Positions 1-64,000 of a DNA stretch of 64,000 bases are shown piece after piece. Made by a program: the position numbers and the translations under genes. Numbering within the stretch: the stretch's first letter is position 1; every line of letters begins with the position of its first letter. Below the pieces are notes generated by a model. The model was not told the origin of the DNA and ran no database searches. It saw nothing but the letters and a program-made list of their open reading frames with translations. Origin of the DNA: Eledone cirrhosa (Eukaryota); NCBI GenBank assembly GCA_964016885.1, contig OZ024753.1, positions 29,512,001 to 29,576,000 of the forward strand, given 5' to 3'.

Positions 1-16
1 ACGTTAAATACAGCTG

Positions 17-928
17 TCGTAGTGAAAATATAGTCGTAGTGAAAATATAGTCGTAGTGAAAATATAGTCGTAGTGAAAATATAGTCGTAGTGAAAATATA
101 GTCTTAGTGAAAATATAGTCGTAGTGAAAATATAGTCTTAGTGAAAATATAGTCTTAGTGAAAATATAGTCTTAGTGAAAATATAGTCTTAGTGAAAATA
201 TAGTCTTAGTGAAAATATAGTCTTAGTGAAAATATAGTCGTAGTGAAAATATAGTCGTAGTGAAAATATAGTCTTAGTGAAAATATAGTCTTAGTGAAAA
301 TATAGTCTTAGTGAAAATATAGTCGTAGTGAAAATATAGTCGTAGTGAAAATATAGTCGTAGTGAAAATATAGTCGTAGTGAAAATATAGTCTTAGTGAA
401 AATATAGTCTTAGTGAAAATATAGTCGTATTGAAAATATAGTCTTAGTGAAAATATAGTCGTAGTGAAAATATAGTCTTAGTGAAAATATAGTCGTAGTG
501 AAAATATAGTCGTAGTGAAAATATAGTCTTAGTGAAAATATAGTCTTAGTGAAAATATAGTCTTAGTGAAAATATAGTCGTATTGAAAATATAGTCTTAG
601 TGAAAATATAGTCGTAGTGAAAATATAGTCGTAGTGAAAATATAGTCTTAGTGAAAATATAGTCTTAGTGAAAATATAGTCTTAGTGAAAATATAGTCGT
701 ATTGAAAATATAGTCTTAGTGAAAATATAGTCGTAGTGAAAATATAGTCGTAGTGAAAATATAGTCTTAGTGAAAATATAGTCTTAGTGAAAATATAGTC
801 TTAGTGAAAATATAGTCTTAGTGAAAATATAGTCTTAGTGAAAATATAGTCTTAGTGAAAATATAGTCTTAGTGAAAATATAGTCTTAGTGAAAATATAG
901 TCGTAGTGAAAATATAGTCTTAGTGAAA
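17..928. repeat. 17-bp minisatellite (TAGTGAAAATATAGTC[G/T]), ~54 copies
   Basis: Directly visible tandem array. Units differ almost only at one G/T position, plus three TATTGAAA variants. Confidence 0.97.
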
Positions 929-949
929 AATTATTAGATTTTATTGATG

Positions 950-1190
950 GGTTGCATTGTGTGGAACACTAAAATGTATCAAAAAATATTATTTTGGAAG
1001 TGGTAATAAAGATAAATAAATTATTAGAATATAATTGATAATATAGTTGGACGTTATCTTTTTCCTGTAGATATGATGGATGTTGTATTTCCTGTCTGAA
1101 ATACTAATGACCATTTTTATTAAAGTTAACATCACCAGCAAGTACAATGTTTACAAAATGGGCTTTATTAGATAAAGTGTAACTTAAGAC
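950..1190 (-). pseudogene. Possible decayed LINE AP-endonuclease fragment
   Basis: ORF 1104..1289(-) contains NIVLAGDVNF, resembling the APE hhhGDFN motif. Otherwise stop-riddled. Confidence 0.2.
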
Positions 1191-1216
1191 TAAAAATGGC
1201 GTAGAGCGTGGAGGAC

Positions 1217-1303
1217 ACAATGGGAGGACACAACTATATCTATCACAATGGGAGGACACAACTATATCTATCACAATGGGAGGACACAACTATATCTATC
1301 ACG
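1217..1303. repeat. 28-bp tandem repeat x3
   Basis: ACAATGGGAGGACACAACTATATCTATC repeated three times. Confidence 0.9.
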
Positions 1304-1540
1304 ACTAATTAAAAAGCTTCCTCCGTTTCGTGTTATGTTAGTGAACGATGTGATATTGTTTAGGTCTGTGAACCTGCAAAAAGGAACGAATCAATACTGA
1401 TTTGCCGCAAAGTAAAACGTGTTAGTCTTGAATAGAAAATACATGTTAAAACAGTAACACCACTGAGTCGATGGACAGAGTAATGAAAGATTAAACAGGA
1501 TTCATTTTTTGTTGTACTAGACACAACACATCATCTATTT

Positions 1541-1581
1541 AGAGAGATAGATGAAGAGATATAGAGAGAGGGGGTAGATAC

Positions 1582-1634
<53 letters not shown>

Positions 1635-1813
1635 AGTAGATACATAGATAAATAGATAGTAAGATAGATAGAGAGGGGGTAGATATATATATATTTATAA
1701 ATATATATATAGAGAGAGAGAGAGAGGCAGAGAGGTAGATAGATAGAGAGGGAAAGGGGGAGAAATAAGTAGATACATAGACAAATAGATAGTAAGATAG
1801 ATAGAGAGGGGGT

Positions 1814-1849
<36 letters not shown>

Positions 1850-1931
1850 GGGGGTAGATAGATAGAGAGGGAGAGGGGAGAAATAAGTAGATAAATAGAT
1901 AGTAAGATATATAGAGAGGGGGTAGATATAT

Positions 1932-2014
<83 letters not shown>

Positions 2015-2070
2015 GTTAGATAGAGAGGGAGAGGTAAATAGATAGATAGATAGATCGATAGATAGAGAGG
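1541..2070. repeat. Compound (GA)n/(TAGA)n/(TA)n microsatellite with an internally triplicated block
   Basis: The block AAATAAGTAGATA...GTAAGATA...GAGAGGGGGTAGATA recurs three times. Confidence 0.85.
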
Positions 2071-2335
2071 TTTAGTGAATTGGTCACAGGGTTATTTACT
2101 TTGGTAAACGCCACTGCAGGCCAACCACTAATTTAATTCGATAGAGATATAATAAGGTTAACAAACTCGCTGGTGAGTGAACTGTCCGAGAGCCGGTCGC
2201 CAAATAAAACAAGATGTCTCTTTTCTCCCTCCTTTATAATCCCTAGACCGGAAGTTCAAGGAAACTTCTAGAATTCAACGGGAAGTAACTCCAATTAGTT
2301 TTTTCTCCCCGGGCAAGGTGGCGCTAGTCGCTACA
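2071..2335 (-). mobile_element. Solo LTR (Gypsy-like), 265 bp
   Basis: Minus strand begins TGTAGCGA and ends TCACTAAA (decayed TCGCTACA). 4-bp direct repeat GAGG at 2067-2070 and 2336-2339. TATAAA box on the minus strand near 2233-2238. Confidence 0.7.
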
Positions 2336-2470
2336 GAGGGAAAGCATTAGATAAAGAGATAGATAGATAGGAAAGAAAAGTGCAAATAACATAAAAAGGA
2401 CCTGTTTATTTAGATGTGGCTGCGTCTCGAAACCTAAGTATTGCAGAGTAAAGTCAAAGGACTTTTATAC

Positions 2471-2559
<89 letters not shown>

Positions 2560-2986
2560 AGGCATGTGGTGGACAATATGTTATATATACACACGCTCGC
2601 GCGCTCATGAGGTCTTCACAGTTAACGGTTTTATTTGTCATGTATAATTAAACTAAAAACCTATGTTAATATAAATACTGTATATTTTCGTGATAAATGT
2701 GTAAGCGTGTGAATGAGCATACGTGTGTACATGTGTGTGTGTGAGCATACGTGTGTACATGTGTGTATGAGAGCGCACTTCTGTACGTATATGTGTGTGA
2801 AGGGGCATGTGTGCGCATATATGTTTATTTGGAAGGTTAAAATGAAGTAGATATATTCCTTTGTATATTTGTATTTTTTCCTGTTTTTAACATTTTCAAT
2901 ATTTCTACATAAATATTTATGCATCTGAACGGACAAAGACAGTAATAGGTCTCAGCATAAATGAATACATATTAGTATATAATGAT

Positions 2987-3036
<50 letters not shown>

Positions 3037-4405
3037 TATATACATATATATATACATATATATATAGATATATATAAATATATACATATATATATATATA
3101 ATATTATATGCGTTATATATATACACACACACGTGTTAATAAATCAACATTATATACATACAAACCCTTAGAGACATGGTATAAGCGTAGAGTTTGTTTT
3201 CGTAATTCAGACATAAAAATATATTAGTTGAGCGAAACATAGATATATATGCATTATTAATATTTGGAAAGAGCGAGAACACTTTTTAAAATTTGAATTT
3301 TTTCGTTATACAAAATTATTGAAAATATTAAATAAATATGATATGTCATGTATACAAAAGATTTTTGCAAACAATCGAGAAAAAAAAAAGGTCATTGGAG
3401 AGCATCAGCAATGATTCAAAATTAGAATAATAATTTGCAGAAGCATTGTGATGGTGTAAAATATGCCAAAGAAAATACATTAAATATGCAACTAGCTAGA
3501 ATTTGGTTAATAAAGAGGTGATATATTGAATGCCCTACGAATCTAAATCCTAGCGGCAATAGTTAGCTAGCATCAGTGAACTGGGGAGATAATTTCAAGA
3601 AATTAAGAATTAATGCATAGGGAAAACGTTTATCTTTGTCTACTCCTCAATGTATTTATTCGTATTTATAACATTATACTGACCAAAAAATATATTATAA
3701 CTATATTGCCAACTTATCAGGCAGGCTTGAGGAGACTATACTCAGCTGATGTGGTTCAATAGGTGACATAACATCACCCCAAAATATGACTGGTACGCAT
3801 CATATGCACATAAACAATAAAACAATACTCTATGAAATAAGACTAACCAGAAGATTTTATTCATCCAATTGCCACTAGAAATATTTATTTAACACCATTC
3901 TCTTGCTAAACTTTTAATATTTTTATCAACTAACAAAAAAATAAGTGAAAATAATTCCTGAAAGGCTTTTTTTCAGTTGACATTTTAGAAAGAATAAAAT
4001 ATAAATACTACAGAATTTCTATCTTTAATTCTATGTCACATGACTACATACATTGCACCCTATTGATACTGATGGCTGTAACCTTTTAACTAATTATTTC
4101 GTTTGACATATAATTACCGTTATATTTAGTTGAAATGCATGTAAAGAAAATGTTGTTTAGGCGTGTATAAGATAAGATAAACAGCCGTGGTGTTATAGAA
4201 TGAATCGACAAAAATAACAAAAGAGATCCACAAATGGTTGACACTACCTTAAAGTTTGGGAGTTCCGTCACAATCTTTGATCAGAAAACAAACTACTGAG
4301 AGAAATGAACAAGTGTGTGTGTATATATATATAACAAGTGTGAGTGTATATATATATATATATATGTACACACACACAGACACACACACACACACACACA
4401 CACAT

Positions 4406-4506
<101 letters not shown>

Positions 4507-4568
4507 TTTACATATATATATATCACAGAAAAAAAGAAAATCAGTGTTGCGACGAATGGAATTTATAG

Positions 4569-4664
4569 GACATATTACAATCGTTTCTCTGGCGACCAGT
4601 TCGGGGCACGATCGATGTGATGATAGAACCTGACTCTGAAAATCGCAAGGTCCTCAGATACGTC
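4569..4664 (-). ncRNA. Minimal hammerhead ribozyme motif (long-stem-II family), base of stem II degenerate
   Basis: Minus strand reads GACGTAT-CTGAGGA-...-GAAAC-GATT-GTA-ATATGTC. Stem I is 7 bp with one G.U. Confidence 0.7.
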
Positions 4665-4745
4665 TTGATTCTACGAAGCAGATTTTATATATATATAAAA
4701 TATGGAAAACGAAGAATCATTGATGCATCGGAACACAATTTATTA

Positions 4746-4838
4746 ACGTATTACAATTGTTTCTCCGGCGAATAGCTCGAGGTGCGATCTATTTGTGGAT
4801 CGGACCTGACTCTCGATTCGCAAGTTCCTCAGATACGT
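4746..4838 (-). ncRNA. Minimal hammerhead ribozyme motif (long-stem-II family)
   Basis: Minus strand reads ACGTAT-CTGAGGA-...-GAAAC-AATT-GTA-ATACGT, then AATAAA. Palindromic stem III ACAATTGT. Confidence 0.75.
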
Positions 4839-5108
4839 CTAGTGACTTCGAAGCAAATCCTCTGTCTGTTGGACTCCGACCCTTAGAATTTCTATCATCT
4901 GCCATCATCCTGTTTGCGCGGCTCGTCGATTGGTCAAGTTCGAGACGTCATCTGTTTATCATTAAAGTTTAAGCAAAGAATCGCTGGTTTCACCCTTTTA
5001 TGGGATCTTTACATTTATTATTACTATATACAGAGAGACACTGGTAGGTTATATCCGCAGTAGTAGAGCACTCATTCCATGGGACGAGTTTGGTAGCAGT
5101 TGCACAAC

Positions 5109-5153
5109 AGCCGAGCTGATGATCCGTATAAGGTGAAACAGTTGTCCTCGGCT
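5109..5153 (+). ncRNA. Compact minimal hammerhead ribozyme
   Basis: AGCCGAG-CTGATGA-TCCGTATAAGGT-GAAAC-AGTT-GTC-CTCGGCT. Perfect 7-bp stem I, GUC triplet at 5144-5146. Confidence 0.8.
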
Positions 5154-5167
5154 ACTTATATACATAC

Positions 5168-5313
<146 letters not shown>

Positions 5314-5338
5314 GTATATATATATATATATATATATA

Positions 5339-5515
5339 GGGAAAAGTATGACCCCGACGGCAGAGCTCAAGCCGTTTCGAGGGCTATTTCGTCAAAACGG
5401 CTTGAGCTCTGCCGTCGGGGTCATACTTTTTCCTATTTCCAACTCTACTACCCTAAGTATTGAGTACTTTGGTGCGTTATGGTCCATCTGGTTCCTTACC
5501 ACAATTCCTTTGTTA
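5339..5515. mobile_element. Fold-back PLE-like terminal fragment between (TA)n tracts
   Basis: Perfect ~36-bp inverted arms at 5342-5430. The downstream tail is shared with 48930-49005. Related arms at 30061-30100 and 44960-45005. Confidence 0.6.
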
Positions 5516-5610
5516 TATATATATATAAATATACACACACATACATATATGTATATATATATATGTGTGTGAATATATATATATATATAGATATATAGAT
5601 ATAGATATAT

Positions 5611-5653
<43 letters not shown>

Positions 5654-6112
5654 CAGTCGTAAGTTCATTACATATATGATTGTAGTCAAGTATGACGTAT
5701 GATATGGGTGTGTTTTCCTTTTACTGTTTGTTCTAAATCAATAGCTAACAGAACATCTACAATAATCAATAAAGTAATTTTTTTTTAAATATTGCTTTTT
5801 AATTAGTACCAATTCTATAGTGACTGTTTATTGATTTTATATTTGCTAGATGCTAAGGTGTTGACATAGAGACGCTGGTGAATATTTTGATTGGAGGTGT
5901 TGAGTAGCTACTGTTTATTGACAGGACTGTAGTGTGGGTAATGTAAAATATAACTGATGAAAGCACCATGGAGATGATAGCCTGGGTAGGTGAAGTAATG
6001 TAAAATCATAGTAAGCTATTAGAGAGATAGTTTTCTTTATGTTGGTTGGATAAAGAGGCCATGTATACAAATGGATGTTGGTAATAAGTCATAGTAATAT
6101 TTAACGAACGTA

Positions 6113-6250
6113 GCGAGGTGAATTGGCAAAGTCGTTAAAACAACGGAGAAAACACTTCGTTGTACTTGTTCCAGCTCTCTGCACTCTGCGTTCAAATCCT
6201 GCCAAGGTTAAGTTTGCCTTTCATCTTTATGGAGTCGGTAAATAAAGTAC
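6113..6250 (+). mobile_element. Diverged tRNA-derived SINE, truncated at the PLE
   Basis: A box-like TGGCAAAGTCGTT, B box GTTCAAATCC and the central TTTGCCTTTCATC domain. Confidence 0.7.
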
Positions 6251-6265
6251 TTGTCCTGTACTTTG

Positions 6266-7966
6266 GATTTAATTATAGAGAGTGGATGGTTAGAACACGT
6301 ATTTACATATTTAAGGTTCTCATTTAGTTTATATGTAAATACGAGTTCTAACCATCCACTTTCTATAATTAAATCCATCCCTAGAAATGTTTCTCTTAGA
6401 ATCTCCCGCCTGTCGTCCAACCAACAAACCTTCAAAGAACATGCCGAATATTATGATGATGCACTTAGGAAGGCCGGACACCTAGATAATATAGAGTATA
6501 TAGTCGAAGATCACCAAAACACCCAAAATAAATCCCATAGGGGTAGAAATAGCACAGAATCACCACCATACATACACTACCGCAATAGACACAATAATAG
6601 TCGCACACCACCAAACAGAAGGCGATGTAAAGAGTATATATGGTACAACCCGGTCTATAACAACTCTATTAAAACCAATCTACCCTCACAATTCTTTCGA
6701 TTAGTTAAAAAACACTTTCCAACATCACATAAATATAATAAAATCTTAAACCCTAACACTATTCGACTTTCATATTCAACCGCCTCTAATATTGAACAAC
6801 ATATAAAAAAGCTTAACGCAAAACGGTTGTATAAACGCCTTCCAACACATAACAATACACGTAAAACATTAGCTATAACATCACAAAACAACAAACAACA
6901 TCCCGTCCTACCTAAGCAACCTCATCAACCCATCCATGCCAATACAACAACGCAAAATTATAACTGTAACTGTGTCCAACCAGGAATGTGTCCGTTGAAC
7001 GCAACATAATATACAAATGTACTATCGAATCGGATAGACAGAAGTGGTACTATGTGGGATCTACAGCCACCTCCTTCAAATCACGCCTTTATAGACATCG
7101 TTACTCGATAAAACATGAAAACCAGCGTTATGTAACAACACTCGCAGACAAGGCTTGGCTGCTGCGTGAAAATAACCAACAGTTTAACCTAAAATGGGAT
7201 ATAATAGCAGCTGCCCCTCCATTATCCCACGGACAGGAATTTTGTAAATTATGTAATATGGAATTATTTTGTATTATGAAATCCAAAAACATTTTATTAA
7301 ATAACAGAATAGAGCGATCGTTATACTGTAACCATCGCTTAAAATCTACATTTTCATATTACAAATACTACCAAGATTGAACGCATGTCTCCATCTCCGT
7401 TTGATTGTCAAAATACATATTAACATTCTCTTTTAGTCTTAATTCTATCAACTCTTCTATTATTTACCATTTAATATTAACTGCTATAGATAAAATGAGA
7501 TTTCTTAATTCAATTCCCTAATGCATATACCAGCTGGCTACTAGCATTGATGTTATTCAGTAGCAGTCGAAATCTCCCCCTTCCTTAATTGGACACTTCA
7601 TAATTAATACTTACACCAAATGACCAGCCCTGTCCATTGTTCAATTGGTCAAGTATAGATAAAATAGGCACTCCCAAAAATTCTTATTTAGATAAAATAA
7701 ACCATTTACTCATTGTATTCTCATTAGAAACCCTTTATATACTTGTTTAGCAGTAAATTGAATTACCATCTGTCATATACTATCCTCTCTCTTCTTCCTC
7801 TATTACAACTAATATAAATACTTCAATTTTTCTGATTTTTTCCAATTTATCCAAAATCTCTGAAGAAGTGACAACTGATTATACATTTGCTATCGAATAC
7901 TTGCTAACATTATATGATTACGCAAGCAGCGATACATAGGTATTCCGTCTGTTACAGAAACATCTT

Positions 7967-7968
<2 letters not shown>
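6266..7968 (+). mobile_element. 5'-truncated Penelope-like element (Naiad-type) with 5' inversion
   Basis: Inverted arms 6266-6310 and 6331-6375. RT-thumb to GIY-YIG ORF, AT-rich 3' region, hammerhead remnant CTGAAGA(7860)...GAAAC(7957), ending in (TA)n. Confidence 0.85.
6331..7380 (+). pseudogene. PLE RT C-terminus plus GIY-YIG endonuclease, frameshifted near 7000
   Basis: Motifs SNHP, IWYNP, RLSYS, CNC..CPL, IIYKCTI...YYVGST, RLYRH, CKLC and CNH. Colinear with the 22512-23858 ORF. Confidence 0.85.
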
Positions 7969-8038
<70 letters not shown>

Positions 8039-8149
8039 ATATATGGAAAAAAAATTGAAAATGCAACTATATATATATATATATATATATATATCCAGGG
8101 AGTGTAACGTGAAGTTATCGTAGGCTCTCCCAGGTGAGCAGTCGATGCT

Positions 8150-8251
8150 TAGATTACAACAGCAGAGCTTTTGATTCCAGAGTCAGGCCAGAGTGATACA
8201 GATAGAACCTTGAGCTGATCAATAGCGAAACGCGCGTCACTAATCAATAAA
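8150..8251 (+). ncRNA. Decayed hammerhead of the long-stem-II family
   Basis: Shares TTCCAGAGTCAGG...GAGCTGATC with the 49089 copy. GAAAC-GCGC-GTC then AATAAA. The CUGANGA core is mutated. Confidence 0.5.
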
Positions 8252-8273
8252 CGTTATGAAGGCATTATATTAT

Positions 8274-8461
8274 TGGATTGGCAGTATCGGTAGAGGGTCG
8301 GACGCCATGCTTTAACGCATAGAGTTACGGCCCTTGCCATTCTGAGTTCAAATCCCGCCGAGGTTAACTTTGCCTTTCATCCTTACGGGGTCGATAAAAT
8401 AAAGTACCAGTAATACACTGGGTAATTGCTGGCCTTGTGCCAAAAGTAGAAACAATTATTA
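8274..8461 (+). mobile_element. tRNA-derived SINE (main family, Nin/Deu-like central domain)
   Basis: TGGCAGTATCGGT (A box), GAGTTCAAATCC (B box), TTTGCCTTTCATCCTTACGGGGTCGATAAAATAAAGTACCAG core and (ATT)n tail. More than 10 copies in the window. Confidence 0.9.
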
Positions 8462-9662
8462 TATATATTTCTCTCTCCTTCTCTGGAAGAAATCAGTTGT
8501 GTTCAGGCTTGAAGAGATGGACTGCACCAGGTTTAAAACGCCCAAAACACACCTTATGCCACTATAGTGTCCCATACGACACCATCTGAAGTTGCGGGTG
8601 CATACATTTATATATATATATATATTGGTAAAAGGAAAAGAAAATGCTGACAAATTGTTCCCAGTGAAAAATAGTTTAATTAGGAATAAGTAAAAATTGG
8701 TAATAAGTATTGGTTAGTATTCAGTTCTAGTTTTAAGTTTTTACCGGTTGCGCATTTCTAATGCTTTTCAAAAATAATTTTGAGATATATATATACAACA
8801 TTTAACGTGGTCCAGTTCAAGAATAGAAAGTGAGAAAGAAATATAGAGGAAGAATCGACACCATTTAAATAATGTTCAGCTCTGCAAAGAACGTTTCTAT
8901 ATTGCATTGTTATAATTACTACGTTCTGCATGGCTGTATGACCTTTTAATGTGGCAATAACTAATCGAATCGATATAGGACTGAAACTATTTTAGTGCTT
9001 TGCTATACAGATTTCAAACCATTGGTTAATATTTACTGTTCTAATTCAGAGGTCAACAATATAAATATAAACGAATGATGCATAAGTACAGATCCCTTTA
9101 TTCTTGTACTGCTTCAGTAATTTAATTGTGCCATGTTCTGGCACCCATTTCAATGGTACAGTAAACATATAATATCCCAGCAAGTGAACGCTATATATTT
9201 TTTATGTTCCTCTGTGGATGAAACGGAAAGTTAAATATGGCGGAGTTTGAACTCAAAACAGAAAGACACTAAACTATTCACCACCATTTTTTATTTTTTT
9301 ATTTTTTAGTTTCTAAAACTTCTGCCGTCTACTGACCTTTATAGCAATAATACTGTTTTCTAATTCTCTGGTTTCTAGCACAGCTATATGCTTTGTTAGA
9401 AAGATATATTTGAATTACTCTACTGCAGTATTTGATGGATATATTATGTTATCGATCCTGCGAGGATGAAAGGCAGTACAGACCGCAACAGGATAATGAC
9501 TCAGACTATAAGCGACTGTGTTTAAATACCGCAAACTTTTTTATCCACTGCTCCAACGATTCTGTCAATTCACTGCCCTTGACGTAATTATAAGATCACC
9601 ACCACCACCACCACTACTACCACCACCATCACTACCACCACTACCACCACCAACAACAACAA

Positions 9663-9870
9663 CAATAATTTTTCTACTTTAGACATAAGGCCAACAATTT
9701 GGGGGAAAAGGAAAATCGATTAAATCGACCCCAGTGCATTACTGGTGCTTTATTTATCGACCTCGTAAGGATGAAAAGCAAAGTTAACCTCGGCGGGATT
9801 TGAACTCAGATCATAATGGGTTGTAACTCTATGCTGCAGACACTCGATCGATACTGCCAATCCACCGCCC
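9663..9870 (-). mobile_element. tRNA-derived SINE (main family)
   Basis: Reverse complement of the 8274 type. More diverged copies at ~9180-9580 and a fragment at 9880-9945. Confidence 0.85.
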
Positions 9871-10451
9871 ATAATAATAATAATGGTTTCTGATTTAGCC
9901 ACAAGGCCAACAATTTTAGAAGAGGGAAAAGTCGATTAAATCACCCTGCTGGGCAGTGCATACATATTACGATAAGTACTTTCAGTACAGTAGAGACAAT
10001 ATCTCCAGAAACAACACTGCACAGATCTTATTTGGTAATGCAGTAACAGCACGCAATGGAAATAACACTAAAGATAATAATGATTATGTTTAAGTAAACA
10101 CAAAATGAATGTTCGTGTGTATTGGATATACAAGACAAAATGGACGACAGTTCTTTAGTTACTTACATTTTATCAGCCTAGGAGGTTTCCTTAGAAAGCA
10201 ATAATGTTTGATTAGGTTTGATTTATAATATTTATCATAGTCTATCAATGTTTCATCAATAACCAACTGACCCTATCTACATCTAATAAATGGGCAATCT
10301 CCACGCCAGTCAGCTGATGGAAAAGTTGTGGGGAAATTTTCTAAACTGGCAGCCAGCTTCATATGTTTTATGACAGGATGTCTTTCTTTATCACTCTCCT
10401 TTGCTCCGTTGTTTGTAAATAGTGTTTTAATGAAGTAAAGAGAGTTTCATA

Positions 10452-10750
10452 AGAGGCGTCAGAACGTCTGATAGAACGATCTTCGGTATTCATTTCGGCT
10501 CACTGCACTCTGAGTTCAAATCCTACCGAGGTTGACTTTGCCCTTCATCCTGTCGAGATCGATAAAAAAATACCAGTCCATTATTGAGATCGATTCTTCC
10601 ACTATATGTCTTTCTCTTCTCCTCTCTATCAACCTCCTTCTCTGGAAGAAATCAGCCATGTTCAGACTAGGGGAAGGAGAGGTTCCACCAGGTTCAATAT
10701 ACCTCAGATACGCCATTTCACTACGACGCACCTACGATTACATCAGGAAC
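10452..10750 (+). mobile_element. SINE subfamily with the same head and core but a different 3' tail
   Basis: B box and core are followed by TTCTCTGGAAGAAATCAG...CACCAGGTT, a tail shared with 8470-8600, 32911-33148 and 38430-38749. Confidence 0.75.
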
Positions 10751-11424
10751 TATGGCTACATACATACATAGAAAGATAGTTTCGCTGGAGTACATTCTGA
10801 CATAAATAACACATAATACTTTTACGACCATCAGACAGATAAAACGTTATTATTATCGTACTAAATAATCCAACGCTTGCAATAGACTAATCTATTCTAG
10901 AACTGATAACAGCCGTTAAATTTAAACCTACAGACTTATGATATATCAGTACTGAACAATTTATTTCATAATAGTTTGATCTTATGAATAGTTAACATCT
11001 TATTTCGAAATTTAAGTGCCTCTCATTAATCTAACGAGGGAACATATACGTGACAGTTCGACTTGACTTACTAGAAATAGTAACCAAGTCATTCTTAAAC
11101 CACGTCTTCAAAAGGAGAAACATAAAGGTTTATATTCCCTATATACATCAAGTCGAAAAGAAAAGTTAAAGATATTCATAGCAAGAATGTCATAGGCCTG
11201 TTAAAACATGGGTTTTAACAACGAGAATTATTACTACAACAAAGACTTCTAAAATTGGATTGTGTATATAACCAATAAAGTCATTAGATTGTGTATAAAG
11301 GCTATAGACCTTTTATTTTTTACCCAAAGTATTACATAGCCCACCTACACTCACGTCTCTTCTAAGTAAAATCTTTGAGGGTTTTAGAATTGACAATTGA
11401 ATGAGTATGTTTATTAAATGGTAG

Positions 11425-11800
11425 AGACTTACTCTTCTCCCCCAAAATAGCTGGCCTTCTGTCTAAATCAGAAATCATTATTTAAGAAGAGTGGTCGATA
11501 AAATAAAGTACCAGTAATGCACTGGGGTCGATTTAATCGACTTTTCCCTCCCCCCAATTGTAGAAATAATTATTTAAGAAGAGTTCAAATCCCGCCGAGG
11601 TTAACTTTGCCTTTCATCTTTACGGGTAATTGCTGGGGTAATTCTTGGCCTTGTGCCAAAATTAGAAACAATTATTTAAGATGACATAGTGTGAAAGAGA
11701 AATACAGGATGAACATCCATTGCAGAGAGGCTAGGTTTTTGAAGTTCGACTTCCCCTCTCCCAAAACTGTTGGCCTTGTGCCTTAATCAGAAACCATTAT
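11425..11800 (+). mobile_element. Mosaic of SINE fragments
   Basis: Repeated GGCCTT(G/C)TG...AGAAA..ATTAT tails and core pieces. Confidence 0.75.
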
Positions 11801-12081
11801 ATCATATCTTTGACTGGTTCATTATTTGTTAGAGAAAACCTAAGATGGAAGCAAATTAACACTTCACCGCATGTGTGGTATTTATCTTATTTAATCGCTT
11901 TAGTAATGAATAACAAAATCTAGCTGGAAGACATTTACAGTGAAATGACGAGTGTTCATTGAATCTGATATTTGGGGAAAATGACTTCCAGATAAAATTT
12001 GCATTTCATCCTGTCGGCAATAGACAAGAATAAAGACGAGTGTAAGGACAAACATTATGATGAGGACAGGACAAACATGTT

Positions 12082-12083
12082 AT

Positions 12084-12115
<32 letters not shown>

Positions 12116-12166
12116 GTGATAATGATGATGATGATGATGATGATGATGATAGTGATGATGATGGTG

Positions 12167-12197
<31 letters not shown>

Positions 12198-12268
12198 GGA
12201 TGATGATGATGTAACTGATGATGACGACGATGATGACGCTGATGATGATGATGATGATGATGATGATA
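12082..12268. repeat. (GAT)n trinucleotide repeat
   Basis: Directly visible. Confidence 0.95.
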
Positions 12269-12499
12269 GCACTGAAAATATCCATTATTCTAGACTAAAA
12301 TATTTCGGTTTTGCTGTTAATGGTTTTTCGGACGAAAAAAAAAATAAGAAGATATTTTAAAAAGAAATCAAAAACACGAAAACTGAAAAGAGAAGAAAAA
12401 TATTCAATTTCAATATTGGAAATCTAATTGCAATATACGACTAGAAAGGAAAAAATGGAAGGAATGAAAGTCTGTATATCAAAAGATAATACACGATAG

Positions 12500-13445
12500 C
12501 TAATGTATATATATATATATGTATATGTATATATGTATGTATGTTTATGTGTATGTACGTATGTATGTAGATATGGATGTATGTGTGTGTGTGTGTGTAT
12601 GTATGTATGGTTATGTATGTATGGTTATGTATGTATGTGTGTATATGTATGTTTGTGTGTATGTGTATGTATGTATGTAGATATGTATGTATGTGTGTAT
12701 ATGTATGTATGTATGTATTTACATACACACACATTTACATACACACACATACATAGTATGTGTGTGTATGTAAATGTGTGTGTATGTATGTATGTTTGTG
12801 TGTATGTGTAAGTATGTATGTTTGTGTGTATATGTATGTATGTATGTTTGTGTGTATGCATGTATGCGTGTATGTATTTATATAGGTATGTATATGAATG
12901 TATGTATATCTGTATGTATATACATATGTAAGCATATATGTATGTATATATGTATTATTTATGTATGTATATATATGTCTATATGTATGTATATATGTGT
13001 GTATATATGTATGTATGTATGTATGTATATATGTATGTATTATCTATGTATGTATTTATGTATGCATATGTGTTTGTATGTATGGATGTATATATATGTA
13101 TGTGTATATATATGTATGTATGTGTGGGTGTGGGTGTATGTATGTATGTGTGTGTGTGTTTGTGTGTGTGTTTCAATATATGGGACGGTGTTAAACAAAC
13201 ATTTTCTATATCCACTTATATAATTTTCTATGGTCCTCTTTTAGTGTCACTTCACTATCCGCAGCCGCCATTTTATTTTTCTCCCTCTTACTCATCTTCA
13301 TATATCATACTTTTTCTCTTGCTATCTCTCTCTCTCTCTGTCTCTCTCTTTGTCTCTCTTACTCTCGCTGTGTCTCTTTCTCTCCCTTTTGCTCTCTCTC
13401 TCGCTCTCTTGTTCTCTCTCTCTCTCTCGCTCTCTCTCTCTCTCG

Positions 13446-13532
<87 letters not shown>

Positions 13533-13730
13533 AGCAAGAGATAGATAGAATGTGTGTGGGTATATATATATGTATAATGTATACATATATACATACATAT
13601 ATATATTATACATATATACATATATATATATACACATACATATATATATATTATATATATATACATATATATAATAGTGTGTGTGTGTATGTGTGTGTGT
13701 ATGTGTATGTGTGTGTGTGTGTGTGTATAC
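12500..13730. repeat. Compound (TATG)n/(TG)n/(CT)n/(TA)n/(GA)n microsatellites
   Basis: Directly visible. Source of many spurious ORFs. Confidence 0.9.
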
Positions 13731-14040
13731 ATTAATCGATCTATCTATATGCATATTAGATATGCATAAGTAAGTCTTTGAAAATGTATACTCACATATA
13801 TCAATTCGTGGGTATATATTTATTTCCTTTGATATTCGTGTTCGGAGTTTTGTCAACTTTTATCCCAGGGTACGTGGGTGTATTTCGTCAGTTAAAATAT
13901 TCTACATGTAATAGCCTGTATTGATTTACACACATATGTACATATATACACACATACATACATACGGAAATACATACATACGCACATACATACATACGTA
14001 CGTACATACATACACACATACATACATACGTACGTACATA

Positions 14041-17017
14041 CATGGTGAACGAAATAGCTGGCAATTATCTGAAGGCTATACGATCTAAAGGTGTAGAAAC
14101 GACATTTGAAACGCTTAATATTTTGTTATATGTTTCAGCTGTCACATTGCTATCATATAACACACATCTAAAACCACGCAATCAAGATACAAACAGAAAG
14201 CCTGAACCAGCGTGGATGCGAAATTTAAAAACCAAAATTTTGTCCCTGAGACGAAGTATCTCACACATCGCAGTCGTTATGAAATGCAACATAGAGAGCA
14301 ACTTCACACGACACCAGGAAGACCTAAAAAAAGGGTTAGAGAGACGATTTGGAGATACAAAATTTAAAACTTTGAACTCCAAATTACACCAGTTGAAACA
14401 ACAACTCACAGCTACAACAGAAAGACTAAAATATAAGTCAACAGCACATAAACGACAAGTGCTAAATAGATTGTTTGCCAGAGATCCTAAATCAGTTTAT
14501 CGCAGCTTCGGTGGCAAAAGCTCAATCCCTGTAAATGACACCCCTTCAAAAGAACAGGTTGAGAGCTACTGGAGATCGGTATGGGAAACGGATGACGGAT
14601 TCAACAGACAAACTAATTGGCTAAAAGAACTGGAACAGGACTCCTGCCAACATGTCCAGACAAAACAATATGACATAGATGGGTCAATACTGGAAACAGC
14701 TCTACAGAAAATGTCGAATAGGAAATCGCCAGGCCCAGACCTCATTACAGGATACTGGTTGAAGAATTTCACTTTCTATCGGCAAGATCTCATACGGCTG
14801 TTTACAGACACCATTAAAGGCACACAAGAACTGCCCAGATGGTTATCAACTGCCACTACTCTCCTCATTCCCAAAAATAGCCAAACTACCCTTGCTAAAA
14901 ATTACCGCCCAATAGCCTGCCAAAACATCATGTATAAATTATATACTGGGTGCCTTAACCAGTTCTTACAGGATCACTGTGCTACCAACAACATCATAAC
15001 ACCTGAGCAAGCTGGTGGAAAGAGGGGGGGGTGCATAGATCACCTACTAACTAATAAAATGATTCAGGAAAAAACAACAAAGAATCGCAGAAACATGACT
15101 GTGGTGTGGCTGGACTATCAAAAAGCATTTGATAGTGTACCTCATGGGTAGATTATTAAGGCTTTACAGTTAGCCAAAGTCCCACAACCATTGGTAGCTG
15201 CTGTTGAACGCCTGACCAAGAACTGGTACACCAATTTGATCCTTAGAAGTGAGAAAGAGCAAGTTAAGACTGATAAGATACATTACCAGAAGGGCATCTT
15301 TCAGGGTGATAGCTTGTCGGTGCTACTCTTCGTTCTCTCACTGAATCCACTATCTTACCTACTCAGGAAACAAGGTGGACAAAGAAGTGGGTCCAGAAGT
15401 ATCTCCCATCTTTTCTTTGTTGATGACCTGAAGTTGTATGGGCCAAATATCAATGACATCAAGAAACAATTGGACCTCATTACACAATTTTCAACCGACA
15501 TCAAAATGAAATTTGGTGAGTCCAAGTGGGCATATTTGGCAGTAAAACGTGGAAGAGCTGTGCCCTCCTCTAGAAATCTAGAGATGAACGGCCTGACAAT
15601 ACAACCTCTACAGTCAGGTGACAACTACAGATATCTTGGACAGGATGAGAATGTCAGATATGATGGACCCATAAATAAGGAGAGAACCAGAACTGAATAC
15701 CTCAGAAGAGTAAAGAAAATATGGTCATCAGAACTGTCAGCGTACAACAAATACATTGCCCACAATACTTATGCTGTGCCAATTCTAACGCCAACATTTG
15801 GCCTGCTGAACTGGTCATTGCAAGAACTAAGTGATATGGATGTGAGAACTCGCAAACTTCTCAGTGTTACTGGGAACTTTAACATCAATGGTGATGTGGA
15901 TAGGCTATACTTCTCACGCAAGGAAGGTGGCCGGGGTCTAAAATCCATATTAACAACATATGAGACCCGGATAGTAACACTGAAGCAACACCTTCAACAG
16001 AGGAAAAAGGTTGGCAACCATCTTGCCCAGGTTTATGAGCATGAAAAAAAATATATCATTAGAATAGCGACTGATCTGGAGGAGAGATATGGAATAAAGC
16101 CTGATATAAATCTCTCACCCAGAGAAATCGGAAGATCCTATTCAATGTTCAAACAAGATAAAAAAATTGACCAATTTACAGAAAAAGTTGTGCATGGATA
16201 CTTGAGACGTAAAACACAGATCATAGAGGGGATAAACCACTCAAAAATCCTGGCATGGAGTTCCGACAAGTTTATGACATCACACCTTGAGGGATATCTC
16301 TATGCAATACAGGAACAAGAACTCCCTACCAAATATCTGCTGCACAAAAGAGGAGGGCCAGCAGCTGACAATAAATGTAGGCTATGTAAAACAAAGATCG
16401 AGGATGTAAGCCACATTGTTGCCAGCTGCGAAAGAATGTCATCTCGCTACTACCTCCCCATGAGACACGATGGGATAGCTAGAACCATCTGGAACGCACT
16501 TCGGAAAACAAAATTAACAACAAACGAGGAAGAATATATTGAGACAGATGGCACTAAGGAATACTGGTGGAACCTGAAAATAAAAACTGCCACCAAATTA
16601 AAGCACAACCGGCCTGATATTGTTGTTTGGGACCACACATTGAAAACGTGTTCTGTTGTGGAGATCAGCTGCCCAACGTTGTCAGAAAAATACAGGAGAA
16701 GGAGGACACCTACGGACCATTGATGAGGAGTTTACAAATCCAGTATCAAAGATACACCTTTAGCTTCATACCCATCATTGTTGGAGCTACGGGTTATATA
16801 CCAACCCGCTTGGACCAAAGTATGACTGAACTTGGATTTGCGGACAAAAAGCGCAGCTCCCTAATTCATAGTCTACAAATGGCTGCGATAGCTGGCATCT
16901 TCAAAATTTGCAAAACATTCTTGCGATTCAAGGGATGACAATTTCTTTTCTTTTACAACCTTGCCACTAGGAAGGTGGCCGGTCAAAAAAAATATACTCA
17001 AAATTAAGAGAAAGAGA

Positions 17018-17018
<1 letters not shown>
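14041..17018 (+). mobile_element. R4/Dong-like RLE non-LTR retrotransposon, family A, 5'-truncated, in (TACA)n
   Basis: (TACA)n on both sides (~13930-14041 and 17019-17090). RT plus RLE coding region and an ~80-bp 3' UTR. Confidence 0.9.
14042..16938 (+). pseudogene. RT plus restriction-like endonuclease ORF; in-frame TAG at 15149-15151, frameshift near 16673
   Basis: Motifs KSPGPD, NYRPIAC, WLDYQKAFDSVPH, GIFQGDSLS, FFVDDLKLY, CRLC..H...C, RHD and RPDIVVWD..VEISCP. ORFs 14042 and 15191 share a frame. Confidence 0.92.
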
Positions 17019-17048
<30 letters not shown>

Positions 17049-17091
17049 CATACATACATACATACATACATACATACATTCATACATACAT

Positions 17092-17385
17092 GGCGGCTGC
17101 CAACTCGTTTTCGAGTACGGCCACTACTTTATATCCATGTAGGAGAACACCTACCGATGCGCTGAACGAGTGTGACTTTTTAGTCCGGCCAGCGACTTGA
17201 AAACTCTGGTACAAACACTACACTTGTGACAATTATTGACACATAGTGTTGGGCCCATGGTACCATGTGACGACAAGTGCAGAGAGATCTCCAGACATAA
17301 AGCAATGCCTGTGCCGTGAAGCTTTTATAGTGAGCAAAGGCACTGCACAAAGCCAGTCCCACTCTCTTAACCAAGATGATATTTT
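17092..17385 (-). mobile_element. 5'-truncated copy of the RTE-derived bipartite element with (TATG)n tail
   Basis: Near-identical to 28706-28998. The minus strand encodes CHKCSVCTRVFKSLAGLKSHTRSAHR*. Confidence 0.75.
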
Positions 17386-17585
17386 ACATACATACACACA
17401 GACATACATACATACGTACATACATACATTACATACATACACACATACATACATACATACATACATACATACATACGTACATACATACATACATACATAC
17501 ATACATACATACATACACACATCCGTACATACATACATACATACATACATACATACATACATACATACATACATACATACATACA

Positions 17586-19731
17586 TACTGGTCCCCAAGA
17601 ACAAAGACACCCACTTGGCAAAAAACTACCGACCCATTGCATGCCAGAACCTAATGTATAAGATGTATACAGCCTGCCTCAACCTATTCCTCCAAGATCA
17701 CTGTGAAAATAATAACATCATCACAGATGAACAAGCAGCTGGAAAGAAAAGGGTTTGGGGATGTGTTGAACAACTCCTAATCAACAAAACTGCGATGTCG
17801 GAGGTGCGACAACTTAGGAGGAATATGACTACAGTCTGGCTGGACTACAAGAAAACTTTCGATTCTGTTCCCCACTCTTGGATGATAAAGGCCCTCCAAC
17901 TTGCTAAAGTCCCAGACATTATTGTCAGAGCCATAGAGAGGCTGTCTTCTTCTTGGGCTACTATCCTAAGGTTAAAGACAGAGAGGGAGGACTCTATTTT
18001 CACTGATAAAATAAAATATTACAGGGGTATATTTCAGGGGGACAGTCTCTCTGTGATATTGTTCATCTTGTCATTAAACCCCTTGTCCTTTCTGCTCAAG
18101 AAATGTGAGGGATACATCATTGGCTCACAGGAGGACAGAAATACGAACCTAACCCATAACTTCTTTGTGGACGATCTGAAACTCTATGCCAAGAACATGG
18201 ATGGGATGAAGAAAAATCTTGACCTGGTTACAACGTTCTCAAAGGATATAGGAATGGAGTTTGGCCAAGATAAATGCTCATACATGACTGTAAAGCGGGG
18301 AAAAACAACAACCCAATCTAGCAACATTGTCATCAATGGTTTAACTGTTTCACCGATATCTGATGAGGACTGCTACAGATACCTGGGGATAGATGAGAAC
18401 ATATCCTATAATGGTATCTGTAATAAAGAACGCCTAACCAGGGAATACTACACCCGATTAAGAAAGATCTGGTCATCGGAACTCTCTGCGCAAAACAAAA
18501 CAGTGGCTCACAATGTGTTTGCTGTGCCTGTCCTAACACCAACGTTTGGAATACTCAATTGGACGATAGACGAAATCCGAGCAGTTGATGTTGGAACTCG
18601 AAAAATACTGAACAACACCGGAAACTTCCACATCAACAGTGACATAGACCGCCTTTACTTGAAACGTAGGCAGGGAGGCAGAGGCCTAACATCAGTCCAG
18701 ACAACATTTGAATGTCACATCATATCTCTCCGACAACATCTACGAACCTCGAAGCGTAGGAGCCCGCTTCTCGAGCAAGTCTATCTGCATGAAACAGATA
18801 AGATCATGAGAGTTGGGAAGGAACTCCTTGAGAGATATTCCCTGTGTGATAATCAAATCTCACACCCAGGGATGTCGCTCAGCAGTATCGCAGTGAATCC
18901 ATGGATGAAAAACTGCATGCCTATCAGCAAAAAGTCATGCATGGATATGTTGCCAGGAAGCTTCAGAGTGAGAGTAATATAGATAAGGAAAGTAGTCTAT
19001 CTTGGACCAACAACCGCTATATTGGCTCTCACTTTGAAGGATACGCTTTTGCAATCCAAGAACAGGAGATTAGAACGAAATACCTGATTCACAAAAGAGA
19101 TAGGGATGCAGTCAAAACACCTAGATGTGACAACAAGTGCAGACTCTGCAGAACTAACATCGAGGATATCACCCATGTCATCAGCAGCTGCCCAAAGATG
19201 TCATCGCGGTACTATCTACCTATGAGGCATGATGTAGTGGCCAAAACACTGTACAATGCAGTTTGTAAAAAAGATAGCCCCGATGATAAACACATTAAAA
19301 GCTACAACAATGTGGAAGACATCCGTGTACATAATATGAAAGAGTACTGGTGGAATGTTCCAGTAAAAACCCCAATAAAATGCAGGCATAACAGACCAGA
19401 TATTATGATATGGGACAGGGAGAAGAAAACATGCACAGTAGTGGAAATTAGCTGCCCAGCAGATGCCAATATAATATCAAAGATTAGTGAAAAGGAGAAT
19501 ATTTATGCAGAACTGATGAGAAATCTGCAGATACTCCACCCTGATTACACCTTCAGATTTATGCCTGTGGTTATTGGGGCACTGGGATATGTTAGTAACT
19601 GCCTCAATACAAATCTTGAGAAGCTAGGCTTCACAGGAACAGAAAGAACACAACTAGTTAGGAAATTACAAGTACAATCCATTAATGGAACAGTAAAAAT
19701 ATGTAAAACATTGCAAAAATGTTGCATCTAA
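17586..19731 (+). pseudogene. RT plus RLE ORF, frameshift near 18860
   Basis: Motifs NYRPIACQN, GIFQGDSLS, FFVDDLKLY, CRLC..H...C, RYYLPMRHD and HNRPDIMIWD..VEISCP. Confidence 0.92.
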
Positions 19732-19964
19732 TAACTGCATATACACATGCACAGATACAAAGCATATACACATGCACACATACAACTCAAAACATATACA
19801 CCCACACATACAATAACATCCATATCTACACATGCATGCATGCAGACATACATACATATCTACCTAGTTGATGTGTAAATTCCAATGAGAGAGTCTTGTG
19901 TCTATGTTAGAAACCGACTCTCTCTCTATTGGTAAAACTTTGTGAAATTATAAAACCAGAAGAA
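17586..19964 (+). mobile_element. R4/Dong-like RLE retrotransposon, family B, 5'-truncated, in (TACA)n
   Basis: Begins directly after (TACA)n and ends CCAGAAGAA followed by (TACA)n. 3' UTR shared with the 29406-29900 copy. Confidence 0.92.
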
Positions 19965-20244
19965 TATACATACATACATACATACATACATACATACATA
20001 CATACATACATACATACATACATACATACATACATACATACATACATACATACATACATACATGCTGATGTAATTGGAAATCATCATGCAGGAGTTTTAT
20101 CGAAAAAAATGTAATGTAATAAGAAATGTTTTGAAGATCCAGAACGGAAAAAGTAAGCTTTGCCAACATCAATTTTTTTTGCATGTTATAAAGATATCCT
20201 TTTTATGCATATACCTGGTTCGCTTTTCGATACCCTTTTCCCTT

Positions 20245-20365
<121 letters not shown>

Positions 20366-20494
20366 GTGCGTGTGCGCGTGCGTGCGTGTGTGTGTATGTA
20401 TACATCAAATCAAAAGGTCCTGTAAAAACTCACAATAATCCCCTACGATCAAATAAGCTCGAGGAACAGACTCCGAGCTCTTTATAAATCATAG

Positions 20495-20526
<32 letters not shown>

Positions 20527-20659
20527 AACAGTTCTAGTTTTGTAGAAGCCATTTCTATATTAAATATTTATACTCTGCTATGCATTGAGTACCTTACCTA
20601 CTGTGGTTACCCCCCTCCCCCTCCCCTTTCCCCTCTCCCCCGATTGAACCCGGGATAAA

Positions 20660-20698
<39 letters not shown>

Positions 20699-20815
20699 AG
20701 AACATATTAAAGTTTAAGCAAAGAATCGCTGCTTAAATTATTTATTATTACTATATATATATATATATATATACGATAGTAAACAAATGGAAATTATATT
20801 TATAAAACCATATTT

Positions 20816-20879
20816 ATTTCATTATACATATTTCAGGGATACCATATTAAAAATATGGCATGCCTTCGTCAGATAAAAT
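20816..20879 (-). ncRNA. Minimal hammerhead ribozyme (mirror copy)
   Basis: Reverse complement of 21211-21274. Confidence 0.8.
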
Positions 20880-21210
20880 ACAATATATAAACTGTTTTAT
20901 AAATAATTTTGACGTACCATAAATATAAGCCACCATAAATATAAGCCACCATAAATATAAACCACCATAAATATAAGCCACCATAAATATAAACCACCAT
21001 AAATATAAACCACCATAAATATAAGCCACCATAAATATAAGCCACCATAAATATAAGCCACCATAAATATAAACCACCATAAATATAAGCCACCATAAAT
21101 ATAAACCACCATAAATATAAGCCACCATAAATATAAGCCAGCTTCCTACCTTAATGGTGGCTTATATTTATGGTACGTCAAAATTATTTATAAAACAGTT
21201 TATATATTGT

Positions 21211-21274
21211 ATTTTATCTGACGAAGGCATGCCATATTTTTAATATGGTATCCCTGAAATATGTATAATGAAAT
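21211..21274 (+). ncRNA. Minimal hammerhead ribozyme
   Basis: ATTTTAT-CTGACGA-AGGCATGCCATATT...AATATGGTATCCCT-GAAA-TATGT-ATA-ATGAAAT. 7-bp stem I, long stem II and AUA triplet. Confidence 0.82.
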
Positions 21275-21429
21275 AAATATGGTTTTATAAATATAATTTC
21301 CATTTGTTTACTATCGTATATCTACTCCAAAAACTTGTCGAGTGCTTTATATCGGTTATAAAATATTTACTTGTTGTAACCCAACAATTTTAAATAAAAC
21401 TTTTGCATATATATATATATGGAGAGAGG

Positions 21430-21460
<31 letters not shown>

Positions 21461-21535
21461 GTGCTACCTGAATATGCATAACTAGTGGATATCCTAACAG
21501 TAAAATACAGGAAAATAATACAATATAATAGAATA

Positions 21536-21718
21536 TAATTGTTTCTACTTTAGGCTCAAGGCCAGCAATTACCCAGTGGTACTTTATTTTATCGACCCCG
21601 TAAGGATGAAAGGCAAAGTTAACCTCGGCGGGATTTGAACTCAGAATAGCAAGGGCCGTAACTCTATGCGTCAAAGCATGGCGTCCGACCCTCTACCGAT
21701 ACTGCCAATTCACCGCCC
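21536..21718 (-). mobile_element. tRNA-derived SINE (main family)
   Basis: Full head, core and tail in reverse. Confidence 0.9.
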
Positions 21719-22017
21719 TTATAATACAGTATAATACAGTATAATACATTATAATAGAAGAGAAAAATGCTTCTAAGAATGTTCGGCCACCACATTTTTG
21801 TCATCTATTGGTAAATTATGATTTTACAAACTGGGAATAACACCTGCTACATATTCATAGTAATAGAAATCATGGGATTTAGACAATAATATCTCATCCT
21901 GTAGTCCAGTAAAAGGAAAGAGATATCAATATCCTGCCAAGAAGGAACCAAGTAGATATATCTTCATCTTTCTACATATCTGTCGCCATATTTTCCCCTC
22001 TCCCGTTCCTTTATATA

Positions 22018-22108
<91 letters not shown>

Positions 22109-22239
22109 ACGTATATATATATATATATACACACATATATATATATATGTATGTATATATATATATATGTACATACACACACATATATATATACATATGC
22201 ATATATTTATATGTATGTATACATATATATATATATGTC

Positions 22240-22350
<111 letters not shown>

Positions 22351-22367
22351 GTATATATATATATTCG

Positions 22368-23858
<1,491 letters not shown>

Positions 23859-23912
23859 TATTCAATTCTTTATCAATTTAGAATCTTTTCTCAAAGCACA
23901 TATACATACACC

Positions 23913-24355
23913 TCTTTAAAATATACCCATCTACCTTACTTTAAAGGGCATTATACACTCTATAATACTCGTTTACTCATTACCCTCATCCTATCTTCTC
24001 GTAAAACAATAACATTTGTTTTTGACATTTTGAATATTCATCCGCAATCATTATTATTTTTTTTTTTTCCCTCTATCATAAATCTTTTTAATCTCAATTT
24101 CATCCTTAATTTATTATTATATATATTTTTTTTTTAATATATACTCATATATTCTTTAAAATATACCCATCTACCTTACTTTAAAGGGCATTATACACTC
24201 TATAATACTCGTTTACTCATCACCCTCATTCTATCTCCTCGTAAAACAATAACATTTGTTTTTGACATTTTGAGTATTCATCCGCAATCATTATTATTTT
24301 TTCTCTCTATCATAAATCTTTTTAATCTCAATTTCATCCTTAATTTATTATTATT
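23913..24355 (+). repeat. Direct duplication (~240-bp period) in the PLE 3' region
   Basis: 23913-24118 matches 24153-24355. A second, more diverged pair lies at ~24557-24740 and 24785-24950. Confidence 0.85.
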
Positions 24356-25067
24356 TTTTTCTCCCCATCAACGAACTCATTATTAATACATATGAATTCA
24401 ATATACAAACTTTAACTTCACATTATTTTTCTCAAATCCTTCTACACATAAACTTTTTCTCTTTGCTAATTTTAAAATTCCTACATTTCTTCTTTTGACG
24501 TTAGAATATTCACCCACAATTATTATTTTTTTCTCTCTATCTTCATACACAATTTCCCTTCGTTAATTTTCAAATTCCTTTAATTTATACATTATCTTCC
24601 AACGGTTCCCAACCTCTCTATATTAAAACATTATATCTTTTTCTCAGTTATAAAAACTATCTCTTTCTCTCTATCACCCATCTCTCCCTTTCCACCTTCA
24701 CTCTCATCTCCTCCCCTTTTTTTCATCCTTTCCAACCCCCCCCCCTCCCTAAATATAATATATTTTTTCCTCGCACATATCCTCCCTTCGTTAATTTTCA
24801 AAATTTTTAATTTATACAGTATCTTCCAACGGTTTTCAACCCCTCTATATAAAATATATCTCCTCTCAGTTATAAAAACTATCTCTTTCTCTCTATCACC
24901 CATCTCTCCCTCTCATCTCCTTCCCTTTTCATCCTTTTCTCTCCCCCCCCTCTCTAAATAAAATATGTTTCCCAATATCACACATCAATCTAAAACCACT
25001 TTTCATATGTTGATTTAAAACTGCACTATCAACAAGTGTTTTTTTAGCCTTCATATCATGTTCTCCT

Positions 25068-25136
25068 GTTTTATCTGATGAAAACACAAATATTATTGTT
25101 TGATGATGTTTGTTTTTGAAATGCGCATAATAAAAT
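25068..25136 (+). ncRNA. Minimal hammerhead ribozyme at the PLE 3' end
   Basis: GTTTTAT-CTGATGA-(~16-bp stem II)-GAAA-TGCGC-ATA-ATAAAAT. Perfect palindromic stem III ATGCGCAT. Confidence 0.85.
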
Positions 25137-25167
25137 ATATTGAACTCCTTTAACCATCTTTTGATCT

Positions 25168-25268
<101 letters not shown>

Positions 25269-25467
25269 TATATATACATGTATTTATATATATTTATGTA
25301 TATATATATATATGTATGTATATGTGTGTGTCTGTATGCGTGTTTGTGTATATAGGCTGGAGAGCTAACAGCTGCTCGTATTCCTTCAGCTAAATTACTT
25401 TTTATTTCACAAATTTATTTCTTACATACGCATAGAATTGTATGAATGTGTGTGTCTCTGTATGTAT

Positions 25468-25506
<39 letters not shown>

Positions 25507-25516
25507 TACACACACT

Positions 25517-25609
<93 letters not shown>

Positions 25610-25688
25610 CAAAATATTAATAAATGAAGACGTTCACATAATCAAAATATATGTTTTATATATATTTCGGAGGCACTATGCTGTTTTT

Positions 25689-25850
25689 ACAGCTCGAGAC
25701 GCGATTATTGTGTGGATCTGTCTGATTCTGGACGAGTCCAGGATCAAACAGATCCAAACAATGATCGCATGTCGAGCTGTCCGCCGGCGAAACAATTGTA
25801 ACACACAATAAATTGAGTTCTGATGCATCACTGATTTTTCGTTTTCTATT
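25689..25850 (+). mobile_element. Long-stem-II hammerhead family copy whose 5' half is replaced by an inversion
   Basis: Imperfect hairpin 25689-25780, then GAAAC-AATT-GTA..AATAAA..TGATGCATCACTGATT, matching the 4700-4800 minus copy. Confidence 0.7.
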
Positions 25851-26057
25851 CTATCATACTCTGCTCTGTAAGAACATAGAGTGCTCAACCGGCATACCGC
25901 CTATGGAAGCATCTTAGCTACCATCAGACACACATATATATATATATATAAAGTAAACGATCGACTTTTCGTCAAATCGGACCGAGGAAACAATGTTTCC
26001 ATTGGTCTTTCCAATTGTTAATACTATCTATCGGTCGCAACTCCAGGAAGAAGGAGA

Positions 26058-26170
26058 AACGTGAAATAAAGTGTCTTGCTTAAGGACAACGCATCGCCTG
26101 GTCCGGGAATCGAACTCACAACCTCACGATTGCAAATCCAATTCTCTAACCACTCAGCCACACGCCTTCA
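26058..26170 (-). mobile_element. tRNA-derived SINE head of a second family
   Basis: Minus strand TGGCTGAGTGGTTAG (A box), GAGTTCGATTCC (B box), then GTTGTCCTTAAGCAAGACACTT. Related copy at 39050-39206. Confidence 0.8.
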
Positions 26171-26205
26171 TATATATATACATATGAATGCATATACATA
26201 CATAC

Positions 26206-26259
<54 letters not shown>

Positions 26260-26268
26260 GTGTGTGTG

Positions 26269-26400
<132 letters not shown>

Positions 26401-26471
26401 AAGGTTAAACAAGGTTCAATGAATAAATCAATGAATAAAGTTTTACAATAGAGTAGAAGCAAGCGTCATCT

Positions 26472-26538
26472 TATTTTATCTGATGGGTACTTACTGTTGA
26501 AAATAGCTCAGTACCTCTGAAATATGTATAATAAAATA
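26472..26538 (+). ncRNA. Decayed hammerhead related to the 21211 type
   Basis: TATTTTAT-CTGATG-GGTAC...GTACCTCT-GAAATATGTATA-ATAAAATA. Core A9 is missing. Confidence 0.55.
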
Positions 26539-26949
26539 TACTTGATCACACGAATGTCTATATTTGTTAATATTTTGAATTAATATATATATATATATAT
26601 ATATATATGAATGTATGTATGTATGTATGTATATGCATTCATATGTATTTTCAATGAGGGTTGTTTTCAGGTCAGGAAACGCCGAGGTTATGCCCTATAG
26701 AGAGAACATTCATGTTCTAAAAAACCAAACATTCTCGACTTAATTACTTCTCATTAATCTCAGAACCAAGTTCGAACCACGATCTCATAGTCCGAGTGTT
26801 TATATATGAGACAGTATCTGCAATAAATCATCTTGTCTGGAACACTCTCTGTTGATCCTGGGACCTTCCAAGTTCAGAGCAGGATTTTTGTTACAAAAAA
26901 GACTAAATCGACAAAGGATGTGTTTACAAATATAAACATACATTTTGTT

Positions 26950-27435
26950 GCTATACATCTACAATTTAACGTAATCTCGACCTATACAAGTACAATATAA
27001 CGTAATCTCGACTTATACATCTACAATATAACGTACTCTCGACTTATATATCTAAAATATAACGTGCTCTCAACCTATACATCGTCAATATAACGTACTC
27101 TCGACTTATATATCTAAAATATAACGTGCTCTCAACCTATACATCAACAATATAACGTAATCTCGACCTATATCTACAATATAACATACTCTTGAATTAT
27201 ACATCTTCAATATAACATACTCTCGACCTAGACAACTACAATATAATGTACTCTCGACCTATACATCTACAATGTAACATACTCTCGACCTATACAACTA
27301 CAATATAACATGCTCTCGACCTATACATCTACAATATAACATACTGTTGACTTATACATCGTCAATATAACATACTCTCGAACTATACATTTATAATATA
27401 ACATACTCTCAATCTATACATCCCCAATATAATAT
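26950..27435. repeat. 31-bp minisatellite, ~15 diverged copies
   Basis: Unit approximately TACAATATAACATACTCTCGACCTATACATC. Confidence 0.9.
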
Positions 27436-27477
27436 ACACTTGATCGAACACACTGCAACCAACTATTTATGCACTAT

Positions 27478-27877
27478 ATTCTCGATAAAACCATATCTAA
27501 GATCTTAGAAAGTAAAGGACAAATTAAAAATAGATTCCCCTGAAAAAGCAGAACAAAGTGGTTTGGCTGAAACGCTTCTGATCATAAATCGAATTGATCA
27601 AGGTTAAAATATTACTAAACAACGACTTATTTGTCATTGTCTGTAGCGATGAGTCGCTTCTGAGTTCCGTGCGCTAGATTCTCAATAAAACCATATGTAA
27701 GATCTTGGGAAATAAAGGACATATTAGAAAATGTAGTACTGGATTCCTCCGAAAAGGCAGAACTAAATGGCAATGGCTGGAACCGTTCTGATCATAAATC
27801 TGCTTAATCACATAATTACTAAACAATAACTACCACTATTTCGTCCATAGCGATGGTTTCACGCATTTCTGAGTTCC
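27478..27877. repeat. Diverged ~200-bp tandem duplication (probably SINE tail sequence)
   Basis: ATTCTC.ATAAAACCATAT.TAAGATCTT...TTCTGATCATAAATC...TTCTGAGTTCC occurs twice. Confidence 0.75.
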
Positions 27878-28387
27878 TACTTGAAATTTAATCTCAAACT
27901 ATTCAATATCAATGACAACCGCATCAATTATTTGCATCCAGTTAAACAAATCCTCTCGTTTCAACATTATCCAAAGAGCCTCTTAATAAATATCAATAAT
28001 GACATTCGATGATTCCGACACACTAATAAATGAAGATATATAAGTATTTTGTCCTGGTAAACAATAAAATACACCAACATAAACTAATTACTTTTAAAAT
28101 GAATTAACTGTCATATCTTACAAGAATGAAAGTATTTTCGAAAACATTAATGTGAAAAACAAAATTATTTATCCATTCATTTTTACACACGCACGCTATA
28201 TACTGTCTGTTATAATTTGTAAATTAACGTAACACGATGGAAATTTTGTATTATTGCTGACAGGTATAAGCTAATCACTGTCAGCAATACATCAATATAA
28301 GTGTAAATGAGTATATATGCTGATATAAGCTTATATACAGCCAGCCAACTATCCACCATACACACACAAATACGTACATACATACAT

Positions 28388-28644
28388 GATGGCTGCAAAC
28401 TCTGCTAAGAGTAGTGCAATCGCTTGTAACAGATCCTGAACAAGTAATGCCTGTGCTTCGAAGGCTTTTTAAGTGGGGAAAGGCCTTGCACTCGACCAAT
28501 CCCACGAAAAGGAGAACTTGTCAACATCGGATGCTTCCGAACCGAAGGGGGTTTTTTTTCAGAGTTTCCCTCTCCTAGAAAGGTGTTGCGACAACTAGGG
28601 GCCTTTCACTCCCAGGTGGAAAAGAAATCTACTATTTGAAAGGA
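28388..28644 (-). mobile_element. Shorter relative of the RTE-derived bipartite element, in (TACA)n
   Basis: Shares TGGCTGC.AACTC, AATGCCTGTGC, GTCAACATC and CAGAGTTT.CCTCTCCTAGA with 28706-29310. Confidence 0.6.
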
Positions 28645-28705
28645 TACATACATACATACATACATACATACATACATACATACATACATACATACATACA
28701 TACAT

Positions 28706-29310
28706 GGTGGCTGCCAACTCGTTTTCGAGTACGGCCACTACTTTATATCCATGTAGGAGAACCTCTACCGATGCACTGAACGAGTGTGACTTTCTAGTCC
28801 AGCCAGTGACTTGAAAACTCTGGTACAAACACTACACTTGTGACAATTATTGACACATAGTGTGGGCCCATGGTACCATGCGACGACAAGTGCAGAGAGA
28901 TCTCCAGATATAAAGCAATGCCTGTGCCGTGAAGCTTTTATAGTGAGCAAAGGCACTGCACAAAGCCAGTCCCACTCTCTTAACCAAGATGATATTTACC
29001 AAAAAGAAGAACAAGTCAACATCATTGGATACCATCAGGGTTGCAGGTGTTATATCAGAGTTTTCCTCTCCTAGAATTCTGCCTTGACAAAGGCTAAGGG
29101 GTCATCTCTCCCGGTGATTTTGGATGGCCATTGACTCTTAAGAGCTCCTTTGCCCTTTGACAGGTTTTTTTTTAGTCCTGCAGGATGTCCAAAGTCACCC
29201 TCCTCACCAAGAAACCTTGGTGGGGTTGCCAGTTTAGTCGCCAACGAGCCGACCATGAGACAGGTTGTACTGGGATACATGTTACCAGTAGCACCAACTG
29301 GTGACCTGAC
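28706..29310 (-). mobile_element. Non-autonomous RTE-derived bipartite element (~605 bp) with (TATG)n tail
   Basis: Structured GC-rich 5' part joined to a C2H2-like terminus HKCSVCTRVFKSLAGLESHTRSVHR* and a short 3' UTR. (TACA)n on both sides. Second copy at 17092. Confidence 0.75.
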
Positions 29311-29405
29311 ATACATACATACATACATACATACATACATACATACATACATACATACATACATACATACATACATACATACATACATACATACATACAT
29401 ACATA

Positions 29406-29900
29406 CAGCAGATGCCAATATAATATCAAAGATTAGTGAAAAGGAGAATATTTATGCAGAACTGATGATAAAATCTGCAGATATTCCACCCTGATTACAT
29501 TTCAGATTTATGCCTGTGATTATTGGGGCACTGGAATATATTAGTAACTGCCTCAATACAAATCTTGAGAAGCTAGGCTTCACAGGAACAGAAAGAACAC
29601 AACTAGTTAGGAAATTACAAGTACAATCCATTAATGGAACAGTAAAAATATGTAAAACATTCCAAAAAATGTGTACATATACACATGTACAGATGCAAAG
29701 CATATACACATGCACACATACAACTCAAAACATACACATCCACACATACAATAACATCCATATCAACACATGCATGCATGCATACATACATATCTACCTA
29801 GTTGATGTGTAAATTCCAATGAAAGAGTCTTGTGTCTATGTTAGAAACCGACTCTCTCTCTCTATTGATAAAACTTTGTGAAATTATAAAACCAGAAGAA
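29406..29900 (+). mobile_element. 3' fragment of Dong-like family B in (TACA)n
   Basis: Near-identical to ~19456-19964 (ADANIISKISEKENIYAEL...GTVKICKTF plus 3' UTR). Confidence 0.9.
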
Positions 29901-29931
29901 CATACATACATATATATATATGTGTGTGTGT

Positions 29932-30053
<122 letters not shown>

Positions 30054-30201
30054 GTGTATAAAAGAGTCGGGACCCCAACGGCTGAGCTCTTGCTGTTTCA
30101 ACAGCTAGTTCTTTCATATTACCACACTCTACTACCCAAGTAGTATCGAGTTTCTAGTCAGTAATAGTCTAACAGGTTTTTACTGCATCCATTTTGATAT
30201 C

Positions 30202-30251
<50 letters not shown>

Positions 30252-30358
30252 AACAATATGTTGAAAAGGTTAGTGTATTCTAAAGTGCCCGGGATTTCCT
30301 CTCCTTTGAGCACATTATTTACAGGGAACGACGAGAGTCTATGGCTCCGTTAATGTAT

Positions 30359-30472
<114 letters not shown>

Positions 30473-30576
30473 GAAGATCCGAAAATCAGAGTAAAATCTG
30501 ATTTTCGCATCTTCCTGCAGAGCACACAACTTTCTATATATCGAATGGCGTAGTCAACATCAGAATATAATCTCAG

Positions 30577-30608
<32 letters not shown>

Positions 30609-30663
30609 CTGAGATTATATTATCGAGCCCTCTTTGGATTTTAGTCTTCAATTTTATTATTAT

Positions 30664-30715
<52 letters not shown>

Positions 30716-30797
30716 ATAATAATAAAATTGAAGACTAAAATCCAAAGAGGGCTCGATAAGGAAAATATATATCAAATATATAAGAACCGTAGAGCAA

Positions 30798-31234
30798 ATA
30801 TTTATTAAATAACAAATTAAAGTTTAAGCAAAGAATCGCTGCTTTCACCCTTAACGGGATCTTCTGAAACTAACAAAGTCAATCTGTAAACGCAGAACTG
30901 GATATTTCAAAAAACGTTGCAACCGGAGGAAGACATGTTTTCCTGCTTGGTACGGGTATGTTCTTTGTAGAAATATTCAGATGTTGTTTCTGCATGATGA
31001 ATATAAATCAGTAGAGTGCTCAACCGAAGGAGCCTTATTCATCATGCAGAAACAACATCTGAATATTTCTACAAAGAACATACCCGTACCAAGCAGGAAA
31101 ACATGTCTTCCTCCGGTTGCAACGTTTTTTGAAATATCCAGTTCTGCGTTTACAGATTGACTTTGTTAGTTTCAGAAGATCCCGTTAAGGGTGAAAGCAG
31201 CGATTCTTTGCTTAAACTTTAATCTGTTATTTTA

Positions 31235-31243
<9 letters not shown>
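30798..31243. mobile_element. Fold-back element: ~205-bp near-perfect inverted arms with a 32-bp spacer
   Basis: Arms at 30798-31003 and 31036-31243. Each carries a hammerhead-like motif. Pieces recur at 4960-5030, 20705-20755 and 63052-63172. Confidence 0.9.
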
Positions 31244-31278
<35 letters not shown>

Positions 31279-31374
31279 AGGTGCATTATTGGTTGTGTAA
31301 AATGGTCCAATAACTCTTTATGTTAGCAATATTAAGTTCTCCACTCTTATCAAGAATTTGAAGACAATTCATTT

Positions 31375-31448
31375 TCACCTGATGAGATCAGTGATAATCG
31401 ATCATGGCTTCACAATCGATCTATCTCTTATTGAAACATGTGTCGTGA
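31375..31448 (+). ncRNA. Minimal hammerhead ribozyme
   Basis: TCAC-CTGATGA-(imperfect stem II)-GAAAC-ATGT-GTC-GTGA. Confidence 0.7.
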
Positions 31449-31491
31449 TTAAATGATTGGAATTTTACCTTACCTTCGGATTTTCATTTTG

Positions 31492-31613
<122 letters not shown>

Positions 31614-32910
31614 TGTGCGTGTGTGAGAGAGAGTGTGGAGAGAGATAGATAGATAGAGAGAGTGGGGGGACAGAGAGAGGGGGGAGAAACAGAAGGAAGA
31701 GTGTATGAAAAATAGAAAGGGGGAGAAAGAAATATTCAGATCTCTTTCTATTAAAGAGAAACATAACAAAACAGAACTAAAATTATTATTATTAACTTAT
31801 ATAAGTCCAAGAATATTTTTTTGATTTAATTTAGACAATGGTAATAATTTCTCATACTCTTTACGGTTCTATATAATTAATGTCAGTTCAGGTTATTTTA
31901 AAATTTAAATATCATAGTTTCAGACATATTTTAGTTTCCTAATATATTTCCAGAAATGTTCCTTCACTCGATGAGTAAATATCGATTTTTGTTTTCGAAA
32001 TGTACCCTGGTGACTTCACAAGACACTTACTCATTCTCGCTATAAACATTTTAATGGTTTATTTTCAGCTTGATGACTTTTGATAAATGACATGTTTTTG
32101 TTTGTTTCTTTGACCGGAAGAGATAACCTTATATTTGACCGGAAGAGATAACCTTATATAAATACATTCAGGGTGATGTCATTGTGTTTACGGTATATTT
32201 CATATATTTATTTATTTATTGCTTCTCTCATTGTAAAATAATTCTATTGATCGATAATTTAATAAGCTGGGATTTTTAGTGTGGTATGTCATATATTATA
32301 TTTGTAGCTTGTCACAAGCTTTGTATTATGTTAGTATTTAGGCGATTTGAAAGCAATTTGCGTTACTCGACTTTAGTTCACATGCTGCAATAACTGAGTT
32401 ATATGTCATTTGTTGTGAGGAAATATCGAAGAAATGGCAGAGTCGTGACGTGAATGATAATTTCTTAGCCTTTCCACAGAACCGATTCCCAGAGAGAGGC
32501 GAGGATTAATCAACTTCAGTACTCGATTGACACCGATGTGATTGAAAGTAAAATTGGTTTCCATGGGGTTTGGAATCAAGGTACGAAAAGAAAAACTGCC
32601 GTATCCCATTGAATTCTATGCTTTACAACCCTGCTAATTCTCAGTCTTTCCGCAGACATGAAATGACTAAATAATTGAATATATGATACTAACCATGCCT
32701 TACTGTACTTCTCTCTATGAAACACAAAATACAATTATTGTCATTATATGAGTGGCTTTTGATATGCCACTGGTTTTATTTACTATAGTAAAGTCATTCT
32801 CTGTCGAATATGAGAAGTGTGGGAGACCTTTCATGGTCGTTCTACCAGATCTCCCTATCGTCTTAAAAAGAAGAACATTTTGGATAATATAGTCCTAGGT
32901 ATATACAAAG

Positions 32911-33253
32911 AGGCGGCGAATTGGCAGAGTTGTTAAAACGATGGATAGAATGCTTTGATATTCGTTCCTGCTCTTTGCTCTCTGAGTTCAAATCCCGCCA
33001 AGGTCAACTTTGCTTTTCATCCTTTGAAAGTCGATAAAAAAAAGTACCAGTCTAGTACTGGGGCCGATTCTTCTTCTCTGTCTCTTTCTCACTTCCATTC
33101 TTTCATTCTCTCTCTCTGTCTATCCTTCTCTAGAAGAAATCTGCTGTCATTATACGATAAAATAAAGTACGAGTAACACACTGGGGGTTGATTTAGTCAA
33201 CTTTCCCGTCTCGCCCCAAATTGCTGGCCTTGTGCCAAAATCAGAAACCATTA
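32911..33253 (+). mobile_element. SINE (alternative-tail subfamily) plus main-family tail
   Basis: GGCGGCGAATTGGCAGAG head, GAGTTCAAATCC, core and GAAGAAATCTGCTG tail. Confidence 0.8.
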
Positions 33254-33708
33254 TATATGACATGACTTGCATCGTGGATCATGCTAGTTTAAACTAATTG
33301 ATTTACATTTTCAATACAAGCTCCCAATACCAACAACAGCATGGAGAAATGAATCGCAAAACATAACGAACAGAAGAAACAAAAAAAAAAAAATTCCTTT
33401 TTTAGAAGGAAAAAAAATGAAGTAAATTTATTTATAATCAAACACACCACAAACATCAAATAAAAGGTCGGCTTTTCATAGTTCAATGGTATTCTTGTCT
33501 GGTAGCATCATCTGTTGTTTAATCAGACTTATCGAAGTGAACGAGATTAATATATGGCATTATTATTATTATTATTATTATCATTATTTTATAATATATT
33601 TTTATATTTTTTTGTATTTTTTACGCCTTACATATGTAAACCCCCCACTGCCCCTGTCTATTGCATTGCACCCTATATGTAGGCCCTTGTGTTCAATAAA
33701 GAAATCAC

Positions 33709-33745
<37 letters not shown>

Positions 33746-34199
33746 GTCATCCTTGTCTTCATCATTATCATCATCATTATCATCATCATTTTCGCCATCA
33801 TCATCATCATCATTTCACCATCATCTCATTCATTCTCAATATGATTGTTTAATCTAAAATGTTCTCTAAGGCTGTCTGACTGTTTTATATTCAATTTCAC
33901 GCTTAGCTTGCGGGAATCTCAACGTCGATGATTTGTCAGAAGTGAGGTTCTTTTGAGGAGCCTAAAAGAATCTGATCTCCTCTCCTCCTTTTTAAACATA
34001 GATTATTGTCCCCACCCCACCCCTTTCTCTGACAACGTTTCAGACCATACATACATATATATATATATGTGTGTGTGTGTGTGTATAGTTAAATGAAAAA
34101 TATTTAATATTTATTTATACATAGTATATATTATATTATTTATAATATATAAATTAACGATTTTATTTTTTATATATTATTTACAATTCGCGTGTAGGC

Positions 34200-34288
34200 A
34201 GGTCTCTCTGGAAATAGGGTTGGGCGGGTACTGAGATAATTACGTGGCCGTGAGGGATGCGGTGGCCAAAAAAATTTGAGAACCTCTG
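34200..34288. mobile_element. hAT (Charlie-like) terminal fragment
   Basis: Ends AAAATTTGAGAACCTCTG (reverse complement CAGAGGTTCTCAAA), followed by TTCTAGAT, matching the NTCTAGAN Charlie target. The other end is not found. Confidence 0.6.
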
Positions 34289-34545
34289 TTCTAGATTGTT
34301 ATTTATGAAGTTCTTGTTATTTAATCCCAATTTACTTTGCCCATAAAGCAGACTCTTGATCAAAAATGTTCCAGCCAAGCCCACCCTGTCATTATTACTT
34401 ATCCTCGACTTCGTTATACAGCATGCTCTTCCTTCTTTAGGATGATAGAGTTTGATTTGTAGCGGCATTTGGTAGTTATTTCTAAGTGTTTGTCGGCTTC
34501 TTAGATTGTCATGTTTATAAACAAAAAAACATTTTCTTTCTATAT

Positions 34546-34975
34546 GGCATGTTACTGATTCAGCTATCATTGCTAAAATATTTAATAACTACTCTTTATA
34601 GTCTTCTTAATAACATTATAATCGCAATAACATTATTTACGTAAAATACTTGGTAGCCATATTTCAAATGTAGCTATTCACCTCCCATAGATCTAACGAT
34701 ATCCAACATAAGTGCATATTTATCAAAATACTGAATTTGTAAAGAACTAGCCTAAATATTTAATATATCTTTTTTTATAAAAGAACCTTTTTATTAATTT
34801 AGAAATAGACAAAGACATATCAGTCTTTATGGGCTTATATCCCTGCTAACTTTTAATATATCTTTTTTGACAAAAGAACCTTTTTAATAATTTAGAAATA
34901 GACAAAGAAATATCAGTCTTCAAGAAGATTACCAACTAAAATTCAATAGTTATGGGCGTACATCTCTGCTAACTT
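34546..34975 (+). repeat. Dispersed direct repeat, copy 1
   Basis: Matches 39513-39852, with an extra internal ~95-bp duplication. Confidence 0.9.
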
Positions 34976-35504
34976 TTTAATATATCTTTTTTTGACAACA
35001 GAACCTTTGTATTAATTTTCTACTTCAGACTTCCTTTAGAAATAAACAACTTTGTAATTTGACTTGACGACGTAGTATCAAGTCCGTATCTCCTTTTCGA
35101 AAGAATAAAATATGAAAATGCATGTAATTGCCATATGTTCGGATTAAAATAATCACTTGGCTTTTTTTTTTCTTTCTGCAATTAACAAATTGGCGTTATC
35201 TTTGCATTGTCACGTATTAATTGAAATGTTTTGTTTGTGTGATCGTTAATATTGTTATTTTTGGTTAACGTTAATGCTGTTCTTAGATGCTTTCTTTCGA
35301 AGCAACTTGTATTTATCAAACATTGCTATTGTTCTCGCTGCCATTGTTTTACCAATGTTACATCAATTGGTTCTGTCGTATGTCTGCCAAATTCTTTCTC
35401 GTTTTCTTTTCAAAATGTAATGTTCTTTTATCAGCTTGTAACAATAGTGGCATCATAAGTGTTTACTGATTTCTCTCTTTTTGTTTACTTTTATTTATTT
35501 ATTT

Positions 35505-35870
35505 ATGTTGTTGTTGCGGTGGTTGTAGTTGTTGTTTTTGTTGTTGTTGTCGTTGTTGTTGTTGTGGTTGTGGTTGTGGTTGTTGTCATTGTTGTTGTGG
35601 TTGTGGTTGTTGTCATTGTTGTGGTGGTGGTGGTGGTTGTTGTTTTTGTTGTTGTAATTGTTGTTGTTATTGTGGTTGCTGTGGTTGTTGTTGTGGTTGT
35701 TGTTTTTGTTGTTGTTGTTATTGCTGTTGTGGTTGTGGTTGTTATTGTTGTGGTGGTGGTGGTTGTTGTTTTTGTTGTTGTGGTTGTGGTTGTGGTTGTT
35801 GTTGTTGTTTTGGTGGTGGTGGTGGTGGTTGTTGTTATTGTTGTGGTTGTTGTTGTCGTTGTACTTATTT
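35505..35870. repeat. (GTT/GTG)n trinucleotide repeat
   Basis: Directly visible. Confidence 0.9.
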
Positions 35871-35967
35871 TCTTGGTAGTTAGCAGATGTTTTATTTCTT
35901 TGAAAAACAAAAACAAAAAAAATCATGCAATAATAATGGTTAAGATGACGATGATGATGATAATGAT

Positions 35968-36650
35968 AGTGGTGGTGGTGTTAATGATGAGGATGGTGGT
36001 TATGGTGGTGGTATTAATGATGAGGATGATGGTTATGGTGGTGGTGTTAATGATGAGGATGATGGTTATGGTGGTGGTGTTAATGATGAGGATGGTGGTT
36101 ATGGTGGTGGTGTTAATGATGAGGATGGTGGTTATGGTGGTGGTGTTAATGATGAGGATGGTGGTTATGGTGGTGGTGTTAATGATGAGGATGGTGGTTA
36201 TGGTGGTGGTGTTAATGATGAGGATGGTGGTTATGGTGGTGGTGTTAATGATGAGGATGATGGTTATGGTGGTGGTGTTAATGATGAGGATGATGGTTAT
36301 GGTGGTGGTGTTAATGATGAGGATGATGGTTATGGTGGTGGTGTTAATGATGAGGATGATGGTTATGGTGGTGGTGTTAATGATGAGGATGGTGGTTATG
36401 GTGGTGGTGTTAATGATGAGGATGATGGTTATGGTGGTGGTGTTAATGATGAGGATGGTGGTTATGGTGGTGGTGTTAATGATGAGGATGATGGTTATGG
36501 TGGTGGTGTTAATGATGAGGATGATGGTTATGGTGGTGGTGTTAATGATGAGGATGGTGGTTATGGTGGTGGTGTTAATGATGAGGATGATGGTTATGGT
36601 GGTGGTGTTAATGATGAGGATGGTGGTTATGGTGGTGGTGTTAATGATGA
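35968..36650. repeat. 33-bp minisatellite, ~21 copies
   Basis: GGTGGTGGTGTTAATGATGAGGATG(G/A)TGGTTAT, followed by (GAT/GGT)n to ~37062. Confidence 0.95.
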
Positions 36651-36958
36651 ATATGATGAGGATTGGGTGATGACGATGGTGATGATGGTGGTGGTGTTAA
36701 TGATCATAATGATGATTATGATGATGAAGGGATGATGATGATGATCGTGATGGTGATGGGTTGGTGATGAGGATGATAATTATGATGGTGGTGGCGGTGG
36801 TGATTATGATGATCATGGTAATAATGATTGTGATGATGATGATGATCGTGATGATGATGATGGTGGTAATGATGATGGTGATGATGATGGTAATGATGAT
36901 GATGGTGGTGATGATGATGGTGATGATGATGGTGATGAGGATGATGATGATGATGGTG

Positions 36959-36990
<32 letters not shown>

Positions 36991-37171
36991 GGTGATGATG
37001 ATGGTGATGATGATGGTGATGAGGATGACAATGATGATGATGATGATGATGACCGTGATGATGTTTACTCACTGCCAGAGAATTCTATCAAACAAGTATT
37101 TCTTGGTCGTATTTATCTATATTTTTATAATTAAACTTTATGCATTAATGGGTTAATATAACGACTATCAA

Positions 37172-37354
37172 TATTTGTTTCTACTTTTGGCACAAGGCCA
37201 GCAATTACCCAGTGTATTACTGGTACTTTATTTTATCGACCCCGTAAGGATGAAAGGCAAAGTTAACCTCGGCTGGATTTGAACTCAGAATGGCAAGGGC
37301 CGTAACTCTATGCGTCAAAGCATGGCGTCCGACCGTCTACCGATACTGCCAATT
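37172..37354 (-). mobile_element. tRNA-derived SINE (main family)
   Basis: Reverse copy of the 8274 type. Confidence 0.9.
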
Positions 37355-37411
37355 AATAATGTTGATTTACAAAGGCGGCAATACTGTTGTTGTTGTTGTT
37401 GTCGCCGTCGT

Positions 37412-37442
<31 letters not shown>

Positions 37443-38429
37443 TTTGTTGTCGTTGCTGTTGTTGTTGGCGTCATTGCTGCTGTTGTTGTTGTTACTGTCG
37501 TTGTTGCTGTTGTTGTTGTTGTTGCTTTAGTAATTGTTATGGTTGTTGTTCTTGTTGTTGTTGTTCTTGTTGTTATTGCTGTTGTTGTTGTTGTTGTTGC
37601 TATTGCTGTTGTTGTTGTTGCTGTAGTAATTGTTATAGTTTTGTTGTTGTTGTTGTTGTTGCTGTTGTTGTTGTGTTTGCTGCTGTCGTTGTGGTTGCTG
37701 CTGTCTTTACTGTTGTTGTTGCTGCTGTTTGTGTAGCTTGTGTTGTAATTATCGTCAGGATTCTTATATGTTGTGTATTGGATTACATCCTATTCTTCTT
37801 CTTCTTCTTCTTCTTCTTCTTCTTCTTCTTGTATATCTATTGTGAAGAATGGCGTTGTTTCTTTTTGTCTTCTCATCAAACTTGTTTGTGTCGTTATTTA
37901 TATTTAACTGTAATAAATAACCAGTGTATTTCCAAGTTCTAGACTATTAGTCTAGAGTTAATGAAGATAAATTTAATGATATGTATCCCCACCACGCATC
38001 GAAAATAATAAAAGAACAAACTAACGAAGAGAAGAAAAAAATAATTCCCTTTGGTGATTTCGATATTAACTGGCAGATCGTTAATATCAATAGGTCTGTT
38101 GTTAATGTTTTGGATAGTCTAGATTTATATTATTGTCTCAATCCAACATTATATATTTAATAAGGGGTCAATGGTAGCATAATAACTTTACAAATTCGTC
38201 AAGATATGAAATGTATTCTGGGTGTCTGAACATCCACAGTAATTTTAATTAATTATGCATATACATAGATGCTGCAGAAAAGCGTATAATACAATTAAGA
38301 AGAGAAACTTTATTGAATTTATTTTCTACTTGATTGTGAAAATAAAGACTAGACTAAGCCTGTGTAGATGTTTCAAATATTTGTTTAACCCTGCTTCACA
38401 CATTGTATTGTATGTATGGTATGGTTCCG

Positions 38430-38749
38430 TAACTCATGATAGAGTCGGAGGGGTGCCGTATTGACATACGGGTTTCTTGGGCATTTTAAGCCTGGGGGAG
38501 CCCATCCCTCTCCAGGCCTGAGTACAGCAGATTTCTTCCAGAGAAAAATAGAAAATGAGAGAGAGGAAATGAGAAAGAGATATAGAGGAAGAATCGACCC
38601 CAGTACAAGATTGGTACTTTTCTATCGACCTCGAAGGGATGAAAGACAAAGTTGACCTCGGTGGGATTTGAACTCAGAGAGCAGAAAACCGGAATGAATA
38701 CCATAAAGCATTCTATCCGACGTTTTAACGACTCTGCCAATTCGCCGCC
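38430..38749 (-). mobile_element. SINE (alternative-tail subfamily)
   Basis: Reverse copy of the 10452 type with a complete head. Confidence 0.8.
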
Positions 38750-39512
38750 TGCTTCACACATTACTGCTGGATATACATTTTCCCATGTTTAGAATTAGCA
38801 AAAGCTAAATAAAACTATCTATAAACCATGGATAATATCTAATATTTTACACAGAACAAGAAAACTAAACAAAGATATAACCGCTATTTGCTAGCAGTAG
38901 GCACCAAATCTCTTTCTGATAACAACCTACCTTCTTAAAACTTACTAGCCAACATAGTCTAGAGTCTGTCTTAAGCCAGAAGGCTCCTTATGCCAATGTT
39001 CATCCCGATTCCATCTCTCCCTGGACAAGACACCAGGGTTAAACTCCCCGCTATTGTTAGTACTCATTTTCAGCTAAGTATACTGGAGCAATGTGAAATG
39101 AAGTGTTATGCTCAAGAACACAACACGCAACCGAGCCCAGGAATCGAACCTACGACATTATGATCGTAGGTCCAACACCCTTTCTACTAGGTCAAGCGCC
39201 TCCACATAGCCCAGTTGTATTGTATCTGAACATAATATGGGATTATCATAGATGCAATGCTTCTAAACATATGTCTGCTCAATTCTGACTGACTTGGTAC
39301 TAAATAATAATAGTAAACCATAATATATAGAGCTAAAAGTATCAGTGTATGTCAGAGAACAGCTAATAATGTTCTCTTTTTTTAAATGTATACACACTTA
39401 TTCAATAGATTTCTTTCACGATAGCCATTGGAATATAAAGAAGCCCTGCCATAGAATGAATTCTGTTGTCTATTCAATATTTGAAACTTTCTTTCTATAT
39501 GTTCAATAAATG

Positions 39513-39852
39513 GGCATGTTACTGATTCAGCTATCATTGCTAAAATATTTAATAACTACTCTTTATAGTCTTCTTAATAACATTATAATCACAATAACAT
39601 TCTTTACGTAATACTTACGTAATATTTCAAATGTAGCTAATCACCTCCCACAGATTTAGCGATGTCCAACATACGTACATATTTATGAAAATACTGAATT
39701 TGTAAAGAACTAGCCTAAATATTTAATATATATATATTTTTTTCGGGGGGACAAAAGAACCTTTTTATTAATTTAAAAATAGACAAAGAAATATCAGTCT
39801 TCAAGAAGATTACCAACTAAAATTCAATAACTACGGTCTTATATCTCTGCTA
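39513..39852 (+). repeat. Dispersed direct repeat, copy 2
   Basis: Matches 34546-34975. Confidence 0.9.
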
Positions 39853-40511
39853 TCTTTAGAACATCCTAAAGGAATCTTGTGAAGATAATACACCCACGTT
39901 ATAACCCTTTCTTGAAAAGTATTAGTGATTTTAATCTATCCTCTTTGGCGTTCAAACGAACTGAAAGTGTATGTATTGATTAATATCACTGTCGATGAGA
40001 TTAATAACTATATATTTTTCAACACACTAGTGCGTATAAATGTAGTCGGATTCAAGACGTTTCGGTGATCAGTAGTAACCATCTGTTGATTTTATGAAGT
40101 AAGGAAGCCGATCACTCCCACCTAATAATCGATAGGTGTCTATTTTATCGATCTCGAAATGATAAAAGGGAAAGTTTGCATCAATGGGATTTGAACATAG
40201 AACATAAACCATCGTAAACTAAACACCGCATGGCATTTTATCTTATGCTTTAAGGATTTTACCAATTCACCTCATTTTCTGGTCAATAAAGTACTTGAAA
40301 GAATACGCAACCAATAAATATTTTATATGTAACTTTTATAGGCTATTAAATAACTGTCAACAAATTCCTTCTATTATTTCATGACAGTCATAACCATTGC
40401 TCCTTGACGTTGAAGGAAATTCCAATATATCTAAAATAAATAGTTTGTTGTTTTGATTAATGAAAGTCTAAATTGGAAGAAGGTACATATCAACTTTCCA
40501 CCATCTAAAGT

Positions 40512-40792
40512 TTCTTCTTCTTCTTCTTCTTCTTCTTCTTCTTCTTCTTCTTCCTTTTCCTCTTCTTCTTCTTCTTCTTCTTCTTCTTCTTCTTCTGCCA
40601 CTTATTCCCGCAGAGTTCTCAAACACTCTTTCCAGTTGTTTATGTAAGAAGCAACCGTCTCCAACTGATCCGGCTGGATCCCTAAGCGTTACCAGCCAAG
40701 CTCATGGATGTTATCCAACCATCTTCCTCAATACTCCTGAGTCTCTTGCCGGTTGGTTTTTCCCGTAAAATCTGTCCAGCGATTCTTTCCTT
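40512..40792 (-). mobile_element. RTE-clade LINE 3' fragment with (GAA)n tail
   Basis: Minus strand encodes KPTGKR...RWLDNIHELGW*RLGIQPDQLETVA...W, followed by (GAA)n. Confidence 0.65.
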
Positions 40793-40814
40793 GAAAAATA
40801 AATGTGACTGTGTT

Positions 40815-40947
40815 TACGTCCCTTTACGATCTGAGTTCAAATCCCGCCGAGGTTGACTTTGCCTTTCATCCTTACGGGGTCGATAAAATAAAGTACCAGT
40901 AATGCACTGGGTAATTGCTGGCCTTGTGCCTAAAGTAGAAACAGTTA
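40815..40947 (+). mobile_element. 5'-truncated SINE (main family)
   Basis: B box, core and tail present. Confidence 0.85.
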
Positions 40948-41829
40948 TGACTTGTCGACAGATATGTTTGTGCCAAGGAAATATGGAGATTACATCACAT
41001 TCGAACTTTAGCAAAATTCTTACTCATACTCTATCTTCGATCAAAACTGAAGCATTCTTTTTCAGCAATGATGTTTATATTCGTGTTATCTATAAGAAGC
41101 TTCATCGAGAGTAGAGGATACACTATCTCCAACATATACTAACCTTTCTCTCAAACAGAAAACAGAATAGCTATAAAAAGTAGAGTCGTTATGCTTTTCC
41201 AACGCAATACTAACTTCTATGGTCATTTTTTATAAGCTACCTTTCAGATATGTTTAACAAGACATAAATAATTCAGCTTAACCATAGATGTAAAGTCTGA
41301 GAAAGTAAAAGTATTACGAACCAAAATTGATAGGTACATCTCTTAGTCAGTCAATGAAGCCATACATTTGTGTATATCTGAACATTGAGAATGCTAATTA
41401 TATATGATACTCTTGAATTCAATCTATTTTAGATAAATCATCATTTAGCTTGTGTTCAAGTAACCACTACAAATGCTAATCAAAAATAAAATGCCTTAAT
41501 TATGTTTAATTATTCTCATGGTATTTATTTACTTCTCAATTTATCAAAGTGTCTTTAGTTATTGGTATTGTAATCACACCATTCTGATAGTGGTAGAACA
41601 CCAGAATTGAGAGGGCCTCTGGAAAAGGATTTGGCTTATTTAATTACGTTATCTGTGTTTTCATTTCGAGTCCAACCCAAACTAACTTTATTGTCACCAT
41701 TCCGGGAGGAAGAAAATGAGTACCAGTGATGAACTACGGTCGACTGAAATCGAGTATACGATTATACCTTCACCCCCAAAAGTCTTTGTTAGAAATCTAT
41801 ATTTATTTCTATTGTATATATATATTGAA

Positions 41830-42550
41830 CATCGATCCCTAGAATCCACCACATCCCAAGGATATTACCCAGAATTCCACCACATCCTCTACGGAACTAC
41901 CTTAAGGACTCACCCACTGACATACACTCAAAAAATATTTTTTCGCACACGCCACCTACATCCACAACACGCATAAACACCACACACACACACGTGCGTA
42001 CCACCACACATTTACACACTCAGCCTCCGGAATCCTCTCCCCCCACCCCTCTGACCCCTCCCCATCCACACATGCACACACACACACCGACCTACACCCC
42101 ACTCCACACACACCTCTTCCTGAACATGCAACCCCGTTCTTCCCCCAACTCTTACTTTCACATACACACACACACACACACGTACACCTACACACACACA
42201 CCACCTTCAGCCCTCCCCGCTTGGACACCCCACCTCCCCCTCTCCACTCCACCCGCCACCACCCCTACACGCCCCACACCCTTCCACCACCTGTTTTACT
42301 TCATGTTTATTTTTATTTTTATTATGCTTTTATATTTAATTTCATTTGTACCGTTTCCTCTCACCCCCTTGTTTCTATATGTCTCTCCACCACTCCCCTA
42401 CACACCCTTGGAACTCTCTTCCCACACACTTTTCACCTGAAGAAGGGCTTATGCCCGAAACCTCGTTCCCCACCACCACCCCACTCTCAAGAGCGTGAAA
42501 CTAATAAACCTTTGTTCGTACTGCCTCTCTGTTTTGTTCCCGTTCAATTT
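41830..42550 (+). mobile_element. PLE-like 3' fragment with hammerhead-like core
   Basis: CTGAAGA-A-GGGCTTATGCCC-GAAAC at 42437-42461, then AATAAA. Homologous minus copy at ~45060-45300. Bounded by (TA)n. Confidence 0.55.
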
Positions 42551-42555
42551 TTTAC

Positions 42556-43470
<915 letters not shown>

Positions 43471-43489
43471 AAGGCATCTGACTTGACAC

Positions 43490-43840
43490 GACATGGCATT
43501 TGAAATGTCATGTGACAGGCGTCCACTTAGAATTAGCTGGGACCGCTCCCAGAACAAATGAATCTGTCTTGGAAGAGATTGGTTCCAAACGAAAGTTGGT
43601 TGAAACAGTAAGGACGAGAAAACTTCAGTATCAGGGCCCAACATTTAACTACTCATATCCTTCAGAGACAAATAGAGGAAAAGGGCCAGGGGACGGCAGA
43701 AAAGGAGATAGACATATATTAAGCAATGAACAGGAAGGAGTTTGGCGGAATGTACGGCAATGGCAAGAGACAGGAAAAGATGGTGAGTGCTGGTCCATAA
43801 GTCGATGACCCCCGGCCCTCAGATATGGGGATGGGATGAA
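43490..43840 (+). mobile_element. RTE-clade LINE 3' fragment
   Basis: AFEM...LRISW / RTNESVLEEIGSKRKLVETVRTRKLQY, frameshifted. Confidence 0.65.
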
Positions 43841-44501
43841 GCTAGTATATATATCTAATATGGGAAATGGAATTTCTTATCTTCTACTACTACTCTCAAT
43901 GTCGTTATTCCTGTTGATTTTTCTTCAAGAAAAAGAACAAGAAAGAGAACAAAATTACAGCCGTGATCAAACGTATAAGACCAGACAACGATTTTATCAA
44001 AAATGAATGTAAAATGAAAATAGAATTTAATACTCATTTCAAAGCATCAATTGTATTAAAGACATATTTTCGGGCGTAACTTTGATTCATCTTTAAATTT
44101 ACTGTCAAACATAAAGATGTAGAATTAACTGCTTTGTTTAAAGATACAGCACCTCGACCTCAGTAGGATTGATTCTCATTAGAGTTCATAGAACGAATGC
44201 TGTTTGATTGTATTGCTATTCTTTCATATTAGAAATACTTTAATTTAGCATTCAGCAACAGATGATATCTTCACATTTTATTACAATAATCGTTCAATAA
44301 TATTTCTTACAATGAAAAGACCACCCGGTTTTAACTGATTCAGTGAATGTATTGTGTTCGTTTGCTTCACTATTTTCTTCTCTTTTCCTACTGATTGGAT
44401 ATGGTAATGCAGCTTTTATCAATATCTAATACTTCAGGCAGCATGTATGATTAAGAACTGATTAAAACCTCGTACCAGACTACATAATAATATCGGTAGA
44501 G

Positions 44502-44586
<85 letters not shown>

Positions 44587-44647
44587 ATATATATATACTT
44601 AGTCAGACAGACAGACAAATACATTACCGATATTATTATATAATCTG

Positions 44648-44837
44648 GGGCGGTGAATTGGCAGTATCGGTAGAGAGTCGGACGCCATGCTTTGCAGCAG
44701 TTACGTCCCTTTACGATCTGAGTTGAAATCCCGCCAAGGTTAACTTTGCCTTTCATCCTTACGGGGTCGATAAAATAAAGTACCAGTAATGTACTGGGTT
44801 ATTACTGGCCTTGTGCCAAAAGTAGAAACAATTATTA
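44648..44837 (+). mobile_element. tRNA-derived SINE (main family)
   Basis: Full head GGGCGGTGAATTGGCAGTATCGG through the tail. Confidence 0.9.
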
Positions 44838-44870
44838 TATAATCTGGTATGAGGTTTTAATCAGTTCTTA

Positions 44871-44930
<60 letters not shown>

Positions 44931-45367
44931 CACACACACACATATATATATATATATAGGAACGAGTAGGACCCCGACGGCTGAGCTCAAGCCGTTTCGA
45001 CGGCTAATATATATATATTGGAAAAGACGGCTATATATATATATTGGAAAAGTAAAAAACAAAATCAATAACAAGGAATGCAGTTACGAACAGTGTTGGT
45101 ATTAGGTTCACGCTTACGAGTGTGGGGTGGGGGACAACGTTTCGGGCATAAGCCTTTTATCAGGAGAAAGGTGGGAAGGAAAAGAGTTCCGAGAGGGTGT
45201 GAAGGGGAGTGGTAGAAAGACATTAAAATAAAGAGGAAAAAATTAAAATGAAGGAAAAAAAATGAAAATGAAACAAGTGGTGAAAGGGTGTGAGGCATGT
45301 ATATATATATATATATATATATAATAGGGAACAAAGAATCAGTATTGCATCATATACATAATTATTT

Positions 45368-45459
45368 ACCTATTACATATGTTTCACTGCCGATCAGCTC
45401 GAGGAACGATCGAATTGTGTTCGTGCCTGACTCTGGAATCGGAAGCTCCTCAGATATGT
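45368..45459 (-). ncRNA. Minimal hammerhead (long-stem-II family)
   Basis: Minus strand reads ACATAT-CTGAGGA-GCTTCCGAT...ATCGGCAGT-GAAAC-ATAT-GTA-ATAGGT. Confidence 0.78.
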
Positions 45460-45845
45460 GTTCTCACATGTAGACTCACGTCCAAAAACAATTTTTGTTC
45501 CCTATTCATTATCATTCTTTCTTCCCTATTTATTATCATTGACACTCAGCTCCCCAAGTGCGCTAAGCACGCCAAAGTATACGATAAAGTTATATCTGTA
45601 TACATACAGAGTGGGTAACCGAGATTGCTCCAGTGTATTCATAGATATATACACTTTTAGTATGTAGACATGTAAACATGCCAGAAAATGCGAATTTCCC
45701 TGTAAATTGAAAAGGTGATAAACACCTTTAACCAATTTTAGGATCTAAAGCGCTATCCAAGGTTTCAAGGCCTCCAGAATACAAGAGGCATCAAAATAGT
45801 GACCTTTCTTCTGGTACTTATACGAGTTTATATTTTTATATATGT

Positions 45846-45914
<69 letters not shown>

Positions 45915-46231
45915 GAATATACAAGAGAGATATACACAAATATAAACATACATGTGTTCCTATAACTGTCTAGGTGTTTCAGACAGTTCCCCAATATAGG
46001 TTTGTTTTTCTTTTTCTTGATTTATTACTTTAAATTAAGTCTGGCAAACCATATTGTTATAGTTAGTATTTGTTTCACCCTAGTGAACCTGGTCCTTTAC
46101 AATTCGAACACATGTATGTTTATATTGTGTTTATTCTCTCTTGTATATTCAATTATATTACACGGCTCAGAAAAACTTCTTTCTTGGGGCTATTTAATTG
46201 TAAGAGACTATTTTGAGTTTCTAACTCAATA

Positions 46232-46289
<58 letters not shown>

Positions 46290-47236
46290 GAGAGGTATAG
46301 AGATTGTTTTAGCGAGAAGCTAATAGTATTCTATAACATATATATATATATAATACAGAGAGAGAGGGGGTGAGTAGAAGGGAAAGAGAGTTTATGAGTT
46401 CAGATATCTGGCTTCAAGGTTTTCATCAGAATAATTTTAGAAATAGAATATGTTTCGTATAATGGAGATGATCATTCGGGAATTCGATTCAAAAGTACTC
46501 AATTCTTTCAAAATATCTTCGTCTAATGTATAATTCTGTCAATTATTATTGGAAAGTGTGTTGGAATTGAGATAAAATCCTATCAAAATGTTGTTATGAC
46601 ACATTGACAACGGAATATATAAGGCTACAGAATACGCATTCTATAATCTCCATATTTGATGTAGGTTAATGTTGGATGCAACAAGGCTCTTAATAAAGTT
46701 CTTTGTTAACATATAGCCACGCAATTACTCATTCTCTTTACCATTTGATGATAACTAAAGAAATCTCTCGAAAACAATACTTTATAGAGCAGCATGAATA
46801 ATAGAAATTCGTTGGGATTCGATTTTGCTCGTTGGATCAAAGTCTGTAAAGAGATTAACAGCTAAAAGCTAACATTGTTTAGGGAATTTCTTAATAATAC
46901 ATTAGAATATATATTAAGCATCGAGTCCAAGATAAAATTCATGAGATTCGTAAATCATATTGTACATTTGTATTGCTGTACTTTGTTACTAGAATTCATT
47001 TCCATGTTTGCATATCACGATGGTTGTCTCATTTGGGAAATTAAAACAAAACAGTTATTGAAGCGAAAGGGTATAGGCAATTGTTGTTTATATTTTACCG
47101 ACCTTGAAGTAATAAAACCCTAACTAGCTAAATGCAATAATTTATGTACGCCATCAAAAACTGCTTTTTTGCATCTAATTACAATTCGACAATCTCATGT
47201 TTCTCTCGCACTTTTCCGTCCCTTCATTCACTTTCA

Positions 47237-47342
<106 letters not shown>

Positions 47343-47343
47343 G

Positions 47344-47381
<38 letters not shown>

Positions 47382-47393
47382 CAATATATATAT

Positions 47394-47423
<30 letters not shown>

Positions 47424-47425
<2 letters not shown>

Positions 47426-47496
47426 AGAGTGTCCCAAAAATTGTATACACACTTCAACAGCATTCTAATAAATAGTGTACACATTTTTTGGACATC

Positions 47497-47501
<5 letters not shown>
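47424..47501. mobile_element. Tiny Tc1/mariner-like MITE
   Basis: GAGTGTCCCAAAAATTGTATACAC versus GTGTACACATTTTTTGGACATCCTG|TA, resembling CAGGGTGTCCCAAAA-type TIRs, in a TA context. Confidence 0.6.
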
Positions 47502-47542
<41 letters not shown>

Positions 47543-47577
47543 CGTATAATAGTTTTATTTGAAGCAGGTATTGATTG

Positions 47578-47629
<52 letters not shown>

Positions 47630-48839
47630 ATCAATACCTGCTTCAAATAAAACTATTATACGCTTCACAATCATTTAACTGTTATTCTTCACAAGCATGT
47701 CTCCCATAAATTACTTCTCTAAACAATTCTCTTTACCTACGCTAACCACGATATATTCTTGTGTAATTACATAGAGTCTTTATCATCTTAATTCAGAAAA
47801 AAACAGTAAAACCTCGGCCTATGTTGTTATAATATACCTGAAACGTGTTCTGAATAATAAAAGTTTTATTGTAAAAAAAAATGCAAGCGCCTTTTGTGGT
47901 AATAAAAACGGAAGCGGAAGGAACAGCAGGAGTTCTAGGGTCGCAGAAGAATTGGAGGGGGAAGAAGGGAGGGAAAGGTGATGGGCTGTAATGAAATAGT
48001 GTTAACTATTGACTAATATCTGGGGTTTTTTACTGTTTATTTTTGCTAAACAGCTTCTTCATACTCCCTGTATGGAATGTTTTAACTCTCAGTACCAATA
48101 ACACGAATGTGTGTGGTGTGTGTTTGTTTGTGTGTGTTCTGTGTGTGTTCTGTGTGTGTGTGTTTGTCTGTGTCTGTGTATGTGTGTGTTTGTGTGTGTG
48201 TGTGTATGTTTGTCTGTGTCTGTGTGTGTTCTGCGTGTGTGTGTGTGAGTTGTCTGTATGTGTGTGTGTATTTGTCTGTGTCTCTCTCTCTCTCTCTCTG
48301 TATGTGTTCTATGCTTGTGAGTGTTCTCTGTGTGTGTCTCTGTGTGTGTTCTCTGTGTGTACTCTGTGTGTTCTCTGTGTGTTCAGTGTGTGTATTATGT
48401 GTTTTCTGTCTGTGTTCTCTGTATGTAAATTTTCTTTAGTAAATTTTCGTGATTTGAAATTCAGACTGGAGCACGTCCATTACAATTCCGTAACTGAATC
48501 ACTTTCTAAATTCATAAGCATTAAAACGTTCCAAATCAACAAGAAAGCCTCTATAATTTTATTATAAACATTTCCTTCCAGCCAAGTAGAAAAATAAATA
48601 TTTCCATGTCTTTTGGGCGCTTTAGTGTAATTTATTTGGCGGAGAGCGTGTATACGTAGTTTTATTCCTAGGTTGTTGTCAATTTACGCTATTTCTATCA
48701 TTAATGCTTTTAAGGAAAAAAAGCACGAAAATCACTCTTCTCATATTCAGTCAATATAAACGCATATATAAACGCATACAATAAGGAACACACTCTATAG
48801 CAATATTTCTCTTATCCTTCAAAATCTTACATATATATA

Positions 48840-48998
48840 TATACGAGCTCAGGACCCCGACGGCTGAGCTCCGGCCGTTTCGACAACTAGATCCGAATGT
48901 GGATCTAGCCGTCGGGGTCCTTGACTCTTTTCCTATTACCCAAAGTATCGAGTGCTCTGGTGCGTTATGGTCCACCTGGTTTCTTACCACACTTTCTT

Positions 48999-49005
<7 letters not shown>
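48840..49005. mobile_element. Fold-back fragment of the 5339 family between (TA)n
   Basis: AGGACCCCGACGGCT...AGCCGTCGGGGTCCT plus the shared tail. Confidence 0.65.
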
Positions 49006-49038
<33 letters not shown>

Positions 49039-49088
49039 TGGGTGCCTCACAATTCAGCAACAGTTGGACGTGAGTCTACAAGTGAAAG

Positions 49089-49181
49089 CACATATCTGAG
49101 GAGCTTTCGGTTCCAGAGTCAGGAAAGAACATAATCAATTGTTCTTCGAGCTGATCGGCAGTGAAACATATGTAATATGTG
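49089..49181 (+). ncRNA. Minimal hammerhead (long-stem-II family), best-preserved copy
   Basis: CACATAT-CTGAGGA-GCT...AGT-GAAAC-ATAT-GTA-ATATGTG. Perfect 7-bp stem I and palindromic stem III ACATATGT. Confidence 0.85.
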
Positions 49182-49841
49182 ATAAATATGTATATGATGC
49201 AACACTGATTCTATCGAGGGAGGCACAACTATTTTTACATTACAGATATGAAGGAGAGTTTAATATTTATGATTTTGTCTTATATGCGCCGACATAACTA
49301 ATGTATCTTCTCCTTCCTTTCTGCCGGAACCACGAAGTAGACTGACCCTTAAGTTTCATTTACGACAGTGGTGGCATAAGGAATAAATTTACTTAAGCTT
49401 AGATCTCTGATAGAAAAGCAAACTAATATGAAATGACTTCAAATAAGAATTAATGAGGAAGAGAAGAAGAGAAAGAGATACGTATGTAATTAAAAACATG
49501 CTGCTCTAAAATATTGTGCCATATCCATAAACAAAAAAAAAAACTGAATAAAACAGATATGATTGACTGATAAAAATATTTGCCTTAAAAGACAAAGAAG
49601 TGGAGGTGATTACAGTCACGTGAAAAGATACCAAACATTCACATTGAAGGGAATGACAAACAACTGAGTGTATGGTAGAGTCAGTTTCTATATTTTGTTC
49701 GTAAAGACTCCTAAAGGGTTTACTGTACAGCGGAATATTGAATGCGTATTCATTTTTCTAAAATGGTGTTATTGGGGTTGCCTCGATAAATAAAGCATCA
49801 GTAATGCACTGGGGTCGATTTAATCGATTTAATCGACTCCA

Positions 49842-49947
<106 letters not shown>

Positions 49948-50007
49948 ACACACAAATTGTTGGCCTTCTGTCTAAATCCGAAATCATTAGTTAAGATGAC
50001 AAGGGTC

Positions 50008-50232
50008 GTGGATTGGCTGTATCGGTAGAGGGTCGGACACCATGCTTTGCAGCATAGAGTTACGGTCCTTGACAGTCAGAGTTCAAATCCCGCCGAGGTT
50101 AACCTTGCCTTTCATCCTTACGGGGTCGATAAAATAAAGAACCAGTAACGTACTGGGGTCGATTTAATCGACTTCCCCCCCCCCCCCCCTCCCCCAATTA
50201 CTGGCCTTGTGCCTATACTAGAAATCATTATT
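50008..50232 (+). mobile_element. tRNA-derived SINE (main family)
   Basis: Head, core and tail present. Confidence 0.88.
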
Positions 50233-50954
50233 TAAGATGACATAGTGTAATAGAGAAATACTTGGCTGATATTTATAACAGGATGAACATCCATTGCAGA
50301 GAGGCTAGGTTTTTGAAGTTCGGTGTTTACAGATTTCAGTGGCGATTTTTTTTTTTTCTTTTTCTACATTGAACATATTGTCTTACATAAATTGAAATAT
50401 ACCATATGCTGTGTAAATAAGTCATATTTGTATTGCTAAATATATAGAAACAGTTGGGAATTATACAGCTGTCGTCACTTTGACATATATCTGAATGTCT
50501 TTAATTGTAAATATATATAGTAAATATAAACAAGTATGTAAAACTGCTGTTGGTTGTTTATCCGCTCATCACAAGCAAAAATACAAGCGAAAATATTTCA
50601 CGAAGATAATAATTATTTATGTTGAAAGTGTCTTTCAAATATACAATCATATTCCTCACCAACAAACATGTAAACATATGCACAACTCAAAAGGCGCATA
50701 ATAAGTATGCACATATGTACGTAAATCTAGACATCTAACCACTCTATGCATATGTGTATGTGTGTGTGTGTATGTGTGTGTGTGTGTGCGCGCGTGTGCG
50801 TGCGTGTGTGTGTGCGTTGGATGTTATTTGAAACACACGGAAGACTAAATTTAAATGTGTAATCCAGAGGGAATATATTTTATTAGGGTTTTTAGCTGAA
50901 CTGCGAATTCGCGAAGCTAAAACCCCATATATATATATGTATATGTTCTCACGG

Positions 50955-51135
50955 ACAGTCAAATCCAGAGTCACCAAGCAAGAGCTGTATGGGGGACTAG
51001 TAGATGGGAAAAGGGAGCATAGGACATCCTAAGCTGCGCTTCAAGGACCAATGTTAAACTACCCTGAAAGAGTTCTGCACTGATGACGAGAACTGGCACG
51101 AGACAGCAAAGGATCGTGGTAACTGGAGATCACAT
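50955..51135 (+). mobile_element. RTE-clade LINE 3' fragment
   Basis: KQELYGGLVDGKR / GHPKLRFKDQC*...WHETAKDRGNWRS. Confidence 0.65.
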
Positions 51136-51963
51136 GAAAATTGTGCAACCAACATGCTGTTGGTCAACTTCTGGAGTCGATAAATTAAAATATCTGTCAT
51201 GTATTAGGGTCGATGTAATCGACTTTTCTTTCCCTATTAATTAATGACCTTGTGCTTAAATTAGAAATCATTATCTAGAGATTACATATTTAGACTCTTG
51301 CATAAGGAATATTTAAATTACATAAAAAATGTTTATAGTTCTTTTATATTGTTCTTTATAAATACATAGTATTTATGTTAATAATCTTCCATATATATTT
51401 CAGAGTGTGCCAACTCAAGCTAAAGAAATAATACCGTAAAAAACATATATTCCAGTGATGTTAATACTCCCAATCTAACCAAACGGTGAGTGTTGTTTTG
51501 GGAAATTGCCCGAATATTACAAAGCAAATTGCCATCATTTTTTTAACGTGTTACAAAATTGAATATTTAACAATATAAAAACCTCCAGATTTATAGATCG
51601 GTATTGAAAACGGTTAACCAACAAGATTTTCTCAAAGTTTTAGCGAAGTATATGTGGAATAATTACGTTTGGTGGTCACACCTATAATGTACCAGTATTT
51701 TAGCGTACTTGACTTTTGATACAATCTTAAGAAAATAGTGAAAATTGTCATTGTCCTTGTGTTGAAAAGTTCAGAAGACCAATTCTTTTTTACTTATTCG
51801 GATGTTATATTCCCTGGTTGCTCGTTCTTTTTTTATAAATTCCATCATAAGATAGATATATTTTCATTTATCCCTACGTATTTGTAGCAGCCCTTGTCAG
51901 ATACTTGTGAAACAATCAGTCCATTGATAGAGATATTGCTAGATTGATATATATTTCACCATC

Positions 51964-52022
<59 letters not shown>

Positions 52023-52032
52023 GTAACAATGA

Positions 52033-54291
52033 AACTCTTAAGGGGCAAGCCAAAAAACTAACCAACTGGAAATCACCAGGCCCAGATGGTGTGCAGGGGT
52101 ATTGGATTAAACATTTAACATCCCTCCACCCGAAGCTGACGGCCATGTTCAATGACTGCTTGGTGTCGGGTGAGGTGCCAGAGTGGTTGACAAAAGGTAC
52201 CACAGTTCTGATAATGAAAGACCGAATCAAGGGTAATGATGTTACCAACTATAGACCTATCACATGTCTGCCCGTAATGTGGAAACTGTTGACGAGCATT
52301 GTGTCTGAGGAAATCTACCATCACCTCCACACAAACAACTTGTTGCCGGACGAACAGAAAGGATGCCGAAAGAAGTCACGTGGTACAAAGGACCAGTTGC
52401 TTATTGATAAGATGGTAATGGGGAATTGCAGGAGGAGACACACTGATCTTGCCATGGGATGGATAGACTACAGAAAGGCATTTGACATGGTGCCTCATTC
52501 CTGGATCACCAAAAGCCTGGAGATCTTCAGGGTGGCAGATAACATCAGACAGTTGCTGGGCAGGAGTATGGGGTCCTGGGAGACAGAGTTGACACCAACT
52601 GGAGTATCCTTGGGAAGCGTGAAGATCAAGAGAGGTATCTTCCAGGGAGATAGCCTGTCCCCTCTGTTGTTTGTCCTTGCCCTGATGCCCTTGACCATTA
52701 TGCTGCGAAAAGTGAGAGCAGGATACAAGTTGGGAAGGGGAGAGCTTACCATCAATCACCTCCTCTTCATGGACGATCTTAAGCTCTTCGGGAAAAGTGA
52801 GAAGGAGTTGGATGTGCTTGTTGACACTGTCCGTATTTTCAGCAGTGATATATGTATGCAGTTTGGTATTGGTAAATGTGGAGTCATTGTGATGAGGAGG
52901 GGTAGGTTGAGCAGAAGTAACGGGATCCAGATACCAACAGGTGAGATGATAAAGGAAATTGACTCTGAGGAAGGATACAAGTATTTGGGCGTTCTGGAGG
53001 CTGATGGCATAAAGAACAAAAAAATGAAGGAATTGTTAAGAACTGAATACATTCGGAGAGTAAGGAGCGTATTGAAGTCACATCTGAACAGCAGAAATGC
53101 CATAAGCGCAGTAAATTCCCGAGCTGTGTCTATTATTAGGTACAGTGCGGGAATTCTGAGATGGAATGTTGCTGAACAAAAAGAAATGGATAGGAAGACT
53201 AGGAAGCTATTGACTATCTACAACATGTTCCACAAGAGGAGTGATGTCGATAGACTCTACCTAAGGAGATCTGAGGGTGGAAGAGGTCTTATCAGCATAG
53301 AGGACTGTGTTCAGATGGAGAAAAACAACCTATACAAATACGTGACCTATAGTAAGGAGCCAATGCTCAGAGCTGTACTGAAGGAGGGGACAGTAGGCCA
53401 GGGGATATCCAAGGAGGAAATAACATCAAGGAGGAAGAGCAGCCTTAAGGGAAAATCCCTTCATAGTACCTTCTTTGAGAAAACTGAATTTAGAGATCCA
53501 CAGACATGGAACTGGTTGAGAAGAGGAGACCTCAAAAAGGCTACAGAAGGAATGCTAATGGCTGCGCAGGAGCAGGCCCTCAAAACGAAGTGGTTGAAGC
53601 ACCATATCTACAAGGAGGAGGCTAGCCCACTGTGCAGGATCTGTGGAGAGAGAGAGGAGACTGTGGCTCACATTGTGTCCGAGTGTAAACACCTAGCCCA
53701 GACCCACTATAAGGGCTGGAGACACGATGTGATGGGAAGGGTGATCCACTGGCACCTATGCAAAGTAAACAATCTACCACATTCTGAGAAATGGTATGAG
53801 CATAGGCCAGAGGCGGTGATGGAGAACAGTCAGGTGAAGGTGCTGTGGGATTTTAGGATACAGACGGACAAAAAACTGGAACACAATAGACCTGACCTGG
53901 TGGTTGTGGACAAAGAAAAAAGATCGTGCCTGATTGTGGATGTGGCCTGCCCGTTCGACACGAGAGTGCAAGAGAAGGAGAGGGAGAAAATTAACCGATA
54001 CCAGGACCTAAAGTGGGAGGTGAAAAGGATTTGGAACTGCCATGAAGTCAAAGTGATCCCGATTGTCATAGGCGCACTGGGGACTATCTCCAAAGGTTTC
54101 CAGGGATGGTTAAAGAAAATCGGCCCCTTCACGCTTTTTGGAACGCTTCAAAAGGCATGCTTGCTTGGAACGGCAAGAACCCTCCGATACGTCCTGAATA
54201 TCTGAGGCTGCAGGTAGTGGCTTGATATTCAATCCAACGGACTTTCCAGTTAACCAACATCAATGACTGAGATTCAAGGAATAACAATAAC
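52033..54291 (+). mobile_element. Dong/R4-like RLE retrotransposon, family D, 5'-truncated, in (TAA)n with a 17-bp TSD
   Basis: AATAATAGTAACAATGA at 52016-52032 and 54292-54308. Confidence 0.93.
52034..54205 (+). CDS. RT plus restriction-like endonuclease, uninterrupted ~720 codons, N-terminus missing
   Basis: Motifs KSPGPDG, NYRPITCL, WIDYRKAFDMVPH, GIFQGDSLSP, LFMDDLKLF, CRIC..H...C, RHD and RPDLVVVD..VDVACP. The poly-N start in the ORF track is the target repeat. Confidence 0.9.
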   Translation, partial: TLKGQAKKLTNWKSPGPDGVQGYWIKHLTSLHPKLTAMFNDCLVSGEVPEWLTKGTTVLIMKDRIKGNDVTNYRPITCLPVMWKLLTSIVSEEIYHHLHTNNLLPDEQKGCRKKSRGTKDQLLIDKMVMGNCRRRHTDLAMGWIDYRKAFDMVPHSWITKSLEIFRVADNIRQLLGRSMGSWETELTPTGVSLGSVKIKRGIFQGDSLSPLLFVLALMPLTIMLRKVRAGYKLGRGELTINHLLFMDDLKLFGKSEKELDVLVDTVRIFSSDICMQFGIGKCGVIVMRRGRLSRSNGIQIPTGEMIKEIDSEEGYKYLGVLEADGIKNKKMKELLRTEYIRRVRSVLKSHLNSRNAISAVNSRAVSIIRYSAGILRWNVAEQKEMDRKTRKLLTIYNMFHKRSDVDRLYLRRSEGGRGLISIEDCVQMEKNNLYKYVTYSKEPMLRAVLKEGTVGQGISKEEITSRRKSSLKGKSLHSTFFEKTEFRDPQTWNWLRRGDLKKATEGMLMAAQEQALKTKWLKHHIYKEEASPLCRICGEREETVAHIVSECKHLAQTHYKGWRHDVMGRVIHWHLCKVNNLPHSEKWYEHRPEAVMENSQVKVLWDFRIQTDKKLEHNRPDLVVVDKEKRSCLIVDVACPFDTRVQEKEREKINRYQDLKWEVKRIWNCHEVKVIPIVIGALGTISKGFQGWLKKIGPFTLFGTLQKACLLGTARTLRYVLNI

Positions 54292-54311
54292 AATAATAGT
54301 AACAATGATAA

Positions 54312-55590
54312 TAATTGTTTCTACTTTTGCCACAAGGCCAGCAATTACCCTAGTTAATTACTGGTGCTTTATTTTATCGACCCCGTAAGGATGAAAGGCA
54401 AAGTTAACCTCAGAACGTAAAGGGCCGTAAATTTATGTCGGGGAACATGATGTCTGACGCTCTACCGTTACTACTAATAATAATAATGGTTTCTACTTTA
54501 GGCACAAGGCCAGCAATTATCCAGTACATTACTGGTACTTTATTTTATCGACCCCGTAAGGATGAAAGACAAAGTTAAACTCGGCGGGATTTGAACTCAG
54601 ATCGTAATGGGACGTAACTATGCTAGAAAGCATGGCGTCCAACCCTCTACCGATACTGCCAATTCATATATCTTATATATATTATACTATATATATAGTA
54701 TATGTCTTATATATATTATACTATACTATAATATTATACTATACTACTAATAATAATAATGGTTTCATTTATTGGTCACAAGGGCCGACATATAGGGGAC
54801 AATGCAATAGACGGGGACAGTTGGTGGGTTTTACACAAAAGTCGAGTAAAAAATAGGAAAACAACAACAACAACAATAATAATTGTTTCTACTTTTGGCA
54901 CAAGACCAGCAATTTTCCCAGTGTATTACTGGTACTTTATTTTATCGACCCCATAAGGATGAAAGGCAAAGTTAACCTCGGCGGGATTTGAACTCAGTTC
55001 GTAAAGGGACGTAACTGTACTGCAAAGCATGGCGGCGTCTGACCCTCTACCGATACTGCCAATCCACCACCAATAATAATAATAATAATTGTTTCTACTT
55101 TAGGCACAAGGCCAGCAATTATCCAGTGCATTACTGGTACTTTATTTTATCGACCCCGTAAGGATGAAAGGCAAAGTCAACCTCGGCGGGATTTGAACTC
55201 AGATCGTAATGGGACGTAACTATGCTGGAAAGCATGGCGTCCGACCCTCTACCGATACTGCCAATCCAAATACGAGACAAATATTTCTGTACTCGGAAAT
55301 TAATGTCTATAGTTCAGCTATTCACAAAAAAAAAGAAAATATTATTTTTGCCAAAGACTGGATATACACAGAACTAATCGATGAGAGGAACGAGAACAAT
55401 ATATAACAGAATGGCAAATACCATATAACGTATAACAGTAATAATTGTTTCGACTTTTGGCACAAGGCCAGCAATTACCCAGTACATTACTGGTACTTGA
55501 TTTTATCGACCCCGTAAGGATGAAAGGCAAAGTTAACCTCGGCGGAATTTGAACTCAGATCATAAAGGGACGTAACTCTATGCTTCAAAG
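54312..55590 (-). mobile_element. Cluster of five co-oriented SINE copies
   Basis: Copies at ~54312-54470, 54486-54665, 54880-55070, 55085-55265 and 55441-55590. Confidence 0.9.
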
Positions 55591-55692
55591 CATGGTGGTG
55601 GTGGTGGTGGTGGTGGAGGCATAAAGTATATATAGAGAAAAGTAAGAATAACGAAAGGGCTGAACAAATTGAAAACGATAAAGTTGAACTGA

Positions 55693-55922
55693 ATGATGAT
55701 GATGATGATGATGATGATGGTGATGGTGATGGTGATGATGATGGTGATGGTGGTGGTGATGGTGATTGTGATGATGGTGGTGATGGTGATGATGGTGATG
55801 GTGATGGTGATGGTGATGGTGATGATGGTGGTGATGGTGATGGTGATGATGGTGGTGATGGTGATGATGGTGATGGTGATGGTGGTGGTGGTGGTGGTGG
55901 TGATGGTGATGGTGGTGGTGGT
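55693..55922. repeat. (GAT/GGT)n repeat
   Basis: Directly visible. Confidence 0.95.
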
Positions 55923-56141
55923 GCTTATTATTATTATCATCGTCGTCATCATCATCCTGATTGTTATAGTAACGAAGCTATTATTGGTTAGATGGTTAGA
56001 ATGTTTAAATACAGATAAACTCTTGCGGAACAAACCTATAAGGAAAACTGTCACAACCATCGTCCACTCTTTATTAATTGGCTGTTATTTCTAGCAGGCC
56101 AGGGTGACTATGTAGACACTCTTTTATTGGTTCCTGATCTG

Positions 56142-57173
56142 AAGTGGGATTTCGGCTCTTCCACGTTCAGACCAAATCTTTGTGGGTGTGTTCATTATCT
56201 TAGAGTATATGTCTTATATATATTATACTATATATATAGTATATGTCTTATATACATTATACTATATATATAGTATATATATCTTATATATATTATACTA
56301 TATATATAGTATATGTCTTTTATATATTATACTATACTATAATATAATGTCTTATATATATTATACTATACTATAATATAATGTCTTATATATATTATAC
56401 TATATATATAGTATATGTCTTATATATATTATACTATATATATAGTATATATATCTTATATATATTATACTATATATATAGTATATGTCTTTTATATATT
56501 ATACTATACTATAATATAATGTCTTATATATATTATACTATATATATAGTATATGTCTTATATATATTATACTATATATATAGTATATGTCTTATATATA
56601 TTATACTATATATATATAGTATATGTCTTATATATATTATACTATATGTATAGTATATGTCTTATATATATTATACTATATATATAGTATATATATCTTA
56701 TATATATTATACTATATATATAGTATATGTCTTTTATATATTATACTATACTATAATATAATGTCTTATATATATTATACTATATATATAGTATATGTCT
56801 TATATATATTATACTATATATATAGTATATGTCTTATATATATCATACTATATATATAGTATATATATCTTATATATATCATACTATATATATAGTATAT
56901 GTCTTATATATATTATACTATACTATAATATAATGTCTTATATATATTATACTATACTATAATATAATGTCTTATATATATTATACTATATATATAGTAT
57001 ATGTCTTATATAAATTATACTATATAGTATATGTCTTATATATATTATACTATATATATAGTATATGTCTTATATATATTATACTATATATATAGTATAA
57101 CATATATACTCTATAGATAATGAACACAACCACAAGGATATGGTCCGAACGTGGAAGAGCAGAACTGCCACTT
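56142..57173. mobile_element. Fold-back/MITE-like element: ~70-bp inverted termini around an AT-rich ~34-bp minisatellite
   Basis: AAGTGG..GCTCTTCCACGTTC.GACCA.ATC.TTGTGG.TGTGTTCATTATCT on the left, with its reverse complement at 57100-57173. Confidence 0.75.
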
Positions 57174-57177
57174 ATCA

Positions 57178-57303
57178 GATTTACGGCCCTTTATGATCTG
57201 AGGTCAAATCCCGTCGAGGTTAATTAACACTTTGCCTTTCATCCTTTCGGGGTCGATAAAATAAAGTACCAGTAATGTACTGCGTAATTGCTTCTGCCTT
57301 GTT
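57178..57303 (+). mobile_element. Truncated SINE (main family)
   Basis: Core domain present. Confidence 0.75.
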
Positions 57304-57626
57304 ACACTACATATATATTTTTTTTTTTTTTTTTTTTTTTTGTTTGTTTAATGTATGTATATAGAGATCACCACTACCGGCATCATCTTCATCGCCATCA
57401 TAGCAGCCTGCACATAAATATATAAGTAACTATTGACAACGAGGAGTGTCCCACAAGTCCAAACTGAACATCTCTTGGTTATTTCAGAAAGTTAATTCTT
57501 GATAAGAAACTTGCAATGAACTGGATTGCCGTCTATGGTAGAGATGCTTTTCAACGGCATTGGCGACATGCCATCTAACATAAACTAGATGACAGGGAGA
57601 GTACAACCAATATATATATTGGTTGT

Positions 57627-60600
57627 AAACACACACTAGTGCAGTGACACATACATACATATATATGTAGAGACATAAACACACACTAGTGCAGTGACAC
57701 ATACATACATACATATATATGTAGAGACATAAACACACACTAGTGCAGTGACACATACATACATATATATGTAGAGACATAAACACACACTAGTGCAGTG
57801 ACACATACATACATACATATATATGTAGAGACATAAACACACACTAGTGCAGTGACACATACATACATATATATGTAGAGACATAAACACACACTAGTGC
57901 AGTGATATACACATACATACATATATATGTAGAGACATAAACACACACTAGTGCAGTGGCATACACATACATACATATATATGTAGAGACATAAACACAC
58001 ACTAGTGCAGTGACATACACATACATACATATATATGTAGAGACATAAACACACACTAGTGCAGTGACACATACATACATACATATATATGTAGAGACAT
58101 AAACACACACTAGTGCAGTGACACATACATACATATATATGTAGAGACATAAACACACACTAGTGCAGTGATATACACATACATACATATATATGTAGAG
58201 ACATAAACACACACTAGTGCAGTGGCACATACATATATATGTAGAGACATAAACACACACTAGTGCAGTGACATACACATACATACATATATATGTAGAG
58301 ACATAAACACACACTAGTGCAGTGACACATACATACATATATATGTAGAGACATAAACACACACTAGTGCAGTGGCATACACATACATACATATATATGT
58401 AGAGACATAAACACACACTAGTGCAGTGGCACATACATACATATATATGTAGAGACATAAACACACACTAGTGCAGTGGCACATACATACATACATATAT
58501 ATGTAGAGACATAAACACACACTAGTGCAGTGGCATACACATACATACATATATATGTAGAGACATAAACACACACTAGTGCAGTGACATACACATACAT
58601 ACATATATATGTAGAGACATAAACACACACTAGTGCAGTGACACATACATACATACATATATATGTAGAGACATAAACACACACTAGTGCAGTGACACAT
58701 ACATACATATATATGTAGAGACATAAACACACACTAGTGCAGTGATATACACATACATACATATATATGTAGAGACATAAACACACACTAGTGCAGTGAC
58801 ATACACACACATACATATATATGTAGAGACATAAACACACACTAGTGCAGTGACATATACATACATATATATGTAGAGACATAAACACACACTAGTGCAG
58901 TGACATACACATACATACATATATATGTAGAGACATAAACACACACTAGTGCAGTGGCATACACATACATACATATATATGTAGAGACATAAACACACAC
59001 TAGTGCAGTGACACATACATACATATATATGTAGAGACATAAACACACACTAGTGCAGTGGCATACACATACATACATATATACGTAGAGACATAAACAC
59101 ACACTAGTGCAGTGACACATACATACATATATATGTAGAGACATAAACACACACTAGTGCAGTGACACATACATACATATATATGTAGAGACATAAACAC
59201 ACACTAGTGCAGTGACACATACATACATATATATCTAGAGACATAAACACACACTAGTGCAGTGATATACACATACATACATATATATGTAGAGACATAA
59301 ACACACACTAGTGCAGTGGCATACACATACATATATATGTAGAGACATAAACACACACTAGTGCAGTGACACATACATACATACATATATATGTAGAGAC
59401 ATAAACACACACTAGTGCAGTGACATACACATACATACATATATATGTAGAGACATAAACACACACTAGTGCAGTGACACATACATATATATGTAGAGAC
59501 ATAAACACACACTAGTGCAGTGGCATACACATACATATATATGTAGAGACATAAACACACACTAGTGCAGTGACATACACATACATACATATATATGTAG
59601 AGACATAAACACACACTAGTGCAGTGACACATACATACATATATGTAGAGACATAAACACACACTAGTGCAGTGACACATACATACGTATATATGTAGAG
59701 ACATAAACACACACTAGTGCAGTGGCATACACATACATACATATATACGTAGAGACATAAACACACACTAGTGCAGTGACATACACATACATACATATAT
59801 ACGTAGAGACATAAACACACACTAGTGCAGTGGCATACACATACATATATATGTAGAGACATAAACACACACTAGTGCAGTGACACATACATACATACAT
59901 ATATATGTAGAGACATAAACACACACTAGTGCAGTGACACATACATACATACATATATATGTAGAGACATAAACACACACTAGTGCAGTGGCATATACAT
60001 ACATACATATATATGTAGAGACATAAACACACACTAGTGCAGTGGCACATACATACATACATATATATGTAGAGACATAAACACACACTAGTGCAGTGAC
60101 ACATACATATATATGTAGAGACATAAACACACACTAGTGCAGTGACATATACATACATACATATATATGTAGAGACATAAACACACACTAGTGCAGTGGC
60201 ATATACATACATACATATATATGTAGAGACATAAACACACACTAGTGCAGTGACACATACATACATATATATCTAGAGACATAAACACACACTAGTGCAG
60301 TGACATATACATACATATATATGTAGAGACATAAACACACACTAGTGCAGTGGCATACACATACATACATATATATGTAGAGACATAAACACACACTAGT
60401 GCAGTGACACATACATACATATATATGTAGAGACATAAACACACACTAGTGCAGTGACACATACATATATATGTAGAGACATAAACACACACTAGTGCAG
60501 TGACATATACATACATACATATATATGTAGAGACATAAACACACACTAGTGCAGTGACACATACATACATATATATATATGTAGAGACATAAACACACAC

Positions 60601-62860
60601 TAGTGCAGTGACACATACATATATATGTAGAGACATAAACACACACTAGTGCAGTGACACATACATACATATATATGTAGAGACATAAACACACACTAGT
60701 GCAGTGACACATACATATATATGTAGAGACATAAACACACACTAGTGCAGTGACATATACATACATACATATATATGTAGAGACATAAACACACACTAGT
60801 GCAGTGACATATACATACATATATATCTAGAGACATAAACACACACTAGTGCAGTGGCATACACATACATATATATGTAGAGACATAAACACACACTAGT
60901 GCAGTGACATATACATACATACATATATATGTAGAGACATAAACACACACTAGTGCAGTGACATATACATACATATATATCTAGAGACATAAACACACAC
61001 TAGTGCAGTGACATATACATACATATCTATGTAGAGACATAAACACACACTAGTGCAGTGACACATACATACATATATATGTAGAGACATAAACACACAC
61101 TAGTGCAGTGACACATACATACATACATATGTAGAGACATAAACACACACTAGTGCAGTGACACATACATACATATATATCTAGAGACATAAACACACAC
61201 TAGTGCAGTGACACATACATACATACATATATATGTAGAGACATAAACACACACTAGTGCAGTGACACATACATACATATATATGTAGAGACATAAACAC
61301 ACACTAGTGCAGTGACACATACATACATATATATGTAGAGACATAAACACACACTAGTGCAGTGACACATACATACATACATATATACGTAGAGACATAA
61401 ACACACACTAGTGCAGTGACACATACATACATACATATATATGTAGAGACATAAACACACACTAGTGCAGTGGCATATACATACATATATATGTAGAGAC
61501 ATAAACACACACTAGTGCAGTGACACATACATATATATGTAGAGACATAAACACACACTAGTGCAGTGACACATACATACATATATATGTAGAGACATAA
61601 ACACACACTAGTGCAGTGACATACACATACATATATATGTAGAGACATAAACACACACTAGTGCAGTGACACATACATATATATGTAGAGACATAAACAC
61701 ACACTAGTGCAGTGACACATACATACATATATATGTAGAGACATAAACACACACTAGTGCAGTGGCATACACATACATACATATATATGTAGAGACATAA
61801 ACACACACTAGTGCAGTGACACATACATACATACATATGTAGAGGCATAAACACACACTAGTGCAGTGGCATACACATACATACATATATATGTAGAGAC
61901 ATAAACACACACTAGTGCAGTGGCATACACATACATACATATATATGTAGAGACATAAACACACACTAGTGCAGTGACATACACATACATACATATATAT
62001 GTAGAGACATAAACACACACTAGTGCAGTGGCATACACATACATACATATATATGTAGAGACATAAACACACACTAGTGCAGTGGCATACACATACATAC
62101 ATATATATGTAGAGACATAAACACACACTAGTGCAGTGGCATACACATACATACATATATATGTAGAGACATAAACACACACTAGTGCAGTGACATACAC
62201 ATACATACATATATATGTAGAGACATAAACACACACTAGTGCAGTGGCATACACATACATACATATATATGTAGAGACATAAACACACACTAGTGCAGTG
62301 ACATACACATACATACATATATATGTAGAGACATAAACACACACTAGTGCAGTGGCATACACATACATACATATATATGTAGAGACATAAACACACACTA
62401 GTGCAGTGGCATACACATACATACATATATATGTAGAGACATAAACACACACTAGTGCAGTGACACATACATACATACATATATGTGTAGAGACATAAAT
62501 ACACACTAGTGCAGTGGCACATACATACATACATATGTAGAGACATAAACACACACTAGTGCAGTGACATATACATACATATATATGTAGAGACATAAAC
62601 ACACGCTAGTGCAGTGACACATACATACATATATATCTAGAGACATAAACACACACTAGTGCAGTGACACATACATACATATATATCTAGAGACATAAAC
62701 ACACACTAGTGCAGTGGCATATACATACATATATATGTAGAGACATAAACACACACTAGTGCGGTGACATATACATACATATATATCTAGAGACATAAAC
62801 ACACACTAGTGCAGTGGCATATGCATACATACACAGAGAAACACACTAGTGCAACGACAT
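57627..62860. repeat. Satellite, ~100 units of 46-54 bp
   Basis: Constant TAGAGACATAAACACACACTAGTGCAGTG plus a variable (CA/TACA/TA) linker. Confidence 0.97.
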
Positions 62861-63006
62861 ATAGATACATACACATATAGAAACACAAGCACACTCAATA
62901 AACTGTGACACATAGACACATACACAGAAATACAAACACACACTATACTGTGGCACATAGACATATACACATATGGACATAGATATATGTATATATGAAT
63001 GTATGA

Positions 63007-63284
<278 letters not shown>

Positions 63285-63399
63285 GTAGGAGGTGAGTTTT
63301 ATTGTAGTACAATAAAGCAATGCAATTCATTATTTTTTCTCACTTTCATGCTCATCTATTTCATACCATCTTCTACTTTTCTCACAATATATCCTTACA

Positions 63400-63643
63400 T
63401 TACCTTTGCTATTTTTAATAATACATATCCACATTTTCTTTCCATCGCACATAAACCCTTAAATATTATTCTTAATACATATTAACAATTTCTTTTCATC
63501 GCACATATTATTAAACCCTTCAATATACAAACCTTAACTTTACATTATTTTTCTCTTCGTTAATTTTCAAATTCTTTTAATTTATACATTATCTTCCAAC
63601 GGTTTTTCAACCTCTCTATGTAAAACAATATATTTTTCTCAGT

Positions 63644-63645
<2 letters not shown>
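63400..63645 (+). mobile_element. Fragment homologous to the 3' region of the PLE at 22511
   Basis: CAATATACAAAC.TTAACTT.ACATTATTTTTCTC and CTTCGTTAATTTTCAAATTC...TTTTTCTCAGTTA match ~24399-24650. Confidence 0.7.
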
Positions 63646-63675
<30 letters not shown>

Positions 63676-64000
63676 CTCTGAGAGAGAGAGGGGGGGGGGG
63701 GAGAATGAATTATCTCTGCCAATGTTGTCAACACACTCCTTACCCTGACACCTGATGGCAAATATGTTTCCCTACCATTAACTAAATTCCCAATAATATT
63801 TTCCAACATTAGTATTACTTCCCTTGGCAACAACGACAGTAAGTGCTTACCCAGTAAACAGAATATATAATTATTGCTGTAGAAGCTTCCTTCTTTCATA
63901 TCAAAATACAATTGGCACAAACATAGAAGTTTTAGAAACATCTTCTTCGAAGATGTGCTAGTGTTTATGTATGGAAAGAATGTTAATTCTTCTCTTTAAT

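Follow-up and report, generated by a model that had tools for sequence, protein, structure and literature searches.

The window analysed here, a 64,000-nucleotide stretch of contig OZ024753.1 of Eledone cirrhosa, contains three 5'-truncated copies of R4/Dong-type retrotransposons (A, B and B2; Table 1). Reading the sequence directly, we upheld the description in the initial annotation that each has sense-strand TACA repeats at both junctions, that the motif RYYLPMRHD occurs in both A and B, and that a further copy, D, has HYKGWRHD and lies within (TAA)n. Three truncated copies are indeed present; A and B share one locus, which leaves two independent loci. A and B are 49-58% identical in protein sequence, and B2 is 92.8% identical to B across 511 columns. 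Copy A carries one stop codon (15149-15151) and one frameshift (about 16673), and its ORF ends at 16938. The candidate target-site duplication of A is weak because only two of its 11 bases are non-repeat bases, and it reaches two bases into X1. D has an exact 17-bp duplication and, on its 3' side, a degenerate run of TAA; the repeated element abutting the right copy is presumably a SINE. Three of the four A/B-clade pieces in the window were flanked by TACA, and the fourth, a decayed internal fragment (51768-51946), is a possible counter-example to TACA targeting.

Table 1. Features of the window (position 1 is the first base of the 64,000).
Feature	Position	Strand	Remarks
Degenerate (TACA)n array, 5' flank of A	13927..14043	+	22/24 match at junction; putative pre-existing target
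Left copy of candidate 11-bp target-site duplication of A, TACATACATGG	14035..14045	+	Last two bases overlap A
Copy A, 5'-truncated R4/Dong-type element	14044..17018	+	RT, CCHC finger, PD-(D/E)xK endonuclease
(TACA)18 array, 74 bp	17019..17092	+	3' tail of A and right duplication copy (17083-17093); also (ATGT)n tail of X1
X1, 5'-truncated copy of RTE-derived non-autonomous element X	17093..17384	-	(ATGT)n at both ends; 96.6% identical to X2
204-bp TACA array	17385..17588	+	Head-to-head: 5' end of X1 on one side, 5' end of B on the other
Copy B, 5'-truncated, second family	17589..19965	+	One frameshift near 18854; 3' UTR ACAT-rich
Perfect (ATAC)24 array 3' of B	19966..20063	+	Repeat scan; read contigs with (CATA)n behind 19964
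Degenerate TACA run, (ATGT)n tail of Y	28357..28387	+	Repeat and junction reading
Y, short RTE-derived non-autonomous element	28388..28643	-	RTE 5'-UTR motif 28559-28579; 3' terminus X-like
Perfect (ATAC)15 array	28644..28705	+	Between 5' end of Y and 3' end of X2
X2, bipartite RTE-derived non-autonomous element	28706..29308	-	RTE 5'-UTR motif 29055-29075; C2H2 zinc-finger remnant near 3' end
Perfect 99-bp TACA array	29309..29407	+	Head-to-head: between 5' ends of X2 and B2
Copy B2, short 5'-truncated copy, family B	29408..29899	+	5' junction with 2-bp microhomology to array
Three TACA-phase units 3' of B2	29900..29912	+	Followed by TA/TG repeats
Decayed internal A/B-clade fragment, B-like	51768..51946	-	74% identical to B; without TACA flanks
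(TAA)19 array	51963..52032	+	Ends in left copy of 17-bp duplication of D (52016-52032)
Copy D, 5'-truncated TAA-type Dong-like element	52033..54279	+	ORF remnant unbroken
Right copy of 17-bp duplication of D	54292..54308	+	Adjoins repeated element with TTA-rich minus-strand end

The TACA arrays of A, B and B2 are also occupied, in the opposite orientation, by the RTE-derived elements X1, X2 and Y, which, like the decayed fragment, the initial annotation had overlooked. An RTE 5'-UTR motif, taken from the PMC5786205 supplement, occurs at two places, one in X2 and one in Y, a count which none of 100 shuffles reached with a pattern drawn up after all three sequences had been seen. X and Y resemble the bipartite non-autonomous RTE elements of that source in this motif and in their microsatellite tail, but unlike these they are bordered by the repeat on either side, suggestive of a site preference. 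The placement of X on the plus strand with a TACA tail was ruled out, since X1 is truncated at its minus-strand 5' side and both the RTE motif and the finger remnant are on the minus strand. The likeness of 14004-14043 to 17385-17428 was set aside as a duplication of X1, because such variants are common in these arrays. A search with the zinc-finger remnant for the autonomous partner of X matched 139 proteins, all through several repeated stretches in the manner of multi-finger proteins, and none was identified as the partner. Rfam analysis of 28300-30000 returned only repeat-driven miRNA matches below threshold and no ribozyme.

The reverse transcriptase domain RVT_1 was found in A, B, D and all 30 members of alignment A1, and zf-RVT in 28 of these 30 at E up to 0.5. 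The C-terminal motifs KCRLC..H..C and NRPD..E..K correspond to a CCHC finger and a PD-(D/E)xK restriction-like endonuclease, and no APE domain appeared among the 25 of 32 domain families listed for the 30-member alignment.

The initial annotation had proposed that a Dong sublineage switched to a TACA target, which is not supported in that wording. First, A and B fell with their relatives into a strongly supported clade, both in a 134-row tree that leaves out L083 and loci shorter than 350 aa (38 rows, SH 100) and in a tree of 45 chosen rows (18 rows, SH-aLRT 100), and this clade stood apart from D and the TAA elements in these trees, which were built without HERO, NeSL, CRE, Rex6 and named Dong references. 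The TAA group excluding the A/B clade had an SH-aLRT of 98 in the 45-row tree. AU tests on the same 45 rows rejected a single host-specific clade of A, B and D (p-AU 2e-42) as well as the union of the A/B clade with the group of D (p 0.006, LG+G4); union with a Bombyx/Euphydryas pair was borderline (p 0.0498, LG+G4). Second, other members of the clade lie in (CTTA)n. Five of 80 metagenomic loci (L001-L005) belonged to the A/B clade, and flanks were readable in two of them, L002 and L005 ending 261 and 398 bases past the ORF and L004 being without ends. The full-length L001, with one ORF of 1153 aa, had (CTTA)n at both ends, and L003 had it at the 3' end, the sole end visible. Thus, the trait looks like targeting of tetranucleotide TAC[A/T] repeats, and from these flanks the A/B clade is likely a TACA/TACT-targeting lineage.

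As a control, 39 non-clade loci reaching the C-terminus carried TAA in 18 cases, TACA or CTTA in no case and none of the three in 21 (11 of which end within 84 bases), counts that are not independent since 32 non-clade rows form one tight family. TAA also stood within 70 bases upstream in 9 of 23 apparently 5'-truncated non-clade loci. Viral contigs gave 30 pattern matches with no relative among them, and GTDB contigs gave three loci, none in the A/B clade. Two loci, L081 and L082, sit in eukaryotic LSU rRNA, and we take them to be R4-type by this insertion site. They gave near-full-length alignments to A, B and relatives (25-28% identity, 251-324 bits); solved R2 proteins gave partial matches of 59-92 bits, obtained with a different program.

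The claim that TACA is a target and more than a tail was supported by the head-to-head arrays, by A's candidate duplication and by two joints in the reads that run head to tail through TACA. Two of the arrays (17385-17588 and 29309-29407) have a 5' end on either side, so neither can be a tail. Family B was high-copy in the reads, with depth climbing toward the 3' end, and (CATA)n stood behind its end (19964) in 62 contigs of run X4, which makes this 3' end family-wide. Two of the joints listed from raw reads ran from a B 3' end through TACA-rich letters into another B copy whose truncated 5' start is at 18693 in one case and 19252 in the other. None of the best 14 'before' loose ends listed from the reads (2985 further rows) carried TACA, in a listing whose method omits some repeats; by eye, most of those listed were diverged-subfamily sequence or mixed consensus, and three resembled foreign non-TACA DNA (X8 at 18621 and 18896, X4 at 18937). 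In Bombyx Dong, self-cleavage occurs exactly at the element's own 5' junction (PMC3774820), so that the 5' array there is target DNA.

We also estimated how readily such an association could arise by chance. The 24 bases preceding the 5' junctions of A, B and B2 matched (TACA)n at 22, 24 and 24 positions, respectively, and 0.77% of the non-element plus-strand positions in the window reach 22 of 24. Sense-strand TACA was present at all three recognisable 5' junctions and at all three 3' junctions. Among 2194 sampled microsatellite positions, plus-strand TACA accounted for 243 (11%), AT for 36% and AC/GT for 18%. With the first locus taken as free, the probability for the second was about 0.008, or 0.11 when microsatellite sites alone were counted, both figures referring to only two independent loci in a window picked for this cluster.

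The N-terminal domain was examined in full-length relatives, A and B being truncated there. A clade profile of this domain matched Bombyx protein P0037 at E 8.5e-9 (presumably Dong itself; its source names the species only). It also hit 14 of 89 proteins outside the clade. A scan of the N-terminal 400 aa of 23 proteins turned up no C2H2 pattern. An R-x-Y ahead of the first Trp of the domain was present in all 22 clade rows and in none of 24 other rows, all of them chosen for having the N-terminus. The domain was modelled as three helices (pLDDT 84; 87.7 for the full-length L001 model), and its best fold matches were DNA-binding domains of the Myb/SANT type, namely Zeste (Z 6.1, rmsd 2.5, 65 residues aligned), TEBP-2 (5.5) and TRF1 (5.3), with middling Z-scores that are all under 8; Foldseek returned no match to the domain at E 0.001. 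The clade N-terminal domain is thus predicted to have a Myb/SANT-like fold, and such a domain has been proposed to steer R4/Dong insertion (PMC7998251). No Rfam family, HDV-like ribozymes included, reached the gathering score in L001 or L003, and A and B are without their 5' ends.

Taken together, it appears reasonably probable that A and B are truncated copies of two families of a separate R4/Dong lineage, inserted in one orientation in TACA, whose protein likely recognises and nicks TAC[A/T] repeats. If the process resembles that of R2 and Dong, the array would be bound by the Myb-like domain at the N-terminus together with its basic arm, the restriction-like endonuclease would nick the (TGTA)n strand, the RNA 3' end in UACA repeats would pair with that strand and prime there, and reverse transcription would frequently end early. 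Joining of the cDNA to the other strand may then make use of 1-4 matching bases and produce a short duplication, of about 11 bp in the case of A. With a tail and a duplication added every time, arrays would grow and attract more insertions, in keeping with the two clusters observed (13.9-20.1 kb and 28.4-29.9 kb). Only tentatively do we extend this to an unnamed deep-branching lineage in several hosts that would target TAC[A/T] through a Myb domain with a basic arm and share (TACA)n with an unrelated RTE family of opposite orientation, the tails of each serving as landing sites for the other and the arrays being built jointly.

A somewhat unlikely alternative is that a nuclease of low specificity leaves the choice of site to the RNA, whose 3' end of UACA repeats would pair with (TGTA)n that is nicked or slipped; insertion would then remain biased in its sites, with the RNA as determinant. 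Because tail and target vary together in every case, sequence alone does not separate guidance by the tail from guidance by the protein. The 3' tail is family-wide, as the 62 contigs indicate, and the 3' UTR of B is ACAT-rich. In addition, these arrays also hold three RTE-derived elements that end in (ATGT)n, one of which is 5'-truncated, and each is oriented as its own tail would predict; their endonuclease is of a different type, which points to a mechanism without a specific nuclease, and microsatellite tails are common in RTE elements (PMC9115989). However, in samples that are unrelated the repeat type (TAC[A/T] or TAA) tracks the protein clade, and the clade has its own arm on a predicted DNA-binding domain of the Myb/SANT type suggested to direct R4/Dong insertion (PMC7998251).

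It is improbable that there is no targeting at all, with broad insertion, copies that survive or get noticed in repeat-rich neutral DNA, and arrays that began as tails, both of the RTE-derived elements and of the copies, and were enlarged by slippage. The small number of loci (two), the fourth clade fragment without TACA, the few non-TACA loose ends and the double role of the 3' array of A as the tail of X1 would all fit such an origin, yet none of the three copies lies in AT or AC/GT repeats, which outnumber TACA, two of the arrays stand head-to-head, and L001 is flanked by repeat on both sides. Least of all do we expect that the 5' arrays are products of the insertion itself and not target DNA, whether through a template jump to a second RNA with a UACA tail or through stuttering during synthesis: the perfect 99-bp array before B2 and the head-to-tail B-B joints, which template jumping would yield too, agree with this, but A has a degenerate 5' array that looks older than the perfect one at its 3' end, and the arrays in front of B and B2 are not preceded by any element body in the same orientation.

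Several known systems lie close to these elements. Dong of Bombyx mori, DongAg, DongBg and the ostracod Dong1/2 likewise have a single RT, a C-terminal CCHC finger with restriction-like endonuclease and a microsatellite at both junctions, and the N-terminal Myb/SANT-like domain is shared with Dong elements as well (PMC7998251). The A/B clade differs from Dong in its target (TACA or CTTA, not TAA), in forming a separate clade in both trees and in the extra R-x-Y arm. D lies in the (TAA)n target and fits TAA-type Dong, whereas A, B and B2 lie in TACA and L001 and L003 in CTTA. R4, which is specific for 28S rDNA in nematodes, has an rDNA target and not a microsatellite. WaldoAg1, WaldoAg2 and WaldoFs1 insert into ACAY microsatellites (PMC3812793), the same target class as that of A and B when compared by repeat unit and not by strand, (TACA)n being equal to (ACAT)n. 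Waldo is APE-type, of the R1 clade by a cited title, whereas A and B have a restriction-like endonuclease, and this would be convergence on one target.

Dong-R4 LINEs are abundant and partly young in octopus, with 51 families and 92.7 Mb in O. vulgaris (PMC13282606, PMC9115989, PMC8967140); they were compared with A and B by description, and the text searched in these sources gives no target sequence for them. The published microsatellite-specific R4/Dong elements are TAA-targeting as far as the literature covered extends, and literature searches, with Repbase and Dfam outside their scope, found no TACA- or CTTA-targeting R4/Dong element. Microsatellite targeting is an established concept. TAA, TACA, TACT and 28S rDNA form a natural series of targets on one protein scaffold, with a short, swappable candidate determinant. 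This series makes it testable how site-specific retrotransposons change target and whether the protein or the RNA tail decides, a question relevant to retrotransposon-based tools for gene insertion. Finally, a TACA-targeting lineage may help account for the abundant TACA arrays in this genome.

Direct reading of the sequence showed that the TACA-flanked copies are a real feature of this DNA. The DNA itself is probably from an octopus. The positions that the initial annotation gave for A, B and B2, three 5'-truncated R4/Dong-type copies, were right to 2-3 bases, and its statement that TACA lies at both junctions on the sense strand is true of all three, each cut at a different 5' point. The array 5' of A is degenerate, and the TACA run 3' of B2 is short (about three units). 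A and B indeed belong to two distinct families, with a protein identity of only 49-58%; B2 is 92.8% identical to B. Likewise, D, the Dong-like comparison copy, does lie in (TAA)n, and its duplication includes non-repeat bases, which shows that D entered an imperfect TAA run already present. D was apparently inserted, in opposite orientation, into the TTA-rich end of an abundant short repeat that we take to be a tRNA-derived SINE (compare A and the tail of X1, below).

Features of the window discussed in the text
Feature	Position	Strand	Remarks
Copy A	14044-17018	+	direct sequence reading
Copy B	17589-19965	+	direct sequence reading
Copy B2	29408-29899	+	direct sequence reading
Copy D	52033-54279		(TAA)19 at 5' end; exact 17-bp duplication
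Element X1	17093-17384	-	likely RTE-derived, 5'-truncated
Element X2	28706-29308	-	likely RTE-derived
Element Y	28388-28643	-	likely RTE-derived
Abundant short repeat	54308-55600		TTA-rich end; ~30 other places
Decayed clade fragment	51768-51946	-	74% to B
Degenerate (ATGT)n array	12503-13157	+	655 bp
Satellite	57640-62790		50/54-bp units
Presumed Penelope-like element	22512-24400		5'-truncated
Older relative of the preceding	6332-7353		

A search with A yielded 359 long proteins, and among the best 120, which were examined, at least 31 grouped with A and B (38-60% identity). The A/B clade comprised 38 of 134 rows in a tree of proteins and loci (SH 100) and 18 of 45 rows in IQ-TREE (SH-aLRT 100), and a separate group united D, a Bombyx protein and every TAA-flanked locus (SH-aLRT 98). 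Under LG+G4, a single clade of A, B and D was rejected (AU 2e-42), as was the joining of the A/B clade to D's group (AU 0.006); its union with the Bombyx/Euphydryas pair was borderline (AU 0.0498). Callosobruchus-named proteins (the group of P0028, P0033 and P0096) formed a third deep branch, distinct from the A/B clade as well as from the TAA group. The outgroup consisted of two loci in LSU rRNA, L081 and L082, presumably R4-type given their insertion site. They are intact RLE elements in eukaryotic 28S rDNA (L081 1-4250, L082 1-4208), the former with a duplication of ~14 bp and an N-terminal Myb-like motif; their contigs are filed in cyanobacterial MAGs and are probably eukaryotic DNA within those assemblies. 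In the domain search every RT-spanning ORF piece matched RVT_1, and CCHC and NRPD..E..K motifs were found in the copies. The initial annotation had proposed a Dong sublineage switched to (TACA)n. Every domain feature of the R4/Dong clade that could be tested is present, and the A/B lineage probably works like Dong, yet it forms a separate clade and is not Dong proper.

Five of the 80 metagenome loci were clade members. L001, a full-length locus, carries (CTTA)n on either side, and L003, from a different branch, has (CTTA)n at its end; this repeat equals (TACT)n, one base different from (TACA)n. L002 and L005 stop 261 and 398 bases past the ORF, short of the ~1,060 bases that separate ORF and repeat in L001 and L003, and L004 lacks either end. 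That spacing is ~80 bases in A and 235 in B. Of the non-clade loci, 39 extend to the C-terminus: 18 of these had TAA, none had TACA or CTTA, and 21 had none of the three, 11 of which end within 84 bases. TAA also stood just upstream in 9 of 23 apparently truncated non-clade loci, a set with crude boundaries and many members from a single family. Five non-clade loci (L040, L043, L047, L024 and L011) are followed by CAA/ACA, CCA or CT repeats or poly(A) instead of TAA, and may differ in target or in tail from the others. A/B represents a separate lineage whose target is likely TAC[A/T] tetranucleotide repeats. The literature searched contained no TACA- or CTTA-specific R4/Dong element; it is quite possible, if the lesser chance, that such a target is already catalogued, for example in Repbase or Dfam.

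As to mechanism, we moderately favor protein-directed nicking with tail-assisted priming, in which, by enzymatic steps that we infer throughout, the element protein would nick the (TGTA)n strand of an array and the RNA tail would assist priming there. Targeting guided by the tail is the strongest alternative, but we consider it rather unlikely. Parts of B were present in nine public runs from five studies; the comparison of reads with B alone used 4 of 13 listed runs. (CATA)n followed the 3' end of B in 62 contigs (agreement 0.64), which makes the tail a feature of the whole family. Contig depth on B in run X4 started at ~104,000 (first bin) and reached 644,000 close to the end of the ORF, the rise that 5' truncation predicts, and B's frameshift was absent from most copies. 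In run X11, 466,335 of 12,467,656 RAD records fell on B, a fraction that depends on where the cut sites lie and cannot be taken as a copy number. At least two joints in reads ran from the 3' end of B through TACA-rich letters back into B, which started at 18693 or 19252; both might also stem from template jumping. Against the target reading, none of the 14 "before" loose ends listed was TACA; by eye, most resembled diverged subfamily sequence or mixed consensus, and three looked foreign. The decayed fragment, the fourth clade piece in the window, had no TACA flank.

Passive accumulation of copies appears improbable. Over the 24 bases leading up to each 5' junction, 22, 24 and 24 positions matched (TACA)n, and 22 of 24 was reached by 0.77% of non-element plus-strand positions, a background that includes the very arrays under study. 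TACA on the plus strand accounted for 243 of 2194 sampled microsatellite positions, and AT for 795. Because A and B share one locus, only two loci should be counted; with the repeat fixed by the first, p for the second is ~0.008, or 0.11 counting microsatellite sites alone. The window was picked for this cluster, and the association is therefore suggestive and no census. The degenerate (ATGT)n array has no element inside, and the satellite, with many TACA runs of 11-17 bp, has no A/B insertion; short TACA runs may be insufficient as targets. The presumed Penelope-like element starts directly after ~250 TA units, and a 240-bp tandem duplication forms its end.

X1, X2 and Y are short elements between the TACA arrays. 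X1 equals X2 with a truncated 5' end (96.6% identity), and X and Y have a common 3' terminus, closed by (ATGT)n. An RTE 5'-UTR motif, as printed in the supplement of PMC5786205, occurs in X2 and Y, which are thus likely RTE-derived non-autonomous elements. A protein search for a partner of X gave uninformative matches. (ATGT)n stands at both ends of all three, truncated X1 included, and they may reflect an APE-type family with a preference for this microsatellite in the orientation opposite to A/B. A 204-bp array separates the 5' end of B from that of minus-strand X1, and a 99-bp array the 5' end of B2 from that of minus-strand X2; given this orientation, neither array can be a 3' tail. We consider it very improbable that insertion itself made the arrays. 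TACATACATGG, present at 14035-14045 and 17083-17093 on either side of A, fits an 11-bp duplication, with just two non-repeat bases, that A would have produced on entering at the border of X1's tail.

Finally, full-length clade proteins begin with a predicted three-helix domain (model pLDDT 84), whose best structural matches were Myb/SANT-type DNA binders (top Z 6.1, middling); a Foldseek search with it gave no match at E 0.001. Such an N-terminal domain is already reported for R4/Dong (PMC7998251). The new part is an R-x-Y arm just upstream, found in all 22 clade rows and in none of the 24 others; a stricter pattern occurred in 16 of 31 clade proteins, several of which lack the N-terminus, and in 0 of 89 others. 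In telomere-repeat Myb domains an N-terminal arm is placed in the minor groove, and by this analogy the R-x-Y arm is a candidate determinant of the target.

Follow-up and report, generated by a model that had tools for sequence, protein, structure and literature searches.

Dong-like and RTE-derived retroelements lie in opposite orientations within (TACA)n tracts at two neighbouring loci

Results

Two piles of retroelements in TACA-type repeats

The window, by which we mean the whole stretch of 64,000 bases that was analysed, is microsatellite-rich animal DNA. At two loci in it, Dong-like elements of the families Dong-A and Dong-B are stacked together with the RTE-derived element X and its short relative Y (Table 1). 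The window holds six copies of X, Y, Dong-A and Dong-B in all, and every one of them is inside one of the two piles. A TACA-type repeat on the same strand is present on both sides of each of the six; the RTE-derived elements are on the minus strand in three cases out of three and the Dong elements on the plus strand in three out of three. Perfect TACA runs of at least five units account for 480 of the 64,000 window bases, and so these elements coincide with the repeat far more often than chance would allow. Their junctions comprise two that are head-to-head, one that is tail-to-tail and one that is tandem.

The initial annotation had described an RTE-derived element on the minus strand, a (TACA)n tract and a Dong-B element on the plus strand in this arrangement twice, and we found it at both places, in piles that are larger than had been claimed; locus 1 also has the tail-to-tail junction of Dong-A with X1, which that annotation omitted. 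Its identification of the elements as RTE-derived and Dong-like is supported, as is its view that they pile up in a repeat common to both families, and the third, related short element that it saw stacked in the tract of locus 2 at 28388 is present as Y.

Table 1. Elements and tracts of the two piles, and the Dong-C element of the same window
Feature	Position	Strand	Remarks
Locus 1 pile	13927-20063		TACA / Dong-A (+) / TACA / X1 (-) / TACA / Dong-B1 (+) / TACA
Degenerate TACA tract, 5' side of Dong-A	13927-14043	+	4-mer purity 0.57
Dong-A	14044-17015	+	second RT + REL family, 5'-truncated; RVT_1 and zf-RVT matches
(TACA)18 between Dong-A and X1 3' ends (tail-to-tail)	17019-17091	+
X1	17092-17384	-	5'-truncated copy of X (X positions 312-603)
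(TACA)51 between X1 and Dong-B1 5' ends	17385-17588	+	204 bp, purity 0.84
Dong-B1	17589-19965	+	5'-truncated; RT + CCHC + RHD + PD-(D/E)xK, 3' UTR; RVT_1 E 2e-25, motifs
(TACA)24, 3' side of Dong-B1	19966-20063	+	perfect
Locus 2 pile	28357-29913		CATA / Y (-) / TACA / X2 (-) / TACA / Dong-B2 (+) / short CATA
Degenerate (CATA)n, tail/target of Y	28357-28387	+	31 bp, purity 0.50
Y	28388-28643	-	short relative of X; RTE 5'-UTR motif, short (TATG)n-ended 3' end
(TACA)15, X2 tail and Y 5' flank	28644-28705	+	perfect
X2	28706-29308	-	603-bp non-coding element
(TACA)24 between X2 and Dong-B2 5' ends	29309-29407	+	99 bp, perfect
Dong-B2	29408-29900	+	5'-truncated; end of endonuclease domain and 3' UTR
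CATA, right of Dong-B2 at locus 2			14 bp
Dong-C	52023-54278	+	RT + REL, 38% identical, 728-aa open frame, in (TAA)n

Other repeats share the window with the piles. Elements of foldback or MITE-like type, with inverted arms of 174 and 197 bases at 99% identity, are found at 20766-21324 and at 30807-31232 and 30620-30759; the first of them holds a 16-base tandem array and both adjoin (TA)n tracts, which may be one more microsatellite niche. The segment 31154-31275 is repeated identically at 63087-63208. Two ORFs (6242-7380 and 22512-23858, the latter coming after a 500-base TA tract) look Penelope-like from their motifs, an RT end and a GIY-YIG-like C-terminus; a Pfam search of both returned no meaningful match.

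The Dong elements and their clade

Dong-A and Dong-B encode RT, CCHC, RHD and the PD-(D/E)xK motif of a restriction-like endonuclease, and their best matches among solved structures are R2 proteins, over the RT and endonuclease (E 1e-53). All copies of the two families in the window are 5'-truncated. The start of Dong-A corresponds to roughly residue 135 in a relative of 1098 aa, and the element has one in-frame stop and a frameshift, its PD motif being interrupted by frameshift; the reading frame of Dong-B1 contains one frameshift. The two families are 55% alike, Dong-A is 52% alike to the Argonauta hians protein P0288, and both families match insect proteins and TAA-flanked loci at 36-42%.

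In a quick, unrooted tree of 70 rows that took in loci with 250 or more aligned residues and no named Dong, R2, NeSL or HERO reference, Dong-A and Dong-B belong to one 19-row clade (SH-aLRT 99) with five metagenome loci (L001-L005), and Dong-A groups with the Argonauta hians protein, which makes a coleoid cephalopod the likely origin of the window. Tracts of (ACTT)n stand at the ends of three of the five metagenome loci (5' and 3' in L001, 5' in L002, 3' in L004), and L003 and L005 have no tract at their contig ends. Outside the clade, (AAT)n follows the C-terminus in 17 of the 28 loci whose C-terminus was located; one outside locus, L074, has a 16-base ACAT run, after which its contig ends in ATG/AAT. 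L001, L002 and L004 are also the nearest relatives of Dong-B (49-59%); their 3' UTRs are long, about 1.07 kb in L001 and L004, where TAA-type elements have some 0.1 kb, and (TACT)n and (TACA)n have TAC in common. No Dong relatives were found in viral_contigs.

The published target of Dong is (TAA)n, and it is given for silkworm, mosquito, snail, ostracod, most insects, molluscs and cnidarians in the relevant parts of PMC3812793 and PMC7998251. Dong-A and Dong-B differ from this classical pattern in residing in (TACA)n, with microsatellite on both sides of all three copies, whereas Dong-C in the same window conforms to it. Dong-C falls outside the Dong-A/B clade and is an internal control for the usual Dong target. 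A SINE-like family of about 190 bp with at least 12 copies (8268-8462, 21535-21712, 37170-37360, 44654-44841, 54300-55600 and others) has several of them in AAT-rich repeat right behind Dong-C, in a parallel pile.

Element X and its relative Y

X2 has no long ORF in its 603 bp and is likely to be a full-length bipartite RTE derivative, with an RTE 5'-UTR part, the end of an ORF and a 3' UTR. The assignment of X as a bipartite, non-autonomous derivative of RTE is likewise likely, and is based on its 5'-UTR domain and its anatomy. The 5' half carries a motif that agrees with the conserved domain of RTE 5' UTRs given in the supplement of PMC5786205, in whose RTE/SINE alignments the X/Y motif words occur 122 and 84 times. 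The 3' half consists, in order, of a C2H2 finger (28768-28908 in X2; zf-C2H2_6, E 5e-6 in a profile search), a stop, some 60 bases and (TATG)n. The (TATG)n repeat is at the 3' end of X1, X2 and Y, where tail is not distinguishable from target, and both flanks of X and Y are the same microsatellite. Depth in run X15 is 0.9-1.4 million along X and 8.3 on the unique flank, values that are not copy numbers, and it is flat across the presumed junction of the two halves of X; the element is therefore very abundant and is propagated as one piece despite having no ORF. A contig of run X18, from another organism, leaves X near 28899, close to that presumed join.

Y and X have in common the 5'-UTR motif and, in alignment, the last 30-40 bases. 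Because Y departs from the run X15 majority letter in at least nine places of 256, it is likely to be older than X, or else a minor subfamily. In runs X1 and X18, both from other organisms, there are families with only the first 170 bases or so of X (29134-29301) or the last 40 of Y, and such partial matches suggest that RTE derivatives exchange parts.

A 47-residue query for an autonomous RTE parent of X found no match among longer proteins; there were 316 matches in the representative library, and the 12 of 150 that were scanned are zinc-finger proteins without an RT. A search pattern for the RTE 5'-UTR domain, in the general form of the motif and one letter longer than that of X itself, found none in viral_contigs and 25 stretches in genome_contigs, which are SINE-like, sit in apparently animal contigs and in no case resemble X beyond 54 bases. 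The domain in X and Y is 80-88% alike over 33-54 bases to SINE-like copies in L083-L097. The contigs L081-L105 (genome_contigs, CAXXGD01 and CAXXMW01), which are deposited among bacterial MAGs, contain LINE ORFs and numerous SINE-like copies with the RTE 5'-UTR domain, and look like animal host contamination. An Rfam search of X and Y gave microsatellite artefacts such as mir-297 and no ribozyme match. For an HDV-like ribozyme 5' of X and Y, a strict descriptor had no matches and loose descriptors matched 15-48 of 60 shuffles; a loose descriptor did pick up an HDV-like fold whose P1 pairs with the repeat upstream, but 29 of 40 shuffles matched as well and the fold was dropped.

Joints at the 5' side of X

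Among the best 15 of 335 joints in the raw reads of run X24, seven run from the interior of X into a TACA-type repeat, and they do so at seven points on its 5' side (29015, 29022, 29037, 29114, 29131, 29262 and 29270); the contig of run X18 has such a joint at 29105. X is cut at seven points yet TACA-type repeat then follows, so X is likely to aim at the repeat tract itself. These counts come from sequencing runs with a share of 0.2 or more and register joints to the window stretch, not joints into unique DNA; in run X24 another 320 joints and 2131 loose ends lie beyond the 15. The same run has two head-to-head joints of X with Dong-B. The first links 29142 to 29629 across 13 letters of CATA repeat; its 114 reads have a single start, and its short side measures 28 letters. 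The second links 28863 to 29676 across about four letters (102 reads). In the search for empty alleles, the unique flank had zero depth in run X24 and none of the pieces crossed locus 2.

Position and purity of the tracts

In both head-to-head pairs the common tract is at the 5' end of X, whose tail is on the far side; the tract touches both 5' ends and is therefore not the tail of X. Three of the eight tracts are no element's tail (left of Dong-A, between X1 and Dong-B1, and between X2 and Dong-B2). The 4-mer purity of the outer tracts beside the older elements is 0.50-0.57 and that of the other six is 0.84-1.00, a pattern that would fit a repeat renewed whenever an element inserts, whether through synthesis of the tail, duplication of the target or slippage. 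The chance of finding six elements in two tract loci is P = 0.09 if the window has four such loci and 0.007 if it has eight, the two counts differing in whether they include a satellite whose TACA units are short, and the excess of piling within the window is suggestive only. This satellite (57484-62605) has a unit of about 50-54 bases with (TACA)3 and no X or Dong copy inside, so short TACA units may not serve as a target.

Discussion

We favour, with a probability of roughly 0.7, the interpretation that members of these two unrelated and abundant lineages inserted one after another, independently, into a target common to both, which each insertion would have kept and lengthened. The polarity of the elements, read in the light of target-primed reverse transcription, points to the strands that would be nicked. 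The restriction-like endonuclease of Dong-A and Dong-B would nick the (TGTA)n strand, so that the Dong sense strand reads (TACA)n, while the (TACA)n strand would prime the RTE-derived RNA, probably by pairing of the nicked end with its (UAUG)n tail, which would place the element in reverse orientation. Dong would find its target by endonuclease specificity and X by tail pairing or a preference of the RTE endonuclease, and each insertion would preserve and extend the (TACA)n target for the next. Because the outer tracts are degenerate, Dong-A and Y are likely to have inserted first; X and Dong-B would then have followed in one period. Fixed and opposite polarity means that X and Dong neighbours must be either head-to-head or tail-to-tail, and 16 of 36 random orders with family polarity held fixed give head-to-head pairs in both piles. 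The head-to-head layout is thus not beyond chance and follows from shared target and fixed polarity. Against this interpretation, the perfect 99-bp tract of X2 and Dong-B2, at a site with outer tracts of 31 bp, degenerate, and of 14 bp, is not fully explained; passages of PMC2887409 and PMC13295347 describe RTE insertions as not sequence-specific; and the two head-to-head joints in run X24, with their spacers of 13 and about four letters, also fit co-insertion in one step.

The two piles could instead be copies of a single duplicated block that was afterwards deleted differently in each, given that they are only 11 kb apart, have the same order and orientation and contain partners that are about 97% alike (283 of 292 aligned bases identical in X1 and X2, 477 of 491 in Dong-B1 and Dong-B2). 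This degree of identity in each pair indicates to us that X and Dong-B were active together, and we find the duplication barely credible. It needs two deletions, each ending at the tract; the truncations are reciprocal, with X1 and Dong-B2 as the shorter copies; the masked 2-kb flanks of the loci are not homologous and have in common just one 37-bp dispersed repeat. At all 11 listed sites of the shared region where locus 2 departs from the population majority, locus 1 has the majority letter, so that none of these derived letters is common to the two (384 further rows lie beyond the 11), and locus 1 has private letters of its own at 17149 and, against the loose-end majority, at 19570 and 19713 in Dong-B1. 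More truncation pairs of X with Dong-B occur in another sample (run X24). The two piles are independent insertions, and the initial annotation was right that the truncation points of both partners differ and that this is not a simple duplication. Its mechanism, taken here as random insertion of X followed by entry of Dong into a tract made by the (TATG)n tail, fares less well. RTE tails are said in part of PMC2887409 to generate microsatellites, an octopus RTE with a microsatellite 3' UTR figures in part of PMC9115989, and the tracts beside X tails are pure. A tract made by the tail ought to have Dong at the 3' side of X, and both Dong-B copies are at the 5' side, in a tract that is nobody's tail; the repeat also adjoins X 5' ends at many truncation points, and Dong-A, the sole Dong on the tail side, seems to predate X1 and is bordered by an outer tract that is degenerate. 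We therefore judge such an origin decidedly unlikely. Of the self-reinforcing piles that the same annotation envisaged, the reinforcement is plausible, the outer tracts being degenerate and the inner ones purer, but either family can renew the target.

Two further routes would dispense with insertion in sequence. In the first, a form of twin priming in trans, Dong would cut both strands of a (TACA)n tract and prime on the bottom one, while the top-strand end paired with the (UAUG)n tail of X and primed X, so that both RNAs were copied into one break and the two cDNAs met 5' to 5' as a head-to-head pair. The geometry fits exactly, the partners are of like divergence in both window pairs, the short-spacer joints of run X24 have new truncation points, and the apparent site specificity of an RTE derivative would be explained. 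Such co-insertion is all the same unlikely on balance: the spacers in the window are 99 and 204 bp of repeat, tail-to-tail and tandem junctions exist, and almost half of the random orders already yield the layout. Reads of 150 bases reveal short spacers only and rows at repeats were dropped, so that tail-to-tail joints are under-seen. If co-insertion were true, head-to-head hybrids of two unrelated retrotransposon clades would form in a single event and site specificity would be lent to a clade thought to have none. In the second, elements that had inserted separately would have been brought together afterwards, when their (TACA)n tracts recombined ectopically or the DNA between the tracts was deleted. 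Every junction is indeed a repeat tract, and exchange between tracts on the same strand keeps polarity; yet the near-direct joints of X with Dong-B in the reads leave little repeat for recombination and nothing in the window calls for it, which makes this juxtaposition very improbable.

The piles and their elements have parallels in known systems. TRAS and SART are two families that occupy one (TTAGG)n repeat in opposite orientations; both belong to the R1 clade and are telomeric, whereas here an REL-type and an RTE-derived element meet in dispersed microsatellites. The elements of the R4 clade to which Dong belongs resemble Dong-A and Dong-B in their single ORF with RT, CCHC knuckle and PD-(D/E)xK, in 5' truncation and in having microsatellite on both sides, and differ in their (TAA)n, the nearest relatives of the present elements having (ACTT)n. 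Bov-A, RTESINE and RTE-N, as portrayed in sections of Kojima 2018 (PMC5786205), are built like X from an RTE-domain 5'-UTR part and a microsatellite-tailed 3' end with no ORF; X departs from what those sections describe in having the same repeat 5' of many truncation points, an apparent target preference. Waldo has an ACAY target of the same repeat class (PMC3812793, in part), but it is of the APE-type R1 clade and unrelated to X or Dong, so the choice of target is convergent. Double insertion at a preserved target is a published route to TE dimers in the portion of McGurk and Barbash 2018 (PMC5932611) that concerns them: there too insertion keeps the target for the next and partners differ in 5' truncation, although those dimers are of one family and mostly head-to-tail, while the piles here combine two clades on opposite strands. 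Piling itself is thus a known outcome of shared targets.

What appears to be new is a Dong subclade that targets tetranucleotides and an RTE derivative that seemingly targets a microsatellite. Among APE clades, Tx1 and R1 alone are said to include site-specific members (PMC13295347). In Octopus vulgaris RTE and Dong-R4 have both been recently active (PMC13282606, in part), and the passages of PMC13282606 and PMC9115989 on these octopus elements name no target; the comparison with print also drew on parts of PMC4640811 and PMC3774820. Our literature search found no (TACA)n Dong, no microsatellite-targeting RTE and no such pairs, though families of this kind may be present in Repbase, in Dfam, in Kojima and Fujiwara 2003/2004 or in what supplements the octopus papers. 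The shift within Dong from (TAA)n to (TACA)n or (ACTT)n provides natural variants for learning how R2-type proteins change target, and bears on the retargeting of such proteins as gene-insertion tools. Were an RTE derivative to home to the sequence of its own tail, it would be an exception to RTE non-specificity and would allow a simple test of tail pairing as a rule of targeting. Shared targets that renew themselves may help to explain hotspots of transposable elements and the richness in microsatellites of cephalopod-like genomes.
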